The notes under the pieces: model-generated
The model's input: the letters and a program-made list of their open reading frames with translations, nothing else
Told to the model about the DNA's origin: nothing
Databases searched by the model: none
NCBI GenBank assembly: GCA_963677485.1
Contig: OY781964.1
Coordinates: 96,001-160,000 of the forward strand
DNA: 64,000 nucleotides
Direction of reading: 5' to 3'
Source: Armatimonadota bacterium
GTDB lineage: Bacteria > Armatimonadota > HRBIN16
Made by a program: the position numbers and the translations under genes
Shown: positions 1-64,000 of the stretch, piece by piece
Layout of the letters: each line of letters starts with the position of its first letter
Position numbering within the stretch: position 1 is the stretch's first letter

Positions 1-40
1 CGCCCTGTATGTATGCGGTTGAAATGTAGTAGCTGCACCC

Positions 41-91
41 AGACTGCTTCAGCAGGCTTATTGATCAATAGCCGAGACATTTATGTCGCGG
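41..91 (+). repeat. Dispersed palindromic repeat (AGnCTGCTTCAGCAGnCTT...TCAATAGCCGAGACAnnnATGTCGCGG family), uninterrupted copy
   Basis: Near-identical to 41471-41522 (reverse strand) and to 41557-41577 joined to 43393-43423 (split by IS110). Confidence 0.75.
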
Positions 92-157
92 AGCCGGAGG
101 TCATAAGCCTGTTGTTCATTTGTGGGTAATAGACAGGTATTCAGATACGGAGACCGC

Positions 158-655
158 TTACCTTATGTCAATTGGTCCGGAGATGTCGATGTGTTCGCCG
201 ATACTATCGACCTTCTTGCCTTCAACTGTGATCTGCAGCTTGCTGATCTCAGGAAACTGGGCGATAGTCTTCTTCAGGCTGTTCAGCAACGCGGCTTCCT
301 CGGAGCTGCCGCCCTGAAAGTTCCGCACCAGCTCTTTGCTGAAATCCAGAGTCACCAGACTACCTTTTTCGGTTGAGCCTAACAGACGGGTTCCAGAGGG
401 AAATGGGCTGTCACGAGTGACCAGAAGATGCTCTATGGCCACCTGCAGCGCGTCTTTACCCTCTGGCACCTTCACTTCTTTGCTCACAAAAGTTTCCTCG
501 CCCTTTTCCACTACCGGCGTCACCACAGATACCGTGGGAGCGGTCGGTGGGGTGACTACTGGCTTAGCCGGCGGTCTGGAAACCCAGAAGTAGCTTCCGA
601 TGAACGCAACGGCCGCGATCGCAATGATGACAATGACGTTTCTGACGGTTTTCAT
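158..655 (-). CDS. GerMN (sporulation/germination) domain membrane-anchored protein
   Basis: N-terminal TM helix; FPSGTRLLG, VTLDFSKEL, GGSSEE, TIAQFPEISKLQITVEG motifs typical of GerMN; directly downstream of amidase. Confidence 0.85.
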   Translation of the reverse strand: MKTVRNVIVIIAIAAVAFIGSYFWVSRPPAKPVVTPPTAPTVSVVTPVVEKGEETFVSKEVKVPEGKDALQVAIEHLLVTRDSPFPSGTRLLGSTEKGSLVTLDFSKELVRNFQGGSSEEAALLNSLKKTIAQFPEISKLQITVEGKKVDSIGEHIDISGPIDIR

Positions 656-657
656 CT

Positions 658-2376
658 CTACTCCCCTATATTTTCTGGATTCTGCAGATCACCATGTGGT
701 GCAGGTTTGGCAGGCACGATGTCCTTCGGCCGTGACTTTGGCTTAGGGTCGACCTTAGGAACCGGCTTCACTTCGGGCTTGATATCCGGAATAACCTCAG
801 GTTTTGGTGTGACGGCAGGGACGGTAGTGGTGACCGTATCTGTGCTGACTGGGTCTTGCACAGCCAACTCCTTGGTCGGGATGACCGGGGCGACTTCGGT
901 GCCTGCCAGATACCCCTCAACAGCCGCAGCGATCGCATTGGCCACACGGTTCTGCCAAGCGGGGTCAACCAGCTTCGATCGATCGGCGGCATTGTTAATA
1001 AACGCCGTCTCCAAAAGCATCGATGGCACCTGACTTCGCCGCAAGACCGCAAAACCCGTGGCATAAACCTGAGTATCCGAGCGCACACCACGGCTGGGCA
1101 TGCCACTAGCGGATGTCACACCGCGCAAAACAGCCTGGGCCAGTGCCCTGCCATCTCCATCCTGTGCGTGGAAATAGCTAGTGGAGCCGGAGGCACTATT
1201 CACCTTTTGGTTACTGTCACAATGGATGCTGATGAACATATTGGCGGCCTGCTCCACAGCAAACGAAGGACGCCTGTCCAGTTCCACAAACTGATCACCT
1301 TCACGTGTCATGACCACATCAGCGCCACGCGCCTTGAGTGCATCGGCCAGTTTACGACCGATCGCCAGGGTCACATCCTTCTCCATCACCGACTCACTGT
1401 TGCCGCGACCCACCGCACCTGCGGAGAATCCGCCATGGCCAGGGTCGATACATATCTTGGTGCCCTTCATCTGTCCCATACCCGGTTTTGGTGTGCGCAT
1501 TACCAACACCACGGTATCGGAAGGCATGGTCACCGGGATGTCCACGGCACAAGGCTTACGGCTGGCAAACACCATACCGATGGTTCGCTTGGCCGGAACC
1601 GGTGCTACCAGATAGCGGTCCACCAATGGATGAGAGATCGGTTTGTTGATCTGCAGTCCAGGTGCCACAAGGCAACTTGTCAACTCCAGCTTAACCCCGT
1701 ATCCGTCATCCAGAGCGCGTAGTTTGGGCGACACAGGGCTGTCGAACTGCATGATGAGTTTAGCTTCGCTACCACTGGTATCCCAATTGAAACTTATCAT
1801 CTGAGCCACACCGGCCATGTTAGCCTTCGGAGGTGACGGTGGATTATTGGAGTCCAAGGTAGTCGTCGCCGGTACAGGGGGAAGCTTCGGTGCAGGCGCG
1901 ACTATCTTCGCAGCCTTCACAGGCGGGATATTGATCTTTGTAGAAGGCAGATCACTACCCAGGTGCAGCGTGGCCGATTGCTTATCGGCACTCACATCCA
2001 TTGAGTATGCGGTGGCACCCTTCAAATCAACCACCACACGTGCAATCTGCTCCGTGAACTGCCCCAGGCGTACACTCTTGACCGTTGCTGGTTGGTCGGT
2101 AGGTAGTTTGATGTTATTCATACTGGCTTGACATGGCTGGATATCTACCATCAACCTGTACGGGCTGCTCAGGGACCGGGCAGTAAACTGGACCTCGCCA
2201 CTACAGGAGATTTGCAGCGCACCATTGACCCACGTAATAGACGTAATCTTTTGTTGAGGCGCCGTGCCGCTCTGCGCAAAAGCCACCGAACAATGAACGA
2301 TCAACACCAATGCGAGCATGAACCTGCCGAATCCCTGCAAAACGTGATACCTCCAGATAGTGCACCCAAACAGCAC
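658..2376 (-). CDS. N-acetylmuramoyl-L-alanine amidase with AMIN domain
   Basis: Signal peptide, AMIN-like SPYRLMVDI/VRLGQF..ARVVVDL, Amidase_3 motifs IDPGHGG, EKDVTL, FISIHCD, LLETAFI; start uncertain. Confidence 0.92.
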   Translation of the reverse strand: MLFGCTIWRYHVLQGFGRFMLALVLIVHCSVAFAQSGTAPQQKITSITWVNGALQISCSGEVQFTARSLSSPYRLMVDIQPCQASMNNIKLPTDQPATVKSVRLGQFTEQIARVVVDLKGATAYSMDVSADKQSATLHLGSDLPSTKINIPPVKAAKIVAPAPKLPPVPATTTLDSNNPPSPPKANMAGVAQMISFNWDTSGSEAKLIMQFDSPVSPKLRALDDGYGVKLELTSCLVAPGLQINKPISHPLVDRYLVAPVPAKRTIGMVFASRKPCAVDIPVTMPSDTVVLVMRTPKPGMGQMKGTKICIDPGHGGFSAGAVGRGNSESVMEKDVTLAIGRKLADALKARGADVVMTREGDQFVELDRRPSFAVEQAANMFISIHCDSNQKVNSASGSTSYFHAQDGDGRALAQAVLRGVTSASGMPSRGVRSDTQVYATGFAVLRRSQVPSMLLETAFINNAADRSKLVDPAWQNRVANAIAAAVEGYLAGTEVAPVIPTKELAVQDPVSTDTVTTTVPAVTPKPEVIPDIKPEVKPVPKVDPKPKSRPKDIVPAKPAPHGDLQNPENIGE

Positions 2377-2445
2377 GGTTAGTGCTTATCTCCATGATAC
2401 ATCAAGCAGGGGCGAGTGCGTTTAGTTGGGAGCAGAAAAAAGATA

Positions 2446-2468
2446 AAGGGCGGAACAAGCCGCCCTTC
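2446..2468 (-). terminator. Probable intrinsic terminator
   Basis: AAGGGCGG-AACAAG-CCGCCCTT hairpin followed by T-rich run on minus strand. Confidence 0.6.
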
Positions 2469-2493
2469 GATTGGTTTGCCTAGTTACTAACTC

Positions 2494-2835
2494 TCACTCA
2501 AACCAGCTTTCGTCGACATTGACTACAGTCTTCGCGCCACCTGGCAACGCTACCAGTACGCTATTCTGTCCGTCCTCCACTTCGACCTCGCCGATTTTCC
2601 CCCAATATCCGGCTTCACTGCGTAGATATTTACTAATCGATTCGATGTCTTTGTTTTCGGCCTGGATAAACACCAGCTCTTTAGGTTCAGCGATTTCATC
2701 CTCGTCGGCGCTGCTGATTGGCCATTGTGGCCAATGCTTTACCCAGGTAGCCAGTTTCCCGTTGGTCAGACCGTGTTCTATCTCTTCGGTCTTCTCCATC
2801 GAATCCAATAAGAGATACAGCAATTGCATGGACAT
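2494..2835 (-). CDS. Hypothetical acidic protein, last gene of arsR-ATPase operon
   Basis: 113-aa ORF with GGAGGG RBS immediately after ATPase stop. Confidence 0.65.
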   Translation of the reverse strand: MSMQLLYLLLDSMEKTEEIEHGLTNGKLATWVKHWPQWPISSADEDEIAEPKELVFIQAENKDIESISKYLRSEAGYWGKIGEVEVEDGQNSVLVALPGGAKTVVNVDESWFE

Positions 2836-2855
2836 GATACGTAACCCTCCTAAGG

Positions 2856-4979
2856 TTATGCGGGTGCGTCTTGTCTAACACTGCCGCTCAATAGACGTAG
2901 CGAGTTGAGGATCACAATGACAGCGACACCGCTGTCCCCCAAAACCGCTGCCCATAATGGAACCTGCCCGATGGCGGCGAATACAAGCAGGACCAGTTTG
3001 GAGCCGATGGCGAAAATGATGTTCTGACGGATGATTTGCCGGGTATCTCGGCTCAAGAGGATTAAACGCGGTAGTAGTTCAATACGATCATTCATTAGTG
3101 CGATATCAGCCACTTCAATGGCAATATCGCTGCCGATCGCTGCCATCGCTACGCCCACGTCCGCCGTCTTCAAAGCCGGTGCGTCGTTGACTCCGTCGCC
3201 CACCATCACCACGCGCCCTACTTCCTCGCGTAGTTTCTTCACTTCGCTCCACTTTTCCTCTGGCAATAGTCCCGATTTACACTCTGAAATCCCGATTTCT
3301 TTCGCGATTTTTTCTGCGCCTTGTCTCTGATCACCCGTTAGCATCAGAAGACGCGAGAATCCAAGTCGTTTGAGCCGACTCACCGCATTTCGGGCTTCAG
3401 GTCGAGGACTATCTCCAATTTCAATGTACCCCATATTGAGGTCATTAAGTAATACGTAAACTGCACTATCTTTTGTTATTTCGTCGCGAATTTTAAGGAA
3501 ACTGGCCCGCCCTACGCGCAGTTCGCCAAACTCCGATTGCGCCGCCACACCAAGCCCGTGAAAAACCTGGTTATCATGGCAGGGCAGCAGGGTTACACCG
3601 CGCTGAACGGCCTCCTGGCGCAGCGCTTCGGCCAACGGATGGTTTGAGCCTTCCTCTGCACTGGCGGCAAGTTGCAGCAGTCGCTGCTCTGTCACACCGT
3701 CACGCGGCACCAGTCTGGTCACGCGCATTTTACCTGTGGTCAGAGTGCCAGTCTTGTCGAAAACCACCGCCTTCACTTCGGCCAGTGTTTCCAACACCAC
3801 ACCACCTTTGATCAGTGCTCCGAACTTGCTGGCCGCCCCCATCGCGGCGACGATCGCCACCGGGGTGCCTATCACCAGCGCGCAAGGGCATGATATCAAC
3901 AACATGCTGAGGGATCGCATGAACCACTCCTGCCATCCACCGCCGGCAAACAGCGGAGGCAACAACATCACCAGCAGAGCCAGCCCAATCACAATCGGGG
4001 TGTAGACAGCCGCAAAGCGGTCCACCATCCGTTCGACCGGTGCCTTGCTCTCCTGTGAGCTTTCCATGAGCTGGATGATGCGCGCAATGGCGGTCTGCTC
4101 ATACCCACGCGTGACCCGTATATCCAACTGCCCACCGATGTTGTGGCTGCCCGCATACACTACCGAGCCCGGCTGCACAGGCATCAACTGGCTCTCGCCG
4201 GTGATGGTGCTTTGGTCCAGCTCACTGCGGCCCGATACCACCTCACCATCCAATGGCAGTCGGTCACCAGCGCGCACACGGAACAGCTGCCCCACGTCCA
4301 TGCCTTCGGCCTGCACCGACACTGTGCTGCCATCAGGCTCCAACCGCAGAGCCGTTTCAGGGGCGGCCTTCAACAATCGGCTGACTTCTCTGCGGGTGCG
4401 CTCGGTGGCCATCAACTGCAGCCAGTTGCCGATGCCGAACAGCACCACCACGCTGGAAGCCTCCGCGTAGTCGCCTATTCCTGCCGCACCCAACGCCGCA
4501 AGACTCATCAGCACATTCATGTCCAGGCGTTTGTCCTTGATGCTCCCCCAGGCCTGCTCAAACACGCGCCAGCCAGCAAGCGGGATCGTGGCCAGGAAGC
4601 AGATCATCGAAGCCACAAGCATGGGCCAGAGATATCGTAAGACGGCTCCCACGCCCGACAACAGCACGGCCACCACCAGCATGATATTCGCCAGCCGATA
4701 TGGGTCGCCCTGCTCTGCGGTATTCCCGCCTACCAGCCGGTAGCCTATCTTCTTGGCCGCCAGGTGCAGAGCAGCTTCATCAGTGCCAGGGAGCAGTTCA
4801 GCACGTAAACGGGCGGAACCAAAGTCCACATTCACCTTCACCACACCAGGCAATTGCCCGATGGTGTGCTGAAGGTGCTGCGCGCATTCATTGCAGTCCA
4901 TGCCCTGCACCTCAAAGCGCAGACGACAGGTGGTTTCAGCTTCTTGTGGCTCTAAGGGGGGTGCCGTGGGGCTACTCAT
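2856..4979 (-). CDS. cadA: Heavy-metal (Zn/Cd/Pb) translocating P1B-type ATPase
   Basis: HMA GMDCNEC, TGES, CPC, DKTGT, HP, GDGVNDAP motifs; start at MSSPT overlapping arsR stop. Confidence 0.92.
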   Translation of the reverse strand: MSSPTAPPLEPQEAETTCRLRFEVQGMDCNECAQHLQHTIGQLPGVVKVNVDFGSARLRAELLPGTDEAALHLAAKKIGYRLVGGNTAEQGDPYRLANIMLVVAVLLSGVGAVLRYLWPMLVASMICFLATIPLAGWRVFEQAWGSIKDKRLDMNVLMSLAALGAAGIGDYAEASSVVVLFGIGNWLQLMATERTRREVSRLLKAAPETALRLEPDGSTVSVQAEGMDVGQLFRVRAGDRLPLDGEVVSGRSELDQSTITGESQLMPVQPGSVVYAGSHNIGGQLDIRVTRGYEQTAIARIIQLMESSQESKAPVERMVDRFAAVYTPIVIGLALLVMLLPPLFAGGGWQEWFMRSLSMLLISCPCALVIGTPVAIVAAMGAASKFGALIKGGVVLETLAEVKAVVFDKTGTLTTGKMRVTRLVPRDGVTEQRLLQLAASAEEGSNHPLAEALRQEAVQRGVTLLPCHDNQVFHGLGVAAQSEFGELRVGRASFLKIRDEITKDSAVYVLLNDLNMGYIEIGDSPRPEARNAVSRLKRLGFSRLLMLTGDQRQGAEKIAKEIGISECKSGLLPEEKWSEVKKLREEVGRVVMVGDGVNDAPALKTADVGVAMAAIGSDIAIEVADIALMNDRIELLPRLILLSRDTRQIIRQNIIFAIGSKLVLLVFAAIGQVPLWAAVLGDSGVAVIVILNSLRLLSGSVRQDAPA

Positions 4980-5268
4980 GTGATTCCTCCAGAGCGTGGT
5001 CGCGGGCCTGCTCGACGAGGCGGTAAACATGGTCGTCGTTCAACGTGTAGATGATATGCTGCCCCTGCCGCTGGTGGGTCACCAGCCGCAGCAGCCGCAG
5101 CGTGCGGAGCTGGTGCGAGGCGGCGCTCTCGCTGATGCCGGCCAGCTCGCTGAGTTCGTGTACGCATTTTGGGCCGTCCATCAGCGCGCCCACCAGTTTC
5201 AATCGTGTGGGGTCGCTCAGCGCCGCAAACATCTGCGCCATCGCCTCCCACGCCTTTTGGTTCTCCAT
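4972..5268 (-). CDS. ArsR/SmtB family metal-responsive repressor
   Basis: FAALSDPTRLKL, CVHEL, SAASHQLRTLR, C-terminal DDHV...DH alpha5 site. Confidence 0.93.
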   Translation of the reverse strand: MENQKAWEAMAQMFAALSDPTRLKLVGALMDGPKCVHELSELAGISESAASHQLRTLRLLRLVTHQRQGQHIIYTLNDDHVYRLVEQARDHALEESHE

Positions 5269-5282
5269 CGCATCACCTGAAT

Positions 5283-5302
5283 ATATGAGTATGTGTTCAT
5301 AT
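5283..5302. promoter_or_regulatory. Putative SmtB/CadC-type operator palindrome
   Basis: ATATGA-GTATGTGT-TCATAT inverted repeat just upstream of the arsR start. Confidence 0.7.
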
Positions 5303-5471
5303 GATACCAGATTATGTGGGATTCGCATCATGCATTTGGAGTTTTTGTGGTGATCGCATCCGACCCGTCCTACTCGTCGGACTCGTCATACAGGTCATAT
5401 GGGGTTGACCTTTTTCATAGGTGGGTATCAACCATACACTGGGGCGGCCAGGCGGCCGCCCCACGCAACCT

Positions 5472-7049
5472 CTAGTGCCTAAAGTGCCGCTTCCCGGTAA
5501 AGACCATCGCCAGGCCCAGCTTATCGGCGGCGGCGATGACCTCGCCGTCCTTCTTGCTGCCGCCCGGCTGGATCACGGCGGTGATACCCGCCGCAGCCGC
5601 GGTCTCGATGTTGTCCGGGAAGGGGAAGAAGGCGTCGCTGGCCAGCACAGCCCCATTGGAGAGCTCACCGGAGTGCTCCGCAGCCAGTCGCACAGACTGC
5701 ACGCGGTTCATCTGACCCGCACCGGCACCCACCAGCACACGGTCCTTCACAAACGCGATGGCGTTGGACTTCACGTGCTTCACGCATCGCCATGCGAACA
5801 GCAAGGACTCTATCTCTTCGGCGGTGGGCTGACGCTCCGTCACGACTTTCAGCTCTTCGGCGGAGGTCTGCGCCAGGTCGCGCTCCTGAACCAGCGCACC
5901 GCCGGTCAGACCGCGCACCACGAAGCCCTCAGCCGGCTTGCAGATGGGGCCGGTGACCATCAGCCGCAGATTAGCACCCCACTTCTTCTTGGTGGTGAGT
6001 ATCGTTACTGCCTCGTCGGAGAACGACGGCGCGATCACTACCTCCAGGAAGGTGTTTGGCGCGGTGATCTCATTCGCGATGTCCGCATCAATCGGCACAT
6101 TCAACGCCAGGATTCCGCCAAACGCGCTGATAGGGTCAGCATTGCGTGCCGCCTTCACGGCTTCTACGGCAGAGGCGCGCTGGGCGATACCGCATGGGTT
6201 GGTGTGTTTCACGATCACGCAGGTGGGTTCCTCACCCGCCCACTCTTTCACAGCTTCCAGCGCGGCATCGGCGTCCAGGTAGTTGTTGTAGCTGAGTGCC
6301 TTGCCTTCCAGGGTCTGGGCGTTGGCCACGCTGCTCTCCTTGAAGCCAGGATAGCGGTAGAAGGCAGCCTTCTGGTGCGGGTTCTCACCGTAGCGCAACT
6401 CCGCCGCCTTGCGCATCGGCACGGTCAGCTCACCGGGGAACTGCTCATCCGGGCTGTATTTCGACCGCAGGAATGCGGCGATCTGGGCGTCGTAAAAACT
6501 GGTGTGAGCATATGCCTTCACGCACAGCTTCTGGCGGGTTTCCAGCCCCAGCGCACCGTCGTTGGCATCGAGTTCCGCCATGATCGCCGCGTAGTCGGAG
6601 GGGTCCGTCACCACCGCCACGGCGTGATGGTTCTTCGCGGCGCTGCGCACCATGCTGGGTCCGCCGATGTCGATATTCTCCACCGCATCGTCGATGCTCA
6701 CATCGGGCTTCGCCACGGTGCTCTCAAACGGGTAGAGGTTCACGCACACCAGGTCGATGGGCTCGTAACCCATGCCCGCCAGTGCCTCCATATGGGCCGG
6801 CTTGCGGCGGTCGGCCAGCAGTCCGCCATGCACCGCGGGGTGAAGCGTCTTCACGCGGCCGTCCATCATCTCCGGGAAGCCGGTGATCTGGTCGATGGGG
6901 ATCACTTGGATGCCCGCCTCGGTCAGAGCCTTGGCGGTTCCGCCGGTGGAGATCATCACCACGCCACGGTCGGCCAGTGCTTTGGCGAAGGATACGAGTC
7001 CGGTTTTATCACTCACGCTCAGAAGAGCGCGCTTTATGGTCACATTCAT
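5472..7049 (-). CDS. purH: Bifunctional AICAR transformylase/IMP cyclohydrolase
   Basis: RALLSVSDKTG, GRVKTLHP, IDIGGPSM, RYGENPHQ, KHVKSNAI, ASDAFFPF, RHFRH. Confidence 0.98.
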   Translation of the reverse strand: MNVTIKRALLSVSDKTGLVSFAKALADRGVVMISTGGTAKALTEAGIQVIPIDQITGFPEMMDGRVKTLHPAVHGGLLADRRKPAHMEALAGMGYEPIDLVCVNLYPFESTVAKPDVSIDDAVENIDIGGPSMVRSAAKNHHAVAVVTDPSDYAAIMAELDANDGALGLETRQKLCVKAYAHTSFYDAQIAAFLRSKYSPDEQFPGELTVPMRKAAELRYGENPHQKAAFYRYPGFKESSVANAQTLEGKALSYNNYLDADAALEAVKEWAGEEPTCVIVKHTNPCGIAQRASAVEAVKAARNADPISAFGGILALNVPIDADIANEITAPNTFLEVVIAPSFSDEAVTILTTKKKWGANLRLMVTGPICKPAEGFVVRGLTGGALVQERDLAQTSAEELKVVTERQPTAEEIESLLFAWRCVKHVKSNAIAFVKDRVLVGAGAGQMNRVQSVRLAAEHSGELSNGAVLASDAFFPFPDNIETAAAAGITAVIQPGGSKKDGEVIAAADKLGLAMVFTGKRHFRH

Positions 7050-7111
7050 TTTTGGTTGTCTCCGATTTCTATAGGATATTGGCTGGTATCATGGTTAGTT
7101 TGTTCTGGATG

Positions 7112-7135
7112 AGGGCGGGGTGACCCCGCCCCTAC
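7112..7135 (-). repeat. GTAG-type REP hairpin
   Basis: Minus strand GTAGGGGCGGGGTCACCCCGCCCT: GTAG followed by a GC-rich palindrome. Confidence 0.7.
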
Positions 7136-7180
7136 GGTTACCTGGGCACGCTAATCTCCCGATTGGCATTTCTCGTCCCT

Positions 7181-7264
7181 ATCCGCGTTCATCCGTGTAA
7201 TCCGCGTCATCCGTGGTTCAGACAATACGGAATCCGAGTCCATCCGTGTCATCCGCGGTTCAGA
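7181..7264 (+). repeat. Imperfect 9-10 bp tandem repeats (ATCCGyGTn) ending in GGTTCAGA, two blocks
   Basis: atccgcgttc atccgtgta atccgcgtc atccgtggttcaga; related inverted copy at 41381-41425. Confidence 0.75.
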
Positions 7265-7329
7265 AGTCACGCCCAGGTTCCAGAAAACCACAAAGGCGAG
7301 GCCAATTGCCTCGCCCTTGCGTAGTTGTG

Positions 7330-9444
7330 TTACAGGGACAGTTTGCTGAACTCCGCAAACTTTCGGAACATGGCATCGGCTGAGGCCAGGATCACCAGAC
7401 GGTTCTTCTTCACCTCGGCATCATCGTCCATCACCTTCACGTCATCAAAGAAGGTATTGACGGGCCCCACTAGATGCTGCAGCGCAGACAGAAGTGCTCC
7501 GGCATCTTCAGCGTGGACGGCCTGATGGATCAACGGACGGGTTTCCTTGATGGCTTGAAGCAACGCCTTCTCGGCATCTTTATCCAGTTTGGATGAATTC
7601 ACCTGATCCCACCAGCATTTTGGGCAGCCGGCTGCGGTTGTGTCCACCAAACTGCTGGCTTCGCCGCTCTTCAGGATGTTCCGCACGCGGGTCGCCGCCT
7701 GAACCAGCGGGATGAGTGTGTCCATCTCTGCCGTTCGCAGAACAGTGCCCTTGGCACGCGTATAACGTGGTTCGAGGTTGTCGACAAGCAGTGCCTGCAT
7801 CTGGTCGTTGTTGCAGCCGTCTTCTTCCAGGATCACTCCCAGACGACCCGCACACAGCTCCAACAGCAGTTGAACCCCTTCTTCGCTGACCTCAATCCCC
7901 TGTGTTTTGTACACATTGACGGCAGAATTGACTAGACTGCACAGCTCAGGCATATGCGGATGAGCGCTCAGAAGGTTCAGCAAGCCCTGTGCAGCGCGTC
8001 GAAGACCAAATGGGTCTCCAGAGCCCTTGGGCACGATCTTCTGCGCGCACACATAACCCACCAGGGTATCGGCGCGGTCCAGTGCCGCCAGGAAACGGCC
8101 CAGATCACTTCCAGGCAATGCTCCACCAGCACCGCGAGGCAGGTAGTGCTCCAGAATCGCCTCGGCGACCTCCGCCTTCTCTCCACTACGCAGGGCGTAT
8201 TCCCGTCCCACATAGCCCTGAAGTGCCGGCAGCTCCATCACCATCTCGGTGGCCTGGTCTGCTTTACATAGCTCCGCAGCGCGCACCGCATCAGCTTCCT
8301 CAACACCCACCAGCTCAGCATACTGCCCTGCCAGTGCCATCAGCCGCTGGGTCTTCGCCAGCAGCGTGCCCAGCTTCTCCTGGAACACCATGCGCTCCAG
8401 TTTCGGAACAAACTCCTCAAACTTGTGGGCCAGGTCGCGTTCGAAGAAGAAACGGGCGTCATTGAACCGGGCACGAAGCACCGTCTCATAGCCTTCTTTC
8501 ACGATCTGAAGGTGGTCAGAGTTTCCATTTCGGATCGCCACAAAGGCGTTGATCAACGCACCCTCGGCGTTGCGCAGCGGAAAATACCGCTGATGCTTCT
8601 TCATGGCGGTAATCAGCACCACATCGGGAAGCTCCAGATACTCTTCCTCGAATTTACCAACCACAGCGGTGGGATACTCCACCAGGTTGGTCACCTCTTC
8701 GAGGAGCTCTTGCAGATGGTCGGCTTCCCAGGCCACACTGGCCCCAGCCGCGGCGGCGACTGCATTCGCCTGCTCGACGATCATCTTCTGACGGGTATCC
8801 TGATCCACAATCACATAAGCCGACTCAAGGCTCTTCGCGTAGTCCGTGATGCACTTGATCTCCACAGGCTGCAGGTGCAGGAAGCGATGTCCCTTGCTGT
8901 TGCGTCCGCTGACCACGCCTTCGATCTCGATGGGCAGCACATCATCGCCGCAGAGCGCCACCATCCAACGGATAGGTCGCACAAAGCGGATGCTGCTCCA
9001 TCCCCAGCGCATCATCTTGGGGAAGGTCAGGCCCTTCAGCACATCGGGCACCATCTCAGCGAAGACATCGCCGGAGGGACGACCCTTCTCGAACACGTCC
9101 ACGGCTACATAGGAGCCCTGCGGAGTCTCCACCAGCTTCAGCGCGCTCACATCCACGCCCTGCTTTTTCGCAAAGCCCATGGCGGCGGGAGTCGGCTTGC
9201 CCTCTTTGAAGGCCACCTGTGCAGACGGTCCCTTGTTTTCACGCGTGACATCGGCCTGGTTCGAGGCCACACCGTTCACCTTGATCACCAGCCGGCGAGG
9301 GGTATGGTAGCCCTCAATCGCCTCAAAACTCACCCGGGCGTCAGCTAGTTTCTGGGCGAAAGCCGTCTTCATCTGTGAGATAGCCAGTGGCTGGCTGTTG
9401 ACTGGCACCTCTTCGGTGCCGATTTCCAGTAGTATATCAGCCAT
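7330..9444 (-). CDS. glyS: Glycine--tRNA ligase beta subunit
   Basis: LLEIGTEE, TPRRL, FVRPIRW, HQRYFP, DPFGLRR, C-terminal anticodon-binding domain. Confidence 0.96.
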   Translation of the reverse strand: MADILLEIGTEEVPVNSQPLAISQMKTAFAQKLADARVSFEAIEGYHTPRRLVIKVNGVASNQADVTRENKGPSAQVAFKEGKPTPAAMGFAKKQGVDVSALKLVETPQGSYVAVDVFEKGRPSGDVFAEMVPDVLKGLTFPKMMRWGWSSIRFVRPIRWMVALCGDDVLPIEIEGVVSGRNSKGHRFLHLQPVEIKCITDYAKSLESAYVIVDQDTRQKMIVEQANAVAAAAGASVAWEADHLQELLEEVTNLVEYPTAVVGKFEEEYLELPDVVLITAMKKHQRYFPLRNAEGALINAFVAIRNGNSDHLQIVKEGYETVLRARFNDARFFFERDLAHKFEEFVPKLERMVFQEKLGTLLAKTQRLMALAGQYAELVGVEEADAVRAAELCKADQATEMVMELPALQGYVGREYALRSGEKAEVAEAILEHYLPRGAGGALPGSDLGRFLAALDRADTLVGYVCAQKIVPKGSGDPFGLRRAAQGLLNLLSAHPHMPELCSLVNSAVNVYKTQGIEVSEEGVQLLLELCAGRLGVILEEDGCNNDQMQALLVDNLEPRYTRAKGTVLRTAEMDTLIPLVQAATRVRNILKSGEASSLVDTTAAGCPKCWWDQVNSSKLDKDAEKALLQAIKETRPLIHQAVHAEDAGALLSALQHLVGPVNTFFDDVKVMDDDAEVKKNRLVILASADAMFRKFAEFSKLSL

Positions 9445-10331
9445 TAGTTGGCTCCCCCCTCTTTGCCTTTCAGCAACGGCCAACCGGCCGCCTCACGGCG
9501 TTCTATCCACTTCATACAGCAGGTGCGGCTCAGCGCGCGGATGCGGTTAATGAAGCTGGCTCGCTCGGTTACCGAGATACTGCCGCGGGCATCGAGAAGG
9601 TTGAAGACGTGGCTGGTCTTCAGCGCGAGGTCGAAAGCCGGGTAAACCCTGCCCTCAGCACACACACGCTTACTCTCCGATTCAAACTGGTCGAACATGC
9701 CAAACAGCACGTCGGTATTGGCGATTTCAAAGTTGTAGAAGTTGTTGTCCACTTCGGCCTCAAACTCCACATCGCCGTAAGTCACGCCATGCGCCCATTC
9801 CAGTTCCCAAATGCTGTTGGCCTTCTGCAGGCACATCGCCAGGCGCTCTGTTCCGTAGGTAATCTCAGAACAGACCGGCTTGCATTCGACGCCGCCCATC
9901 TGCTGGAAGAAGGTAAACTGGGTGATTTCAGTGCCGTCAAGCCACACTTCCCAGCCTACACCAGAGGCGCCAAGCGTCGGAGCCTCCCAGTCGTCCTCGA
10001 CCAGCCGAATATCGTGCTGCAGTGGGTCAATGCCCAGCGCACGCAGGCTGTCCATGTAGAGGTCCACGATGTTATCAGGCGCGGGTTTCATGATGACTTG
10101 ATATTGATAGTAATGCTGCACGCGCATGGGGTTGCGGCCGTAACGGCCATCCGCTGGGCGGCGTGAGGGCTGCACATAAGCCACATTCCACGGCTCGGGT
10201 CCGAGGCTTCGCAGCGTGGTGTATGGTGAGTTGGTTCCAGCACCGACCTCCACATCATACGGTTGCATGATGAGGCAGCCTTGCTTGGACCAATAGTTCT
10301 CTAAAGTGAGTAGCAGGTCCTGGAAGGTCAT
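9444..10331 (-). CDS. glyQ: Glycine--tRNA ligase alpha subunit
   Basis: [48 protein letters not shown]. Confidence 0.98.
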
Positions 10332-10988
10332 TTTTCCACCTTGATGTTTTGATGTGGATTCCCCGGTTTGCCGGAGGCGAATCGGGACGGCAGGAAAACA
10401 CGTTCATCTTCCTGCGCACAGTAATATTGTAACAGCCTTGCCGATTTCTCTGCGGGTTGTGAGTAACGCTGTGGGGGCGTCTATCCAATTGGCTGCATGG
10501 ATAGGCGATGAGGCGAGCCCATGCAGTTGCCCTGCGCCTGCATGCGGGCAGCGAACGGAGGCTAGCAGCCTGCGAGCTACACCTGTGGCCCTTGGCGACG
10601 GGTTCGGCGGCCTGTCCGTGACTTCGTCCCGGTACGGGCACTGTCACCCATCGCTGATCAGTATCGGCCCGCGTGCCGGCGAGCGTCGGCGAGGGAGCCC
10701 CTGCGCCGGCCGGAGCGAAGCGACGCCGGCCGCTAATGATCAGCCGCGCGGTGCAGGAACCCGCACTGGACGCAGTTCCCGGAGCGTCAGCTCCCGGAAC
10801 ATAGTCGTGTGGGTGACTAAACCCGCGGCAGCTTGGCGCTTGTGTATAAATGCCTCCACCCGACCGGCGAGTCGCGGCCGTTACCCCTCCGCGCCTTTGT
10901 GCCCTTTGCATCCCTTGCGCCTTTGCGTTGTGATCCCATCCGGCAACAGAACAGCCACCAGTGTGGAAGGACGATCCGCAAACTACCC

Positions 10989-11756
10989 CTACTCCACCTC
11001 GTAGGTAGCATTCACCGTCACGGTGGTGACCATCTCACCTGGCTGAATGGTGATCTGCTCAGATGAATCATCTGGACCGCCACTGCTAGCAGGAGCCGAA
11101 TAAAGAGCGTTAGCACCGAGGGACAAGCCGTAAGGCTCCTCCTCACTACACGACACTAGCCGCCCCACTTTTCCACCCAATGACGATGCCAAATCGGCGG
11201 CCTTCTTGTGAGCGGCCGCTGCGGCCTTCGCACGGCCTTCGGCACGAATCTTGCCCATATCCTCAACCGAGTATTCCAGCTCGTTCACGATGTTAGCACC
11301 GGCACCCACGGCAGCATCAATGATGTCAGCCGCCTTTGGGATGTCACGAATCCGCACATGAAGCATCTCTTTCGCGTGCCAGTTGCCGGTGTTCTTACCT
11401 GTCTTGCCATTCACCTCTGCCGTCATCGAGAACTCAGAGGTCTGAACATCCTTCTCCGCAACCCCTGCCGATTTCAACACCTGTAATACCTTCGCACTGG
11501 TGCTTCTGACAAACCCCTGTACCGCCTTCGCCGATTTATCTGACTGCGAAACACCCAGATTGACCTCCACAAGCTCAGGTTTCGTTCGGACGACACAAGT
11601 GCCCGTAACCGTCACGCCTCTTGGGTTGCCATCACCAAGCCGTGACGCTGCTCCACCGCTTCGGTTCGCCTTCCCAAGGCCCACCAGCGCGACCACGGCC
11701 ATGACCACTAACGACACATACAGAAAGCGAATCAACGACTTCTGAAACTCAGCCAT
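10989..11756 (-). CDS. SIMPL (DUF541) family periplasmic protein
   Basis: N-terminal TM; VTVTG..PELV, DIIDAAVGAGAN, IQPGE..TVTVNATY. Confidence 0.88.
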   Translation of the reverse strand: MAEFQKSLIRFLYVSLVVMAVVALVGLGKANRSGGAASRLGDGNPRGVTVTGTCVVRTKPELVEVNLGVSQSDKSAKAVQGFVRSTSAKVLQVLKSAGVAEKDVQTSEFSMTAEVNGKTGKNTGNWHAKEMLHVRIRDIPKAADIIDAAVGAGANIVNELEYSVEDMGKIRAEGRAKAAAAAHKKAADLASSLGGKVGRLVSCSEEEPYGLSLGANALYSAPASSGGPDDSSEQITIQPGEMVTTVTVNATYEVE

Positions 11757-11970
11757 TTCTCTTCTCCTTATCCTTATCGCATTGCAGTTGTGATGTTACA
11801 GGAATCCATTACCACAGATTCCCATTCATATATAGACGTTATTATCATAACTATTTGTTCCCGTCTCCTTTTCTCCTTCTCTCCTCCCCTCCTCCCCCGC
11901 AGTCTTGCGATTTGCTACCAAGAATGACATGCTATTAATAGCATCCAACTATCCAAAGGGGGATCACCCT

Positions 11971-13392
11971 GTGAATCGACGCCGGTTTATCAACGGATCC
12001 GCAATGACGATGGCCGCGCTCTCTGCTGTACCGGCAGCCATGTCTGCGGCAGATCAAAGTCAGGATCAAAAGACCAGCACTTCAATCGATCATACCAATA
12101 AGGTGAAACACGACATGCAAGACCCAATATCGCCAGAACAGCAAAGATACCGTACGATGCTCACCAAGTATGCCACCGCGAACTGCACCAAGATGCTTCG
12201 TGAGCCGATTGGCGTGCTGAAGCATCCGTTCATAGTGCCAGGCAGCGTCTACCAAGATAACCTGTGGGACTGGGACTCCTGGCTAGCCGATGTGGCCATC
12301 AGCCAGCTGGTGGTCGATTCGCCGAAACTTGATAAGGACCTGCTGAGTAAATACGAAAAAGGCAGTATCCTGAACTTCCTGGAGGCCACCGACGACGACG
12401 GCTGGATGCCCATCTGCATCAGTGTCGGCGGATTTGGCGAGATATTTGAGAAGAAAGGTGACGGCTCCCTGGCGAATATGCACAAGCCTGTCATCGCCCA
12501 GCACGCCGCGTTCATCGTCAAAGCACACAACAACGATGCGGAGTGGCTGCGACCTCTGGTCGGCAAACTTGAGGCATTTCTTGGCGCATACGAGCGAAAC
12601 TTTAAACATGCAAAAACTGGACTGTACTACTGGAAGAACGACCTGGCCATCGGCGTGGACAACGACCCAAGCGTCTACTTCCGCCCGCCGAACAGTTGCG
12701 GTTCGATCTACCTGAACTGCCTGATGGTCAAAGAGATGCTGGCGATGGGTTACATTGCTGAAGTTCTAGGAACCGGTACTGCCACCACCTGGCGCCGTAA
12801 AGCCGATGCATTGAAAGCATCAATCAATGAGCACTGCTGGGATGAGCGGGACGGCAGCTACTACAGCGTAGACCTAAACCTGCTGCCCAACGAAAACATC
12901 AAGGGCCTGCATGAAAATCTGCCCCGCGACTGGGACTGCCTGATCATGCGCATCGATGCATGGAGCAACTTCATGGCGTTATGGGCCGGAGTGGCCAGCA
13001 CGGAGCATGCGGCACGTGTGGTGCTTCACGCCCGAAACACCCACACATTCAACGCACCATACGGCATACGGACACTCAGCAAGATGGAAAAGATGTATAA
13101 CCTAAAGGCAAGTGGCAACCCAAGTAACTGGCTGGGGCCGATCTGGGGCATCGCCAACTACATGACCTTCCGCGGTCTGGCTGATTACGGCTACACGGAA
13201 GACGCTGCTGAGATCGCACAGAAGACCATCAACCTGTTTGGCCGCGATTACGAGCAGTTCGGCTCGCTGCATGAGTATTACAACCCCGACACCGGCGAAG
13301 CCATCCTCAACGCCAACTTCCAGAACTGGAACCTGTTGGTGTTGAACATGATCGCCTGGCTGGAAGGCCGACGCATCGTTCGCGAGTTCTAG
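11971..13392 (+). CDS. Tat-exported (alpha/alpha)6 glycoside hydrolase, GH63/GH37-like
   Basis: GTG start after AAAGGGGG; NRRRF twin-arginine; LWDWDSW, GVDNDP, NWLGPIW, LHEYYNPDTGE. Confidence 0.82.
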   Translation: MNRRRFINGSAMTMAALSAVPAAMSAADQSQDQKTSTSIDHTNKVKHDMQDPISPEQQRYRTMLTKYATANCTKMLREPIGVLKHPFIVPGSVYQDNLWDWDSWLADVAISQLVVDSPKLDKDLLSKYEKGSILNFLEATDDDGWMPICISVGGFGEIFEKKGDGSLANMHKPVIAQHAAFIVKAHNNDAEWLRPLVGKLEAFLGAYERNFKHAKTGLYYWKNDLAIGVDNDPSVYFRPPNSCGSIYLNCLMVKEMLAMGYIAEVLGTGTATTWRRKADALKASINEHCWDERDGSYYSVDLNLLPNENIKGLHENLPRDWDCLIMRIDAWSNFMALWAGVASTEHAARVVLHARNTHTFNAPYGIRTLSKMEKMYNLKASGNPSNWLGPIWGIANYMTFRGLADYGYTEDAAEIAQKTINLFGRDYEQFGSLHEYYNPDTGEAILNANFQNWNLLVLNMIAWLEGRRIVREF

Positions 13393-13418
13393 CTTCAGCC
13401 AGCACTCGCTGCTAAGAC

Positions 13419-14160
13419 ATAGGGGTAGGGAGAACTTTCGTTCCCCCTCCCTCCGAACCGTGCGTGCGGTTCTCCCGCACACGGCTCTCCAGTTGGTAGT
13501 GTTACCTCATTTGAGGATTGGTGATTCTTTGCACAGGATGTTTGTAGTGTAAACACCTATACTCAGCATTGAAGGCGACAGCCTTCTTTGCCCCCATATG
13601 ATGGGGCACCAACATCCGATTTGTCCAGTCCACCGATGGCTGAGCAGTCGCCTGCTAGTTGTTTCCGCTTGTTTAGCCTTTTTTTAGGCACTTCTCGCGC
13701 GGAGCTATATTCGGTGGCTGAGACTTCACGGATCTACCTTCCTGCGCTCCCTTGGCTCCACATCCATTACAGACGCTTCAACGCTACTATGGGCGCTCTG
13801 ACTTCTGCCTGCAACGAACTTACTATCGCCACTACTGCAGGCAGATCTCCCTGCTTCACTTACGCGACCTCTTGTGACCATTCCATCCCCAAGCACCTCG
13901 CAACCCCCATCACTGCTCTATACGCTCACTCTCAAGCATAACAGGCACTGTTTTCACAGCACAAACTTCACCATTCCTACGCTGGCTCGTTGGTTCTACG
14001 CGGCCGAAACGGGTTCGTTATCCTACGGACTGGTCACTCGCCAACAGTTGCTCTCCACCCCACCTCGCGGTGACGCAGTTACTGCCGACTACAAGGCCAG
14101 AGTTGGCGTGGCCTCGAAGAGGAATTGCACCTCTTTGTTCGCGTACGCTTGCAGGCGCAC
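13419..14160 (-). mobile_element. ORF-less group II intron (internally deleted derivative)
   Basis: 5' GTGCG at 14160; domain V GAGCCGTGTGCGGGAGAACCGCACGCACGGTTCGG; ends CCCCTAT at 13419; ribozyme 5' part near-identical to neighbour; only short degenerate RT ends remain. Confidence 0.9.
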
Positions 14161-16008
14161 ATAGGGGTAGGGAGAGCTTTCGCTCCCCCTCCCTCCGAAC
14201 CGTGCGTGCGGTTCTCCCGCACACGGCTCTCCAGTTGGTAGTATTACCTTTCTAAGGATTGGCGATACTTCTCACAAGCTGTATGTAGTGAAAACAGCCC
14301 GTGATGCTCAAAGAAGGCGTTCGGCCATATGTTGTGGTCAATTCCACGACCTACACCGCGGCGTCCGTCACGACCACGTAATATACTACGTAACCGCATA
14401 CGTATCCATCCATCCAAGTCCCTAAATATACGACCATCGCAGTATTTGAAGTATCCAAACCAGCCTCTGGTGCTCATGTTTAAGTCATGGATGATGGCCT
14501 GCAGGCTGCGGCCATTTGCGCGTGGGGTCTTTTCGCGGATCGTATCCTTTAGCTTCTTGAGGCTCTTGTCACGAACATTCAGGTATTTACCTTTTTCGAA
14601 ACGAAAGCCCAAGAACTCAAAGGGCTCGATCAGAGCGTCTACGATCCGAGTCTTTACCGGGTGAAGGGTAAGACCAGCTCTTGTCGTCCAGTCTCCCAAC
14701 TTCTGCAAGGCTGCCTCAGCATCTTCCTGGCTTTTGCACAATATCACCAGATCATCGGCGTACCGAACCATCTCTATACCCAGCTCTTCCATCATATGGT
14801 CAAGTGGGTCTAGATAGATATTCGCCAGCAGTGGACTTATCACTGCCCCCTGCGGCGTCCCTTCATCAGGACGCCATTCTGCCACGGTGTCGATAACCCC
14901 CTGGCCTAAGTATGACTTCAGTAAAGACAACACCTTACCATCAGACACCTTGCTCTCCACGAGTGAGAGCAGAGCTGCATGGGGTATCGTGTCAAAGTAG
15001 CTCCTAATGTCAGCATCTACAACGTAGGTGTAACCCTGTTCTAGTAGTGCTGACACACGGCCGATGGCGTGATGGCAACCTAACCCCGGACGGAAACCAT
15101 AACTCCTGTCGGAGAAGTCCCGCTCGAAGATCGGCTCAAGCACGTTCCTCAGTGCCGTTTGAACTACCCTGTCTCTGACTGTAGGTATCCCAAGTGGTCG
15201 CTTTTCTTTGCTTCCGGGCTTGGGTATCCATACTCGCAGTATCGATTGGGGGTAATAGATACCCTCAATCAGCCATGTATGTATCTCTTGAAGATTGGCC
15301 TCAAGATGTTTCCCGAAATGAGCCACACTCTGGTGGTCTACACCGGCACTACCCTTATTTGCTTTCACTCGCGTGAAGGCATCCATCAGGTTTTGCATGG
15401 AGCAGACCTTGTCCATCAGGCTATACCATTTACCTCCATTGACCCCCTCGTCGAGGGCAGCCAACATTCGCCTCGTCCAGACAGCCGGTAGCATAACAGG
15501 GTCAGTGCTTGCTGCTCCCGCGTGGTTAGTCCCTCTAGACACTAGCGCGGGTAACTGTTCCTTTATCTTCACTTGGCGAATCTACCTTCCTGCGCTCCCT
15601 TGGCTCCACATCCATTACAGACGCTTCAACGCTACTATGGGCGCTCTGACTTCTGCCTGCAACGAACTTATTATCGCCACTACTGCAGGCAGATCTCCCT
15701 GCTTCACTTACGCGACCTCTTGTGACCATTCCATCCCCAAGCACCTCGCAACCCCCATCACTGCTCTATACGCTCACTCTCAAGCATGACAGGCACTGTT
15801 TTCACAGCACAAACTTCGCCATTCCTACGCAGGCTCGTTGGTTCTACGCGGCCGAAACGGGTTTGTTATTCTACGGACTGGTCACTCGCCAACAGTTGCT
15901 CTCCACCCCACCTCGCGGTGACGCAGTTACTGCCGACTACAAGGCCAGAGTTGGCGTGGCCTCGAAGAGGAATTGCACCTCTTTGTTCGCGTACGCTTGC
16001 AGGCGCAC
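14161..16008 (-). mobile_element. Full-length group II intron
   Basis: 5' GTGCG at 16008, RT ORF in domain IV, domain V/VI and terminal CCCCTAT at 14161. Confidence 0.95.
14244..15572 (-). CDS. ltrA: Group II intron reverse transcriptase/maturase, no endonuclease domain
   Basis: RPLGIPTVRDR, SYGFRP, DADIRSYFD, GTPQGAVISPLLANIYL, RYADD, maturase X domain (GWFGYF); 442 aa. Confidence 0.95.
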   Translation of the reverse strand: MKIKEQLPALVSRGTNHAGAASTDPVMLPAVWTRRMLAALDEGVNGGKWYSLMDKVCSMQNLMDAFTRVKANKGSAGVDHQSVAHFGKHLEANLQEIHTWLIEGIYYPQSILRVWIPKPGSKEKRPLGIPTVRDRVVQTALRNVLEPIFERDFSDRSYGFRPGLGCHHAIGRVSALLEQGYTYVVDADIRSYFDTIPHAALLSLVESKVSDGKVLSLLKSYLGQGVIDTVAEWRPDEGTPQGAVISPLLANIYLDPLDHMMEELGIEMVRYADDLVILCKSQEDAEAALQKLGDWTTRAGLTLHPVKTRIVDALIEPFEFLGFRFEKGKYLNVRDKSLKKLKDTIREKTPRANGRSLQAIIHDLNMSTRGWFGYFKYCDGRIFRDLDGWIRMRLRSILRGRDGRRGVGRGIDHNIWPNAFFEHHGLFSLHTACEKYRQSLER

Positions 16009-16123
16009 GTAGGGGTGCCCCTTGTGGGCACCCTAATCGTTGCCGGTCATCGATATTGTGTCGGCTATATCGCCCATTCAACGGTTGACATTGTGCTAGG
16101 GTGCCTACAAGAGACGCCCTTAC
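16009..16123. repeat. Inverted REP doublet (REPIN-like), 5' exon of the intron
   Basis: GTAGGGGTGCCCCTTGTGGGCACCCT (16009-16034) and degenerate inverted copy AGGGTGCCTACAAGAGACGCCCTTAC (16098-16123). Confidence 0.78.
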
Positions 16124-16156
16124 GGCCAACGAAAATACCGAACATGCCCACTTGCA

Positions 16157-17359
16157 TCACTTCCCCGGCTTCTTCGCTTCCTTCGCCATCACGCCTTTCA
16201 GGGACAGCTCACGTATGGCGATATCACCTCGGAAAGGCGATTTCAGCTCCCAACCGATGTTGAAGTGTGAGATCTTGAAGCCAGACAGATCAGGCTTCAC
16301 GTCAAGAAAGGCCTGTTTCTGCGTTTGCATCGCCAGGAGGGCCTTGCGAGCGACCTCCAAAACATCAATGCTGATCTCAGTTTCTTTCCCAGCCGCAAAG
16401 GCATCCAGCCTGGCTAGATAGTCTTTACCCAGCACCGTCAGGTAACTCAGCCCATAGGCAAAGGACTCACCATCGGACATCACCAAATCCGTACTGTAAT
16501 TGACGGGTAAAGGGTAGGGCAAAAAGTCATCATAAACCTGGCACCCGAGCCAGAAGGTCTTGCCAAAGTTGCTGGGCAGAGCCGTATCTCCTTTGCGGCA
16601 ATCAACCACCTTGAACCAAAGGAAAAAGCCATTCCGGTTGTAAAGCCCCCTCCAGTTCGCAATCTGATCGCCCTTGTATTGGCTGCTCAGGTTCTCAGCA
16701 CAAATCAACCTGAGTTTGACCTTAAGCTTAAGTGACTGGAGGGTATTGAGAGCAGGGAAGGTGCTGGCATACTCCTCGGCAACACCAATCCGCACCTTGC
16801 GGTCGCGGTAAGGGAAGAAGTCGTGATATAGAAGATAGTGCGGTCGTAATGACTCCATGCGTTCATAGGAGATAGGCTCATGGTTGAACATAGCAAGTGA
16901 GTCGATACCCATCTGCAGCTCTGGCTGTCCTTTACTGTCGACAATCACACGCATAGATTCGTATTCGCTTTGCCATAAGGCTTCACGTTTAGTCGATATC
17001 TTACGGTCACTCTCCGAAAGGCTTTTTACACAATACCACTGGGCCACCGACCCGAAAGGCTGCTGGCCAGTGGCCTTTATCGGTTTTAACTGGTTGAAAT
17101 CTGTGAAGGGCATCTCTCGGGCTATCATGGGTGGAGAAACCATAAATCCGCGCAGGAATGCATCAGCTGGGAAGAATTCAACCGCCGTTTCGGCTTTGGC
17201 GGCCGCAGCCAGCTTCGCACGGCCTTTGTCTGGTTGGCTTTGATTGGCCTGCTGGTTCTGCTTAGGCGTGGTGGGTATATCGGCAACAGCACTTGCTACA
17301 TGGCTGAGCCCTAACGCCAAAATCGTCCATGCATACAACTCGTATTTCCCTAAGCGCAC
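16157..17359 (-). CDS. Hypothetical exported protein
   Basis: 400-aa ORF, GTG start with AGGAG RBS, signal-peptide-like N-terminus; family not recognised. Confidence 0.75.
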   Translation of the reverse strand: MRLGKYELYAWTILALGLSHVASAVADIPTTPKQNQQANQSQPDKGRAKLAAAAKAETAVEFFPADAFLRGFMVSPPMIAREMPFTDFNQLKPIKATGQQPFGSVAQWYCVKSLSESDRKISTKREALWQSEYESMRVIVDSKGQPELQMGIDSLAMFNHEPISYERMESLRPHYLLYHDFFPYRDRKVRIGVAEEYASTFPALNTLQSLKLKVKLRLICAENLSSQYKGDQIANWRGLYNRNGFFLWFKVVDCRKGDTALPSNFGKTFWLGCQVYDDFLPYPLPVNYSTDLVMSDGESFAYGLSYLTVLGKDYLARLDAFAAGKETEISIDVLEVARKALLAMQTQKQAFLDVKPDLSGFKISHFNIGWELKSPFRGDIAIRELSLKGVMAKEAKKPGK

Positions 17360-17947
17360 TGTGAACTCTCCTTATTTCAACGAACACTTCATTTTGATCT
17401 ACACACTCTGAACCATCAGTATCCATAATATCTAGCTTCAGTGACTGGCATCTTCGTACCGCCCAGCTTTATGCCCGACTAACAACCAGCACAGACAGTC
17501 CAAGCTGACATCTATGCTCTTTTGGACAAGAATGGTTGAATCCATGCGATCCCGTAAAAGTCTGCCTATCCTGTGTTGTGCCGATGATACCGGTCTGGCC
17601 AGGGGCGGCTCCATTAAAATAGGATCGTCCGCTGGGAAATCGCCGCTGCGCACCTACTGCCTACCAGCATCACCAGAGAACACAAGCATATCCCAAGTCC
17701 GAGCGTCATTTGTATCATACTTCCCTCGAATCGCAACTATTAGTGATTGGAATTTCATCTCGATGTCATTGCTGGTTGGTTGAACCCGATTTGTGTCAAG
17801 CCGAAGTCGGTGTAGAGCACCATTTCACATCGTGCTGGCGAATTTCAAGCGACGCTTTGAAAAGCCACCTATTCCAAGCTATGTATGGACATATTCGCCC
17901 ATGAGCCTGCATTCACCGTTTCATCGTGCGCCAGCAGGTTAGGCTGA

Positions 17948-19780
17948 TCATTCGGTCGCGCCGTATTTCAGAAGCTCGCTGACGACATTTTTATGTTCAG
18001 AGGTAAGCTGTGCGTAATGTAGAGGTGTGAAGCCTTTCGCATCTCTCGCATTGATATCAGCTCCAGCATCCACCAGTAAACTAATCCACGCCACTGCACT
18101 TCGACGCACCGCACCAAACATCAGCGTTTCACCATTGGTATTGCGCGCATTTATGTGATAACCGACTCGTTTCATGGTATCTAAGAGACTGCTCGATGCA
18201 CCTTCTACTAGGGCATAATACGCCATTGTTTCGCCAGAGGAGTTTTTGGAATATAGATCCGCACCTTTCTTTACGAGGAGTTCTGCTACATCGCTGTTGG
18301 TGCCACGCACCGCCCAGGAAAGCGGCGTTCGACCCTCGTTATCCCGGGCACTGATATCTGCTCCCATGTCGAGCATTCTCTGGATCGTTGGCACATCTGC
18401 CGACATAGCAGCAATGCCAAATGACGTGATACCATTATCATCTTTTGCATTCACATCCGCACCTTTTGATAGCAACTCATCTACAAGTTCTTTCCAGCTA
18501 TATAAAGAGGCCTCATGTAAGGGGGTCGAATTCGCAAGGTAGTCATTTCTACTGTTCACCAACGAAGGATCGATTTTCAAGAGCTGTTGAAACCTGGGTC
18601 GGTTATTCTGCTCAATCGCCCTAAAGAACTCCAGAATCAATGCCTTTTTACGCGGATATAAATTGAGTGTCTTAATCAGCTTTCCAGAAGCGGTGTTGTA
18701 TATGGAGAGCGTTTGAGTGTATCTCACTAGAGCCATGCCCTTCCATATCCGCTGCCCAAATTTTGTGGGAATCACCTTACGTTGCCCTTTAGGCACGGTC
18801 ACCAGGTAATTCTGTCTGATGACCTTGTCTGTTTTGGAATGAGTGTCAATATTGACAAGAAGGGTATTTCCAGTAGCCGGTATTGACACTTGCGATGATT
18901 GGTCGTATTGACTCCAATCCCCCGGAAGGATAGATTCCATCTTGCTGCGAATGTCAAAGACATGGAGACGTTGGGCACCTTCTTTATCGGGATTTCCAAG
19001 TATTATATATTGGCTGTTCAACACACCGAGCGGGTAGAAACCGGGCGAGAGCTTAGCAAAACCTCGGGTAATACTGCCGTCTGCACTAAGCTCCATAAGC
19101 ACCGTTTGGGGTGGCACGCTACCTTGTCGATTCTTTGAATCAATTGTGTAAAGAAGCAGTTTATGACCGAACTGAACAAGACGTGGTATCGAATACCAAT
19201 AAACATATCCAGCATAATTGCCAGGAAAATCCAGCCTCCTGAGTAAGTCAATGGAGGGCTTAGAACCGACACGAATTCGCACCAAATGCTGTGCAGTGAT
19301 CGGCCGTACAGAGGGGCCATTCTCACGCCAGCTTAAAATAGCCAGCGCTGGTTGCCCCTGGGGAATAATGTTGCCAAGAAAAAGCGATAGACCACCAGCA
19401 CTGTGGTGCATGAATCTCATTTGGTTTGCATCTGCATGGTCGCGCCATAACTTGTCGTTATCAAGCCATTGGTCGGCAAACTTATCCAAAGAGAGTGTGG
19501 CTACAGCTTTATTCTTATAGGAAACAATGAGGTCGGACTTCCAATAACCATTAACAATTTCCAGCCCATACCCACCGGATAATCGGACCGGATCAGCGTT
19601 ACCCGATGAATCCGCACTACTAAGCCCATCCTCCAGCAGGATGCGATCTCCCCCGCTCACAAGGTAGACCCTCTTGCCGGCATTCTCAACGCGAACTTGC
19701 TTGAACGCAGAGCCTGCGGTTGCAGACCATGCAATCAGCAACATGCAAGTGATAGATAGCAAAATCTTTACCCTACACAT
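17948..19780 (-). CDS. Exported protein with C-terminal ankyrin repeats
   Basis: AGGAGG RBS before MCRVK; signal peptide; repeats TPLHEA..GADVNAKD, GRTPLSWA, GFTPLHYA. Confidence 0.85.
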   Translation of the reverse strand: MCRVKILLSITCMLLIAWSATAGSAFKQVRVENAGKRVYLVSGGDRILLEDGLSSADSSGNADPVRLSGGYGLEIVNGYWKSDLIVSYKNKAVATLSLDKFADQWLDNDKLWRDHADANQMRFMHHSAGGLSLFLGNIIPQGQPALAILSWRENGPSVRPITAQHLVRIRVGSKPSIDLLRRLDFPGNYAGYVYWYSIPRLVQFGHKLLLYTIDSKNRQGSVPPQTVLMELSADGSITRGFAKLSPGFYPLGVLNSQYIILGNPDKEGAQRLHVFDIRSKMESILPGDWSQYDQSSQVSIPATGNTLLVNIDTHSKTDKVIRQNYLVTVPKGQRKVIPTKFGQRIWKGMALVRYTQTLSIYNTASGKLIKTLNLYPRKKALILEFFRAIEQNNRPRFQQLLKIDPSLVNSRNDYLANSTPLHEASLYSWKELVDELLSKGADVNAKDDNGITSFGIAAMSADVPTIQRMLDMGADISARDNEGRTPLSWAVRGTNSDVAELLVKKGADLYSKNSSGETMAYYALVEGASSSLLDTMKRVGYHINARNTNGETLMFGAVRRSAVAWISLLVDAGADINARDAKGFTPLHYAQLTSEHKNVVSELLKYGATE

Positions 19781-19815
19781 TTTGAGCCTCCTGGCGTGGT
19801 ATTCATCGGTATTGA

Positions 19816-22410
19816 TTATGCCGATTGTAGACTCACTATACCCCATTGTTGTTTCATATCAACGGAGGCCAAACATCCACACCACCTCGGCTTAAACACA
19901 TCCTCGGTAAAAGTGATCTCCCCCGACGCTGGAAGGGGCTTGTCAATCCGATGGCCGGCCCATTCGACGGTCACGTGCGTCCGATATGACGTGACCTTCA
20001 TTCTCACCCCGCGAAATACCAGGTTCTCTACACCAGCGTACTTCAGCTCCGAAGGCAGGTTTGGGCGTATATGCAGACCGTCTATATCCACCCGTAAACC
20101 CACCACGCCATACAGGAACGCACAGGGAGCCAGACCGCTTTCGGGGAACTCACCCCAAACCCCAACCGACCCAGGTCCGTAGGGACCGTCACCACGGTTG
20201 TCGATCTCCCCACGATACATGGGATTTCCTCCGCACAGCTTGTCAGGCATATCGTAGCGTGCCAGTATCTGCTTGAATCTGCGCCAGGAGTTGTCGGCTC
20301 CCAGATATTTGGCGCGCGACATCAGCTCATAGAAGGCGGTCCACAAAATGGCGCCGCCGTCCTCGCACCACTCATCGTATTTCAACCGATTCGCCTGTTC
20401 AGTGCAGGCGATGGTATTCGACCGTGGTGCGAATACCCAGCGGGTGAATGTGTCGGCCGCGCCAGATGATGTCGGCTGGTTTTCCATCCAGTCATACATA
20501 CGCTTGACCTGCTGCTGATCCGCCAATCCGTAGGTCGCGGCGATGGTGTTCACATAGGTCATACCCCAGTCATGCTTTGCGCCGCTCGAATCCACCCAGC
20601 TAATGTAGCGTCCTTTGGCATCATCCCAGAAAGTCTTGTTGAACTGCTGCTTGGCCACAACAACCAGACGATCCAGCTCATCAGCCCTTGCCGTGTTGCC
20701 TGCAGCCCGTTCGAGTTCCGCCGAAGCGTGCAAAGCAGGGGCGTAGAACGCGTTGATGTAGGCGTCGCGATATCCCGTGGGGATGCAGTCGAAATAACTG
20801 CTGGGGTTCGTGAAGCCTTGCGGAACCGTAATGCCCGTATGCTGCGGACTGTGGATCGTCAGCACGCCAGAACGGCCATCCTGCACGTCCAACAGGTAGT
20901 CGGTCGCCTTGCGCACGGTCGCAATGGTCGCATTCAAGTATGCCTTGTCGCCTGTCCACGAAAAGATGTCCCAGCACGCCAGGATGAATGGGCAGTTGTT
21001 GTCGTAGTGACGGTTATCATTCGTCGGCGAATCACCGTTCCATCCGCGTGAATCGGGCCGGCTCCAGATGTAGCCATCGGGGTCACAGCGGTTGGTGTAG
21101 AACTGCACCACATTCCGAAACCCTGTATGCTCAGGACCTCCGATCCACGATAGCTTGAGCGCATCAAACTCGTATGTGGACGGACACGAGGTATTCCAAA
21201 ACAAGAAGGTCTTCATGAAGCGATCCATAACATCGCTGGTTTTCTTATCCGAGGTAAAAAACCGCGGGTAGGTGTCAGGCAGAACATCGCTGTTTGGCAG
21301 CACCTGAAGGCGCGACTTCGGACCTAAAAGCATATGCATGCGGTCAGGTTCCATGTGCGTTTCCAGCCCTGTACGGCTGTGGCTGATCTTCAAGTCGTAC
21401 CCGCCGGTACCTCTCAGGCGAGCCCACTTGCTCTCCCGAAGCAGGTTCCAGTCGGACTCGTTGCGCTTGAACGCCTCCACAGGAAACCAGAACCCGCTAT
21501 CGGTGGTCAGGTAGCGAAAAGGCGTGGTGGCGAGATTGGTGGTATCATACCCATCCCTCGTCCATGGAAAGCTCAAGGCCAGCGCAGGGGTAAACGTCTT
21601 GATGGTATGCTGTCGGAGATTATACGAACATAGCAGCTCATTACCATGCAGGCGCAGCTCCCAGTCGAGTGTGCCCACATCTGCCAGATCATATCCAAAC
21701 ACCCAGTCTTTACCCGGCTGAGCTTTCCCAGACACATACGCCATGCCACCTTGGTATGTGTCGGTGTTGCATCCCCACCAGTAGGCACCGCCGCTCTTCT
21801 CACCCACTTCCAAATAGTAGGCACCAGGCGGCAGAGGCTTCGACAGGCCGATCCGCACCATCGCCTGTTCAGGCAGCGGCTTCACAAGGCGTGAAGCAAC
21901 GATCTGCCCGGCAGGCCCATCCTTGCGTAAGACCATCCTGACCGACGAATTATCCACCCCGCTGCAGGTAAGCTGCGCCCACACATCGCTTAGCCAGCCG
22001 CCTCCTGCAGGAACCGTAAAGCGCTGACCAAGCGAGCCGCCCACCGGCAGGTCCTCACCGTGATCCCATGGCCCCGGATATCCACCTTTCGCAGCTCCGG
22101 GGATACAGTACCGTGATCCGTTGATACGCACCCCTCCGGGTTTGATCTCTGCACGCCCATTCGATGTCATCCCGTAGGCACCAATCATCGTCTGGCCCGG
22201 CTTATACCGGCCTTTGCCAGACGCATCGAAGCGAACTGATACCCGTTGCTCGCTGTCTACACTCAGCCGGATATACGGGTTCTGCACCACGCGGGCACCG
22301 CCCTGCGTGAGCGCGTTCTTGGTGCCGCGGATCGGGGCAGCCACCAACTGAACTGCCAGCATCACTAGCAGCATGATGATGCCGTAACGCCTTGTTAACG
22401 CCCATTCCAT
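19816..22410 (-). CDS. Exported putative (alpha/alpha)6 glycoside hydrolase of unclear family; paralog of 43539-46109
   Basis: Signal peptide; FNKTFWDDAKGRY, GLHIRPNLP six-hairpin GH-like features; shared motifs with paralog. Confidence 0.7.
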   Translation of the reverse strand: MEWALTRRYGIIMLLVMLAVQLVAAPIRGTKNALTQGGARVVQNPYIRLSVDSEQRVSVRFDASGKGRYKPGQTMIGAYGMTSNGRAEIKPGGVRINGSRYCIPGAAKGGYPGPWDHGEDLPVGGSLGQRFTVPAGGGWLSDVWAQLTCSGVDNSSVRMVLRKDGPAGQIVASRLVKPLPEQAMVRIGLSKPLPPGAYYLEVGEKSGGAYWWGCNTDTYQGGMAYVSGKAQPGKDWVFGYDLADVGTLDWELRLHGNELLCSYNLRQHTIKTFTPALALSFPWTRDGYDTTNLATTPFRYLTTDSGFWFPVEAFKRNESDWNLLRESKWARLRGTGGYDLKISHSRTGLETHMEPDRMHMLLGPKSRLQVLPNSDVLPDTYPRFFTSDKKTSDVMDRFMKTFLFWNTSCPSTYEFDALKLSWIGGPEHTGFRNVVQFYTNRCDPDGYIWSRPDSRGWNGDSPTNDNRHYDNNCPFILACWDIFSWTGDKAYLNATIATVRKATDYLLDVQDGRSGVLTIHSPQHTGITVPQGFTNPSSYFDCIPTGYRDAYINAFYAPALHASAELERAAGNTARADELDRLVVVAKQQFNKTFWDDAKGRYISWVDSSGAKHDWGMTYVNTIAATYGLADQQQVKRMYDWMENQPTSSGAADTFTRWVFAPRSNTIACTEQANRLKYDEWCEDGGAILWTAFYELMSRAKYLGADNSWRRFKQILARYDMPDKLCGGNPMYRGEIDNRGDGPYGPGSVGVWGEFPESGLAPCAFLYGVVGLRVDIDGLHIRPNLPSELKYAGVENLVFRGVRMKVTSYRTHVTVEWAGHRIDKPLPASGEITFTEDVFKPRWCGCLASVDMKQQWGIVSLQSA

Positions 22411-22415
22411 GCTGC

Positions 22416-23495
22416 CTATCGGTAATACCCATCACGCATCGCGGTTTCGTACATCGCCACCACATTTTCGGTCGGGGAGTTATCCTGCAAAGCATGGGTC
22501 GGAGCAAAGCAATAGCCGCCTCCTGGCATCATGATCTCCAGCGTGCGGCGGCAGTCCTCTTCCACGCCCTTCACGCTGCCGTTGGCGACTGGTCCTGCGG
22601 TGCTGATACATCCGTGAAACGCCAGCCGTCCGCCGAAGTGCGACTTCAAATACTCAGGCGACATATTCGTCGCCTCCGGCTGCAGCGTGTCGACCACCGT
22701 GACACCCATCTCAATGTAGTCCTCATAGGACCAACTGCTGGAACCGCAGGTATGCATCATCACATGCAGACCATAGCTCTTCGCCATGTCGATGAACGGT
22801 TGATGCCGAGGCCGAATATGCTTGCGGAACAGCTCCAGGCTGATCAACGGATTCTTCTGAGTGCCCAGGTCCTCACCCATCCAGGCGATGTCGATGCCGC
22901 CCTTCGACGCCTCGATGGTGCGGCGGGCCACTTCAAGCTGTATCTCCAACCGACGGTCGATGTACCTCAGCCCCGCTTCATCGTCAGTGATAAGGTCGAC
23001 AAGCGTCTGTTCCATCGTGCGTATCATCCCAGTGGCGTTGATCACATCAGGCATGCAGCCCACTGTGACACCATATTGGGAATAGAATTTGCAGGTTTCT
23101 TCCACCCGTGAATAGTCATAGTCATCAGGTGAGGGCATCGGCCAGGCCTCAATCTCCTCCAGCTCCGCATACTGCAGAGGGAAGTCGCAGTAGTCCCAAT
23201 ATCCGCCGCTCGCGTGCTCAATCCGACGCATCCGGATGCCGAAGGTCGGGTCGACATATCGGTCTGGCAGTTCAGGGTGCAGCCGCGGCCCAACATATGG
23301 AGCCCCCACTCCGCGGAAGTCGACGTTCAGAGCTTGCAGCAGCCCCTCGCCATCGCCCGGTTCCAGACCAAAGTGTTTCTTCAACCTGGTATCGATGCCT
23401 GGGTTAGCGAGGTAGTTGATAGGCACCCTGTCCGCCTCTTGGTTAGCCAGCGTGGTGAGCACCCGTTGCTTCGAATTTGTGATTTTGGTCGGCAT
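22416..23495 (-). CDS. Uroporphyrinogen decarboxylase-like / MtaA-CmuA methyltransferase family protein
   Basis: EADRVP, GEDLGTQ, HTCG, LQPEA, GGYCFAPTH..Q..SPTENVVAM. Confidence 0.85.
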   Translation of the reverse strand: MPTKITNSKQRVLTTLANQEADRVPINYLANPGIDTRLKKHFGLEPGDGEGLLQALNVDFRGVGAPYVGPRLHPELPDRYVDPTFGIRMRRIEHASGGYWDYCDFPLQYAELEEIEAWPMPSPDDYDYSRVEETCKFYSQYGVTVGCMPDVINATGMIRTMEQTLVDLITDDEAGLRYIDRRLEIQLEVARRTIEASKGGIDIAWMGEDLGTQKNPLISLELFRKHIRPRHQPFIDMAKSYGLHVMMHTCGSSSWSYEDYIEMGVTVVDTLQPEATNMSPEYLKSHFGGRLAFHGCISTAGPVANGSVKGVEEDCRRTLEIMMPGGGYCFAPTHALQDNSPTENVVAMYETAMRDGYYR

Positions 23496-23545
23496 TGGTT
23501 ATCTCCATTACTATTTTTGCATTGAGGGTTAAAAAGATGGATGCA

Positions 23546-25054
23546 TCACACCTGTGCTACGAATGTCACCACCGAGCGTGCAGGTAAAATCAGACTTCCT
23601 GACGACACTGAATTATGGCGAAGGTCGTCGGTCGCTGATGTCGTGTAAGTGTTAAACTTACGGCCTCGGACGGTGGTCTTGACATTGAACGGCATGACCT
23701 CTTTGGTGTAGTTGATGGCCACGATCACCAGTTGCCTGCTCCTCCGGTCCATGTACGCTGATGCCATCACAGATGTGGCCTGCTCCAACAATGAACGACC
23801 ATCATCAAGCTCGAGTTCCACGCGAACCATTCCGGGCTTTACGAACCGCGAATAATTGCCCATAGCCCACAGAATCTTCGATGGCATCAGCTTGCCGTTG
23901 AGTTGAAGTTCCGCACGGTTTCCTGAGCGTGTGCCAGTGTAGTTTTCTTCATAGTCTAGATAGATTAGTCCGTCCTTGTAGTCAGATTCAGACAACGCGG
24001 TCCACCATGACCAATGGGTCGCGTTAGCAATCACGAGGTCATGATGGATGACACGGGCAACGTATAGAGCTGTGTCAATACCCAGGTCACGACCGGAGCC
24101 TTGACCGACGTCATCATTCTTCTCCATCACACAGAACTCCGATTGCCAGAATGCCATCTTTGGGTCAATCTCGGCGATGCGTCTGCTCAGTTTCTGCCGT
24201 GCTGATATAAGACTTGCGACTGGCCAACTCGTCCAATAGCTGTGTCCAGAGGTTGCATGCTCCACGTTTGGCAGTTTACCGAGATAATACGGTGAGGACG
24301 GATCCCAAAACGACCTGATCTGGTCACTGCGGCTGGTGCCCGACTTTGTGCCCGTAAGGTATTCGATATCACCCGCTTCACCTAGAATGACCTTACTAGT
24401 CAGTTTTCTATCATGTAAGCCTTCCGCTACCATCTGGGTGATCACATGCATCTCCGCGTTACTGGCAGGTGTGCCCTCCTGCGACCCGGATTCCCATCCC
24501 CACTGTGGTTCATTGACAGGGCTGACATAGTCAATCTGTGTGCCTGTGCGATGGAAATGATCGACCACATCCACCAGATACCTGGCAAAATCCGGCATCT
24601 TATCGGCACAGATGTTCATCGAGTTTCGACCCGGGTCTGAGTAGGCCTTGCCGTTCAAGCTGTATTGGACAGGTGCAGCATTAGGAAACGCCAGTAGATA
24701 CTCCACACCACGGCTCGTGGCTGCATCCAGAAACCAGCGCTGTCCCTTACACTTGCTCCAGTCGTAGGAACCATTGGGGTTCAAAAAGCACTCAGCCCGG
24801 CGCCAGGTGTCACCAATGCCACTCGCATCTCCTTGCTCTTGGCTGCCGGCCCCCAGATAGAACCGCCACATTGACAGGCCGATACCTTTCGGATTGCCAT
24901 CGGCGTCTACCTTCCTGCTGAACAGGAGGTCTGCGATGGCCCTTCGTTTATCCTCAGGCCAATTCATACCGACGAAACCACACCGCCAGGCATCGGACGC
25001 ACCGAAGCTATGAATCGTCTGCCTTGTTTTCTGCAGGTCTACGGCGATATTCAC
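23546..25054 (-). CDS. Glycoside hydrolase family 30-like
   Basis: QTIHSFGASDAW, IGLSMWRF, SPVNEPQW (acid/base), WQSEFC (nucleophile), GNYSRFVKPG. Confidence 0.85.
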   Translation of the reverse strand: MNIAVDLQKTRQTIHSFGASDAWRCGFVGMNWPEDKRRAIADLLFSRKVDADGNPKGIGLSMWRFYLGAGSQEQGDASGIGDTWRRAECFLNPNGSYDWSKCKGQRWFLDAATSRGVEYLLAFPNAAPVQYSLNGKAYSDPGRNSMNICADKMPDFARYLVDVVDHFHRTGTQIDYVSPVNEPQWGWESGSQEGTPASNAEMHVITQMVAEGLHDRKLTSKVILGEAGDIEYLTGTKSGTSRSDQIRSFWDPSSPYYLGKLPNVEHATSGHSYWTSWPVASLISARQKLSRRIAEIDPKMAFWQSEFCVMEKNDDVGQGSGRDLGIDTALYVARVIHHDLVIANATHWSWWTALSESDYKDGLIYLDYEENYTGTRSGNRAELQLNGKLMPSKILWAMGNYSRFVKPGMVRVELELDDGRSLLEQATSVMASAYMDRRSRQLVIVAINYTKEVMPFNVKTTVRGRKFNTYTTSATDDLRHNSVSSGSLILPARSVVTFVAQV

Positions 25055-25081
25055 GAGTGATTAAACCTCGGTATCATGCGT

Positions 25082-26182
25082 CTAGGCAACTGGTGCTCTC
25101 CAGTCGAATGAACACGGCTGGTCGGGAAACGGGTTCTGGTCCAAACCGGCTGGTCGAGGCTTTCCGCAAAGCTTCCATTCCATGAAGTCCAGGAAGCACC
25201 GCCAGTCCTCTTCGCTGTGTTCATGCTCTCCTTCGCGGTAGTGAATCGCCAGGTTGGGTTCAACCTCAAGTAAGCGGTAGACCTCGCGTGTGGCCAGATG
25301 CGTCTGCCAGGTGCCCGAGGGGTTGGCCCAGAGGTCACCCAACGCCTCGGTGGTCAGCAAAGCCCGCGGAGCGACTGCCGACTTCAGGTAGTGCTGGTCA
25401 AACGGCAGCTCCGTCTCACGGCCAAGATAATCACCCAGTTTCGGCCCGTACCAGTAAGGAAACGCACGGAGCGAATCGGACAGGTGCTCCGAGTTCGGCC
25501 CCTGCCAGCGGTAGCACCCGGCACCCCCGGCACCCGATCCATTGGCGGAAGTCAGCACAATCCGTTCGTCGGTGGCACCGGCCAGCAGCGTTGTTTTCCC
25601 ACCGCGCGAGTGACCCACGATCGCGATGCGTTCCGCATCAACGGTGTCCAAGTGCAACAGCGCATCAATGCAGCGGTGATAGCCCCAGGCCCATGCCGAA
25701 AGCGCGCCGTATTTACCCGGGTAGATGGGGTAAATCCCCTGGTCGCGTTCTGAGTTATTCATGTCGGGCGCGATCTCAACCCTGTTGAACTGCGCCAGGA
25801 TCATCCCGCGGTTCACCACTTCCATGGCCAGCTTGTCGGTCACGTAACGCCAGCAGGCATCACCGGTCAACACCACAGGGAAAGGTCCTGCACCGGCTGG
25901 GATATGAAGGGTCATCAAGAACGAGAACCGCTTGTCACCCTCGCACACAACACGGCACGACAAGAACCGCGCACCAGGCATCCAGCGAATCTGTGAGACA
26001 TGCAGTATCTCCAGAGCGGTGGATTCTGGCGTTGTCGGCATATCACCATACTCAATATCGACTACTGTATCAAGCAGCTCTTTCCGCCGTTTCGGCCAGT
26101 CGTCTTTACAGACCACTGGTATACCATCATTAAACACAAAAGGATTTGGCAGCTCTACAGATTTTTTGGCACCCAATGTCAT
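25082..26182 (-). CDS. CE15-like (glucuronoyl esterase-like) alpha/beta hydrolase
   Basis: AWAWG, GHSRGGK catalytic Ser motif, SGAGG, PFDQH, APR. Confidence 0.85.
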   Translation of the reverse strand: MTLGAKKSVELPNPFVFNDGIPVVCKDDWPKRRKELLDTVVDIEYGDMPTTPESTALEILHVSQIRWMPGARFLSCRVVCEGDKRFSFLMTLHIPAGAGPFPVVLTGDACWRYVTDKLAMEVVNRGMILAQFNRVEIAPDMNNSERDQGIYPIYPGKYGALSAWAWGYHRCIDALLHLDTVDAERIAIVGHSRGGKTTLLAGATDERIVLTSANGSGAGGAGCYRWQGPNSEHLSDSLRAFPYWYGPKLGDYLGRETELPFDQHYLKSAVAPRALLTTEALGDLWANPSGTWQTHLATREVYRLLEVEPNLAIHYREGEHEHSEEDWRCFLDFMEWKLCGKPRPAGLDQNPFPDQPCSFDWRAPVA

Positions 26183-26207
26183 GAACTCCTTGCGCTCCTT
26201 TGAACGA

Positions 26208-27146
26208 CTATAATCCCCGCTTGAACTTCGCGATCTCTTCCTTCAGAATCTTCAAGTAAAGGTGACCAAACTCTTTGCTTGGCTCCACATCCTTGCTGCC
26301 TTCTGCGCTGGGCTGTTCACCCTTTGTCCACTCGTTGAAGCTCACGACATTGCAGATTCGCGGTCCGATCTTGCGAACCCTGGCCCACTGTTCGCGGAAG
26401 GTCTGGCCGTTGCGACGGCCGGGGCTCTGCACGCTGTCATCATATTCCTTGCGATAGCAGGCCACACAAACCATGGCCTCTGCCGTGCCTTTATAAGGGG
26501 CGATGGTCTGAGGTCCACGGTCCTCCCAGCTCCAGTACCCGTATCTACTGATCGTTTTGGTTTCGTCCATCAGGTAAGGCTGCTGGGTGATGAAACCCGT
26601 CATCCATCGCACGGTAAACTTAGGATGGTTCCACTTCGGTATTCCCGTTTGCCATGGAGTGGGTGTGTTCACATACACCACGAGAAGCGGCTTGCCAAGG
26701 TAATCCTGCATGATCTTGCGATACTTCGGGTCCTTACAGAACCATTCGTAGACCTGGTCTGCTTTAGCCGTGAGCTTGCCGTCATCGACCGCCTTCGGCC
26801 AATCGGGGCAGCCGATGAAGATGCTGATCTTGGGATGTTTCTTCATCTGAGAGTATTCCTCAAACATCACCTTGACGCTGTTCTCGATCATCTCAAAGTC
26901 CGTACGGCCTTTGGTCACCCCCGGCGTGTAGAGGACGTCGTTGCTCCAGTCCACCCACACGTAGTCCACGCCGGCTTCGGCAATCCACTCCGCGTGCTGC
27001 CTGATCACACGCCGGTCGTCGCTGCGGTAGTATCCCAGCTCAGGCGTGCCCCACACATTTTGCCAATTGGCGTCCTGAAACCAGGTGGAATAGGCCAGTC
27101 CTACCAGCCGGTCCTTGGGATTTGATGGTTTTAGAATCACAGACAT
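26208..27146 (-). CDS. GH99/GH71-like TIM-barrel glycoside hydrolase (paralog 1)
   Basis: PELGYYRSDD..VIRQHAEWI..AGVD..DWSN, GKPLL, SFNEW...EPS. Confidence 0.72.
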   Translation of the reverse strand: MSVILKPSNPKDRLVGLAYSTWFQDANWQNVWGTPELGYYRSDDRRVIRQHAEWIAEAGVDYVWVDWSNDVLYTPGVTKGRTDFEMIENSVKVMFEEYSQMKKHPKISIFIGCPDWPKAVDDGKLTAKADQVYEWFCKDPKYRKIMQDYLGKPLLVVYVNTPTPWQTGIPKWNHPKFTVRWMTGFITQQPYLMDETKTISRYGYWSWEDRGPQTIAPYKGTAEAMVCVACYRKEYDDSVQSPGRRNGQTFREQWARVRKIGPRICNVVSFNEWTKGEQPSAEGSKDVEPSKEFGHLYLKILKEEIAKFKRGL

Positions 27147-27215
27147 TTTATTCCTCCGATAGGCACGTATGTGCGTTATGCTCCGTTGTGGTTGCTATTT
27201 ATGGCAAGACAAGGA

Positions 27216-28154
27216 CTATATCCCTTGTTTAAATCTGGCGATTTCTTCTTTCAGAATCTTCATGTACAGGTGTCCATACTCTTTGCTCGGTTCCAGGTCT
27301 TTGCTTCCTTCGGCACTGGGCTGCTCCCACAGAACCCACTCGTTGAAGCTCACCACATTGCAGATCCGCGGGCCCACCTTTCGGACTCTGGCCCACTGTT
27401 CGCGAAATGTCAGCCCGTTGCGACGACCGGGGCTTAGCACACTATCGTCATTTTCCTTACGATAACAGGCCACACAGACCATTGCTTCTGCCATGCCTTT
27501 GTAGGGGGCTATGGTCTGTGGTCCCCTGTCTTCCCAGCTCCAGTATCGATACTTACTGATGGTTTTGGTCTCGTCCATCAAGTTGGGCTGCTGGGTGATG
27601 AACCCGGTCATCCAGCGCACAGTAAAGGCAGGGTGATTCCACTTCGGCAATCCGGTGGGAAACGGGTTTGGGGTTCCTGTATATACCACTAGCAAGGGCT
27701 TGCTCAGGTAGTGCTGCATAATTCGGCGATATTTTGGTATCTTCAGGAACCAGTTCACAATTTGGTCTGCTTTACGTGTTAACGCGCCATCATCTAGTGA
27801 CTGAGGTGTTCCCGGGCACCCAATAAAGATGCTGATTTTGGGGTGTTTCTTCATCTTCGAGTATTCATCAAAAACCAGTTTGGTGCTATTCTCGATCATC
27901 TCAAAATCCGCACGGTTCTTTGTGATGCCAGGAGTATAAGCGACATCATTACTCCAGTCGATGTACACATAGTCCACACCCGCTTCGGTGATCCATTCCG
28001 CATGCTGTCGTATCACCTTGCGGTCATCGCTTCGGTAGAATCCTAGCTCAGGAGTCCCCCATACATCATGCCAATCGGCATCGAAGTGAGCCGTATTGTA
28101 AGCTAATCCCACCAGTCGATCTTTGGGGTTTGATGGTTTCGGCATGATAGACAT
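27216..28154 (-). CDS. GH99/GH71-like glycoside hydrolase (paralog 2)
   Basis: Highly similar along its full length to 26208-27146. Confidence 0.72.
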   Translation of the reverse strand: MSIMPKPSNPKDRLVGLAYNTAHFDADWHDVWGTPELGFYRSDDRKVIRQHAEWITEAGVDYVYIDWSNDVAYTPGITKNRADFEMIENSTKLVFDEYSKMKKHPKISIFIGCPGTPQSLDDGALTRKADQIVNWFLKIPKYRRIMQHYLSKPLLVVYTGTPNPFPTGLPKWNHPAFTVRWMTGFITQQPNLMDETKTISKYRYWSWEDRGPQTIAPYKGMAEAMVCVACYRKENDDSVLSPGRRNGLTFREQWARVRKVGPRICNVVSFNEWVLWEQPSAEGSKDLEPSKEYGHLYMKILKEEIARFKQGI

Positions 28155-28245
28155 AAAATTCCTCCGGTGTGGCACTTATACACTTAATATTCAGACAGAC
28201 ACGGCGGATATCCTGCATTCATACATCGACAAGTGAACCAAACGA

Positions 28246-28276
28246 AAGTGCCGACCGGAAAATCCGGTCGGCACTT
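28246..28276. terminator. Hairpin/terminator
   Basis: AAGTGCCGACCGGA-AAA-TCCGGTCGGCACTT perfect stem. Confidence 0.65.
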
Positions 28277-28299
28277 GTAGTATTTCCACTAAAGCTCGG

Positions 28300-28842
28300 T
28301 TAGTCGTCTTCCCACTCGTCGGAATCGCCATCCGAACCCTCTCCGCCTTCCACAAGCCGACGGAACACCTCGTCCACCTTTTCCTTCTGGCTCTCCACCT
28401 TGTCAATGGCCACGGTAGGCGTGCAAGCCCCGTAAATCACATCCATCAAGGCAGGAAAGTAGCGGTCATGTGTGCTCAGGTTCGCCAGGATTGTGTCCTT
28501 AATCATGCGGTCAGTCAACCCGACATCAGGATCGACATCCATGCTGGATTTATACCGAATTTCGCCATCGGAGTAATCCATCTCGAAGTTGCCAATTAAC
28601 AGACCGTAGTTCGCGCGGGTGATCGCCTCTGATACCTCGTGCCGTTTCGCTTCTGGTGCTTTGATAGGGCAGAGTGAGTAAAACACGAAGCGTGCCTGCC
28701 CCTCGACGGCACGAGCAACGCAGTCGAATCTTACCTTATCTGCTCCCATGGGCAACAGGATGGTGTCCTTATCCTGCTTCTCAATGAAAGCAAGGTCGTT
28801 CGTCTCAAAGTGATGTTTCATCGAATCATAGATACGTGCCAT
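28300..28842 (-). CDS. YbjN domain protein
   Basis: EAITRANYGLLIGNFEMDYSDGEIRY motif. Confidence 0.85.
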   Translation of the reverse strand: MARIYDSMKHHFETNDLAFIEKQDKDTILLPMGADKVRFDCVARAVEGQARFVFYSLCPIKAPEAKRHEVSEAITRANYGLLIGNFEMDYSDGEIRYKSSMDVDPDVGLTDRMIKDTILANLSTHDRYFPALMDVIYGACTPTVAIDKVESQKEKVDEVFRRLVEGGEGSDGDSDEWEDD

Positions 28843-28985
28843 AATGGTGCCCCTTTCCCGTTATCACAACGTGTTGTGCTTTGGGCCCCGAAAAATCTAT
28901 CTGTTACATATATATTGTGACTCACAGAGCAGCCAAAAGTATACACCTTTGGAAACAAATTACCACGAAGTTGTGTAATGATTTT

Positions 28986-29678
28986 CTAAGATGCCGATCG
29001 ACAGACATCAGCCAGCACACATTCCGCGCATCTAGGCCGAATTGCCTTGCATACCTCCCGTCCATGCCTTATCACTAGAATGTGATAAGGGTAGGCATCG
29101 GCGGGACTAATAATCGCTTGAAGGGCATCATGTGCCTTCCCTTCCCCGATTTTTGGTTCAATCAGACCCAGTCGCCAGCTCACGCGGAAGATGTGCGTGT
29201 CAACCGGAATCACATGACGGCCCATCGCAAAACATAGCACAATCGCCGCGGTCTTGGGGCCGACGCCCGGCAGTTGCATCAAATAACCGCGTGCGGTCGG
29301 GTCATCCATCGCCTCCAGGAAATCAAGGCTGATCCTGCCTTCCGGGTGGTAATGAGCGATCTGCGCCAGCACGGCTTGGATCCGCGGAGCTTTTTGGTTG
29401 GCAAGACCGCCGCTGCGAATCACGTCCGCAAGCTCGCTGCTGTCAGCATCGATGACCTGCTGCCACTCTGGATACCGCTTCTGAAGCTCCGCAAAGGCTT
29501 GAAGGCTGTTCATATCGCTGGTATGCTGGCTGAGGATACAGGCCACCAGCTCCTCCACTGGATTGAAGCGTGGAGCCCACACGGGCTTCCCCCACAGCTT
29601 CTGCAGGCGCTGTGAGCTGATGTGCGCCAGCTCCGATGGCGGGTGTAAGGGTGAACGAAGCTCGGTAGGGATGCGCAT
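28986..29678 (-). CDS. Endonuclease III-like HhH-GPD DNA glycosylase
   Basis: ILSQHTSD, LPGVGPKTA, PVDTH, C-X6-C-X2-C-X5-C Fe-S motif. Confidence 0.92.
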   Translation of the reverse strand: MRIPTELRSPLHPPSELAHISSQRLQKLWGKPVWAPRFNPVEELVACILSQHTSDMNSLQAFAELQKRYPEWQQVIDADSSELADVIRSGGLANQKAPRIQAVLAQIAHYHPEGRISLDFLEAMDDPTARGYLMQLPGVGPKTAAIVLCFAMGRHVIPVDTHIFRVSWRLGLIEPKIGEGKAHDALQAIISPADAYPYHILVIRHGREVCKAIRPRCAECVLADVCRSAS

Positions 29679-29684
29679 TTTCTG

Positions 29685-30326
29685 CTAACCCCACATCGCG
29701 GGATTTGTCAGCATCTGTTGCAGCTTTTCGAAGTACCGGCCCACATGGATGCCGTCGGCTAACGCATGGTGAACCTGCACTGAAAATGGCATCAGCAATC
29801 TGCCGTCATGTTCGAAGTATTTGCCCCAAGAAATCCGTGGGATCGCATCGTCACGCTTTACGCTCATCGTGTGCGACAACATAGTGAATGAGACCCACGG
29901 GATACAGGTGATATACAACAAATCGTCACGCCCAGCGATCTCCTCAAACGGAAAATACCGCGTTTGATTTTCTGACTGTCTGCAGCACTTCGTCACAAAG
30001 GCACGGAAATCATCGTCGAGATCAACAGTCACCACCTTAAAAAGGTCCTCACTGGAGCTGGCGATGTCGGTGAATGATGGATGAACACGATCATGCAAAA
30101 CCACACGCCCGTCACGAATCCGGTAGCGAAATTCGTCAATCTGGTTTGCCACCACGCTGCTCACCCAGACCATGCTGTAGTAAAATGACAGTCCTGCGGT
30201 TTTGGTAAATGACTTAAAGTCAGTCACATCGACATTGGCGCAGATATTGTAGTGGGGTAAATCGGCTTGGGAAAACAGACCGAAATGCTCACGGCGTGGC
30301 CAGTCTGCTAAGTCAATTTCTTTCAT
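29685..30326 (-). CDS. cat: Type A chloramphenicol acetyltransferase family protein
   Basis: WPRREHF, IPWVSFT, PRISWGKY, QVHHALADGIH catalytic motif. Confidence 0.85.
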   Translation of the reverse strand: MKEIDLADWPRREHFGLFSQADLPHYNICANVDVTDFKSFTKTAGLSFYYSMVWVSSVVANQIDEFRYRIRDGRVVLHDRVHPSFTDIASSSEDLFKVVTVDLDDDFRAFVTKCCRQSENQTRYFPFEEIAGRDDLLYITCIPWVSFTMLSHTMSVKRDDAIPRISWGKYFEHDGRLLMPFSVQVHHALADGIHVGRYFEKLQQMLTNPAMWG

Positions 30327-30537
30327 ATAACAACCTCCCATAGACCCGATTCATCAACCAGCTATTTATAGAAATTATACTACAACCCTCTTTAGGGGCG
30401 CGATCAGCCCATGCTTGCTATAATGGATTGTGGATAATTGGAGAGCTGAAGGACAGAGCTTGCTGTATATATCTGGCATCTACCAGCATACTTCACCTAG
30501 CTGCCATGCAATGAATACTTATTCGTGAGGAACCAGA

Positions 30538-31380
30538 TTGGACTACACTGATCTACAAGGCTACGTAGGCGTCGATATCGGCGGCCAAAGTATAAAAGTC
30601 GGCACATATGAGGGCGAAGAGCTCGTGGTGATCGATATTCCTATCCCCGACACTTACGAGGCATCAAAAAAAGCGACCGTTGCTGCGGCGCATGAGCTTT
30701 TGGGTGGCACACCACTGGGCGTTGGGATCGGCTCACCTGGGCCGCTGGATTGGCGCACAGGATATGTGAAATTCACCCCAAACATTCCGTGGGCACGGGA
30801 AATCCACTACCTGGAGATGGCTGACGACCTTGGCTGTCCGGTATGGGTAGACAACGATGCTAATGTGGCAGGGCTGGCGGAAGCCTGCATGGGTGCGGGT
30901 GAGGGTCTGGCATATGTCACGGGCTTCACTTTGGGAACTGGCATCGGCTTCTTCTTCGTCAATAACGGCCGGATATACCATGGTCGCTACGACGTCGAAG
31001 GCGGGCATCAGATCATCAATCCTGACGGCCCTCTATGTGGCTGTTCTGGCAAAGGCCATCTGGAAGCGTACATCAGTGCCACAGCCATTGAGCGCGACAC
31101 CGGCATGAAACCAGCCGACATCAATGACCCGGCATTCTGGGATCGCTACGCCAGAATACTGGCCCAGGCCATCATGACCACAAACAGCATTTTATGCCCG
31201 GACATCGTGATTTTAGGCGGTGGAATTATCAAGCGTGGAGATATGTTGATGCAGCCGCTGGAGAAGCATATCAAGTCGATGGAGGACATCCTGCCCTCCC
31301 CGTTGGTGCGTGTCGCCAAATTGGGGCATCGAGCGGGAGTTGTGGGTGCCATCATACTGGGCAAATACGGTCACCAATAG
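30538..31380 (+). CDS. ROK family sugar kinase
   Basis: GVDIGG, GIGSPG, NDANVAGLAE, LGTGIG, EGGH, CGCSGKGHLE. Confidence 0.93.
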   Translation: MDYTDLQGYVGVDIGGQSIKVGTYEGEELVVIDIPIPDTYEASKKATVAAAHELLGGTPLGVGIGSPGPLDWRTGYVKFTPNIPWAREIHYLEMADDLGCPVWVDNDANVAGLAEACMGAGEGLAYVTGFTLGTGIGFFFVNNGRIYHGRYDVEGGHQIINPDGPLCGCSGKGHLEAYISATAIERDTGMKPADINDPAFWDRYARILAQAIMTTNSILCPDIVILGGGIIKRGDMLMQPLEKHIKSMEDILPSPLVRVAKLGHRAGVVGAIILGKYGHQ

Positions 31381-31392
31381 GAGCAGTAACAC

Positions 31393-31536
31393 ATGAAAAA
31401 AATCAAAATGATAAAAAAAGTAGAAACAATGGACGATGGACGAAAACTCAACGTCTATCAGTTTGAGGTAGAGGGCGAACCAGCACCGAAGCCTTTCGTT
31501 CTAGCTAAACCATCTCCGGAACCGAAACAAGAGTAA
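31393..31536 (+). CDS. Small 47-aa protein missed by the ORF track (MKKIKMIKKVETMDDGRKLNVYQFEVEGEPAPKPFVLAKPSPEPKQE)
   Basis: AGGAG RBS overlapping ROK stop; lies between ROK gene and terminator. Confidence 0.65.
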   Translation: MKKIKMIKKVETMDDGRKLNVYQFEVEGEPAPKPFVLAKPSPEPKQE

Positions 31537-31573
31537 GGCCTCTCCATTACACGTAGTGATCAGAATCTAATCA

Positions 31574-31616
31574 CGGGGTTTTAGCTGATGATAAGGCTAA
31601 AACCCCGTACTTTTTC
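31574..31616 (+). terminator. Intrinsic terminator
   Basis: ACGGGGTTTTAGC...GCTAAAACCCCGT followed by T run. Confidence 0.8.
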
Positions 31617-31934
31617 TGTCTATTACGCGGTATAACTGTAGTATAGGGATCACATATAGGCAGTCAGCAATGCTGATAGCCATCATTGAATACCAGACTT
31701 AACTATATTTGTAAGCTAAGTTACATTAGTTTGCAGGAATTTGGTATGATGACGTGTAATCTCTTCATAGTGGTAGAAGGCACTACCACAGGCAATCTGG
31801 TTTGTATTTATTTCTACTTACTACTCGTCAGACGATGACATCGTGCCGTGAGTTCCGATCATTACCGTCTGATGTCCCGGTAAAACCCCACGACGGGGCA
31901 CTCCGGCCAATCGTTGCTGTGCAGGAGTAATACC

Positions 31935-33719
31935 ATGACAAATGAAACATCTGTTTGCCCTCATCTAGAGCATTGCAGTCAACGCTTTGCTCAAGCGGAT
32001 TGGTCTTCCGATCCGCCCCCCTGCCTCGCGTCTCCTCCTAACCTGATGGGCGATCAGATTAACTACGCTGACATCAAACTGGCGGTCAATTCTGATGGCA
32101 CTGTATGCTCACTCAACACAGCGTGGATGAATAGGTTATGGGATAGCGGGACAAGTCAACTCATTTCAACCCAACTACTGCGGTGTATGCCCGACCAGCG
32201 TCTCGATGTGGTGCGCGTGATCGCCCAAATCGACAAGCCTGAGATGGTCGATGGCGTGATTGAACTTCTGGAAGAAGTTGAAACAAATCACGACAACGCC
32301 ATATCATTCATTGAAGCCGCACAATCAGTCGGTCCAATCGCCGGAACCGAGCGAATTTTAGGCAAATTATACGAATTTGCCAGCAGCACCGACGCCAAGC
32401 TTTCGAAGTCGGCACTGACTGCGATGGTTGACCTTGATGCCGCGGCTTGGTGCGACTTTACCAGGCAAGCGTGGATCAGACTAGGCCTGAGTAATGATGC
32501 AACCATCCGCCAATCAGCATTCGAGCTTTTGAAGTTCTTCAGCCCGGTGGCAGGAGCTGGCATCGTGAGCAGTCTGCTGGAGCAATCCAGCTTGATGGGC
32601 ACCATTCCATTCCGAAATTACGCCATCGCTGCGCGTGAACTCGTTGATGGGTTCGGATACGAGCTGATGTGCCGCCAACTCATGCGGATCATGCGCGATG
32701 AGACCCATGTGCAAACACTGATCGCCGTGATTAGCATCGCAGGAGCGTTGGGCCATCGAGCCGGTAATACTGAGTTATTGAAACAGCTCAGTACCATCGT
32801 CAACACCCGCGAGACCATCCAACGCGGTGCTGCCATGAATGCGCTTCTGGAAATGGACCAACGTGAGCGCTTGGTTGACAACTTTGAACTCAACAAAGAC
32901 CGCGAAGCGATACTCTACTGTATCGTCATAGCTAACGCCAACGATTGGGGTTTAGCTATCGAACCAGCAGCGCTTACATCCACTATGCAGGCACTGGATG
33001 CTGAAGTTCTATCGATCAAGCTGGCGAAAGTGATCGTCGACCGTAAGGCTGACGAGGCGATTCCGGTGCTCTCTACTGCCCTGCAATCGCAATCCGCAGT
33101 ACTACGGAAATTTGGGATCTGGGCAACAGGTCGCTTAGGAAATATGGTAGCCAAGCCAGAGCTCATGGCCAACCTTGAGCGCGTCATGGCTGTGCCTGAA
33201 ACCACAGGTTCCGCACTGTGGGCGCTTCTGCATCTGCAACTAGAGGAGCTACCTAGCAGCACAGCGAAAATTCTGGCCCGCGTCTACTTCCAGGGGACCG
33301 ATCATCTGCGAATGCATGTGCGCTTGATCCTGGCCAGTAACTGTGGGGCCGCAGTCCGGCATGAGTTAAGTCTTGCAGTCCACTCACTAATGACCGCACA
33401 GTTCAAGGCAGGTGCCTCACCTGTGCTGCTAGTAGCATATACACTCTATCAGCCGTTATTGGCTTCGGTAGATGGTAAGCAGTTCCTGGAAGTATGGCGC
33501 TGCGTTGCCGACGCACTCTTGCAGAAACGCCCTGTAGGCCAACTCATCTCTATCACATTACGCGCCGTAGTGGGATTGATGCAGTTGAGCAGCCCAGAGG
33601 TTTTACAAGCACATTCGCAAGAGATACGCGCCTTAATGGATGCGCTGCGCAGGGTCAACCAACCTCAACTGGTTGAACCGATGTTAAAAGTAGCCACCGC
33701 CAAAGGACTAAACATGTAG
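31935..33719 (+). CDS. Hypothetical alpha-helical (HEAT/ARM-like) protein
   Basis: AGGAG RBS; Leu/Ala-rich helical sequence with DEAIPVL..AL.....LRKFGIWA HEAT-like unit. Confidence 0.6.
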   Translation: MTNETSVCPHLEHCSQRFAQADWSSDPPPCLASPPNLMGDQINYADIKLAVNSDGTVCSLNTAWMNRLWDSGTSQLISTQLLRCMPDQRLDVVRVIAQIDKPEMVDGVIELLEEVETNHDNAISFIEAAQSVGPIAGTERILGKLYEFASSTDAKLSKSALTAMVDLDAAAWCDFTRQAWIRLGLSNDATIRQSAFELLKFFSPVAGAGIVSSLLEQSSLMGTIPFRNYAIAARELVDGFGYELMCRQLMRIMRDETHVQTLIAVISIAGALGHRAGNTELLKQLSTIVNTRETIQRGAAMNALLEMDQRERLVDNFELNKDREAILYCIVIANANDWGLAIEPAALTSTMQALDAEVLSIKLAKVIVDRKADEAIPVLSTALQSQSAVLRKFGIWATGRLGNMVAKPELMANLERVMAVPETTGSALWALLHLQLEELPSSTAKILARVYFQGTDHLRMHVRLILASNCGAAVRHELSLAVHSLMTAQFKAGASPVLLVAYTLYQPLLASVDGKQFLEVWRCVADALLQKRPVGQLISITLRAVVGLMQLSSPEVLQAHSQEIRALMDALRRVNQPQLVEPMLKVATAKGLNM

Positions 33720-33856
33720 CCGAGTTTCTTCAGCTACATACTGAGATACCAACATCGGCGATGTGTTGAAAAACACATCGCCGATGTGCTTTCCGAGGAG
33801 CCAACCTGGCAAAACGTCTTCTGATCTCGATATTGACTTGATACGCAACGAGGAGT

Positions 33857-34843
33857 ATGGCGATGAATAGAACCAAATCGTACCCTATAGTATTGGCGGT
33901 CATCGCTGGATTGGCTGCCTGTAGCCTTATGTCCGCAGATCAAGTAACGGACAGACGGATGAAAGCACTGCAGGAGGTGCTGAGTAATGTAGGAAAAGCA
34001 CAAGCCAGCCAAAAACCACCGCAAAAGGCAGCCACAAAAAAAGCTACCTCTTCAAAGCCTGTGAAGAGTAAACCAGCCATAACCACCACCAAACAACCTC
34101 AACCCATAGCCATTACCCGGGTAAGTTGGACGCCTCGCGTCGCCTTCAGTCAAGGAGGATGTGTCGAAGAAACCGAATTTGGCGCTCGCAACCTTGTTGC
34201 CAGATATGATGCTAAATCGGTAAAGCTGACTAAGGTGCTCAAGACTGTTTGGACATACAATGACGGAAAAAACCCCATTAGTATGAGCGACTGTAAACCG
34301 CACCCTAACACAAACATCTATGATAATGGGATTTCTATCGCCAACGGCCTGCTCCAACCCGGAAAATACCAGGTCAGGTATATGGATGGCAGCAAGCAGT
34401 TAGCTGTGGGAAGCATAAGAATTCGAACCCCCGACCCACTCGGTAACCGCAACCTGGACACCATTTCAAAGGATGTGCTCATTTCGATTCAGAGAGCTTT
34501 GGATGAGGTTGCGGCCTCGCGAGCCTCAAACGCTGCAGACTATTGCAAATATGCCCTACCCCTAATCGGCACAGCGATGCAAGCTAATCCCGACTCAAAA
34601 GACATGCAGGCGATGTATGAAATGGCGCAGGCGATCATTGCCGTGCATAACCTTGAAATGGCGGCTGAAGCTAAGTCCGGACCTGCGGCCGTCGACTGGT
34701 GCTTCAGAGCGCAAGGCCATGCGCAAATGGCCTCTACCATTGCCCAAAACCCGAAGCTCAAAGCCGCCGCTAAAGAATACGCGACCATGCTGCAGCAGAC
34801 GCTTGACCAAATGTCGACACCTGCTAGCAAGAAGGGAAAGTAA
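33857..34843 (+). CDS. Hypothetical exported protein
   Basis: GAGGAG RBS, signal-like N-terminus, K/P-rich linker. Confidence 0.7.
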   Translation: MAMNRTKSYPIVLAVIAGLAACSLMSADQVTDRRMKALQEVLSNVGKAQASQKPPQKAATKKATSSKPVKSKPAITTTKQPQPIAITRVSWTPRVAFSQGGCVEETEFGARNLVARYDAKSVKLTKVLKTVWTYNDGKNPISMSDCKPHPNTNIYDNGISIANGLLQPGKYQVRYMDGSKQLAVGSIRIRTPDPLGNRNLDTISKDVLISIQRALDEVAASRASNAADYCKYALPLIGTAMQANPDSKDMQAMYEMAQAIIAVHNLEMAAEAKSGPAAVDWCFRAQGHAQMASTIAQNPKLKAAAKEYATMLQQTLDQMSTPASKKGK

Positions 34844-34848
34844 GGAAT

Positions 34849-35787
34849 ATGAAAACACCATGCAAAATGCTGCTCGCTATGGCAGTCCTTATCATCCCAG
34901 CGGTTCACTCCAATGCGGTCGTGATACCCACTACAATGACCCGAGGATATACTGCCGAATACGACACATCATCAAAGGCGCTTCGCTGCATCTCGGCGAA
35001 CGGTTCAAATAGCTGGGCGGCCTCTGTGGCATCGCCTGTGCCCAGTGTGGGTGACTGGTCGGGTATCGGAACCGCTGCTGGTCCGGTTTTTGTTTACACA
35101 GCCGGTAATTCGGTTTACTACACGCTGCTGCGCCACAACACCGGTAAGGCGATTACAGACGTGGGTAACAAGTCGCTGACGGGCGTTCTTGCCCCTGGAA
35201 AACTCATATCTGCGACCTGGCGAGAAGCCAGCTACGGCGCTGAGGTATCTGTAGTGTCCTTAGATGGCAACAAAGAATACACCACCATATTCGACATCAA
35301 CATGCGGGGCACCAGCACCAAGAAGGGCCAGACCTCACGCAGTCTGCCCATCCAGCGAATTACGATTCCTGGCACGTCCGTCTCGTTCGAGCTCCCACCT
35401 GGGTTTACCAACGCATGGGATGCCAGCAATCAATCGATGGGCATAAAATCACAAAACAAGCTGCCTGTGGGCATACTCATCAATGTGGCTGAACAAGATG
35501 ACAATATCACGCTGTTTGCGGACCTGTTCATGAAGGACATCGGCCCTGCCATGGGTGCACAGAATATGCAGCAGATCGCCTCGCAGCCTGTATCTATCGG
35601 CGGTTCTATGCAGGGTCTGCTGAGGATGACTTCATGTGTGTGGAACGGCCGCAACGCCAACTTCTCTTTCGTATTTATCAAAACAAAAAGCAACCTGCTT
35701 GTGGTTGTCTACGGCACGCCAACCGAAAACTACGACACCTACGCCAACCTGTTCTATCGCATGCTTTCGAGTATGCAAGTTAAGTAA
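34849..35787 (+). CDS. Hypothetical exported protein
   Basis: Signal peptide; C-terminal part loosely PsbP/DcrB-like (FELPPGF...). Confidence 0.7.
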   Translation: MKTPCKMLLAMAVLIIPAVHSNAVVIPTTMTRGYTAEYDTSSKALRCISANGSNSWAASVASPVPSVGDWSGIGTAAGPVFVYTAGNSVYYTLLRHNTGKAITDVGNKSLTGVLAPGKLISATWREASYGAEVSVVSLDGNKEYTTIFDINMRGTSTKKGQTSRSLPIQRITIPGTSVSFELPPGFTNAWDASNQSMGIKSQNKLPVGILINVAEQDDNITLFADLFMKDIGPAMGAQNMQQIASQPVSIGGSMQGLLRMTSCVWNGRNANFSFVFIKTKSNLLVVVYGTPTENYDTYANLFYRMLSSMQVK

Positions 35788-35983
35788 GCATATCGCCCCC
35801 CCTACCCCGTCATATCGAACGACCAGCGGTATGACGGGGTAGCACTTTACGGGCCATGCCATACTTCCCACCTTCTACCAAAATGCGTTGATCTGTCTGT
35901 TGTTGAAGGATTACGACCTCGATGCGCGTAACATTACCCAGTAATCATACGGTAAGACCATACTTCAGACAGCAGGTAACCCA

Positions 35984-38620
35984 ATGAAACTACATGAATA
36001 CCCAGTCCCTGCCAGCTTTGTATTAGGGGATGCCCCCTTCATCAACACCTGGTTGATCACCGACCCGGTACCGAACTCATCGCCAGCGACGATGGACGCC
36101 AACACGGTTGATGCCGCCTCATGTAGCCCTGCCCCCGGACGCTCATTTGGAAATCATCAATGGTATGTTTTCGATGATCGTATATTCAACCGGAATTACG
36201 ACGATTATGTCGACTTGTTCAGCTATTTCCGCGCAAAACGGCATCTGCCCGTAGCCGGTGCTGCGGTGTACGCGGCTGTCTGGTTGTGGTCGCCAGCATC
36301 ATGCGCCGCACAGCTTCGCATCGGTGCTGACAGCATGTTTCGCGCCTGGTTCAACGGGCTGCCTGTGGGTTCAGCCGACAAAGGAAACACCACCGGAGAC
36401 CCTAATCCGCCGGCACCAACAGCCTGGCCGAATAGCTACCACTGCATCCGCAGCGACGACGCAGGCAAGGACATGAGCCAACTGGCCATTCTTCTCAAAC
36501 GAGGCTGGAACCTGCTGGTGCTGAAGGTTGGCAACAAAGAGGAAGGTCTGTTTGGGTTCTACGCCCGCGTCTGCCAACCAGACGGTAAAGCTATACACGG
36601 GCTCATCCCAAGCATGGCAGGGCCAGATCAGCAGCTTCAGGCCGCCCCCGCAGAAATGCGCGGATGCACTCCCACGCTGCCTGTGGCCTTCACAGAGTGG
36701 CCGTATGTGCATACCAATCACCCGCTTGTCGCAGAGGCACAAACTATCTGGCCGGAAGGTCGGCAGCTTTGGAGTTATGTCGCCCAATCCAGCGCATACC
36801 GTCTGAGTGCCGCTGGAGGATCGCCACCTTACAAATGGAAGCTGGTCGGCGGAAAACTGCCTAAGGGCTTGAGCCTCACCGATGACGGCATCCTGCACGG
36901 GCTTGTCAGTGGCGAGCAGCCCACGGGCATATGGCCGCTGGCCTTCAGCCTGTCAGACAGCACAGGACGAAAAGTCACCATGCGCACCAGCATCACCGTC
37001 AAGGAACGGCCCAACCGCTGGTATGAAACCGCCCGTATGAACGCGTTGATACATGGTCCTGATCACTTCGAGCCCAACGATTGGCCCAAACTGGCAAAGC
37101 TCATGAAAGACCAGGGTTACGCCATCGGCATCCCCATCGGATACGGCAACGGAGACTGGTATTTCCGGTTCCGCAACCGCTTCGATCCAAACGCGAAGGC
37201 CGCAGGTGTGCATGACATCGTGAAGAAGGCGCTTGAATCGGCAGGACTGAAGTATGGCATGTACATCGGGAACCTGACCGATTCGCCGCAATTTCGCTAC
37301 GAGCAGGTGATCCTGATGCTGGAGGACGTCTGCAAGCAGTATCAGCCCGCCGCGTTCTGGATGGACTGGCTGGCCATCGACCACTCCTCGCTGGATGCCA
37401 TCTACAGCATGATCCGCACACTACTGCCGGATGCCGTCATCGTCATCAACGGTGTGGAGCGGCCGACTCACGGTGATTGGGACATCTGCTGCGTCGAGGA
37501 ATACTCCTTTGTGCCCGAAAAGCATTGGGGACGCTGGCCTAACGACATCCACACCAGCACCATGCAGATACTAAAGACCTGGCCCAAGAAGCACATGCTG
37601 GAAAACTGGCGTCCCATGCTCTGGCCATACAAGGACAATACAGAGGACACTCCAGACTGGCAGGAATACCAGCGTGTGCTGATTTCGCTGATCGGCGAAG
37701 GGAACATCGCCAACTTTGACCACAGCCCGGCGACGGGTGCCATAGTCAACGACATGGATTTTGCACACTCACACCTGATGACCGCGCATACGCATATGGC
37801 CAACTGGGCCAACAAGGAGCGAACGGAACCTCTCTACCACGCTTATACCAACATCGACAATGCTCCTCTGCCGGATCAGCCATGGGGTTACACCACCATG
37901 AGTCTGGATGGACGCAGCCTGTACCTGCTCTCAGTCAAGAACCCCAGAGGGAAAACTGGCCTTCCGCAACCACAGCTCACACTGACGGGCTTAACCCAGC
38001 GTGTGGATGCTGCCGTATGCATGAACAATAACCATAAGCTGACTTTTAAACAAAACGGCCACACACTGAACATCGACACCAGTGCTCTGCAAGCCGACCC
38101 CGTGAGCACCATCATCAAACTCAACATGCATGAGCCGCTCAAAAGACCGCACTACAAGCCGGTTCCTCCCGAGTTCATTGACAGGATCCCCTCGCCCGGC
38201 AACCTGGCCACGGGAAAGACGGTGCAAATGTTCACGCTGGATGGAACTAAAACCATGGGTGCCAGTATGGAGACATGCTGGGCTTGTTGTGCCACTGATG
38301 GACTGGCTGAGACCTTCGCCGAAGCTTCAGGTGACTACCCCTGGACTCTGGAGCTGGATATGAACCAGTTAGAGACCATCTCCAGGATCAAGTTCCTATT
38401 TGGCGATCTATATGCCACCAGCTTCACAGTGAGCATCAGCGAGGACCGTGTCCACTGGAAGCAAATCGCCAATGATTCCGGCTCATCGCGCGCCTGGGAA
38501 GAGTACCGCTTCGCACCAGCCAAAGCGCGCTACGTGTGGATATCGGCCTTCAAACCTGATGGCCCTGACCAGGAAGGCGGGCAAATGACCATCGCCGACC
38601 TTCAAGTATACGCCAAATAG
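35984..38620 (+). CDS. Multidomain putative glycosidase: beta-sandwich + putative Ig + GH29-like barrel + F5/8 type C (paralog 1)
   Basis: GGSPPYKW..GKLPKGLSL (He_PIG Ig); AGLKYGMY, FWMDW, PDAVIVIN barrel; C-terminal NLA.GK...ARYVWI discoidin. Confidence 0.7.
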   Translation: MKLHEYPVPASFVLGDAPFINTWLITDPVPNSSPATMDANTVDAASCSPAPGRSFGNHQWYVFDDRIFNRNYDDYVDLFSYFRAKRHLPVAGAAVYAAVWLWSPASCAAQLRIGADSMFRAWFNGLPVGSADKGNTTGDPNPPAPTAWPNSYHCIRSDDAGKDMSQLAILLKRGWNLLVLKVGNKEEGLFGFYARVCQPDGKAIHGLIPSMAGPDQQLQAAPAEMRGCTPTLPVAFTEWPYVHTNHPLVAEAQTIWPEGRQLWSYVAQSSAYRLSAAGGSPPYKWKLVGGKLPKGLSLTDDGILHGLVSGEQPTGIWPLAFSLSDSTGRKVTMRTSITVKERPNRWYETARMNALIHGPDHFEPNDWPKLAKLMKDQGYAIGIPIGYGNGDWYFRFRNRFDPNAKAAGVHDIVKKALESAGLKYGMYIGNLTDSPQFRYEQVILMLEDVCKQYQPAAFWMDWLAIDHSSLDAIYSMIRTLLPDAVIVINGVERPTHGDWDICCVEEYSFVPEKHWGRWPNDIHTSTMQILKTWPKKHMLENWRPMLWPYKDNTEDTPDWQEYQRVLISLIGEGNIANFDHSPATGAIVNDMDFAHSHLMTAHTHMANWANKERTEPLYHAYTNIDNAPLPDQPWGYTTMSLDGRSLYLLSVKNPRGKTGLPQPQLTLTGLTQRVDAAVCMNNNHKLTFKQNGHTLNIDTSALQADPVSTIIKLNMHEPLKRPHYKPVPPEFIDRIPSPGNLATGKTVQMFTLDGTKTMGASMETCWACCATDGLAETFAEASGDYPWTLELDMNQLETISRIKFLFGDLYATSFTVSISEDRVHWKQIANDSGSSRAWEEYRFAPAKARYVWISAFKPDGPDQEGGQMTIADLQVYAK

Positions 38621-38658
38621 ATACCAATTCATCATCATATCAACCAAGGAACACGAAT

Positions 38659-41322
38659 ATGCAGAAACCGACAAAACTGTCCGAGTATCCGGTGCCGTCA
38701 AGTTTCGTACTAGGCAATGCGCCGTTCATCAATACCTGGCTCATTACCGACCCTATTAGTAACTCATCACCGGCCACGATGGACCAGCACCCGGAAGCCA
38801 TCCAAGCCTGCCAACCGGCACCCAAACGGGCATTTGGCTCCTCGAAGTGGTATGTGTTCGACGACCGTGTGTTCAGCCGCAACTACGACGACTACGTGGA
38901 TCTGTTCAGCTATTTCCGGGCGAAGCGCAACCTTCCGGTGGCGGGAGCGGCGATCTACGCGGCGGTCTGGCTATGGTCGCCGTCGGCCACAGCGGCTCAG
39001 GTGCGCATTGGTGCTGATAACATGTTCCGCGCCTGGTGGAATGGGCTGCCCATCGGCTCAGCCGACCATGCCAACACCACCGGCGATCCGAACCCACCAG
39101 CACCTGGTGGATGGCCTAACAGTTATTACTGCGTGAAGTCTGACAACGCCGGTAAGGACATGAGCCAGCTCGCTGTTCAGATGAAGCAGGGCTGGAACCT
39201 GCTGATGCTGAAAGTCGGCAACAAAGAAGAGGGCTTGTTTGGGTTCTATGCCCGTATCTGCCAACCCGACGGCAATGCGATACCGGGTCTGGTGCCCAGC
39301 CTGGCCGGCCCTGATCAGCCGCTACAGACTGCACTGGCCGACATGCCGGGTGTCGCCCCTGATTTACCTGTGGCTTTCACCGAGTGGCCATATGTTCACA
39401 CCAACCATCCACTGATAGCCGAAGCTCTGTCCATCTGGCCAGAAGGGCACCAGATGTGGGCCCACGCGGCGCAATCCAGCGAGTTCAGGCTCTCCGCGGC
39501 TGGCGGTCTGCCCCCGTATCACTGGAAGCTCACCGCGGGACGGCTGCCGAAGGGCATGAAGCTGAATGATGACGGCATCATCACTGGCCCGGTGGACATG
39601 AAGCAACCGCTGGGCACCTTCCCGCTGGCGTTCCGAGTAACCGACAGCACCGGCAAGACGGCCACCGCACGCACCATGATCACGGTGAAAGAACGCCCGA
39701 ACCGCAGGTATGAAACGGCCCGACTGAACGCACTCATCCACGCGCCGGATAAATACAACCCACCGGACTGGCCGAAACTCGCCCGGATCATGAAAGACCA
39801 GGGCTACACCTATGGGATGCCCATCGGATATGGCAACGGCGACTGGTATTTCCGATTCCGCAACCGGTTTGACCCGAATGCCCCCACCGCGGGCGCTCAT
39901 GACCTAGTCAAGAAGGCCCTTGAGGCTGAGGGGCTGAAGTATGGCATCTACCTGGGCAACATGCATGATTCGCCTCAGTTCAAATATGAGCAGGTCATTC
40001 TGATGATCGAGGATGCCTGTAAGCAGTATAAACCAGCCGCCTTCTGGCTGGACTGGCTTGCCATAGACCAGTCGTCCCTTGACGCCATCTACAGCATGGT
40101 GCGCACTATGCTGCCTGACACATTAATGATCGTCAATGGCGTGGAACGCCCTACTCATGGCGACTGGGATATCTGCTGCGTCGAAGAGTTCTCATTCGTC
40201 CCAGACCAGCGGTGGGGCCGATGGCCCAACGATGTGAAAGCCAGTGCCATGGAGATACTCAAATCCTGGCCAAAAATGCACATGATGGAGAGCTGGCGTC
40301 CGATGCTCTGGCCTTGGAAGGGTGATGTTGAGACGGTACCAGAGTGGCAGGACTACCAGCGTGTGGCTATCTCACTCATCGGCGAGGGGAATATCGCCGA
40401 TATGGACCACAGTCCCGGCACAGGTGCTTTCCCAGGCGTGACAGGCGGCGGTGGTGTCACCTTCGACAGCTCCAAACTGATGACGGCACATAACCACATG
40501 GCGGATTGGGCAAGCAAGGATCGGACCGAACCGCTCTACCACGCTTATACCAACATCGTGAACACAACCCTGCCCGACCAGCCTTGGGGATACACCACTC
40601 AGAGCCTGGATGGCCGGTATCTATACCTGCTTACACTTAAGAACCCCAGAGGTAAGACGGGCCTTCCTAAGGCTGGCTTGGAGCTCCATGGGTTGAAAAA
40701 CAAAATCCGCGCAGCCGTCTGCATGAATGATGACCAACAACTCAGTTTCAAGCAATCCAACAGCGGTCTGAAGATCGATACATCCGCGATCACAGAAGAC
40801 CCCATCTGCACCATCATCAAGTTGACCATGGTCACCTCCCTGCCCTTGCCTGAGCGCAAGATGCAAGAGCCTGTATTCCATGACCGCATACCCTCCGAAG
40901 GCAATCTAGCGAAAGCCAAACCAGCCCGATTGCTGAGTGTGGATGGAACCCGCGACCTGACCCCCAACATGGAGGTCTGCTACGCCAGCCTGGCGGTCGA
41001 TGGTCTTTCTGGCACCGCAGCGGTCGGATCCGGCGACTGGGCCTGGGCTCTGGAAGTGGACCTGTTGAAACCAGAAACGGTCGGCCATGTCAAGGTTCTG
41101 TTCGCAGCAGGATGGGCTACCAGCTACAAAATCGGCCTGAGCGAAGACCGCGTTCAGTGGAAGACTGTCGCCACGGGGGCCGGAGCCAAGAACGCCTGGC
41201 GCGAGCACCGCTTTGCCGCTATCAAGGCCAGGTACGTGCGCATCACCGCCATCAAACCCGATGGCGAGAACCAGGAAGGCACGCAGATGGGCATCGTCGA
41301 TCTGCAGGTCTATCCGAAGTAA
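38659..41322 (+). CDS. Multidomain putative glycosidase (paralog 2)
   Basis: Colinear and highly similar to 35984-38620. Confidence 0.7.
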   Translation: MQKPTKLSEYPVPSSFVLGNAPFINTWLITDPISNSSPATMDQHPEAIQACQPAPKRAFGSSKWYVFDDRVFSRNYDDYVDLFSYFRAKRNLPVAGAAIYAAVWLWSPSATAAQVRIGADNMFRAWWNGLPIGSADHANTTGDPNPPAPGGWPNSYYCVKSDNAGKDMSQLAVQMKQGWNLLMLKVGNKEEGLFGFYARICQPDGNAIPGLVPSLAGPDQPLQTALADMPGVAPDLPVAFTEWPYVHTNHPLIAEALSIWPEGHQMWAHAAQSSEFRLSAAGGLPPYHWKLTAGRLPKGMKLNDDGIITGPVDMKQPLGTFPLAFRVTDSTGKTATARTMITVKERPNRRYETARLNALIHAPDKYNPPDWPKLARIMKDQGYTYGMPIGYGNGDWYFRFRNRFDPNAPTAGAHDLVKKALEAEGLKYGIYLGNMHDSPQFKYEQVILMIEDACKQYKPAAFWLDWLAIDQSSLDAIYSMVRTMLPDTLMIVNGVERPTHGDWDICCVEEFSFVPDQRWGRWPNDVKASAMEILKSWPKMHMMESWRPMLWPWKGDVETVPEWQDYQRVAISLIGEGNIADMDHSPGTGAFPGVTGGGGVTFDSSKLMTAHNHMADWASKDRTEPLYHAYTNIVNTTLPDQPWGYTTQSLDGRYLYLLTLKNPRGKTGLPKAGLELHGLKNKIRAAVCMNDDQQLSFKQSNSGLKIDTSAITEDPICTIIKLTMVTSLPLPERKMQEPVFHDRIPSEGNLAKAKPARLLSVDGTRDLTPNMEVCYASLAVDGLSGTAAVGSGDWAWALEVDLLKPETVGHVKVLFAAGWATSYKIGLSEDRVQWKTVATGAGAKNAWREHRFAAIKARYVRITAIKPDGENQEGTQMGIVDLQVYPK

Positions 41323-41380
41323 TCGCTTGAGTGTTGGCCGTCGCGTGCGACGGCCAACACACCAGACCGCGCAGGTGATA

Positions 41381-41425
41381 GTCTGAACCACGGATTACAC
41401 GGATTGGAACAGATGGATCCGGATC
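41381..41425 (-). repeat. ATCCGTGTA-type short tandem repeat ending GGTTCAGAC
   Basis: Reverse complement reads ...atccgtgtaatccgtggttcagac, as at 7181-7224. Confidence 0.7.
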
Positions 41426-41470
41426 GGGGGGAAACCACACCGGTAAAATGAAAACATGTATGCTTCCGCT

Positions 41471-41577
41471 GCCGCGACATCATTGTCTCGGCTATTGATC
41501 ATCAAGTCCGTTGAAACGGACTGCGGCACTTCGTGCCGTTTGGGGTAAGGTGCCCCAGGCTGCTTCAGCAGTCTTGT
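41471..41577. repeat. Left part of an inverted repeat doublet interrupted by IS110
   Basis: 41471-41522 is an inverted copy of the repeat at 41-91; the right arm starts at 41557 and resumes at 43393. Confidence 0.72.
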
Positions 41578-41688
41578 AAGTAACCTTTATACGGCGATCA
41601 TACCACCTATTGGGTATAGAATGCCTGTCGGAGCTGCCTATGCACTTCTCCGATAAAATTGTGCTTGAAAGCATCGAAAATCAAATGG

Positions 41689-43128
41689 TCAGACGGCTTC
41701 GATCAGATCGAAACCTAACTTCTTGGCCCTCTTTCTCATGGCTGCAACTTGATGAGACTGATACCTCGCTTCGTAATCCTGAACCCCAAGATCAACGTAT
41801 TGCTGGCCGTCTTTTAGCAGATGGTAGTACATCCTGGCGATTTTGTATGCGGTGGCATAGAGAGCTTTAGGCTTACTGATGCGAGCCGCTAAGCGTCTTT
41901 AGAAAGCACCGTAAGCATTATCAGAACGTATAGTCGCAACGGCCGACTGCAGAAACAGAACGGCCGCAGGATGTATGCCAGGCCGGGTACGGCTCGATAG
42001 CCGTTTACCTCCGCTGATCTTCTGAACCGGCGCAAGACCAAGGTATGACCCGAAATGTCGATCCGTTTTCCACTTATCCATGTCGTAGCCTAACATAGAC
42101 AGAAGGCCCAGAGCTGTGAGACCGCCGATTCCTGGTAGCTGGGTTGGGTCTACACCCAGAAACAGTGTCACCATCGCACCAGCATTAAATGGCGGTGGAT
42201 GTTTTCCCTGGTTGACTGGGTGGGTTTCCAAGCTAACAGCTTCCGTGATCTGATCATCATTCTCAGGCATGATCGCAGTAAGATGCTGTAATATCTGAGC
42301 ATCGATCTGAGCGATTTGAGCCTGATGGAAAAGATGGTCGTTTCGGGCTATCTTGAGAGCAAACACCAGGTGGGGTTGGTAATACCCTGTCAAAGCCGCA
42401 TAAAGCTCTTCATCGGTGCAGTGACATCGATGATCGCGATATGACGCCAGTTTGACTGGATCACGCTCTCCATTCACGATCGCGTCCACGATACGCTGAC
42501 CAGTCACTCCATCCAGGTCGCTTATTACCTGGTGCGGGCGCAGATTCATCATATCCAGAGCCCTCTGCTGGCGACGGACCGCATCACCGCAGAATTCCAC
42601 TTGTTTACTTCGTTGGTGCCAGAATTCTAGCAACGGGCGAATGTCTTCGCTCGGGCGAAACGAGGCTGAAAGCAAGCCGAATTTATGCAGCTTCTGTAAC
42701 CAACGTGCGTCTAGCTTGTCATCTTTCGGGCGTCCAGGAACATTCTTAGCATGGCTTGGGTTCACCAGAAATACTTCGATGCCGGCCTTCTCCAGAGCAT
42801 CGTACACCGGAATCCAGTAGACACCGGTCGCCTCCATCGCCACCGTAGTCACGGCATGCGATTTCAGATACTCAACCCACACCGTCAGATCCGGGGTCAT
42901 TCCCCCCACCTCTATGACCTCAAGCTCTGTTTCACTGATCTCCAGAGCGATGAAGTGAGCGCCGCGCCCTGCTAGGTCAATGCCCGCTGCATTGCGGTGG
43001 ATCACCTGGAGATCCTCTTTTGGATAATGAGCTACGAACCGAGGGGCCGGTACACGGCGCGACAACAGGGAGTGGGAAGGAGGCTTGGCCTCTACAGGCG
43101 AGTTGTCTTTTCGAGAGTGCTGTGCCAT
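41689..43128 (-). pseudogene. IS110 DEDD recombinase with an in-frame TAA at 41899-41901
   Basis: AAGID, MEATGVYW, KDDKLDARW, LPGIG, ISGG; same frame continues after GAF* as RRLAARISKPKALYATAYKIARMYY...RKRAKKLGFDL to TGA at 41689. Confidence 0.88.
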
Positions 43129-43164
43129 TGTTTGATCCTCACACTTAGAAATATGAACACATCT

Positions 43165-43312
43165 CGAGCCGGAAAGGCATATGCGTGAAATCTTGTAATC
43201 GGGTTCACTCGGGTTCGCCACCGAGCACTACACCATCTGGCTGATCAGCCACCTTTCCGCCCCATGCTTGTTAACGGGCTATTATGCACCAAAGACTGTC
43301 CGGGGATGCTGT
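43165..43312 (-). ncRNA. Putative IS110 bridge RNA
   Basis: Two stem-enclosed internal loops carrying segments matching target (CAGTCT / AACAAG) and donor (CAGATGGT / TTACAAG); ends approximate. Confidence 0.75.
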
Positions 43313-43538
43313 CAAGAGATGTGTGCTATAAATGTACCTGAAACGCATCAGTTACAGTATGGGCTGCCGGGTAGGCACGGGCGGATGCTTGTTTGTCAAT
43401 AGCCGAGACATTGATGTCGCGGCGGCGAGGGCCTCTAGCTTTGATATCCACCGCACCACCCATCTCCGCCCATCGCACGTGAGCCACCATGGTAAAATAG
43501 ACAAAACATCCCAGCACTATCAGAAAGGTTTCTCTCAC

Positions 43539-46109
43539 ATGCATTTTCTGACACGCCCCAGCTTACTGCTTGCTGCGCTATTACTGACTGGCAGCACGCA
43601 GGCTCAGCCCCTGAGCATCAGCAACGACTACATCCGCATCGATGGTGCAGATGGCGTCATCAAGTCGCTGCGAGTATCATCCACACCCAAAGGCAAGCTC
43701 AGCGATAACATCATCAACGGCTTTAGCCTATTCTCGCCGGTAGCGAATAAATCGGCCAAAGTAACCATAGATAAAAAGTCCCATACCATGCGTATACAAA
43801 ACGCGGCGTATGGCTTGACACGAATCATCGAGTATCCAACCACTAACCCATCATACCCGGTGGAATTGAAACCAGGCGGAGTGTTGGCACAACAGATACA
43901 ATTCAAGTCAGGCCGTATCCGCCGCGTTGCTGCACAATGCCCCACCTGGAACAAAGGCGACTGCACCGCCACATTCAGCTTATACCGAATAGCCAATGGT
44001 AAAAGGCAGCTCGTATCACAAATGCGTCCCCAACTGGTCGGCGATGGCACTACCGTGTGGCTGGACGCAAAGAACTCCCCAGCGGGCACCTATTCATTTG
44101 AGATGTCTAGTCCCAAAGGCACCATCGGCTGGTGGCAGCCCACCAGCAACGGTCCGGTGCCCGGATCATCATTTACCAACGGACAGGAAGTCAAAGGGAA
44201 ACACTACGCCCTCAAAATTGAGGCTATTCTGACCGGCTATGCGAATGCCGTGTGTAAGTTGGATGGCCCGAAACTGACCATTAACTACCAACCCACCAGC
44301 AAGCTAGGTGACGCGAAACCCTGGATTTCCGTGAAGATGGGCTGGGTCAAGAACGGCTATGATGTCAGCAGCCCGAAGATCAAGTTCAACTATGTGTATT
44401 CCAACAACGACATCGTGGTGCCGGCATACCTATTCAAGCGGCGCACCGAATCTTACTCATGTAATTTTCAATGGTTGCGCTTCAACGGCCGGATCGGTGC
44501 AGACATCCAGATCGAACCTGCACAGATGAAGGCTGACATCAGCGACACCGAGCTGGACTGGCACATCAATGGCACCAGTCTGCGTCTGTCGGTACTCCCC
44601 CACCAGAACGGTTACCCAAAGCACCTGACCTCGTTCGACAGCAGCAATCCCAAGCTCACAAACCCCATCAACGAGTTCTTATTCACGCACAACTACAGCC
44701 ACGATATCGGGGTGAACCCAGACTGGGCTGACTGGATGAGCGCGCAGATGTGCTACACCACAAGCCGACAGGCAACCCAATATGAAGGGGTGATCAACGG
44801 CCATTACATCCAGCCGAACGGCTATGTCAACTCGTGGGGATCCATGCCCGGCTGGCCATTCCCCTTCGCCGATGCGAACGGCGACGGGTTAAATGACCTG
44901 GACACCCGCCACATGCCTACCAATCCTAACCTGATCATTGGGTCACAGAGGCTGGCCGCCTGGAATGGCGACAGCAGCTATCTAGCCACAGTGGTCAACC
45001 GCGCACGTCGCGCCATGGAGTTCATGTTGATTGACCTTGGCGGTAAGGATGGCTTGTTGGTCATCGACTACCCAGGTCTGCAGGGTCGCAACAACGAGTT
45101 TGGCTCCAACTATTGGGACATCACGCCGTTCGGTTATAAATGCGCATTCACCAACAGCATCTTCCCACGATCCCTTGAGGCCATGGCTGTGCTGGAAGAG
45201 ATGATAGCGGCCGATCCGAAGGCCCAGAAGCTTCTACCCGCCACTTCCCTACCATCACGTGATCCAGGCTACTACCGGGCTCTAGCGAAAACCGCGGTCA
45301 AGAAATACAACGAGATCTTCTGGCTTGAGGATAAGAATCGCTACGCAGGCTGCATCGACAAAGACGGCACAGTGCATGACTACGGCTTCACCTTTGTCAA
45401 CCTCCAGGCGATGGCCTTTGGCGAAGCCAGTCCAGAGCGTGCGCGACGGATATTCAACTGGATGGAGACCGGCACCAGCTACACGGGCAAGCAAGACATC
45501 ATCAGCAAACACGTCTTTGCCATGCGCGCCAGTGCAGAACTGAATCCATCAAAGACGGCTTCACAGACACCTAAGCCAAGTTGGTGGCACCGCGATTGGC
45601 CCGGCACCGACTTTGAGGAGCAATGCCAGGCAGGTGGGGCTATTCTATACACCACAGCCCATGAAATCATGGCGCGGCAGAAGCTACTGGGCACCGAAAA
45701 CGCATGGAGCCGCTTCAAGCAGGTTCTTGGCCGCTACATGCTTGGTGACCGCCTCTCCGGTGGAAGTCCACTTATCACCGGGCAGACCTCTCAGGGCGGT
45801 CCTGGGGGCACTGCAGGGGCATGTGGCATCGAGGGTGAGTTCCCCGAAAGCGGTCTGGTGCCCAGCCAGTTCCTATATGTATTCATGGGCATCGACGCCA
45901 GCAAAGACGGCCTGCGGATCGCGCCAAACCTCCCGACCGACCTAAACTGGGCGAGCGTGAAAAACATGCGCTGGGATAAGCTGGTTTGGGACGTGCGTGT
46001 CGACCGTCAGCAGATCACCATGAAATGCCTGACGAAAGGCCATCAGCAGACCATCACCCGCCCGTTGGCTTCAGACGCAGTGACCATACGCCGCGATGAG
46101 GTGAAATAG
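43539..46109 (+). CDS. Exported putative (alpha/alpha)6 glycoside hydrolase; paralog of 19816-22410
   Basis: AGAAAGG RBS before MHFLTRP signal peptide; SNYWD, DYGFTFVN, CQAGGAILY, GEFPESGLVP, GLRIAPNLP. Confidence 0.7.
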   Translation: MHFLTRPSLLLAALLLTGSTQAQPLSISNDYIRIDGADGVIKSLRVSSTPKGKLSDNIINGFSLFSPVANKSAKVTIDKKSHTMRIQNAAYGLTRIIEYPTTNPSYPVELKPGGVLAQQIQFKSGRIRRVAAQCPTWNKGDCTATFSLYRIANGKRQLVSQMRPQLVGDGTTVWLDAKNSPAGTYSFEMSSPKGTIGWWQPTSNGPVPGSSFTNGQEVKGKHYALKIEAILTGYANAVCKLDGPKLTINYQPTSKLGDAKPWISVKMGWVKNGYDVSSPKIKFNYVYSNNDIVVPAYLFKRRTESYSCNFQWLRFNGRIGADIQIEPAQMKADISDTELDWHINGTSLRLSVLPHQNGYPKHLTSFDSSNPKLTNPINEFLFTHNYSHDIGVNPDWADWMSAQMCYTTSRQATQYEGVINGHYIQPNGYVNSWGSMPGWPFPFADANGDGLNDLDTRHMPTNPNLIIGSQRLAAWNGDSSYLATVVNRARRAMEFMLIDLGGKDGLLVIDYPGLQGRNNEFGSNYWDITPFGYKCAFTNSIFPRSLEAMAVLEEMIAADPKAQKLLPATSLPSRDPGYYRALAKTAVKKYNEIFWLEDKNRYAGCIDKDGTVHDYGFTFVNLQAMAFGEASPERARRIFNWMETGTSYTGKQDIISKHVFAMRASAELNPSKTASQTPKPSWWHRDWPGTDFEEQCQAGGAILYTTAHEIMARQKLLGTENAWSRFKQVLGRYMLGDRLSGGSPLITGQTSQGGPGGTAGACGIEGEFPESGLVPSQFLYVFMGIDASKDGLRIAPNLPTDLNWASVKNMRWDKLVWDVRVDRQQITMKCLTKGHQQTITRPLASDAVTIRRDEVK

Positions 46110-46128
46110 CCGCTACAGAAAAAGCATT

Positions 46129-46160
46129 AGACGGATCCGACATACCGGCCGGATCCGTCT
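46129..46160. terminator. Bidirectional terminator between convergent genes
   Basis: AGACGGATCCG...CGGATCCGTCT stem. Confidence 0.65.
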
Positions 46161-46183
46161 GATTTCAAATATCACTTGCCAGG

Positions 46184-47464
46184 CTACCTTCCGCAGCAGC
46201 GCTTATACTTCTTCCCGCTGCCGCACGGGCAGGGGTCGTTACGGCCAGGCGCAGGCTTATCAGGGGCTGCGGTGATGATCGGAGCATCTGGCCGATAATC
46301 CATCATGTCCTGCCCTTCATCAATCCAGCTGATCATCCTTGCCCAGGCGTCATGCGTGTGCCGATAGAACTTCCAGTATCCCTCACACAGCAGATTGTGG
46401 CCGGGCTCTCCGTATTTACTCACACCTTTGCGGTCTTTCAGACACCCGCCATGGCAATATGTCAGATATTGACACTCTTTGCACTGGCGGGTGAGGGCGG
46501 TGTCTTTGCTCATACCCCATTCTATCTGCGAGGGTAGTTGAACCAGGTATGCCAAATCTTCTTCAAGGATGTTTCCCAGTTTATGATCAGGGGTCACAAA
46601 ATGATCGCAGGAATACAGATCACCGTTGTGCTCCAGCACCACGTTATTCCCGCAGTATTTGCTGTGAACACATAAGCTGGGATTGAACTCACCTACCGCT
46701 TCCAGTGCGTTGTGGAAGAGCTGCACATAAACCGTGGCCGTTTCCTTCCTGTGCCATTCATCAAATACCCCGCACAGGAAGCTCCCCCACGCATCTGCTG
46801 TCACACTCCACTCGGTCAAACTGCCATCGGGCAATAGTTCCACCGCCGGGATGAACTGCATCCATTCCACACCCAGCTCCCTGAAATAGCGATAAAGCTG
46901 CTTAGGTTGCGTTGCATTCACGCTGTTGACCACACAAAGCACATTGCACTGCATGTGATGTCGCATCAACAGCTTCAGTGCCGCCTCTACCCGCTCATGG
47001 GTTCCTTCGCCACCCAGCGTGTGCCGGTGCGCGTTGTGCATGTGCGCCGGGCCATCCATACTAAGGCCTACCAGGAAGTTATTCTCAGCCAGGAACTCAC
47101 ACCACGCATCATCAAGCAGCAACCCATTAGTTTGCAGGGCGTTGGCCACTTCGCAACCGTCGGGTCTGTAGCCATGCTGCAGTTCGACCGCTTCTTTGAA
47201 GAAGTCCAGCCCCATCAGCGTCGGTTCCCCTCCCTGCCACAGGAAGTTAACTGGGCTCCGGTCAGCCATACACCGTATATATTGCTTAGTGTAGGCTTCT
47301 AGAACCTCGCTGTTCATTCGGAAGTTGCTGCCGTCATCCAGCATCTCCTGCTTCCGCAGATAGAAGCAATACTCGCAGCCTATGTTGCAGATCGGGCCAC
47401 GGGGCTTTGCCATCACCGAGATGGGGAACGGCAGGTATTTATCTTCTTGCGGTACGTTCAACAT
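46184..47464 (-). CDS. Anaerobic sulfatase maturase-like radical SAM/SPASM protein with SEC-C tail
   Basis: CNIGCEYC, WQGGEPTL, YSCDH, SPASM cysteines, GRNDPCPCGSGKKYKRCC. Confidence 0.9.
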   Translation of the reverse strand: MLNVPQEDKYLPFPISVMAKPRGPICNIGCEYCFYLRKQEMLDDGSNFRMNSEVLEAYTKQYIRCMADRSPVNFLWQGGEPTLMGLDFFKEAVELQHGYRPDGCEVANALQTNGLLLDDAWCEFLAENNFLVGLSMDGPAHMHNAHRHTLGGEGTHERVEAALKLLMRHHMQCNVLCVVNSVNATQPKQLYRYFRELGVEWMQFIPAVELLPDGSLTEWSVTADAWGSFLCGVFDEWHRKETATVYVQLFHNALEAVGEFNPSLCVHSKYCGNNVVLEHNGDLYSCDHFVTPDHKLGNILEEDLAYLVQLPSQIEWGMSKDTALTRQCKECQYLTYCHGGCLKDRKGVSKYGEPGHNLLCEGYWKFYRHTHDAWARMISWIDEGQDMMDYRPDAPIITAAPDKPAPGRNDPCPCGSGKKYKRCCGR

Positions 47465-48195
47465 GCCTTTATCTTCTTAACCTCTTTTGACAACTGCGTG
47501 TATGGACGCGGGTAGCCCTTAGCAGTGGCTTGAATCTTCTCGCAAAACCAGAAGCTGTTGGTGATGTCCGTCATCGGCACCTCAACCTCATGCACCTCGG
47601 GACGGCCGCCGCCCAGACGTTGAATCTGAGGCTCTGAAACCTCAAGCTCCGCCCACTGCGTGCGCCGTTTAGACCAAATCGCCACACCACCAAGCTTCAC
47701 AAACGGCAAGGTCCATTCCGAAAGAGCCCAAAGGTGTGCCACGGCCCGTGCAGTGGCCATGTCATACTTACCGCGGTAATCGCCGCTCTGCCCGGCCTCT
47801 TCGGCCCGAGCGACCACACACTTTACCTTCTCCAGCCCAAGTTCAGCCACCAGTTCCGACAGGAAATCAATGGGGTCATGCCGGCTGTCCATTAGGGTGA
47901 GTTTGATCTCTGGGCACATGATCTTGAGTGGCAGGCCAGGAAAGCCGCCGCCGGTGCCGATGTCCAGCACCAATTGGCCTGAGGTGGGCTTCCACACAGC
48001 CAGCAGGCTGAGCGAGTCCAGGAAGTGGTGGGTCAGTGTCTTTTCAGGGGGTATGGCAGTCAGGTTCATGCGTTGCGAGGCTTCATGCAGACGCGCCGCA
48101 TACAGCATGAACATATCGAGTTGCTGGGTAGAGGGTTCAAGTGAAAGCTGCTGACATGCAGCCAATAAGTCGGATCTAAAATCTAGTGTCATCAC
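47458..48195 (-). CDS. rsmG: 16S rRNA m7G527 methyltransferase
   Basis: MNLTAI, HFLDSL, DIGTGGGFPG, RAEE, ARAVA. Confidence 0.93.
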   Translation of the reverse strand: MMTLDFRSDLLAACQQLSLEPSTQQLDMFMLYAARLHEASQRMNLTAIPPEKTLTHHFLDSLSLLAVWKPTSGQLVLDIGTGGGFPGLPLKIMCPEIKLTLMDSRHDPIDFLSELVAELGLEKVKCVVARAEEAGQSGDYRGKYDMATARAVAHLWALSEWTLPFVKLGGVAIWSKRRTQWAELEVSEPQIQRLGGGRPEVHEVEVPMTDITNSFWFCEKIQATAKGYPRPYTQLSKEVKKIKAC

Positions 48196-48205
48196 ACTAT
48201 AGATT

Positions 48206-49267
48206 TTATCGCTTACCCACCGTCAATTGCACTTTGCGTCGAGCATTGCCATTGGTTAACGCGATGTCAAGCACATCACCCGGTTTGACAGCGCGGATGA
48301 AGGAGGCCACATCTGACAATCGGGCGACCCTTGTCGTGTTGAGCGACATGATCACATCACCAGGCTCAATTCCCGCTGAAGCTGCCGGACCGTCAGGCAT
48401 CACGCTCTTGATCAACGCGCCATAGCCCTGAGGAGCATCAACCATCGTGACCCCAAGGAAGGGTCGTTCCAGTTTGCCCTCACGCATTTTTTGCAGCACA
48501 CTCACCACATCGTTAATGGGGGTGGCCAATGCACTGGAGCTGCGGTTCATCACATCGCCTTGCGGATAGACGCTGGCCACCACGATGCCGATGACTTCAC
48601 CGTGCACATTCACAACCGCGGAGCCGGGTGAACCAGGGCCCACAGGACCGGAAATCTGCAGCAGGTTGCTCAAGGTGGTGGCTCCATCGTTCAAAACCAC
48701 ACTGCGGCCCTTGCCAGCCAGTATGCCGAAGGCCACGCTGCGGTCATACCCGCCGATTCCGCCCACGGTCACCACAACTCCACCCACGGACACCGCATTG
48801 GAGTCGCCAAACTTCAAGGGGACCATATCCACAGGTAACTCAACGGTCTTCAATAGTGCAGTGGCATTCAACTCATCAATGCTGATCAGTTTTGCATCAA
48901 ACCGGCGGCCTGTATTACCTTGCACGCTGCAGCGCTTTGCGCCGCGGACCAAATCCGCACTGGTTAGTATGAAGCCCTTGGTGTCGATCAGGAATCCGCT
49001 GCCCTTCGTGGGCGGCAACGGTCCGGCGGGAGCCACAGATTTGACCATCTCATTTGCATTTTCAAGCAAGCCAGGGTTTTCGTAGATGCCCGAAGCCCGA
49101 TTTCCGCCAAACGCTTCCACGGCCACCACACCTGGAAGCACACGTGTCGCTAACTCGCTGACCTCCTTATTCATCTGGTCTAAAGCCCCTTGAGCGGAGG
49201 CGAAGGCACTCATCCCTATGAGGGCGGCAGCAAATAACGAGATATGTCGAAAAACACGTGCATTCAC
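48206..49267 (-). CDS. HtrA/DegP-like trypsin-fold + PDZ protein, catalytic triad absent
   Basis: GSGFLI, GDS, GEVIGI and PDZ (FLGV..GPAASAGIEPGDVI) retained; TSADLV, NATAL, PGSPGS replace the His, Asp and Ser motifs. Confidence 0.85.
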   Translation of the reverse strand: MNARVFRHISLFAAALIGMSAFASAQGALDQMNKEVSELATRVLPGVVAVEAFGGNRASGIYENPGLLENANEMVKSVAPAGPLPPTKGSGFLIDTKGFILTSADLVRGAKRCSVQGNTGRRFDAKLISIDELNATALLKTVELPVDMVPLKFGDSNAVSVGGVVVTVGGIGGYDRSVAFGILAGKGRSVVLNDGATTLSNLLQISGPVGPGSPGSAVVNVHGEVIGIVVASVYPQGDVMNRSSSALATPINDVVSVLQKMREGKLERPFLGVTMVDAPQGYGALIKSVMPDGPAASAGIEPGDVIMSLNTTRVARLSDVASFIRAVKPGDVLDIALTNGNARRKVQLTVGKR

Positions 49268-50148
49268 TAGAGTGATAACCCCGATTCGGTTGGTGTTCCG
49301 AAAGATTCCATGGGAACGGCAGCCATGGCTGAGCTGCTGAGAGTCACATCGCTCACCCGTAGGGAAGCTTTACTGACTCCGCCACCTGCACCGGAGCCAA
49401 GCATGTGATCAGCACTGGCTATTGAATGCAAATCTATAGGAACAGACTTCGCCATCATCGCCATGGTTTGTGTGGCCGCAGACCTTAGATTTATTGATAC
49501 CCGACTTGACCGTATAGGTTCCTGCTGCTCGCCAATGCTTGGCCCACTGAGCATCTGTGCGGAGGCCATCAGTTGTCTGTCTACAATGCGCGAACGCACA
49601 GGCATCACAGGCACGGAGACCAGGCCGCTTTTTCGGACAGGCGATGGCCTCGAAGCCACATGTTGATATACCTTCGGCTGTTTCGCTGGCATTGTTGATA
49701 CAGCCTGCGCCGGCATGAAGGCCTTGAGCTCATCCACACTGAACAACGGCATCTGCGGTTCGGCTGAGGCGACCACTTGCTGCGAATTCGAATTCTGCCT
49801 CGCGGACGGTTGCGGATTGAACAGGTCCCGATGACTGTAGTCTGTGCCGACCACCGCGAGCACAACGGCTGCCACAAGCGAACCTACCCAAAGCCCAGGC
49901 GAGATCACGAATCCGAGCGGCGATGTCACCATAAAGGGGCGCACTGATAGGGGCTTATAACCACCAAAAGGCTCTGCTGGGAGGCGCGTCAGGGCCTGCT
50001 TAGTCATAGAGCGTAGTTCGCCGCTCAAGCTGAGCTGGCGATGACAATGACTACAGGTCTGAGTGTGCTTGGTCAGCACGGCAGGCAGTTTCTCAGGCTT
50101 ATCTGCGTAGTCAAGATACCATTCCACGAAACGGCATAGTATGCTCAT
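49267..50148 (-). CDS. Putative zinc-binding membrane anti-sigma factor
   Basis: HTQTCSHC (HxxxCxxC) motif, single TM helix, overlaps ECF sigma stop. Confidence 0.75.
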   Translation of the reverse strand: MSILCRFVEWYLDYADKPEKLPAVLTKHTQTCSHCHRQLSLSGELRSMTKQALTRLPAEPFGGYKPLSVRPFMVTSPLGFVISPGLWVGSLVAAVVLAVVGTDYSHRDLFNPQPSARQNSNSQQVVASAEPQMPLFSVDELKAFMPAQAVSTMPAKQPKVYQHVASRPSPVRKSGLVSVPVMPVRSRIVDRQLMASAQMLSGPSIGEQQEPIRSSRVSINLRSAATQTMAMMAKSVPIDLHSIASADHMLGSGAGGGVSKASLRVSDVTLSSSAMAAVPMESFGTPTESGLSL

Positions 50149-50747
50149 TCTGGGCCCCCTTGCATATCGATCAGTTTTTGTTTCAACTGACGGCGAGCTC
50201 GGAAAATTTTAAGCTTAACACTACCGACGGTACACTTCAACACTGTCGCGATTTCCGAATATTCCATATCATCAAGATCGCGCATCACAAGCATCAGTCT
50301 ATGATGGGCAGGCAGCTCAGAAATAGCTTTCCGTACAAGCTGCTGTGTATCACTCACGATTGCTTTGCGCTCAGGGTCTTCTTTATCATCAGCCGGCAAA
50401 TCCCACTCGATGGGAACTTGCTTCACTTTTTTATTACGTTTGATGTGGTCAAAACACAGGTTGACGGCGATACTGGTGATCCAGGTACGGAATTGAGAAT
50501 CTCCACGGAAACTGGCTAGCGCGCGATATCCCTTAATAAATGCTTCTTGAGTTAAATCCTCAGCATCCGCCTGGTTGCCCACAATGCTATAAACCTTGCG
50601 AAACACAGCGACGCGATGGGTCTCCCACAATAGCTCAAAAGCATGTGGATCTCCATCGCGACATAAATCTACCAGTTCGAAATCTGGTTTTTGAGTTGGT
50701 GTCTCCGCTGAGCGGTTCAAGCTCCACTCCAAAGTCTGTGTTTGCAT
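50145..50747 (-). CDS. ECF RNA polymerase sigma factor
   Basis: GD..AFE, DAEDLTQEAF, FRTWI..IAVN, YSEIA, GSVKLKIFRAR. Confidence 0.94.
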   Translation of the reverse strand: MQTQTLEWSLNRSAETPTQKPDFELVDLCRDGDPHAFELLWETHRVAVFRKVYSIVGNQADAEDLTQEAFIKGYRALASFRGDSQFRTWITSIAVNLCFDHIKRNKKVKQVPIEWDLPADDKEDPERKAIVSDTQQLVRKAISELPAHHRLMLVMRDLDDMEYSEIATVLKCTVGSVKLKIFRARRQLKQKLIDMQGGPE

Positions 50748-50943
50748 CCTGTCACCCTCTATTGTAGGCCATTCTCGCTAGAAAAGCGCGTGTCGAGTAA
50801 AAAGTGGGTCTAAAATCTACTTGTTCGAAAAATTAGACGTATAACAGACCATCAAGTTACCAACCGACGGCCTGTCTACATAACCATAAATACCGCTTTG
50901 GTAGAATACACTATAAGCATCAGGACGACATGGAGGTTTAACC

Positions 50944-53307
50944 TTGCATTTCGGAGACACGCTGACCGAATTGGTGGCCATCCTGGCCATTGCCACAGTC
51001 ATGGGCATAATCGCAGCGAGGTTAAAACAACCGATCATCATCGGCCTGATTGCCACGGGTATGCTGGTGGGTCCCTCCGGCCTGCACTGGATGCGTTCTG
51101 CCGAACAGGTCCATCTTCTTGCCGAAATCGGCCTCACCATCCTCTTATTCGTCGTCGGTTTACGTCTTGATGTGGGCATGCTGCGCAGTATGGGTAAAAC
51201 CGCACTGCTGGTAGGCGGCGGGCAGGTGTTGTTCACCACTCTAGGCGGATTCCTGCTCAGCCTGGCCCTGGGGCTACCGATGCTCACATCAGCATATGTG
51301 GCCGTCTGCCTCACATTTTCCAGCACCATCATCATCGTCAAGCTGCTCTCGGATAAGGGCGACACCGATTCCCTCTACGGGCGTATCACCCTTGGCGTAC
51401 TGATTGTCCAGGACCTTGTCGTGGTGCTGTTGATGATCTTTTTGAGTGCTTTCAGCGGTAAGAGCACTGATAGTCTAGGTGTGACCTTCGCGCTGATCGT
51501 GGTCAAGGGCGCCCTGATGTTAGCGGTCGTGGTCTTCCTGACCTCCAAGGTACTACCCAGAGCCCTGCAGCGCATGGCGAAAGACGCAGAGCTTCTGACG
51601 GTATTCGCCGTCACGTGGGCTTTGGCACTGGCCACCATATCCAATTCGCTGGGTTTCAGCAAAGAGGTGGGGGCCTTCCTGGCCGGCATTTCGCTGGCAT
51701 CCACCCCCTACCGCGGTATGCTGGGAGCACGTCTGGCCAGCCTTCGCGATTTCTTGATCCTCTTTTTCTTTCTTAACCTGGGATTACAGCTTGATGTCAG
51801 CAGCTTGAGCGGCCAGCTGTTACGTGCGATCCCCCTGACCCTCTTCGTGCTGCTTGGTAAGCCACTCATCATGATGTTCTTGATGGGCCGGGTGGGTTAC
51901 AAGAAGCGGGTCGGCTTCATGGCCAGCACCTCTCTCGCACAGATCAGCGAATTTTCACTTATACTGATGGCACTTGGTGTTTCACTAAAACATATTGATG
52001 CGAGTATAGGCGGTATGGTGACTCTGGTTGCATTGATCAGCATTACGGCCTCCAGCTATTCGATCATGCGGACACGCAGCCTGTACCAGCGTTTTGCACC
52101 ACTCCTAAAGGTGTTTGAGCCCAAGGGTAAAGTGATGGAGGACGCCCAGGAACTACATGGGGATTTCGGGCCTGCGGACATCATCGTGCTGGGTCTGGGC
52201 AGATATGGGGCCATCGTATGCCGCAGGATGCGTCAGATGAACCGTGACGTGCTGGGGGTTGACTACAATCCTGACACGGTGAAGATATGGCACCGCAAAG
52301 GCCGTCGGGCCATCTACGGCGACGCAGGCGACCCTGAGTTTCTGAGTTCGCTGCCGCTGACAACAGCAACGTGGGTGGTCTGTGCCGTTCATGATGCTGA
52401 CACGAATACGAATCTGCTGCAGGGTCTTAGAGATATGGATTACCATGGTATCATTGCCTGCACCGCCGATAACACCCGTCAAGCCAGAGAGTTTCATAAA
52501 TTGGGAGCCGATTTGGTATTCCGACCGTTTCAAGATGCTGCCGAACAAGCGGTTGACATCATGATGATCAAAGAAGAAGAGATAGCGAGGCAGATCATGG
52601 ACAGCCAGATTCTCGGTCTTAATGACCACTACATCATATGCGGTTTTGGACGCATGGGACAGCAGATCGCCAAGGACCTGAAGCATTCCGGTGTGCCCTT
52701 CGTGGTCGTGGAAAACAACCAGGAGCAACTACCTCGTCTCAAGGAGCTGGGACTGCTGCATGTGGTCGGCAAAGCGAGTGAAGATGAAGCGCTGGTGAAA
52801 GCGGGAATCACCAAGGCTAAGGGGTTGGTAAGCGTCATGCCTACCGACGAGGACAATGTTTTTGTGGTGTTGACCGCCAGAGTGCTTAACCCGAAGCTGA
52901 CGATCGTCGCGCGGTCGATTCTGGAGGAGAACGAGGACAAACTCAAACGGGCAGGCGCAGACCGCGTGATCTCACCCTACATTCTGGGCGGACGCCGTAT
53001 GGCCGCGCTGATCACAAAACCTCAAGTCACGGACTTTCTAGACATGGTTCTTCACAATGACCAGTTCGATATGAACATCGGGCATGTTGTCGTAGCACCA
53101 GATAGCCCCGCTGTCAACAAAGCGATTCAAGAACTGGATCTACGTGGTGAGTGCGGAGTCACAGTGCTGGCGATTCGCGATAGCGATGGGGTGCATGTGG
53201 ATACAACGCACAGTACCGTGCTCCATGCAGGAGATGACATGATCCTGCTTGGATCACTAAAGCAGCTCCAGAAAGCATCGGAGTTCCTCGGATCACCCCT
53301 GGCCTGA
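50944..53307 (+). CDS. CPA2 cation:proton antiporter with two RCK-N domains and an RCK-C domain
   Basis: Multi-TM CPA2 (LFVVGL, SSTII, QD, GAFLAG, SEF); GLGRYG and GFGRMG Rossmann motifs; C-terminal TrkA-C. Confidence 0.88.
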   Translation: MHFGDTLTELVAILAIATVMGIIAARLKQPIIIGLIATGMLVGPSGLHWMRSAEQVHLLAEIGLTILLFVVGLRLDVGMLRSMGKTALLVGGGQVLFTTLGGFLLSLALGLPMLTSAYVAVCLTFSSTIIIVKLLSDKGDTDSLYGRITLGVLIVQDLVVVLLMIFLSAFSGKSTDSLGVTFALIVVKGALMLAVVVFLTSKVLPRALQRMAKDAELLTVFAVTWALALATISNSLGFSKEVGAFLAGISLASTPYRGMLGARLASLRDFLILFFFLNLGLQLDVSSLSGQLLRAIPLTLFVLLGKPLIMMFLMGRVGYKKRVGFMASTSLAQISEFSLILMALGVSLKHIDASIGGMVTLVALISITASSYSIMRTRSLYQRFAPLLKVFEPKGKVMEDAQELHGDFGPADIIVLGLGRYGAIVCRRMRQMNRDVLGVDYNPDTVKIWHRKGRRAIYGDAGDPEFLSSLPLTTATWVVCAVHDADTNTNLLQGLRDMDYHGIIACTADNTRQAREFHKLGADLVFRPFQDAAEQAVDIMMIKEEEIARQIMDSQILGLNDHYIICGFGRMGQQIAKDLKHSGVPFVVVENNQEQLPRLKELGLLHVVGKASEDEALVKAGITKAKGLVSVMPTDEDNVFVVLTARVLNPKLTIVARSILEENEDKLKRAGADRVISPYILGGRRMAALITKPQVTDFLDMVLHNDQFDMNIGHVVVAPDSPAVNKAIQELDLRGECGVTVLAIRDSDGVHVDTTHSTVLHAGDDMILLGSLKQLQKASEFLGSPLA

Positions 53308-53537
53308 CAGCTAGACGGATGACCGCTGCCCTGCATCTGTGGCAAGCAGGGCAGCACAAACAGTCAATTCCCTTCGAATAGCACGTTATTTGCACATAAA
53401 ATCAGGTAACATCTTGATAAGTTGCGGGCCACTGTGACCTATCGGAAGTAAGCCGCAGCCAAAATCACAAACCAAACAAACTCACAGCCGTCCATAAACC
53501 GGGTAAGATGCCCCCTACTCACTCTCTGGAGGTCGTT

Positions 53538-55865
53538 ATGGCTACGAATAGTCCACGGCGGACTATGGATATATCAGCTCGCTGGCTGCAAGTCGCAATT
53601 CTGACGTTTATATTTGGGTTTGGTGTACTTGGGCTCCTTGCTCGCTTGATTTATAGCGAACACCCGCCTATCCCAAACAAGGTAGTAAGTGAAAATGGAA
53701 CAGTGCTGTTCACCGGACAGGATGTGATGGAGGGTCAGCAGCTATTTCAGAGATATGGGCTCATGGAGTTTGGATCGATCTTTGGGCATGGAGCCTATCT
53801 AGGGCCGGATTTCACGGCACAGTATATGCACCAATCTGCCCTTGCGGCCACGCAGTATTACGGACGAGAAGGGATGACAGCCGCAGATATCCAGGCCCGA
53901 GTAAAGAATGAGTTCAAGCAAAACAGATATGATTCCCGCACAGAGACGCTGGTCTACCCTCCAGGACAGGCCTATGGTTTCAACCAGCTCGAAGAGTATT
54001 ACCGAGGATGGTTTGGCCCAACCTCAACGCAGAAGGGCCTCCAAAGGCCCTGTATATCCGACCCCAAAGATATCCACCGGCTAAGCTCTTACTTTGCCTG
54101 GGCAGCCTGGACATCCGCTGTGACCCGTCCTGGCACCAACTATTCCTACACCAATAACTGGCCGTACGAGCCATTAGCCGGTAATAACCCTACCGCCCAA
54201 GCTTTCGTATGGAGCGCGCTCAGCCTGATATCACTGCTGGGTGGAATTGGATTAATGCTCTTCATATTCGGCCGATATAACACGCTGGGCTGGCATCACT
54301 CAGATGACGATCCTGCGGAGCCGAAGTTGCGCTTAAGGACCCCTGAGAAAGTAAGGCTATCGCCATCGCAGCGCACCACGGCTTGGTATTTCCTATTGGT
54401 GGCAGGGCTTTTCCTGGTGCAGGGACTTCTTGGGGGAGTCAACGCCCATTACCACGCCGAACCAGGAGCATTCTACGGCATCAATGTGGCTCAGTGGCTG
54501 CCATACAACCTGAGCCGGATGTGGCATGTGCAATTGGCCATATTCTTTGTCTCTGTGAGCTTCCTGGCGATAGGCATTTTTATAGCACCTATGATTGCCC
54601 GACGTGAGCCGAAACATCAGGACAAGTTATCGATGCTGCTCTTCGTCGCGGTCGTAGTTGTCGCGGTTGGGAGCCTGCTCGGAGAGGCAGCCAGCCTGAA
54701 GGATTACATCAAAACCAGCGGACCATGGTTCTGGATTGGATCACAAGGCTGGGAATACCTTGACCTGGGGCGGCTGTGGCAGGTAATTCTCACAGTCGGA
54801 ATGATCATATGGGTTGTGATTCTGGTAAGGGGCTTGAGAAGTCGTCTCGCAGGTGAGCATCCCGGCAACCTGCCATATCTGTTGCTCTACAGCGCCATAT
54901 CTATCCCCGCATTTTATGCTGTTGGCATGATCTTCGGTAAGGTCACCAACTTTGCAGTGATGGACTTCTGGCGGTTCTGGGTAGTTCACCTTTGGGTAGA
55001 AGAGTTTTTAGAGCTGTTCACGACCATCGTGGTTGCTTATATTTTCGTGCTGATGGGGGTAGTCACACAGAAAACCGCGACCCGTGTGGTCTACCTCGAC
55101 ATCATCATCTACTCGATTGGTGGTGTCATCGGAACGATGCATCACCTATACTTCAGTGGCGCTCCAGCGGTGCATATGGCCTTGGGAGCATTCTTCTCAG
55201 CGATGGAAGTTATCCCGCTCATGCTACTCACAATCGAAGCATGGCGGTTTATCCAACTCGGCCGCAAGCGATCTGAAGGGAATTCCGATAATGCGTCAAG
55301 CAGGGACTTCCCACACAAGTGGGCGGTGATGTTCCTGATAGCAGTGGGATTCTGGAACTTCCTTGGCGCGGGCGTATTCGGTTTCCTTATTAACCTGCCA
55401 ATTGTGAGTTATTACGAGATAGGCACGCAGTTTACGGCCAATCACGCTCACGGCGCCATGATGGGGGTTTACGGAATGCTCGCCATCGGGTTCCTGATGT
55501 TCGCAGCCAGGTATTTCATAACTCCCGACCGGAAGAGTGAGATGGCTATGAAGCTTTCATTCTGGAGCCTCAACATTGGGCTGATATGGATGACGCTGGC
55601 GAACCTCGTGCCTATTGGCATCATCCAGCTCTTCGACAGTTTCCAGTACGGTTACTGGCACGCGAGAGGGCCTCAGTTCTTCTCCCAGAGGATCGTTCAG
55701 GCTTTCGAGTGGCTCAGGCTTCCCGGTGATATGCTCTTCATTGTCGGCGGCATCCTGCCCGTCGTCTACATCGCCTGGAGAATGTTCCTCGGACGAAAGC
55801 GCCATGCTCAACAGTTTGAGGGTCCTGAGACGGAGGAACTGTCACAGGTATACGAAGAGAGTTAG
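53538..55865 (+). CDS. norB: Quinol-dependent nitric oxide reductase (qNor)
   Basis: GSIFGHGAYLGPD, YTNNWP, QGWEYLDLG, VHLWVE, GTMHHLY, EVIPL, HAHGAMMGVYG, RLPGD. Confidence 0.93.
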   Translation: MATNSPRRTMDISARWLQVAILTFIFGFGVLGLLARLIYSEHPPIPNKVVSENGTVLFTGQDVMEGQQLFQRYGLMEFGSIFGHGAYLGPDFTAQYMHQSALAATQYYGREGMTAADIQARVKNEFKQNRYDSRTETLVYPPGQAYGFNQLEEYYRGWFGPTSTQKGLQRPCISDPKDIHRLSSYFAWAAWTSAVTRPGTNYSYTNNWPYEPLAGNNPTAQAFVWSALSLISLLGGIGLMLFIFGRYNTLGWHHSDDDPAEPKLRLRTPEKVRLSPSQRTTAWYFLLVAGLFLVQGLLGGVNAHYHAEPGAFYGINVAQWLPYNLSRMWHVQLAIFFVSVSFLAIGIFIAPMIARREPKHQDKLSMLLFVAVVVVAVGSLLGEAASLKDYIKTSGPWFWIGSQGWEYLDLGRLWQVILTVGMIIWVVILVRGLRSRLAGEHPGNLPYLLLYSAISIPAFYAVGMIFGKVTNFAVMDFWRFWVVHLWVEEFLELFTTIVVAYIFVLMGVVTQKTATRVVYLDIIIYSIGGVIGTMHHLYFSGAPAVHMALGAFFSAMEVIPLMLLTIEAWRFIQLGRKRSEGNSDNASSRDFPHKWAVMFLIAVGFWNFLGAGVFGFLINLPIVSYYEIGTQFTANHAHGAMMGVYGMLAIGFLMFAARYFITPDRKSEMAMKLSFWSLNIGLIWMTLANLVPIGIIQLFDSFQYGYWHARGPQFFSQRIVQAFEWLRLPGDMLFIVGGILPVVYIAWRMFLGRKRHAQQFEGPETEELSQVYEES

Positions 55866-55950
55866 AATTGCATACTGCCCATCACACAGGCGGAAATACC
55901 TGGTTTTGGGCAGTCTCACATGCGACACGAACCGATAGATGAATGCATAC

Positions 55951-55981
55951 AACACCTCAATGCGTCACGCATTGAGGTGTT
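55951..55981. terminator. Hairpin/terminator after qNor
   Basis: AACACCTCAATGCG-TCA-CGCATTGAGGTGTT. Confidence 0.65.
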
Positions 55982-56303
55982 CGCCTATGTGCGGATAGAG
56001 CTGATACGGTCCCCACCCTAAAGCAACCGATCATCGGCGCACTCAATATGCCCACCGGTTGCTCATATTTTAAACGGCGATTCGGAGACTGCGCATATCG
56101 ATTTCCGCCTCATCGAGATGAAATAGTTCTGAACGAAGCCAAATATGACGGAGCGGCATCGTGGGCCAGTGACGAGGTATGACCGGCTTCACATAATCGA
56201 AATGATAGCCGAAAATCACAAATCCTGTCTAAACATATGCCATCCGGTGGCTCCAATATGCCATACTCATATTAGAACCATACACAATATTGAGGTATTT
56301 CAC

Positions 56304-56741
56304 ATGCCAGATGTAACTTTTTCCGTTGATGGTGTTTCGGTAAACACCACAGAGACCAGAGTGACAACACGAAACTTTTCGTTCACTGTCGACGAACCAC
56401 CGAGCCTTGGTGGACAAGATGCAGGACCTAATCCCGTGGAATACCTCCTTGGAGCTTTAAGTGGCTGCCTTAATGTAGTCGCTCGGATGATAGCCAAGGA
56501 GCTGGGTTTTACCATTGAAACACTCAACATCCATATCGAAGGGATTTTGGACCCTAGCGGTTTCTTAGGTATGAATCCAAATGTACGAGCCGGTTTTAAA
56601 AGCATTAAAGCTGTGCTCAACGTAAAATCTAACGCCACTGACAAGCAGCTCGATGAGTGGCTCACCATGATCGAAAGCCGTTGTCCAGTGAGTGATAACA
56701 TCGGAGCGAAAACACCGCTGAACGTCACCTGGGAAACCTAG
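56304..56741 (+). CDS. OsmC-like protein
   Basis: GAGG RBS before MPDV; DEPPSLGGQDAGPNPVEYLLGALSGC, RCPVSD. Confidence 0.9.
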   Translation: MPDVTFSVDGVSVNTTETRVTTRNFSFTVDEPPSLGGQDAGPNPVEYLLGALSGCLNVVARMIAKELGFTIETLNIHIEGILDPSGFLGMNPNVRAGFKSIKAVLNVKSNATDKQLDEWLTMIESRCPVSDNIGAKTPLNVTWET

Positions 56742-56762
56742 TCTTTCCGGTTTGTCCCCATG

Positions 56763-56800
56763 CATCAGAGCCGCACCAAATAGATGGTGCGGCTCTGATG
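56763..56800. terminator. Bidirectional terminator
   Basis: CATCAGAGCCGCACCA...TGGTGCGGCTCTGATG between convergent genes. Confidence 0.7.
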
Positions 56801-56836
56801 TTTTGAGTCTGCTGATAGCTCTTGGTGGTAAGAACC

Positions 56837-57790
56837 CTACCCCATGAACCGAGCCATCTTAGCCAGTCGTTCGTGGCGCATCCGAAGCAGGTCCGGCACG
56901 GGCAACTGTCGTAGTGATTCCAGCTCTTCCCACAGCAGCTCCCCGGCTTTGTCCGCAGCGGCTGCTGGAGCTCTGTGCGCTCCGCCCAGCGGCTCTGGCA
57001 CAATGCTGTCTGCAACACCCAGTTCCACTGCGTCATTGGCGGTCACACGCAGCGCAGTCGCTGCCTGCGCGGCTTTAGTGGGGTCACGCCAAAGGATGGC
57101 GGCACATCCCTCCGGTGGGATCACCGAATAGACTGCATATTGAAGCATCAGCAGATAGTCACCTACTCCAATGCCAAGTGCCCCTCCGCTTCCGCCTTCA
57201 CCGATCACCAAAGAGATCACGGGCACCTTAAGCAGCGACATCTCCATCAGGTTACTGGCAATCGCCTCACCAATCCCCCTCGATTCGCTTTCGGGCCCAG
57301 GGTCCGCTGCCGGCGTGTCTATGATGGTGATGATGGGTATGTTCATCTTTTCAGCCAGCTTCATCACACGCATCGCTTTACGGTAGCCCTCTGGCCGAGC
57401 CATGGCGAAGTTACGGCGTTGGCGCTCTTTCAAATCAGAGCCCTTCTGCTGCCCCATCACGGCGACGTTCATGCCCTTGATCGTACCCAAACCGGCTATC
57501 ATCGCAGGGTCATCACCAAAAACGCGGTCACCATGCAGTTCAATGAAGTCATCGAACATCGCCTGGATATAATCCATCGTCTTCGGCCGCTCCGGATGGC
57601 GAGCCAGCAGCACATGATCCCATGTGGTCAAATTGGCATATATCTCAGTGAGCAACTCTTCACGCTGTGCTTCTAGCTGCGATATCGGCAGGCGGTTGTC
57701 TACCCCTTGTCGGGCCGATAAGTCCTTCAGCTTTTGGATATTGATATCCAAAGCTGTGATGGGCTTTTCAAAATCCAGCACTGTGGGCAT
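56837..57790 (-). CDS. accA: Acetyl-CoA carboxylase carboxyltransferase alpha
   Basis: LDFEKPI, ARHPERP, ELHGDR, PEGYRKA, GEGGSGGALG, YSVIPPEGCAAILW. Confidence 0.97.
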   Translation of the reverse strand: MPTVLDFEKPITALDINIQKLKDLSARQGVDNRLPISQLEAQREELLTEIYANLTTWDHVLLARHPERPKTMDYIQAMFDDFIELHGDRVFGDDPAMIAGLGTIKGMNVAVMGQQKGSDLKERQRRNFAMARPEGYRKAMRVMKLAEKMNIPIITIIDTPAADPGPESESRGIGEAIASNLMEMSLLKVPVISLVIGEGGSGGALGIGVGDYLLMLQYAVYSVIPPEGCAAILWRDPTKAAQAATALRVTANDAVELGVADSIVPEPLGGAHRAPAAAADKAGELLWEELESLRQLPVPDLLRMRHERLAKMARFMG

Positions 57791-57792
57791 CT

Positions 57793-58599
57793 CTACGACC
57801 TCCCTAATAAGTGCAATAGCCGAATGAGAGTCGTTCTCAGCTCTTTGCGGTCGACGATTATGTCAATCATGCCATTTTGCAGTTGGTATTCTGCTGTCTG
57901 GAAGTTGGCAGGTGTGCGAGATACCTGGGCCTGCGCAGCCACACGCTGTCCTGCGAACCCTACATGGGCTCGAGGCTCAGCGATGATGATATCAGCGACT
58001 GAGGCATAACTGGCGAGAACTCCGCCCGTTGTAGGGTCAGTGAGGATGCTGATGAACGGAATAGCCGCTTCAGCAAGTCGGCCAACCGCCTCGCATGTGC
58101 GTGCCATCTGCATCAAGGAAAGCAAACCTTCCTGCATACGGGCACCGCCCGAACTGGAGACGGTGATAAAGGGTTGATCCGCCTCAAGGCTCATGGCTGC
58201 GGCCCTCACGATTTTCTCGCCCACCACACTGCCCATACTTCCTCCCATAAAGCGGAAGTCAGCCACAGCTACGATGGAAGAGATATCGCCAATGGTACAA
58301 CGTCCTGTCACTATGGCGTCATTCATCTCGGTATTCGCCATACTTTTCGCACGTTTCTGGTCGTAGTCAGGGAAATCCAGCGGATTGAATGATGACAGCG
58401 CGGCATCAACTTCTTGAAATGAATTGACATCCGTAAGGAGTTCAATACGCTCCCAAGCCGTGAGTTTATGGTGATGCGAGCATCTTGGGCAGACCTTCGC
58501 ATTGCGGACAAAATCGCGGTTGAACAGGATATGTTTACACCCGTCGCACCGTATCCAGTCCGCAACTTGTGCCGATTGTGGCGGAGTGCTGTTTGTCAT
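57793..58599 (-). CDS. accD: Acetyl-CoA carboxylase carboxyltransferase beta
   Basis: WIRCDGC..VCPRC zinc ribbon, FMGGSMGSVVGEK, SGGARMQEG, PTTGGV, FQTAE. Confidence 0.97.
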   Translation of the reverse strand: MTNSTPPQSAQVADWIRCDGCKHILFNRDFVRNAKVCPRCSHHHKLTAWERIELLTDVNSFQEVDAALSSFNPLDFPDYDQKRAKSMANTEMNDAIVTGRCTIGDISSIVAVADFRFMGGSMGSVVGEKIVRAAAMSLEADQPFITVSSSGGARMQEGLLSLMQMARTCEAVGRLAEAAIPFISILTDPTTGGVLASYASVADIIIAEPRAHVGFAGQRVAAQAQVSRTPANFQTAEYQLQNGMIDIIVDRKELRTTLIRLLHLLGRS

Positions 58600-58720
58600 T
58601 TTTTGATTCCTATTATCGAATTGATGGCTTGTGCCTTTCCTCGTCGATGAATATTTATACAAAGTAATGATATCCTAAAGGGAATAGACTATAAAAGTCA
58701 CATCGGAGTAATCGCATATT

Positions 58721-59791
58721 ATGGACATCAAAAAATTTCGCAGCGACATCGATGAAATCGATAATGAGCTATTACGCCTCATCAACAAGCGTGCAGAACT
58801 GGCCTCGCAGATTGGCAAAGCCAAGCAGCAAAACGCTGCTGTTGTCTATGTTCCAGAACGCGAACAAGAGATTTTGCGACGTCTGAGCAGCTTGAACCAG
58901 GGGCCTCTGAGCAACGCACATGTCACCTCCATCTTCCGTCAGATCATTTCGGCTGCCCGCAACCTGGAGCAGCCCTTGCGAATCGCATTCTGGGGTCCGG
59001 CTGGTTCCTTCAGCCACATGGCGGCGACACACCAGTTTGGTGAGTTCTGCGAACCACACCCCGTGGGCAGTATTCGAGATGTATTTGACGAGGTTGAGCG
59101 TGAGCGCGCGGACTATGGCATCGTACCGGTCGAGAACTCGACCGCAGGGGCCATACCCGACACTCTTGATGAGATGGGCCGTTCCCGTTTGCTGGTCGTA
59201 GCCGAAAACTACGAGCAGATACATCACAATCTGCTTTACAACGGTGCAGTTGATGAGATACGAACCCTCTACACCGGAGTTCAACCACGACACCAATGCC
59301 AGGACTGGCTACGCGAAAATCTGCCTCATGTCGCCATCGTGGAGGTGACAACCACCAGCAAGGCAGCCGAGTTGGCAAGCCAGGAGGCCTATGCCGCGGC
59401 CATCGGTAATCCGCTGGCATCAACCATATACAACCTGAATATCGCTGTGGCGAACATCGAGGATAATCCACGCAATTTTACTAGATTTTTGGTTGTGGGA
59501 CGAAATGAGCCCCGGCCAACGGGCAAAGACAAGACCAGTTTGCTTTTCAGTGTCGAGAACCGGCCAGGCCAATTGATACGTGCCATGAGTGTATTTCAGG
59601 CCCATAACATCAACATGTCAATGATAGAAAGTCGGCCTTCGAAAAAGCGCCCTGGTGAGTATCTTTTCTATGTGGATGTAGACGGTCACCGGCAGGATCC
59701 GAATATCGCACAAGCTCTGGTTGAGTTACAGCCATTGTGTTCTATTTTGTCGATAATCGGCTCATATGCGGCTTCAGAACAGGAATTTTGA
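58721..59791 (+). CDS. pheA: Chorismate mutase/prephenate dehydratase (P-protein)
   Basis: RSDIDEID CM domain; GPAGSFS, PVENS, NFTRF, IESRP ACT domain. Confidence 0.95.
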   Translation: MDIKKFRSDIDEIDNELLRLINKRAELASQIGKAKQQNAAVVYVPEREQEILRRLSSLNQGPLSNAHVTSIFRQIISAARNLEQPLRIAFWGPAGSFSHMAATHQFGEFCEPHPVGSIRDVFDEVERERADYGIVPVENSTAGAIPDTLDEMGRSRLLVVAENYEQIHHNLLYNGAVDEIRTLYTGVQPRHQCQDWLRENLPHVAIVEVTTTSKAAELASQEAYAAAIGNPLASTIYNLNIAVANIEDNPRNFTRFLVVGRNEPRPTGKDKTSLLFSVENRPGQLIRAMSVFQAHNINMSMIESRPSKKRPGEYLFYVDVDGHRQDPNIAQALVELQPLCSILSIIGSYAASEQEF

Positions 59792-59967
59792 GTTATTTTC
59801 TAAAAAAATGAGATAATTTAGCAAAATACTCTTGTATTTTCTGAAAGTTAGTGTAAAATCAATTCCATGTCATGTAGAATCTGGGACATTATTCCAGGCT
59901 TCACATATACTCATATTCACATGGCTGATGGGCAAATTTGCACCATGCAAGGAGGAAAGCACAGGTA

Positions 59968-60168
59968 ATGCAAAACGGTACCGTAAAATGGTTCAATGAT
60001 TCCAAGGGCTATGGATTCATTGAAACTGAAGAAGGCAAGGATGTCTTCGTACACTACTCTGCCATTATGATGAATGGCCACAAAACCCTCGCAGAGGGTC
60101 AGCGCGTACAATTCGAAGTCGTTGACGGTAACAAAGGCCCTCAAGCCTCCAACGTCAGCCCAGCTTAG
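59968..60168 (+). CDS. cspA: Cold-shock protein
   Basis: [29 protein letters not shown]; AGGAGG RBS. Confidence 0.93.
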
Positions 60169-60212
60169 TTATAAGCTGTTCATTACTTCATACATAACGC
60201 AACTATCCTAAC

Positions 60213-60248
60213 GCCCTGGTTAATGAAGCCTTAACCAGGGCTTTTTTT
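60213..60248 (+). terminator. Intrinsic terminator
   Basis: GCCCTGGTTAA...TTAACCAGGGC + T7. Confidence 0.85.
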
Positions 60249-60376
60249 GACGATATCCAACTCTGTAAGGAACACACAGCCTGCACCAGAGCGTATAATG
60301 GATTGTGGGGTAAAACCCGGTATCTGAATAATCTAACGTGATTAAATTCTGCCATTCTGGAAGGAGCTAGCACACC

Positions 60377-61369
60377 ATGAATTCGACGAAAAGCACTCTG
60401 TGGCTTGTCGCCGGGGTATCGTTAACCGCCGCTTTGCTGGCCGGTTGCGGCTCGAAGAACGTAGGCACCATTAACGGGAACAAAATCAGCGTAGAAACCT
60501 ATCTTAAGCAACTGGATATGATGTCTGTGCCGATTGGCGTCAACCCCAACACCAACCAGCCCATCACAGCACCTGCCGGTTTCGTTGCAGTCAGTGCCTT
60601 AGTTGATAGACAAATCATCATGGATATGGCCAAAAAGGAAGGTGTCCTTCCCTCAAAAGATGATGTCAATAAAGAGTACAACCGCCAGTCGAAGAAGGCT
60701 ACATTCACCGACAATATGAAGAAGATGAACTTCACACCTGATGATGTCAAGGACTCTTTGACGTATGAGCTGGCCAAGTTCAACCTGCGGACTAAGGGTA
60801 TCAAGGTACCTGATGATGAAGTCAAACGAATTTATGAGCAAAACATACAGCAGCGGTTCACAGAACCAGAGCAGGTAAAGCTGTCTGTTATACAAACCAA
60901 AACCAAGGCGGATGCTGATAAAGCATACCAAACCATAAACAAAGGCGAATCTTTTGAAGCGGTCGCGATGAATGTCTCGACTAACGCATTCCGATCCCAA
61001 GGTGGACGCATACCCAACTGGGTGCCCATTCAAGGTATCGGACCTGAGGTTGAACCGCTGATTAAGAATAGCAAACTGAATGAAGCGCTCAAGCCTATCG
61101 CGTTGAAAAACGCCAGTGGAAACTCAGCATGGGTCATCATTAAAGTGACCGACCGTAAGCCACTTAGGGTCATCCCCTTTAGTGAAGTCAAGGATGATCT
61201 TACCACAGCCATCAAGCTAAGTAAGAGCACTCGTGACCTGAATAAGGAGATGAACACCCTTCGCGAAAAGGCCGTCGTGAAGCTGAACAACACCGCCATT
61301 GAAACACAATGGAAAGATAGTATCAAAGCTCTCACCGAGAACGCCAAGAACATGGCGAAGCCTAAATAG
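60377..61369 (+). CDS. PrsA/SurA-like lipoprotein foldase (parvulin PPIase)
   Basis: LLAGC lipobox; SurA-N-like region; PEQVKLSVI, GESFEAVA..VS, GG parvulin motifs. Confidence 0.85.
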   Translation: MNSTKSTLWLVAGVSLTAALLAGCGSKNVGTINGNKISVETYLKQLDMMSVPIGVNPNTNQPITAPAGFVAVSALVDRQIIMDMAKKEGVLPSKDDVNKEYNRQSKKATFTDNMKKMNFTPDDVKDSLTYELAKFNLRTKGIKVPDDEVKRIYEQNIQQRFTEPEQVKLSVIQTKTKADADKAYQTINKGESFEAVAMNVSTNAFRSQGGRIPNWVPIQGIGPEVEPLIKNSKLNEALKPIALKNASGNSAWVIIKVTDRKPLRVIPFSEVKDDLTTAIKLSKSTRDLNKEMNTLREKAVVKLNNTAIETQWKDSIKALTENAKNMAKPK

Positions 61370-61388
61370 GTTGCTTCCTCACCTGAGT

Positions 61389-61422
61389 AAACTCCCCCTT
61401 GGCCTATGCCGAGGGGGAGTTT
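61389..61422 (+). terminator. Intrinsic terminator
   Basis: AAACTCCCCCTTGGC-CTAT-GCCGAGGGGGAGTTT followed by T-rich run. Confidence 0.8.
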
Positions 61423-61572
61423 TGTTTGCGGGATGATATCGAGCGTTCAGGGAGTTTCGATATCTACAAACAAGCACCTGCCCGTGCAGGCACAGCAGCC
61501 TGTAACTCACGCGTTGTCCTGAGGCGGCATATAGATGCGCGATGTATCGTTCGCATCTAATTCAGCCAACCG

Positions 61573-61740
61573 TTGCCTAAGTCCGGGGCGGTCTGTAAGT
61601 AGGCTAGCGGATACAGAAGGCTCAAGACCGCGCCGGTCTGGCGGATAGCCATCAAAGATTGGTGTCGGGAAAAAGACCGGCGCGGTCTATAGACAGTGGC
61701 CTTCGCAGGCATACTGACAGACCGCACCGGACATAGGCAA
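61573..61740. repeat. ~170-bp nested inverted-repeat element
   Basis: Outer arms 61573-61604 / 61709-61740; inner arms AGACCGCGCCGGTCT / AGACCGGCGCGGTCT. Confidence 0.7.
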
Positions 61741-61820
61741 TCATGTTACCTACATGGAAACCACACGATATCCTGTTCAGTTTACGACCTGAGATACTTG
61801 AGATACTATCGTGGCACCTA

Positions 61821-62786
61821 CTAGGCGGTTTCGCTGTCCAGGTTCAATGCATCTATCACCGCTTGGAAGTCCTGGGGAGGTGCGGATTCAAACCTCAGCG
61901 GCTCATTCGTGATAGGGTGATCGAAAGCCAGGCTCCAGGCATGCAATGCTTGCCCCTGTAAGCCCCGTAGAGCCGCTCGTATACGTGGGGGCACAGTTTG
62001 CACCCTGTCTTCCGCTCCATACACCGTATCGCCTAAAACTGGATGATGTGCAAAAGCGCAGTGAACTCTCACCTGATGCGTCCGTCCGGTGTGCAGTTTC
62101 GCCTCTAGCAGGCTGCACATGCCCCAGCTCTGCCGCAGCATCAACTCAGTGGTGGCATCTTTGCTGCGAGGCATATCGGGCCTGACCGCCATCTTGGTGG
62201 GATCACCCTGATCGCGCCCCAACGCAGCGTCTACCATGGCGTGGTTCCAGGCAGGGCTTCCCCATACCAGAGCCAGATACCGCCGTTCTACCACCCGGCG
62301 GGAAATCATATCTACGAGCTTGTAGTGCGCCTCATCGGTGCGAGCCACCATGATCAATCCTGTCGTATCCTTGTCCAGCCGATGGACGATACCTGGCCGC
62401 AGCGGCAATCCCACAGAGGACACATGACCATAGTGCCACAGCAGTGCATTCACCAGCGTGCCATTCCAGGAGCCAGGAGCCGGATGGGTCACCATCCCCC
62501 TAGGCTTGAGGATCACCGCTAGATGCTCATCTTCGTAGACAATCTCCAGAGGGATATCCTCAGGAACGGCCGTGCTGGGTAGTGGGTCAGGGCATTCAAA
62601 CTCCAAAACATCACCCTCAACCACCTTGATGCGAGGCTTCACCACCTCACCATTTAACAAAACGCTCTTCGCATCAAACAGCTTCCCCGCCTGCGAGCGG
62701 GTCAAGCCATCGGCCACAGCTGCCACCACCACATCGACACGCTGCCCCTCATATTCGGATCCGATATCAAGCCGTATCCTTTGCAT
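61821..62786 (-). CDS. rluD: RluA/RluD family 23S rRNA pseudouridine synthase
   Basis: S4 domain, KPRGMVTHP, RPGIVHRLDKDTTG, TGRTHQVRVH, QALHA. Confidence 0.9.
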   Translation of the reverse strand: MQRIRLDIGSEYEGQRVDVVVAAVADGLTRSQAGKLFDAKSVLLNGEVVKPRIKVVEGDVLEFECPDPLPSTAVPEDIPLEIVYEDEHLAVILKPRGMVTHPAPGSWNGTLVNALLWHYGHVSSVGLPLRPGIVHRLDKDTTGLIMVARTDEAHYKLVDMISRRVVERRYLALVWGSPAWNHAMVDAALGRDQGDPTKMAVRPDMPRSKDATTELMLRQSWGMCSLLEAKLHTGRTHQVRVHCAFAHHPVLGDTVYGAEDRVQTVPPRIRAALRGLQGQALHAWSLAFDHPITNEPLRFESAPPQDFQAVIDALNLDSETA

Positions 62787-63531
62787 TTTTACTCCCAGTC
62801 CAACGACGGACACACAGATACCCAAAAACCACGACCATTACTATGCTCAGCCACTGAGCTTGTGTCAGATTGTCCCATATGATGACTGCGGAAGCACCTG
62901 CCCGCCAAAACTCTATGATGAACCTGTAGGCTGCATATAGACTTAAGAAGAGGTAAAACAAAACTCCGCTGTTTGGTTTTGTTTTTTGTAGACGCCATAA
63001 CACCGCAGCAATAAGAAAACCAGACAGGCTGCTGTATATCTGGGTCGGAATATGGTAACCATCAACGCCCTCAAAGCGGAAACCCCACTTGGGACTGCAC
63101 ATTGTGCCGAAGCAGCATCCATTCAAGAAACATCCGATCCGGCCGATTCCATACCCCAATGCGAAACCAGGTGCGCAACAGTCTACAAATGAGTAAAATG
63201 AAATTTTCTTCTGCCGGCAAAACAAGGCGACCGCTAAAATAGCACCAGCCAAGGCGCCATGGAAGCTCAATCCGCCTTCCCACACGCGCCACGCACTGGC
63301 GGGAGCGATGGCGAACTCACTGGTCCAGTTCAGAGCCACATACAACAGCCGCGCACCGATCAGTGCCAACAATACACCCAAAGTAACGCAATCGACCACA
63401 GCATCTGGGTCAATACCGTATTGTGGGGCCGCTTTACGGAACATAAGGGTGCTGACCACAATCGCTAGCACGATCATCACGCCATAAGAGTGTATGGTCC
63501 AGGATCCGATATGGAAGAGGTCAGGATGCAT
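62767..63531 (-). CDS. lgt: Prolipoprotein diacylglyceryl transferase
   Basis: SYG, GARLLY, GGLSFHG, GRIGCFLNGCC, PTQIY, RFIIEF. Confidence 0.94.
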   Translation of the reverse strand: MHPDLFHIGSWTIHSYGVMIVLAIVVSTLMFRKAAPQYGIDPDAVVDCVTLGVLLALIGARLLYVALNWTSEFAIAPASAWRVWEGGLSFHGALAGAILAVALFCRQKKISFYSFVDCCAPGFALGYGIGRIGCFLNGCCFGTMCSPKWGFRFEGVDGYHIPTQIYSSLSGFLIAAVLWRLQKTKPNSGVLFYLFLSLYAAYRFIIEFWRAGASAVIIWDNLTQAQWLSIVMVVVFGYLCVRRWTGSKNAKDTA

Positions 63532-63673
63532 CACTCTCTCCTTAATGGCAACTCAAGATGTTGTCTATACGTCAACTCACACCGTGATGTCGCGCCTGAA
63601 TATACGAACAGTGATATGTGGGCGGTCAGCCTGTGAGTAGGCGCCCGCCCATAGTTTCCGGGGAAGCATCTGG

Positions 63674-64000
63674 CTAGCCGATCTTCATCATCTTTCGAAC
63701 ACTCTGCATCGTGTCGTTGGCAACAACCCGTGCGCGCGCCGCCCCATCTTTCAAGATGGCGTCCAGTTCATCAGGATTCGATATCAGCTCATTCCGGCGG
63801 GCTCGCAGCGGCTCAAGTTGAATGTTGATGCGTTCGCAGAGCTGCTTTTTACAGGCCACGCATCCGCGAGTACCGGCGCAGCATTCGCTTTCGACGATAT
63901 CGACATCAGGGCTATAAGCCTGATGCAGTGCAAACACCGTGCAACCTTCAGGATGACCAGGGTCGTCTTTACGTATTTTCAATGGATCGGTGTAGGCGTT
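63674..64000 (-). CDS. trpS: Tryptophan--tRNA ligase, C-terminal part (truncated by window end)
   Basis: YTDP..IRKDDPGHPEGCTVF, GCVACKKQL, ILKDGAARAR..A..TM. Confidence 0.88.
   Translation of the reverse strand, partial: NAYTDPLKIRKDDPGHPEGCTVFALHQAYSPDVDIVESECCAGTRGCVACKKQLCERINIQLEPLRARRNELISNPDELDAILKDGAARARVVANDTMQSVRKMMKIG

Follow-up and report, generated by a model that had tools for sequence, protein, structure and literature searches.

Class C group II introns, such as B.h.I1 of Bacillus halodurans, are inserted after a terminator or "other inverted repeats", as stated in the excerpted text of PMC1702495. In the IIB1 intron EcKTE56.groEL, a second copy can integrate upstream of the first in one target. 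According to the excerpts of the 2025 Mob DNA article (PMC12584367), this works as insertion does not alter the 5' exon, while the G of the first intron acts as IBS3; stacking was more frequent for an intron from which the ORF had been deleted than for the full-length one. In Thermosynechococcus elongatus, ORF-less mobile IIB introns are present in 17 copies and are driven by the IEPs of related introns, in the account given by the excerpted part of PMC2882425. Here, we describe a locus at which a long, RT-encoding intron is followed directly by a short, ORF-less one.

Two group II introns joined head to tail

The locus lies on the minus strand of the window (the whole stretch of DNA that was analyzed, 64,000 nucleotides). 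A long intron of 1848 nt, hereafter L1, and a short intron of 742 nt, hereafter S1, are arranged head to tail with zero bases between them. The features of the locus, in window coordinates, are the following:

16009 to 16033, minus strand: 5' exon target, a REP-like hairpin, GGGTGCCC-ACAA(G)-GGGCACCC, of which the 3' side continues into IBS1
16013 to 16009, minus strand: IBS1 of the 5' exon, CCTAC
14161 to 16008, minus strand: L1, long autonomous group II intron, putatively class-C-type, 1848 nt
15824 to 15828, minus strand: EBS1 of L1, GUAGG, intron positions 181–185, in a terminal loop (from covariation)
15741, minus strand: EBS3 of L1 (from covariation), C268, located on the 3' strand of domain I within an unpaired internal loop
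14244 to 15572, minus strand: RT/maturase ORF of L1, 442 aa from GTG, with RVT_1 and GIIM
14161 to 14231, minus strand: domains V/VI of L1, with the end CCCCTAT (RF00029, 58.1 bits)
13419 to 14160, minus strand: S1, short ORF-less group II intron, 742 nt
13976 to 13980, minus strand: EBS1 of S1, GUAGG
13893, minus strand: EBS3 of S1, C268, the same as in L1
13493 to 13731, minus strand: domain IV of S1, with ORF remnants
13419 to 13489, minus strand: domains V/VI of S1 (RF00029, 58.7 bits)
13418, minus strand: IBS3, G, base 1 of the 3' exon

On the minus strand, the upstream end of L1 reads ...CCCCTAC|GTGCGCC (16009|16008), the L1/S1 junction ...CCCCTAT|GTGCGCC (14161|14160), and the 3' boundary of S1 ...CCCCTAT|G (13419|13418); both introns start with GTGCG. 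An earlier, sequence-only reading had placed the two introns directly against each other with no spacer, and had described the second as having complete-looking ribozyme ends and a domain V/VI while lacking about 1.1 kb of the RT ORF. The junction bears out the first point. The GTGCG start, a match to the full RF00029 model, a length difference of 1106 nt, and the finding that S1 contains no ORF longer than 56 aa on the intron strand and no RT/maturase domains bear out the second. A twintron, with one intron nested in the other, was considered and set aside, as S1 starts after the last base of L1.

When the introns were scanned against Rfam at the gathering threshold (40 bits for RF00029), domains V/VI were matched over model positions 1–77 of 77 in both L1 (14161–14231, 58.1 bits, E 8.2e-09) and S1 (13419–13489, 58.7 bits, E 5.7e-09). 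No D1–D4 model reached its cut-off for either intron, the best being RF01998 at 18.4 bits versus 35 required. A consensus fold of domain I from nine sequences contained 66 predicted pairs, and compensatory changes were present at 29 of these.

The 442 aa ORF of L1 matched the Pfam domains RVT_1 (E 1.6e-40) and GIIM (E 2.3e-14) and contains the YADD motif; no endonuclease (En) domain was found in it by Pfam. An ATG at 15494, giving a protein of 416 aa, is a likelier start than the GTG. The four solved structures nearest to the L1 RT were all RTs of IIC introns (6ar1, 8.7e-72; 7uim, 7.4e-61; 5hhl; and 5hhj), whereas IIB and IIA proteins scored 1e-39. On the basis of these matches to solved proteins and of the target features described below, both L1 and S1 are provisionally assigned to the class-C-type (IIC) introns.

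Relationship of the two introns and their copies in the genome

The ribozyme parts of L1 and S1 are 97–98% identical, a likeness far beyond chance. The first 429 nt differ at six aligned positions (98.6% identity), and the two differences in domains V/VI make up one compensatory pair in domain VI, G-C in L1 and A-U in S1. Domain IV of S1 is made up of a diverged domain IVa with a remnant of the ORF N-terminus, ≈47 unmatched nt, and a remnant of the ORF C-terminus, with ≈63% identity to L1 on the N-terminal side and ≈78% on the C-terminal side. The C-terminal remnant had a score of 60, reached by none of 300 shuffles, and the N-terminal remnant, which is collinear with L1, was borderline, with a score of 28 reached by 2 of 300 shuffles. 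The predicted stem architecture of domain IVa is alike in the two introns, with energies no better than those of shuffled sequences (z −0.24 and −0.64). Because the ORF remnants are so much more diverged than the ribozyme, S1 is no simple deletion of its neighbor, contrary to the derivation that the sequence-only reading had suggested. No parent with a close match to the S1 domain IV was found among the 80 genome loci or the 31 metagenome loci searched.

The genome, a single 5.22-Mb contig, contains five copies of the intron, two long and three short, at four occupied loci. The second long copy (G000:C1:1447090-1448937) has one difference from L1 and encodes an identical protein. The search for further 742-nt copies that the sequence-only reading had called for showed that S1 is not unique: S2 (C1:2854438-2855179) has two differences from S1, and S3 (C1:826775-824378) has one extra base and is broken by a 1652-bp insertion element. 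Base-by-base comparison was between S1 and S2; S3 was compared by length. With near-identical copies at three proper targets, each its own hairpin followed by CCTAC|G, the short element represents a mobile, non-autonomous, ORF-less lineage.

The sole intact RT of matching type in the genome is that of the long intron, with the same protein in both copies; the only other RT is diverged (34–44% identity) and split by an insertion element. The short intron would presumably be spliced and mobilized in trans by the RT/maturase of the long intron. The sequence-only reading had assigned this role to the neighboring intron, but the other long copy specifies the same protein, and the supplier need not be the neighbor.

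The pair could also have arisen in place, if the long intron was duplicated in tandem, or unequal recombination took place, and the downstream copy then lost its ORF by deletion. Such an origin would account for the similarity of the ribozyme parts and for the retention of remnants of both ORF ends in S1. However, the two further short copies have the same domain IV at other targets, a domain IV of the S type is also present in a contig from another sample, and the junction is base-exact, as expected from retrohoming. In addition, the ≈63–78% identity of the remnants contrasts with 98.6% over positions 1–429, and an origin in place is hardly credible.

Another explanation is that the two intron types were misjoined by the assembler while resolving repeats. 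The tandem is known from the assembly only: among the contigs listed for four public runs, which break at repeats, none bridges the 14160/14161 junction by at least 31 nt. This counts against our reading of the locus, and the presence of the first 429 nt five times in the genome would favor a misjoin. On the other hand, the genome assembled as one contig, and repeats are usually collapsed by assemblers and not joined base-exactly at splice sites. The sequence common to the 5' exon and the intron end is ≈6 nt, too short for a misjoin, and S1 has variants of its own relative to S2. Moreover, the exact intron-end|intron-start junction recurs in 31 metagenome contigs, at least seven of which carry non-identical copies on the two sides; at two of these loci (L110 and L116), the copies are 82–83% identical and represent real heterologous tandems. 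We therefore regard an assembly artefact as very unlikely. Word depths relative to the flanks in runs X1 and X2 were ≈3× for S-specific words, ≈1.4–1.8× for L-specific words, and ≈4–5× for the shared 5' part, which roughly fits three short and two long copies, although depth does not equal copy number.

Target recognition and the order of insertion

All five introns, at all four occupied loci, have a REP-like hairpin with CCTAC upstream and a G at +1 downstream. A hairpin likewise precedes the intron in seven of seven genome relatives and nine of nine informative metagenome arrays, and in every one of these cases it sits at the position of IBS2. A scripted census found 585 hairpin + CCTAC sites in the genome, 285 with G at +1; a strict hairpin pattern gave 180 + 169 hits. 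The target hairpins lack a T run, and none was flagged by a terminator scan. REP elements with their RAYT transposases are abundant hairpin repeats that end in GTAG/CTAC, with the Y1 transposase gene lying between repeats of this sort. None of the three PF01797 genes had a hairpin of the present type within ≈600–700 nt.

In 14 of the 15 introns compared, EBS1 covaries with the preceding 5–6 nt of the 5' exon. Position 268, the EBS3, is G in 14 of 14 relatives, in which the +1 base is C in 11 cases, T in two, and A in one; in the present introns, a C faces a G, and the terminal introns of the metagenome tandems have Watson–Crick combinations in eight of nine cases. The change of EBS3 from G to C represents one event in the genome set. 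G is common at +1 in the repeat itself, and G at four of four independent sites is thus weak evidence when taken alone. In the tandem, the +1 base of L1 is the G of the S1 GUGCG, and the 5' "exon" of S1 is the L1 end CCUAU. The GUAGG of EBS1 pairs with CCUAC, and with CCUAU through four Watson–Crick pairs and one G·U; the EBS3 C pairs with G. By this pairing logic, either intron should have a usable 5' exon, as the sequence-only reading had proposed, and either may be able to splice first.

We propose, with a probability of roughly 60%, that two IIC-type introns became stacked at one REP-like hairpin target through two separate retrohoming events, with the short intron as the first resident. 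That the pair follows a single hairpin + CCTAC site, of the type used by every copy, agrees with the stacking of an autonomous and a non-autonomous intron that had been read from the sequence. The target would consist of a DNA stem-loop, the IBS1 CCTAC recognized by the EBS1 GUAGG, and a +1 G recognized by EBS3 C268. Insertion would keep the hairpin and IBS1 intact and supply the first base of the intron itself, G. Because the hairpin and IBS1 are unchanged and the intron begins with G, an occupied site is still a full target. The long intron could then have retrohomed between the 5' exon and the first G of the short intron, used as IBS3, and the ORF-less short intron would rely on the RT/maturase of the long intron in trans. 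As the occupied target is reusable, insertion of the short intron first and the long intron second is the most likely order.

GUAGG also pairs with CCUAU, and the opposite order would yield the same sequence. In that case, L1 would be the resident, and S1 would have inserted behind it, with the domain VI stem-loop and CCUAU of L1 mimicking the target and the native G serving as IBS3. The four Watson–Crick pairs and one G·U between GUAGG and CCUAU are compatible with this, as is the native G at +1, and the passage from the 3' strand of domain VI into CCCCTAT resembles that from the repeat hairpin into CCCCTAC. The metagenome tandems offer limited precedent: the EBS1 of the downstream intron, readable in 19 of the 31 junction contigs, is GTAGG in two (L114 and L130) and contains GTAG in two more. 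In the remaining 15, it is unable to pair with CCUAU, showing that this is not a general route. Furthermore, the opposite order would require a wobble at the splice-site position as well as a bulged, non-canonical hairpin, whereas short-first insertion uses a perfect native target. Introns throughout the clade end in CCCCTAT irrespective of their EBS1, and the ending is thus no adaptation for this route. We consider insertion of S1 behind L1 to be unlikely, though with an appreciable chance of being correct.

The metagenome arrays also bear on the direction of insertion. The EBS1 of the first intron fits the 5' exon of the array in nine of nine cases, and at one locus (L122), both introns match one 5' exon. 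EBS3 is U or C in six of eight upstream introns and G in the other two, which are nevertheless stacked. Among genome-derived relatives, the 3' end is complete in 36 introns, none of which precedes a G or another intron, and self-comparison of the 80 loci gave one head-to-tail case (L078), of a different intron class. The introns of the L1/S1 type were absent from the 40 relatives searched, the sole matches being 46-nt stretches of domain V in G018. In a genome of the same genus (G001), a 715-aa ORF lies between the matching flanking genes; it offered no empty or singly occupied site.

If five insertions were distributed randomly over the ≈285 hairpin + CCTAC + G sites, double occupancy would be expected ≈3–4% of the time, and the stacking model does not by itself account for the doubly occupied site. 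A tentative extension is that the lineage has become self-stacking, the C at EBS3 regenerating the target so that arrays grow, with concerted evolution of both introns. An ORF-less parasite immediately downstream of an autonomous copy would share its transcript and might have first access to the nascent RT/maturase, and proximity or template switching could homogenize the ribozymes (98.6% over positions 1–429) while leaving the domain IV remnants 22–37% apart. If this is the case, array formation would be a widespread habit of the clade that has so far gone undescribed, with the 31 metagenome junctions as its traces.

Comparison with known systems

At the sequence level, the locus provides a natural case of a site-specific retroelement re-using an occupied target, and illustrates how a gene-less derivative can persist next to its presumed driver. 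With the positions of EBS1 and EBS3 mapped, the stacking idea becomes directly testable, and changing C268 should shift the stacking preference. The 31 environmental junction contigs suggest that hairpin-targeting introns commonly form tandem arrays and that these have been overlooked, perhaps since short-read assemblies break at them. Stacked pairs can also mislead annotation and assembly. Finally, introns of the S1 type represent a compact, ≈740-nt ORF-less IIC ribozyme, with a putative partner protein, that is available for study.

As far as the excerpts of PMC1702495 describe it, the class C intron B.h.I1 shares with the present introns an intergenic insertion site directly after a stem-loop, exon recognition by a short EBS1–IBS1 pairing plus a single EBS3–IBS3 pair, a small ribozyme (≈425 nt to domain IV), and an RT without an endonuclease domain. 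In contrast to that system, the hairpins here belong to a REP-like repeat family and have no T run, and EBS1–IBS1 comprises 5 bp (5–6 in the clade), compared with the 3–4 bp quoted for IIC introns in the same excerpts (PMC1702495).

The ORF-less introns of Thermosynechococcus elongatus, as portrayed in the excerpted part of PMC2882425, similarly have a deleted ORF with remnants of both termini in domain IV. Like S1 in our reading, they depend on the protein of a related intron; their mobilization in trans was demonstrated there, whereas for S1 it is deduced, and they combine as nested twintrons, while L1 and S1 are joined head to tail (PMC2882425).

The closest parallel is EcKTE56.groEL, with which the L1/S1 pair shares the diagnostic intron-end|GTGCG junction (PMC12584367, excerpts). 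That intron differs in being a IIB1 intron with an EBS2, in targeting the groEL stop codon, and in having a U-G wobble at EBS3; here, the EBS3 C and the G form a Watson–Crick pair, and a repeated hairpin serves as target (PMC12584367). By the same excerpts, the EcKTE56.groEL tandems came mostly from an over-expression assay, while the L1/S1 pair is natural and contains two element types (PMC12584367). Natural pairs of IIC introns arranged head to tail were not described in the literature searched, whose coverage leaves out most subscription journals. Because tandem integration was shown experimentally in another intron class in 2025, the L1/S1 pair is no new kind of system but a naturally occurring variant of biology that is already known.

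Anatomy and class of the intron pair

On the minus strand the two introns abut exactly, with no base between them, bearing out to the nucleotide the head-to-tail pair proposed in the sequence-only reading. The pair lies between convergent genes.

Features of the intron pair and its surroundings (ends from reading the sequence, domains V/VI from Rfam)
Minus strand, 5' exon hairpin: GGGTGCCC-ACAA-GGGGCACCC, running into CTAC at 16009
Minus strand, long intron 5' end: GTGCGCC from 16008
Minus strand, long intron 3' end: ...CCCTACCCCTAT at 14161
14161–14231, domains V/VI of the long intron: RF00029, 58.1 bits
Minus strand, short intron 5' end: GTGCGCC from 14160, directly after 14161
Minus strand, short intron 3' end: ...CCCTACCCCTAT at 13419, then G
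13419–13489, domains V/VI of the short intron: RF00029, 58.7 bits
Plus strand, neighbouring glycoside-hydrolase-like gene: ends at 13392
Minus strand, neighbouring 400-aa ORF: ends at 16157

These two RF00029 hits, both full length, were the only Rfam matches in the 64-kb window at the gathering threshold. The long intron (L1, 1848 nt) contains a 442-aa ORF with RVT_1 and GIIM domains, in which no endonuclease domain was found; homology makes the ATG at 15494 the more likely start. An ORF scan of the short intron (S1, 742 nt) found no ORF comparable to that of L1. Two sigma-70-like hexamer pairs lie in domain IV of S1 in the intron orientation (13524–13627, minus strand); the whole 3.1-kb region holds five, versus 1.8 ± 1.5 in shuffled sequences, a weak signal. 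They recall the outward promoters reported for IIC-attC introns (PMC3001079).

The four best solved relatives of the RT were RTs of class C (IIC) introns (6ar1, 8.7e-72; 7uim, 7.4e-61; 5hhl; 5hhj), with IIB and IIA proteins far behind (~1e-39). Relatives turned up at 80 loci when species-representative genomes were scanned, at ≤62% identity and from many phyla. Introns of the nearer clade start with GTGCGCCTG and end with CCCCTAT, and the 5' exons inspected (7/7) had a hairpin followed by 4–5 nt. The base after the intron, read in the 36 genome relatives whose 3' end is complete, was C in 29, T in four, A in three and never G. The loop at intron positions 181–185 (GUAGG here) was complementary to the 5–6 nt immediately upstream in 14 of 15 introns, the sole miss being locus L056, and the pairing sequences varied widely; this covariation identifies the loop as EBS1. 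Position 268 falls in an unpaired internal loop of the domain I fold, for which compensatory changes support 29 of 66 pairs, and is G in 14/14 relatives and C in the present introns. In terminal introns of metagenome tandems, the 268/+1 pair was G-C in three, C-G in one, U-A in two, A-U in two and G-A in one, thus Watson–Crick in 8/9, which assigns EBS3 to C268, pairing with the +1 G.

On a Holophagales MAG contig (L078:2863–5666), the 3' end of an intron that belongs to a different class (Rfam D1D4-4; RT 41% identical) lies at 5413, and the 253 nt immediately after it share 81% identity with the 5' part of the same intron. The IIC clade is thus apparently not alone in having a head-to-tail arrangement.

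Origin, copies and probable dependence of the short intron

Pairwise alignment of the two introns showed six differences over the first 429 nt and a collapse of identity from position 430. In domains V/VI, the final 75 nt, there are two differences, which together make a compensatory G-C to A-U change in domain VI. Local alignment found a clear remnant of the ORF C-terminus in domain IV of S1 (~78% identity; score reached by 0/300 shuffles) and a borderline but collinear one that covers domain IVa and the beginning of the ORF (~63%; 2/300). The description of S1 as an ORF-less derivative therefore stands in the sense of an ORF-deleted relative, and falls in the sense of a recent deletion of L1. 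The disparity between ribozyme (97–98%) and remnants (63–78%) speaks for a mosaic history, whether by recombination, by gene conversion or by template switching.

The genome, a single 5.22-Mb contig, has two long copies, with one difference between them and identical proteins. Further copies of the short intron, which the sequence-only reading had suggested looking for, turned up as S2 (two differences) and S3 (one extra base), giving three with S1. The tandem junction occurs only once. One other, diverged group II intron is present (G000:C1:2649881–2652859; RF00029, 45.9 bits), with an RT that is 34–44% identical to that of L1 and is split by a 1653-bp repeat; S3 is also interrupted, by a 1652-bp copy, with TAG duplicated. 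This repeat has 22 copies at 99.2–100% identity, one at G000:C1:824519–826170 and 21 others outside the window. Its single 511-aa ORF had no match at E≤0.01 in Pfam or NCBIfam, and resembles unnamed "hypothetical protein" clusters in the ESM-Atlas; the repeat is apparently an insertion element whose transposase is unclassified. At G000:C1:2694012–2694045, GTGCGCC comes after a hairpin with CCCTAC; ~13 nt further on, 11 nt match intron positions ~147–157, and an inverted hairpin comes next. A lost intron may have left this as a 28-nt relic, or the resemblance may be fortuitous.

The short lineage, with its three copies each at a different proper site, has moved recently. EBS1, EBS3 and domain V are identical to those of L1, domain VI has been maintained through compensatory change, and the genome has no intact RT of matching type other than the long intron's. 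Together these make it a strong inference that the short intron depends on the long intron's protein. The proposal that either intron could splice first is sound on pairing rules: removal of L1 would restore CCUAC|GUGCG for S1, and removal of S1 would use CCUAU (one G.U), after which L1 would adjoin the native G.

Relatives of both elements appear in other samples. Runs X6–X20 (peat, bioreactor, groundwater and ice samples) contained 13–34% of the stretch's words. A 1331-nt contig in X6 is ~97% like the ORF of L1, and contigs in X13, an RNA library, are ~95–97% like that ORF and domain IV of S1; close relatives of both thus exist elsewhere. The ORF-less architecture, too, is found beyond this genome: a contig assembled from another sample's RNA library covers an S-type domain IV (seven differences and three gaps over 258 nt), which speaks to presence, not transcription.

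The hairpin target and the probable order of insertion

Every intron copy is preceded by a hairpin running into CCTAC and directly followed by G, which for L1 is the first base of S1. A script census found 585 hairpin-preceded sites among the 6336 CCTAC in the genome, 285 of them with G next. They constitute a REP-like repeat family of the form GGGnnnnn-loop-nnnnnCCC then CTAC (16009–16033 in the window), many reading GGGCGCCCACAAGGGACGCCCCTAC|GAC. None of the three Y1_Tnp genes in the genome is flanked by these hairpins. The same-genus genome G001 likewise has 35-nt matches to the hairpin; there, a 715-aa ORF lies between the same two flanking genes in place of the hairpin and intron pair (G001:C1:5186900–5190700). 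With hundreds of look-alike sites free, target saturation is ruled out as the cause of stacking, and under equal targeting the expected chance of double occupancy among five insertions is only ~3–4%.

Insertion would keep the hairpin and IBS1 intact, and the first base of the inserted intron would put G at +1; an occupied site would therefore again be a perfect target for an intron with EBS3 = C, and a newcomer would land upstream of the resident. The exact junction CCCTACCCCTAT|GTGCGCCTG was found in 31 metagenome contigs. Two of these (L110, L116) carry pairs of full introns just 82–83% identical, in five more the copies are 96–99.2% identical, and there are nine complete ORF-less members (723–833 nt). 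In several short contigs the two sides of the junction are 100% identical; these may be true identical tandems or circularised assemblies and were not counted as independent proof. Of 19 tandems in which the downstream intron's EBS1 was readable, 15 allowed it no pairing with the end of the upstream intron; the first intron fitted the array's 5' exon in 9/9 cases, and EBS3 was U or C in 6/8 upstream introns. These comparisons support upstream insertion here as well, and we give a probability of about 0.62 to the long intron having inserted upstream of a resident short intron. Since EBS1 GUAGG also pairs with CCUAU in the present genome, the short intron could instead have inserted behind a resident long intron, an order that we consider rather unlikely.

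Comparison with known systems

The locus is thus a real-looking, well-formed tandem of autonomous and non-autonomous IIC-type introns behind a REP-like hairpin. The best explanation is that introns retrohomed repeatedly into a target that regenerates itself, with the long intron probably the newcomer. The three ingredients, namely IIC targeting, ORF-less hitch-hikers and tandem integration, are each known already. We found no description of a natural tandem of autonomous and ORF-less IIC introns in the literature searched, mostly outside subscription journals. As in the IIC definition in PMC1702495, the present introns have a stem-loop target, a short EBS1, an EBS3 and an RT without endonuclease; they differ in that the EBS1 pairing is slightly longer than quoted there and the hairpins were not recognised as terminators in a scan. 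The proposed stacking route corresponds to the tandem integration described for a IIB1 intron in a 2025 experimental study (PMC12584367), in which the G of the first copy served the second via a U-G wobble and stacking was more frequent with ORF-deleted constructs.

Follow-up and report, generated by a model that had tools for sequence, protein, structure and literature searches.

REP-associated tandem of group II introns: hairpin-directed exon recognition in an endonuclease-less lineage outside canonical group IIC

The window analyzed here, 64,000 nucleotides of contig OY781964.1 from an Armatimonadota bacterium, contains two group II introns that lie head to tail against a short palindromic repeat. 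This arrangement raises the question of what brings such introns to such a site, and how two of them came to share it. We consider it likely that the pair consists of a recently active endonuclease-less intron and one of its non-autonomous ORF-less derivatives, that these elements target the ends of repetitive extragenic palindromes (REPs) through a hairpin in the manner of group IIC introns, and that the tandem is a by-product made possible because the first intron base (G1) equals IBS3.

The elements named in the preliminary description of this DNA were all recovered at the positions given for them (Table 1). The hallmarks of group II introns are present, namely a 5' GUGYG, domains V and VI with a bulged branch A, and a 3' AY (...CUAU). 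The intron 5' ends (GTGCG on the minus strand) lie at 16008 and 14160, and both introns terminate in the domain VI hairpin followed by CCCCTAT, with G as the next base at each junction. Domain V of the full-length intron has an AGC triad, a length of 33 nt and a 5-nt loop, its domain VI carries the bulged A, and the domain VI region folded as single-stranded DNA gives -10.7 kcal/mol. The reverse transcriptase (RT)/maturase frame scores 373.5 bits against TIGR04416 (cut-off 300), and a domain search of the frame found no endonuclease domain; comparison with relatives suggests that translation starts at M36 (P0001 is 407 aa long). This ORF is missing from the mini-intron. About 440 nt upstream of domain IV are common to full and mini copies, identity being 97.9% for nt 1-438 and 89% for the final 137 nt, and the middle 167 nt of the mini-intron gave no blastn match to the full copy. 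The junction between the two introns is exact, with zero extra bases. Contigs from four sequencing runs reproduce the outer junctions, and one of them extends 6 nt across the tandem junction; over positions 12900-16600 these contigs contained no single-intron allele and no exon-exon join.

Table 1. Positions of the introns, their recognition elements and the associated REPs within the window
Feature	Position	Strand	Details
Full-length group II intron, 1848 nt	14161..16008	-	5' GUGCGCC ... CCCCUAU 3'; from ends and flanks and RF00029 domain V/VI
ORF-less mini-intron, 742 nt	13419..14160	-	Head to tail, directly after the full copy
Domain V/VI of full intron	14161..14231	-	Rfam RF00029, 58.1 bits
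Domain V/VI of mini-intron	13419..13489	-	Rfam RF00029, 58.7 bits
RT/maturase ORF, 442 aa from first GTG	14244..15572	-	RVT_1 1.6e-40; GIIM 2.3e-14
EBS1, 5'-GUAGG-3', intron 181-185	15824..15828	-	Exon covariation
EBS3 = C, intron position 268	15741..15741	-	Pairs with first 3'-exon base, G
Target REP, GTAG and 8-bp hairpin	16009..16034	+	Member of GTAGGG + hairpin family
Degenerate inverted REP partner in doublet	16097..16124	-	28-nt arms
Unoccupied REP of the same kind	7112..7135	-	Insertion predicted between 7135 and 7136

The exon-binding sites were located by covariation with the flanking exons. In the full copy, EBS1 occupies a small hairpin loop, GCC[UGCGUAGGAAU]GGC, and the mini-intron carries the same GUAGG at intron positions 181-185 (13976-13980, CCTAC on the plus strand). 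The assignment of EBS1 to this motif had already been made in the preliminary description, and two independent sets of homologs agree with it: exon positions -1 to -5 pair in 43, 38, 41, 36 and 36 of the 43 genome-derived homologs and in 42, 39, 39, 38 and 38 of the 42 metagenome-derived ones. The best-pairing columns for the five exon positions are five consecutive EBS1 columns, and with 30 shuffles as a control, four of the five positions exceed the shuffle maximum, while position -2 equals it (37). The exon -1 pair is Watson-Crick in 43/43 genome-derived sites, with G.U in none, and in the metagenome set it is Watson-Crick at 39 of the 42 paired positions. Column 268, the EBS3, pairs with exon +1 in 42/43 and 41/42 cases (genome-derived) and in 35/36 (metagenome-derived). 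The base is the same in the mini-intron (position 13893) as in the full copy, and this intron alone among the 43 genome-derived ones has C there. No intron column covaries with exon positions -6 to -14 above the shuffles, and there is therefore no EBS2.

The hairpin at the 5' exon belongs to a family of GTAG-type REPs with about 240 extragenic copies in this genome. Read on the minus strand, the target REP is a hairpin plus CTAC with the intron immediately 3' of it; its 8-bp stem (16013-16020/16026-16033) folds as single-stranded DNA at -10.7 kcal/mol (z -3.8). Together with a degenerate partner it forms an inverted doublet (16008-16035 and 16097-16124) whose 28-nt arms are 82% complementary, and the partner alone has no stable fold (z = 0). 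Genome-wide, a strict hairpin accompanies 245 of 1667 GTAGGG sites (14.7%), compared to 1.2-3.4% in ten out of the twelve control trimers; the two exceptional controls, TTAGGG (11.9%) and CTAGGG (6.2%), seem to be these same hairpins met at their far arms. Five of the 245 are the introns' own domain VI, which leaves 240 REP copies. C precedes GTAG in 132 of the 245, 63 pairs of neighboring REPs are less than 120 nt apart, and 219 of the 240 copies lie outside long open frames, with 21 inside, as against 71% of random positions. The family is thus repeated, extragenic and palindromic and has a conserved 5' GTAG, as REPs do. The signal resides in GTAGGG plus hairpin; the heptamer CCCCTAC taken alone, at 728 copies, is near its expectation by a rough estimate from base composition. 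Three Y1_Tnp transposase genes are present in the genome, all of which score as IS200-type with REP_Tyr_transpos below cut-off. No strict GTAG hairpin occurs within 1.5 kb of any of them, and no RAYT linked to these REPs was found among the three.

Five intron copies, at four independent insertion sites, are found in the genome. In addition to the pair in the window, there is a second full copy that differs at 1 of 1848 nt and two further mini copies that differ at 0-2 of 742 nt, a near-identity that points to recent mobility. All four sites have the same layout: a GC hairpin, CC(C)CTAC, the intron and then G. The earlier proposal of homing to REP hairpins at their GTAG end thus holds at four out of four sites. 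The hairpin of one site (c4) fails the strict REP filter, and that of another (c3) belongs to a REP subfamily with a 3-nt loop. The target strand is the lagging-strand template at all four occupied sites, compared to 53 of 132 candidate sites; this bias (0.4^4, or about 0.03) is weak, since there are only four sites in this genome. The REP at 7112-7135 had been predicted to be an empty target. On the plus strand it reads as a hairpin plus CCCCTAC|G (...CCCCGCCCCTAC|G) and folds at -10.8 kcal/mol, and it has all of the sequence features of a target; however, the lagging-strand template is here the opposite strand, and none of the four occupied sites has this orientation.

The intron lineage is widespread, and its other members also insert at multicopy hairpins. 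A hairpin scoring at least 7 is present in the 5' exons of 30/43 and 24/35 relatives, compared to 204 of 2000 random control sites, and some hairpin is found at 41 of the 43 genome-derived junctions. The genome of one relative's host (G002) contains 79 copies of its target hairpin, mostly as inverted doublets, and that of another (G008) contains 408. Of particular interest is the orphan Rfam motif Acido-Lenti-1 (RF01687), which is the target in the hosts of some relatives only. Among 150 candidates scored per genome, 50-145 match this motif in each of five host genomes, and of 44 reconstructed empty sites, 5 fit its profile, three of them over the junction itself and two in part. The window's own genome has no match to RF01687 at E<=1. 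A public description of Acido-Lenti-1 is said to remark on an association with group II introns; in the main texts of the literature searched, no such link was found.

These observations suggest a tripartite target: a hairpin rich in GC, which presumably extrudes where the DNA is single-stranded at the replication fork; about five bases just 3' of the stem, or overlapping it, that pair with EBS1; and a single base that pairs with EBS3. EBS1 GUAGG and EBS3 C jointly complement the conserved C-GTAGG end of the REP family, on the opposite strand, which explains why the intron lands exactly at REP ends. Insertion may proceed on single-stranded DNA of the lagging strand, and the mini copies would be mobilized in trans. 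As for the tandem, the mini-intron was most likely resident first, and the full-length copy then re-inserted at its 5' junction. Because G1 equals IBS3, an occupied site (hairpin + CCUAC|G) stays a perfect target: it keeps the hairpin and IBS1, and G1 pairs with the EBS3 C, so that re-insertion at the 5' junction gives the tandem that is seen. Re-insertion of this kind, at an occupied 5' junction via an EBS3-G1 pair, has been shown experimentally for the EcKTE56.groEL intron, a IIB1 intron that also forms head-to-tail tandems in which the resident G1 serves as IBS3 for the second insertion (Gomes et al. 2025, PMC12584367). The groEL intron differs in being site-specific, with long EBS1 and EBS2 and a U.G wobble at EBS3 (PMC12584367), whereas in our case the predicted EBS3 pair is C-G, of the Watson-Crick type, and a REP hairpin forms the 5' exon.

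The evidence just described bears on three other explanations, one of them for the hairpins and two for the tandem. It is scarcely credible that the hairpins are not pre-existing REPs, but were carried or created by the introns or reflect by chance a general abundance of hairpins. The Desulfosarcina genome that hosts a relative (G001), which has only 9 hairpins of the target pattern, several of them beside intron copies, would fit such an origin. However, this genome has some 240 REPs and five intron copies, the hairpins differ among the four sites while CCUAC|G is constant, and such hairpins occur at 10% of control sites as against 70% of junctions. Moreover, a genome of the same genus (G012), in which the intron was not detected, has REP hairpins, with numerous matches of 32-35 nt to the REP arm. 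As regards the tandem, insertion could also have taken place at the 3' end of a resident full copy, where the domain VI hairpin and CCCCUAU, with G next, would mimic the target; the mini-intron would then be the later arrival, and arrays would extend from the 3' end. This route and re-insertion at the 5' junction give an identical final sequence, and the order of insertion therefore leaves no trace. In the relatives and sequencing runs examined, the locus was never seen empty or with one intron only, and at the orthologous locus of the same genus only the downstream gene is conserved, at about 81-84% identity, with upstream synteny broken.

We regard insertion by 3'-end mimicry as unlikely, although several observations speak for it. 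The domain VI region is as stable in single-stranded DNA as the REP hairpins (-10.7 compared to -10.7 and -10.8 kcal/mol), its tail is likewise 3-4 nt long, and ORF-less copies are often more mobile, with tandems at 22.4% as against 4.2% in the groEL system (PMC12584367). The pairing of GUAGG with CCUAU that the preliminary description had pointed out is present in the sequence (four Watson-Crick pairs and one G.U, followed by G), but the reading of this end as a self-targeting adaptation for building arrays finds no support. CCCCUAU ends 68 of 74 family loci, whatever their EBS1, and is therefore not an adaptation of this intron; the G.U that mimicry needs at position -1 is used by none of the 43 genome-derived sites and is rare at best in the metagenome set, where Watson-Crick pairs prevail, while the rival 5' junction matches perfectly at all six paired positions. 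Nor does mimicry explain the other tandem found, L203, whose EBS1, ACUAA, fits the 5' exons of its relatives (UUAGU) and pairs with CCUAU at only one of five positions; the 5'-junction route would in that case require a G.G mismatch at EBS3-IBS3. A tandem was found in none of 80 genome-contig loci, which also weighs against arrays that extend from the 3' end. [quoted passage not shown] In its favor, the junction is exact and free of extra bases, the full and mini forms differ and coexist as RNAs in the cell, end-to-end switching is known for group II intron RTs (PMC3683930), and L203 would be covered without any pairing requirement. Nevertheless, a second switch back to the 5'-exon DNA would be required, and it would be left unexplained why the tandem belongs to the sole intron with EBS3 = C of the 43 genome-derived ones. 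Re-insertion at the 5' junction accommodates this last point directly.

The lineage recognizes its exons in a IIC-like manner and yet is not canonical IIC. Among solved structures, the nearest RTs are those of GsI-IIC (8.7e-72) and the E. rectale intron (7.4e-61), with IIB and IIA RTs at about 1e-39. In the RT phylogeny the family forms its own clade (99/99), apart from the RTs of RF02001-type introns, which group together at 95/97; the tree does not fix the branching order of the two. An AGC triad and a 33-nt domain V are found in 74/74 family loci, and a GARAN-type 5-nt domain V loop could be parsed in 69 of the 74. Even at E<=10, RF02001 does not match the intron of the window, and it matches none of 19 family loci, although L084, a nested member, reaches 41.8 bits; domains I-IV of the window intron give only a sub-threshold match to RF01998 (18.4 bits). 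Our IIC references were eight plasmid introns with RF02001 scores of 71-141 bits, two of which were checked for the CGC triad and a terminator exon; the triad was found in domain V of L085 and L089. The earlier view that the element is unlike canonical IIC is thus borne out by its AGC triad, longer domain V and separate RT clade.

The likeness to group IIC (B.h.I1 and the plasmid-borne L085, L087 and L089) lies in the endonuclease-less RT, in insertion into intergenic DNA just past a stem-loop, and in recognition by a short EBS1-IBS1 and EBS3-IBS3 without EBS2 (PMC1702495). The differences are that IBS1 here is 5 bp, compared to an EBS1-IBS1 of 3-4 bp in IIC, and that domain V has AGC, a 4-bp distal stem and a 5-nt loop, where IIC has CGC and a distal stem reduced by 2 bp (PMC1702495). 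The targets of this family also lack the terminator T-run, and the epsilon' bulge with AGGAA in IIC domain I is captured by RF02001 in the plasmid references, whereas RF02001 finds no match here. By description, IIE/IIF introns share the 5-nt domain V loop, the AGC triad, the endonuclease-less RT and a compact IIB-like ribozyme of about 450-700 nt (the mini-intron is 742 nt), but they are described with a covarying EBS2-IBS2 and site-specific homing (Nagy et al. 2013, PMC3753933), in place of which we find a hairpin and no EBS2 signal. The host range of the family resembles that given for class F members such as So.us.I2, Ge.ur.I1 and c-Ku.st.I1 (PMC3552965). We tentatively suggest, as a possibility that falls somewhat short of probable, that these introns constitute a distinct and very widespread class, separate from canonical IIC as well as from IIE/IIF as described, which lands habitually on REP/REPIN repeats in Acidobacteriota, Planctomycetota, Verrucomicrobiota and Proteobacteria. 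EBS1 and EBS3 would then be retuned to the repeat of each host, Acido-Lenti-1 would be a GTAG-type REPIN-like landing pad, the introns would compete with RAYT-type enzymes, and variants with IBS3 = G could form arrays.

Specialization on one repeated family of imperfect hairpins, together with an invariant short IBS1/IBS3 (TTGT/T), is known from the IIC-attC introns (PMC7923331); these, however, target the bottom strands of integron attC sites rather than REP/REPIN and have a canonical IIC RNA. Other mobile elements that land on REPs include ISPpu9, ISPpu10, IS1397 and ISPa11 (Tobes and Pareja 2006, PMC1525189), which are DNA transposons. The same paper notes a weak association for a group II intron of Pseudomonas putida, which has 2 of its 9 copies (22%) at REPs, and its passage on this intron gives no pairing mechanism; this entry was the only precedent for a REP-homing intron lineage found in the literature searched. 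Hairpin-directed targeting is treated as a hallmark of IIC introns alone in the relevant parts of a review (Zimmerly and Semper 2015, PMC4424553) and of a 2021 survey (PMC7923331). That introns with an RT clade of their own and a domain V unlike that of IIC also use it is relevant to the question whether recognition of hairpins is an ancestral trait or a case of convergence. REPs, numerous and little understood as they are, may gain a new ecological role as safe, intergenic and self-renewing landing sites for retroelements. In addition, the covariation table of EBS1 and EBS3 provides ready retargeting rules for a compact endonuclease-less intron, and the logic of G1 = IBS3 predicts which introns can build tandem arrays.

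The window comes from a complete chromosome of 5.22 Mb (bases 96001-160000) and contains two group II introns on the minus strand, arranged head to tail. The upstream intron (1848 nt) codes for a 442-residue reverse transcriptase (RT)/maturase without an endonuclease domain; the downstream mini-intron (742 nt) has no open reading frame, and shares 97.9% identity with the full copy over nucleotides 1-438 and 89% over the final 137 nt. Its middle part gave no blastn match to the full copy and, as we read one frame, may retain the beginning of a related RT frame. A second full copy elsewhere on the chromosome differs at one of 1848 nt, and two further mini copies show 0-2 mismatches. Copies so alike would imply recent mobility, the minis presumably being mobilised in trans by the protein that the full copy encodes. 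One chromosomal mini copy is split by a 1654-nt element, present in 22 copies chromosome-wide at 99.15% identity or above; its 511-residue open reading frame matches nothing in Pfam or NCBIfam, and the element is therefore probably an insertion sequence not yet described.

Coordinates of the introns, their target repeats and associated elements (C1, the chromosome containing the window; L-numbers, collected loci)
Feature	Location	Strand	Remark
Upstream intron, 5' end	window, 16008	-	GTGCGCC, from sequence
Mini-intron, 5' end	window, 14160	-	GTGCGCC, from sequence
Upstream intron, domain V/VI	window, 14161-14231	-	Rfam domain V/VI model match
Mini-intron, domain V/VI	window, 13419-13489	-	Rfam domain V/VI model match
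Upstream intron, EBS3	window, 15741		C
Inverted doublet, target hairpin as one arm	window, 16008-16035 / 16097-16124		
Proposed empty target	window, 7112-7135		
Y1 transposase gene 1	C1:376078-376404		
Y1 transposase gene 2	C1:2992049-2992381		
Y1 transposase gene 3	C1:4121913-4122239		
1654-nt element	C1:824518-826171 (L118:219-1872)		outside the window
Acido-Lenti-1	L025:4996-5113		
Acido-Lenti-1	L011:1183-1227		
Acido-Lenti-1	L005:4061-4107		
Second intron tandem	L203:1-2696		metagenome contig
Plasmid-borne relative L084	pBN3, 22356-26075		Paraburkholderia

Exon recognition by these introns can be read from their relatives. From genome contigs spanning many phyla we gathered 80 RT-relative loci (50-62% identity), set their intron boundaries by profile alignment and retained 43 non-redundant introns, the window's included. 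Each of the final five exon bases has its partner in a run of five adjacent intron positions: exon -1 pairs with intron position 181 in 43/43 (all Watson-Crick, of four pair types), -2 with 182 in 38, -3 with 183 in 41, and -4 with 184 and -5 with 185 in 36 each. In addition, position 268 pairs with the first 3'-exon base (EBS3) in 42/43. EBS3 and four of the five EBS1 pairs exceed the maximum of 30 shuffles per position, and the exon -2 pair only ties it, at 37. Since exon positions -6 to -14 and +2 to +4 gave no covariation signal, EBS2 is absent. An independent set of 42 metagenome introns, including the one at L203, gave 42, 39, 39, 38 and 38 paired at -1 to -5, and 35/36 at EBS3. In the window intron, positions 181-185 read GUAGG, and both the minimum free energy fold and the alignment fold place them in a hairpin loop; they are exactly the EBS1 candidate of the preliminary description, whose EBS1/IBS1 pairing thus covaries in two sets.

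At all four independent insertion sites in this genome, CC(C)CTAC follows a GC-rich hairpin in the 5' exon, and the first 3'-exon base is G. The hairpin at the window locus has an 8-bp stem and a CTAC tail (-10.7 kcal/mol as single-stranded DNA), and the intron-intron junction reads ...CCCCTAT|GTGCG; all coordinates and sequence details described earlier are correct. With the replication origin at about 2.14 Mb and the terminus at about 4.74 Mb (cumulative GC skew), the target strand is the lagging-strand template at 4/4 occupied sites against 53/132 candidates, a comparison that rests on few occupied sites and agrees with the behaviour described for endonuclease-less introns (PMC4424553).

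The targets belong to a repeat family. GTAGGG with a strict hairpin occurs 245 times in the genome, five of these being the introns' own domain VI, and a strict hairpin is found at 14.7% of GTAGGG sites. Of twelve control trimers, ten reach 1.2-3.4%; the remaining two, TTAGGG (11.9%) and CTAGGG (6.2%), look like far arms of the same hairpins. GTAG is preceded by C in 132 of the 245, which on the intron strand reads CTAC|G. There are 63 neighbouring REP pairs at most 120 nt apart, and only 21/240 REPs lie within long open frames, compared with 71% of random positions. A complete genome of the same genus matches the REP arm over 32-35 nt at many places and no intron copy was found in it, so the repeats also occur without the intron. 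The proposed homing to REP ends through GUAGG is therefore supported by the four sites and by the GTAGGG-hairpin family, and it extends to the whole lineage. The REP suggested as an empty target is indeed a family member ending ...CCCCTAC|G, but its orientation is opposite to that of all four occupied sites. The commonest 11-mers in a whole-genome k-mer count (about 300-420 copies, for example the ACCGCGCCGGT and CCGCCCCGGAC types) represent another repeat family, far larger than that of the GTAG hairpins. The chromosome also carries three small Y1 (IS200-type) transposase genes; no strict GTAG hairpin lies within 1.5 kb of them, so a REP-spreading enzyme, if any exists, is not assigned among these.

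Strong hairpins are likewise prevalent in the relatives' 5' exons (30/43 and 24/35, versus 204/2000 random control sites), with insertion mostly 3-4 nt past the stem. Among the genome-contig introns, CTA|C is the most frequent junction (15/43); the opposite strand then reads G|TAG. Where counted, the target hairpin is usually multicopy in the host genome: 408 copies of the pattern in G008 (control 0), 79 in G002, mostly as inverted doublets with a spacing of 35 nt (control 0), 23 in G003 (control 4), 15 in G005 (control 1), nine in G001 (Desulfosarcina), and 0-4 in G004, G006 and G007, for which a degenerate pattern was used. Close to several family introns, Rfam matches Acido-Lenti-1 (RF01687), which consists of hairpin 1, CTA, about 9 nt and hairpin 2. 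The introns of L025, L011, L004, L046 and L031 are placed exactly after hairpin 1 and CT(A/G). Five of 44 reconstructed empty sites match an Acido-Lenti-1 profile built from 20 copies, three across the junction and two partially, and controls match only where half was taken from such a site. Among 150 candidates scored per genome, 50-145 match in five hosts (G003, G004, G006, G010 and G011), frequently in inverted pairs spaced by about 150 nt, and the reverse complement begins with (G)TAG and a hairpin. Acido-Lenti-1 thus behaves like a REPIN; a search of the window's own genome found none.

How the head-to-tail pair arose is a separate question. Three routes, re-insertion, mimicry and template switching, would all produce the sequence seen in the window tandem. 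We consider it fairly probable that the pair formed by re-insertion at the 5' junction, as demonstrated for the groEL intron (PMC12584367). A first insertion would leave the hairpin and IBS1 intact, and the base past the occupied junction would be the intron's invariant G, serving as IBS3 for an EBS3 of C; all six pairs of a second insertion would then be Watson-Crick. C at EBS3 is unique to the window intron among the 43. The 80 genome-contig relatives contain no tandem, which fits this route because EBS3 is mostly G (33/43), and G cannot pair with G1.

The preliminary description had instead proposed that the intron's own 3' end mimics the target and so builds arrays. Of two good explanations this is the weaker and, for the window pair, an unlikely one: it requires G.U at -1, absent in 43/43 genome-derived sites, and the mimic 3' end is conserved whatever the EBS1. 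Nor can mimicry explain the one other tandem, at L203 (1/80 metagenome-set loci), whose EBS1, ACUAA, agrees with relatives' 5' exons (UUAGU) and fits CCUAU at 1/5 positions. Re-insertion at the 5' junction would need G.G at EBS3 in L203, and is imperfect there too. That the RT switched templates from one intron RNA to another seems very improbable for the window pair. By our reading, domain V of the upstream L203 copy seems a few bases short of the family norm, and this copy might be decaying.

The family recognises exons in the IIC manner, but neither its RNA nor its protein is canonical IIC. According to Toor et al. 2006 (PMC1702495), IIC introns are marked by a terminator stem-loop and an IBS1 of 3-4 bp, and their RNA has an epsilon' bulge with AGGAA and a domain V with the CGC triad and a distal stem shortened by 2 bp. 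In our plasmid-borne IIC references L085 and L089 the triad is CGC, the 5' exon is a hairpin plus T-run and the end is CUACUCGAU, and eight plasmid-borne IIC-like introns score 71-141 bits with RF02001. Family domain V has AGC and 33 nt in 74/74 loci; a distal stem of 4 bp and a 5-nt loop were parsed in 69/74, and the 3' end is CCCCUAU in 68/74; RF02001 matched neither the 19 family loci searched nor the window intron. A maximum-likelihood tree of 28 RTs places the family in a clade (99/99) separate from the RTs of RF02001-type introns (95/97) and gives no firm order for the two. The earlier remark that this intron differs from IIC accordingly holds, and the observation as a whole is confirmed. 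Hairpin-guided targeting by group II introns is already known; of wider interest are a second lineage that has it and the REP/REPIN repeats, Acido-Lenti-1 included, that are its landing sites. By description, classes IIE and IIF also have a 5-nt loop in domain V and are compact, but unlike the family they have a covarying EBS2-IBS2 (PMC3753933); the 'class F' described in PMC3552965 may be equivalent to the family.

Two further plasmid-borne introns are of note. The RT of L084 is nested inside the family at 49% identity, and its domain I reaches RF02001 at 41.8 bits, with no RF00029 match reported; L084 may be intermediate in form. L088, from Sulfobacillus plasmid pY0017, has an RT 45% identical over residues 48-398, an AGC domain V of 34 nt, no RF02001 match and a possible hairpin directly 5' of a candidate GTGCG, and may represent another non-IIC lineage near hairpins.

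Follow-up and report, generated by a model that had tools for sequence, protein, structure and literature searches.

The leader of an IS110-family element very probably encodes a bridge (seek) RNA of ~170 nt, in which an outer stem surrounds a target-binding and a donor-binding stem-loop. The element lies in the window, i.e., the whole stretch of 64,000 nucleotides that was analyzed. Comparison with related loci predicts the RNA layout of IS621, with the recombination site turned round relative to the genes. Three of the four loop strands covary with target and donor, and the fourth covaries with a subterminal site. The coordinates of all features are collected in Table 1.

Table 1. Features of the element, its host repeat and its predicted RNA (window positions; sequences in transposase sense unless stated otherwise)
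Feature	Position	Strand	Description
IS110-family element	41573..43387	-	1,815 bp with one core copy counted; ends shared by three copies; empty sites
Transposase gene	41689..43128	-	479 codons; in-frame TAA at 41899-41901 (codon 410)
Host repeat, left arm	41473..41498	.	~135-bp repeat with palindromic arms that holds the target; from arm-match counts
Host repeat, right arm	43396..43421	.	From arm-match counts
Right subterminal inverted repeat	41579..41585	-	GGTTACT; 6 nt from element end
Left subterminal inverted repeat	43349..43356	-	UGUAACUG; 31 nt inside element; kept in MITE derivative
Subterminal site GGCAGCCC	43361..43368	-	Adjoins left inverted repeat; CAGCC at 43364-43368
Predicted bridge RNA core	about 43157..43324	-	Outer stem 43316-43324 with 43157-43165; two stem-loops inside, each with an internal loop
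Predicted target-binding loop and closing stem	43260..43305	-	Stem 43301-43305 with 43260-43264; compensatory changes
Target-loop inner stem-loop (UGGUG...CCCG)	43275..43291	-	Pairs invariant or compensated in 39 sequences
Putative 5' target guide CAGUCUU	43292..43298	-	Complementary to transposase-sense strand of core and downstream flank
Putative 3' target guide AACAAG, then CAU	43264..43272	-	Upstream flank and core, 3 nt into element
Predicted donor-binding loop and closing stem	43170..43259	-	Stem 43252-43259 with 43170-43177
Donor-loop 5' strand	43236..43251	-	CAGCC (43239-43243) repeats site 43361-43368 in the same sense
Putative 3' donor guide AUUACAAGA	43191..43199	-	UUACAAG equals transposase-distal end and core

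The element, its copies and its passenger

The genome carries three copies of the element: the one in the window, an identical one and copy C, which is 97% identical. When the copies are aligned with their flanks, the boundaries are the same in all three, and the + strand junctions read ...CAGCAGT-CTTGT-AAGTAAC... and ...GGCGGATG-CTTG(T/C)-T.... In empty copies of the host repeat, position 41577 is joined straight to 43388 via one CTTGT (e.g., C1:2725646-2725782), and one contig of run X16 joins 41572 to 43388, which amounts to 1,815 bases skipped. These three same-ended copies and the empty sites bear out the junctions that an earlier note on this DNA had read from the letters, together with the target and donor reconstructed there. 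The crossover could fall at any position within the shared CTTGT (41573-41577 and 43388-43392). Insertion is site-specific and without inverted terminal repeats, and a short core is the same at both junctions. The non-coding stretches of the element measure 257 nt upstream of the transposase gene versus 111 nt downstream.

The host repeat of ~135 bp has 26-bp inverted arms, with 144 arm matches genome-wide and 32 left-right pairs spaced 78-84 nt apart. In each of the 32 full copies (in the window, 41473-41577 and 43388-43421), either end is a possible insertion site beside a small hairpin. The exact 10-nt target of the window's element is present in three unoccupied copies of the repeat. Two long ORFs flank the element in the window, at 38659-41322 (887 residues) and at about 43540-46109 (about 855-925 residues).

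Inside the element ends lie subterminal inverted repeats of 7 bp, set back by 6 nt at one end and by 30-37 nt at the opposite one (30 loci). In 19 of these 30 loci, positions +30 to +37 of the opposite end hold the perfect reverse complement of the right-end 7-mer, and in 25 of them they hold a match with at most one mismatch. Only 5 of 7 positions pair in the window's element.

As the earlier note had proposed, the gene encodes a long-C-terminus transposase of the IS110 family. Its 479 codons hold PF01548 (E = 2.2e-17) followed by PF02371 (E = 2.3e-12), the RuvC-like DEDD and Tnp domains of Pfam, and the NCBIfam model NF033542 "IS110 family RNA-guided transposase" is matched with 198 bits against a cut-off of 140. 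The best match among solved structures is the IS621 transposase (E = 2.7e-11), in a partial alignment that covers residues 330-443 and 85-147. The catalytic E, D, and D and the serine of the SG motif align with IS621 (MEATG, KDDKLDA, ISGG); the first catalytic Asp lies outside the IS621 alignment and inside the Pfam match. With its in-frame stop, the window copy is unable to make full-length protein. Codon 410 encodes Tyr and the frame is open in copy C and in two of three 94% identical copies from a sister genome, and variant contigs carry A for T at 41899. Hence, repair of the stop codon, which the earlier note had suggested together with reprogramming of the guides, is unneeded.

A scan with one genome per species returned 80 loci from many phyla with proteins 33-44% identical. 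Outside this clade, the nearest full-length plasmid matches are 30% identical genes of Burkholderia, Streptomyces, and Rhodococcus. Since the plasmid matches are named either generically or after ISShdy1, ISEc66, and ISKpn2, which are distant C-terminal matches, no ISfinder name was assigned to the clade. A 338-residue IS110-family gene on a Klebsiella plasmid was considered as an IS1111-type comparator and dropped because its RNA and ends were not definable.

A passenger of ~150 bp, which lies inside six ~280-bp repeats, is a MITE derivative of the element. It is built around a long palindrome, with 44 nt of the RNA-proximal end on one side and about 13 nt of the opposite end on the other, and its ends are exactly the inverted-repeat-bounded ends of the element. 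The MITE core motif occurs 49 times in the genome; passenger loci are L006, L014, L018, L027, L028, and others of G000 (e.g., C1:2749794-2750074). Most of the six repeats, when read individually, have the passenger between ...GCGGG-CT and TGTTGATCAA.... This site fits the guides of the sister genome better than those of the three copies in this genome, and the element that mobilized the passenger now seems to be absent from this genome.

A predicted two-loop RNA and its guides

The leaders of related elements share a common plan, in which an outer stem surrounds two stem-loops and each loop runs in the order 5' strand, TGGTG, hairpin, CCCG, and 3' strand. The corresponding two-loop pattern, which was devised in this analysis and applied blind to the flanks, fits 44 of 87 related loci (copies of this genus counted) and does not fit the other 43. 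The two-loop bridge RNA that the earlier note had placed on the same strand upstream of the gene is thus a recurrent arrangement. A consensus fold of 39 leaders (RNAalifold, alignment A1) has 18 pairs, 11 of them with compensatory changes, and the compensated pairs include the closing stem of the target loop and both TGGTG/CCCG inner stems. The first pair of the target-loop closing stem, for example, is GC in 16, GU in 11, CG in 7, and AU in 4 sequences of the 39-leader alignment, and the donor-loop closing stem has a compensated pair in a copy that is 71% identical. Among the minimum-energy folds of the 39 relatives, all 39 contain the outer stem, 32 that of the donor loop, and 25 that of the target loop.

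The closing stems CCCC/GGGG and GGAAAGG/CCTTTCC described in the earlier note are present in the window. Taken by itself, however, the window leader (260 nt) folds no better than shuffled sequences (z = 0.05), and the structural support for the predicted RNA derives from comparison with relatives.

A search of 41300-43700 against Rfam with E up to 1 gave no match in the leader and one chance match outside it (BTnc005, E = 0.9). No sigma-70 consensus promoter was found in the element, with 2.0 expected. A TAnnnT box precedes the 5' guide block by 28-33 nt in many loci; 32 of 40 have such a box within the stretch searched versus 17.8 expected. In the window, this box is TACATT on the minus strand (43331-43336), and in many loci it stands at a fixed distance before the outer stem; as a lead only, it is a candidate for an internal -10 element. 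Contigs from the RNA libraries X15-X17 cover parts of the element, and one X15 contig spans the leader (43067-43375), but assembled contigs are silent on transcription and RNA ends. The X15 contig bears the guide letters of the sister genome, which shows that this guide variant exists elsewhere.

The strings that the earlier note had assigned to guides are all found where it placed them, with AGACTGTCC at 43293-43301, CTTGTT at 43267-43272, ACCATCTG at 43232-43239, and CTTGTAA at 43192-43198. Across the clade, the two 3' strands carry the strongest signal. The 3' target guide (8 nt) matches a site 40-150 nt upstream with at most one mismatch in 32 of 39 loci, compared to 37 of 1,266 cross-locus pairs. 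The 3' donor guide (7 nt) matches the element end, 1.3-1.75 kb downstream, exactly in 39 of 42 loci, compared to 29 of 1,206 cross pairs. Both matches run in the sense of the transposase strand, with AG as their last two bases. The RTG and RDG of the earlier note, which match exactly over 6 nt and 7 nt, are thus far beyond chance.

For the 5' target guide, the junction was placed by the donor guide only. In 35 loci, 2.69 of the first 4 nt of the downstream flank are complementary to the guide versus 1.55 of 4 in the comparison, a value that is reached in 0 of 5,000 permutations, although this count and those given below overstate independence because the loci are related. The guide is short and imperfect in relatives, with a match of only 1 of 4 in five of the 35 loci. 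The LTG of the earlier note is real in this sense, but is better described as the seven contiguous nucleotides CAGTCTT (43292-43298), with a signal that extends only ~4 nt past the core.

Natural variants follow the same pairing. Copy C has the guide AGCAAG for AACAAG and the flank CTTGCT for CTTGTT. The three 94% copies of the sister genome carry the guides UCGGUCUU and UCAACAAGC, the latter being the 3' guide that goes with the flank ATCAACAAG. Two of these copies sit between ...ATCAACAAG and ACCG... or CCCG..., and the third follows the end of another element. The 5' guide of the sister copies, CGGUCUU, faces ACCG in one copy and, with one mismatch, CCCG in two copies, compared to ACTG in the window. 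Likewise, guides and flanks are distinct in the 71% copy and obey the same rule.

Two further observations concern the choice of target. The sister copy L112 (G003:C1:5162043-5163857) lies directly after ...GTTACTTACAAG, the end sequence of another element or passenger, and may have arisen by tandem insertion or by use of a donor-like site as target. In L040 and L044, both from one acidobacterial MAG, the upstream flank resembles by eye the 3' part of a tRNA gene (GGTGGGAATCGAACCCACGACC, opposite strand).

By analogy with IS621, ISEc11, and ISPpu9, the element would excise as a circle in which ...TTACAAG is joined to CATCC.... The complex of RNA and transposase would then pair this circle junction with ...AACAAG-ACTG... 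in the host repeat, and strands would be exchanged at the core. In such a complex, the 3' strand of the target loop, which equals the upstream flank and the AG core in transposase sense, would pair with the opposite DNA strand. The 5' strand of the target loop would pair with the core and about 4 nt of the downstream flank, to which it is complementary. In the donor loop, the 3' strand has the sequence of the final 5 nt of the transposase-distal end together with the core. Copy C, the RNA guide of which differs by one letter, could act in trans on the window copy.

The fourth strand and competing readings

The 5' strand of the donor loop behaves differently from the other three. The 7 nt of this strand that precede TGGTG recur, in the same sense, at a site with its end 2-4 nt ahead of the left subterminal inverted repeat. 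Clade-wide, strand and site agree in 5.07 of 7 positions versus 2.98, and in 3.85 versus 2.15 when only the five variable positions are counted (0 of 5,000 permutations in each case). The site is conserved in the 71% copy even though the 20 nt between site and element end differ. No signal was obtained for this strand against the first bases of the element in the register of the target loop (1.52 versus 1.38, 27 loci). The search of 40 nt of either flank in both senses was also without signal, apart from a weak reverse complement downstream (82 of 3,000). Donor recognition is thus only half explained.

Possibly, though we consider this less likely than not, the donor loop does not cover the core from both sides. 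The 3' strand would read the short end plus the core, and the 5' strand would read, in the same sense, a site in the long end that adjoins the left inverted repeat, at 20-30 nt from the terminus and mostly past an extension that forms a hairpin. This would be a geometry of donor synapsis that is undescribed for IS621, here combined with an upstream RNA gene and an IS1111-type guide order. Retention of the subterminal site in the MITE suggests a role in end recognition. The hairpin in the left extension has z below -1.5 in 16 of 27 loci; a universal hairpin was rejected, as the window's element has no predicted structure there. In L048 and L052 (Verrucomicrobiae), the first 24 nt of the element form a stem followed by a T run, similar to an intrinsic terminator, which could block read-through into the element.

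The earlier note had instead read the window as a four-guide RNA of the IS621 type, in which CAGAUGGU (43232-43239) is a left donor guide that pairs with CGGATGCT at the bRNA-proximal end. In the window copy, six of eight letters agree and GAUG would form pairs with bases 1-4 of the element. However, four of the eight letters of this LDG, CAGATGGT, are borrowed from UGGUG, a motif that pairs with CCCG and does not vary in either loop across 39 sequences. Moreover, the sister copies have CACCC for CATCC with an unchanged RNA, which reduces the match to 5 of 8; MITE copies vary at this third base of the element, and the element starts with CA in only 5 of 27 loci. In the register of the earlier note, 0.93 of 4 positions agree versus 0.87, and 1,939 of 5,000 permutations reach this value (27 loci). 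We therefore regard a left donor guide at this position as very unlikely. A regulatory role of the same strand, in which it would mark the promoter-proximal DNA of the element for autoregulation or end recognition rather than strand exchange, is compatible with a bridge RNA. Such a role would fit the recurrent TAnnnT box and the same-sense covariation at a constant 2-4 nt from the left inverted repeat. The MITE, however, keeps the site without an RNA gene or promoter to regulate, which favors end recognition, and we consider this parallel role rather unlikely.

More fundamentally, the matches might be DNA-level repeats, either protein-binding sites or remnants of past recombination, and the leader might be only a structured 5' UTR that regulates translation as in ISPpu9. 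The text on ISPpu9 describes a long 5' UTR that inhibits translation (PMC12288879), the leader RNA of the window is a prediction from sequence, and the 5' strand of the donor loop does repeat a DNA site in the same sense. Yet the matching segments lie in the unpaired strands of two conserved internal loops with compensated stems. In addition, of the two guides, one has the sequence of a given DNA strand and the other its complement, and they overlap at the core, which is also the case in proven bridge and seek RNAs. Moreover, the flanks are host DNA that varies by locus and is nevertheless tracked by the RNA. This makes an explanation by DNA repeats most improbable, and the bridge RNA with three covarying guides remains the preferred reading.

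Relation to known bridge and seek RNAs

IS621 (Durrant et al., 2024; Hiraizumi et al., 2024) and the window's element both have a recombinase with DEDD and Tnp domains and an upstream RNA on the same strand. In both RNAs, two internal loops are present, and a UGG...CC.G inner hairpin separates the 5' from the 3' strand of each. The two strands of a loop are directed against opposite DNA strands, with an overlap at the 2-nt core. According to the text of Durrant et al. (PMC11208160), the IS621 RNA is located in the left end and the core is CT; the bottom strand is recognized by the 5' loop strand (8-9 nt paired) and the top strand by the 3' loop strand (4-7 nt paired). The text on handshake guides describes a 3' strand that runs 1-3 nt further and matches the recombination product (PMC11208158). 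The 3' target guide of the window, AACAAG-CAU, likewise reaches 3 nt into the element and thus resembles a handshake guide in position and behavior.

Unlike IS621, the window's element has the long guide (7-9 nt) as the 3' and the short one as the 5' strand, so that the order is reversed, and the core is AG rather than CT in transposase sense, with CT on the antisense strand. Furthermore, the subterminal inverted repeats have 7 bp here and 2-3 bp in IS621, an outer stem encloses both loops of the window RNA, and the transposase has 479 residues compared to 326 in IS621.

A reversed order is also known from IS1111-family seekRNAs, in which, as stated in the text of Siddiquee et al. (PMC11187229), the top-strand match precedes the bottom-strand match in the 5' to 3' direction, opposite to the order in the IS110-type ISEc21; a review table gives the same difference in guide order between IS1111 and IS110. 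Like the seekRNAs of ISEc11, ISPa11, and ISKpn4 (Siddiquee et al., 2024), the predicted RNA has the segment complementary to the top strand 5' of that complementary to the bottom strand. The subterminal inverted repeats (7 bp here; 7-17 bp in the IS1111 group) with one short and one long terminal extension are a further likeness. In contrast, the non-coding region of the IS1111 family is described as downstream of the gene and its transposases as having 330-350 residues (text of PMC11187229), while in the window the region is upstream and the transposase has 479 residues. The same text (Siddiquee et al., PMC11187229) mentions that the non-coding region is atypically placed in a few elements.

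ISPpu9, a member of the IS110 group with a REP target, recombines at AG in transposase orientation; its end boxes are conserved, its left end contains a palindrome and it is accompanied by a passenger element, as far as the text of its description goes (PMC12288879). By published description, ISPpu9 and ISPpu10 of Pseudomonas putida resemble the window's element in the AG at both ends, the palindromic-repeat target and the end boxes, and in a small non-autonomous element that has the same end boxes and uses the transposase. The palindrome in their left end is seen in most relatives here, whereas in the window's element the left extension forms no stable hairpin. L103, which has a 36% identical protein, combines the flank TGTAGGAG with a GCCC-N4-GGGC palindrome in the left end as described for ISPpu9, which is a lead only. 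In L103 and L059-L066 (relatives of the element from Gammaproteobacteria and Pseudomonas), insertion occurred after TGTAGGAG or GGCGAGGGAG, which we take to be REP sequences of Pseudomonas.

The site polarity inverted relative to IS621, as claimed in the earlier note, is therefore real, but its novelty is not upheld, since IS1111 seekRNAs and ISPpu9 precede it; the element is a modest variant of what is known. The text of a preprint from 2026 reports 86 covariance models of bridge-RNA variants, many of them unlike IS621 (10.64898/2026.10.21.760802). In the text of the literature consulted, the figures and supplements of which may contain either feature, we found neither an upstream RNA gene with top-before-bottom order nor a donor strand that reads a subterminal site.

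Bridge recombinases are under development as programmable tools for DNA insertion, and mechanistic work is nearly all on IS621 and its close kin. The locus is a clean natural example from a distant clade that spans many phyla with ~35-44% identity among members. In two sister genomes, it offers three guide/target pairs that have been reprogrammed; targets without an insertion and an intact as well as a broken copy are likewise at hand, and the MITE marks the minimal ends of the element. For the annotation of this genome, the locus accounts for a repeat-associated insertion and for a family of passengers of about 150 bp. The same RNA scaffold can serve a recombination site that is turned round relative to the genes. 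The subterminal site is a donor-recognition feature outside current models and, if it is real, reprogramming of the donor in this clade would need different rules.
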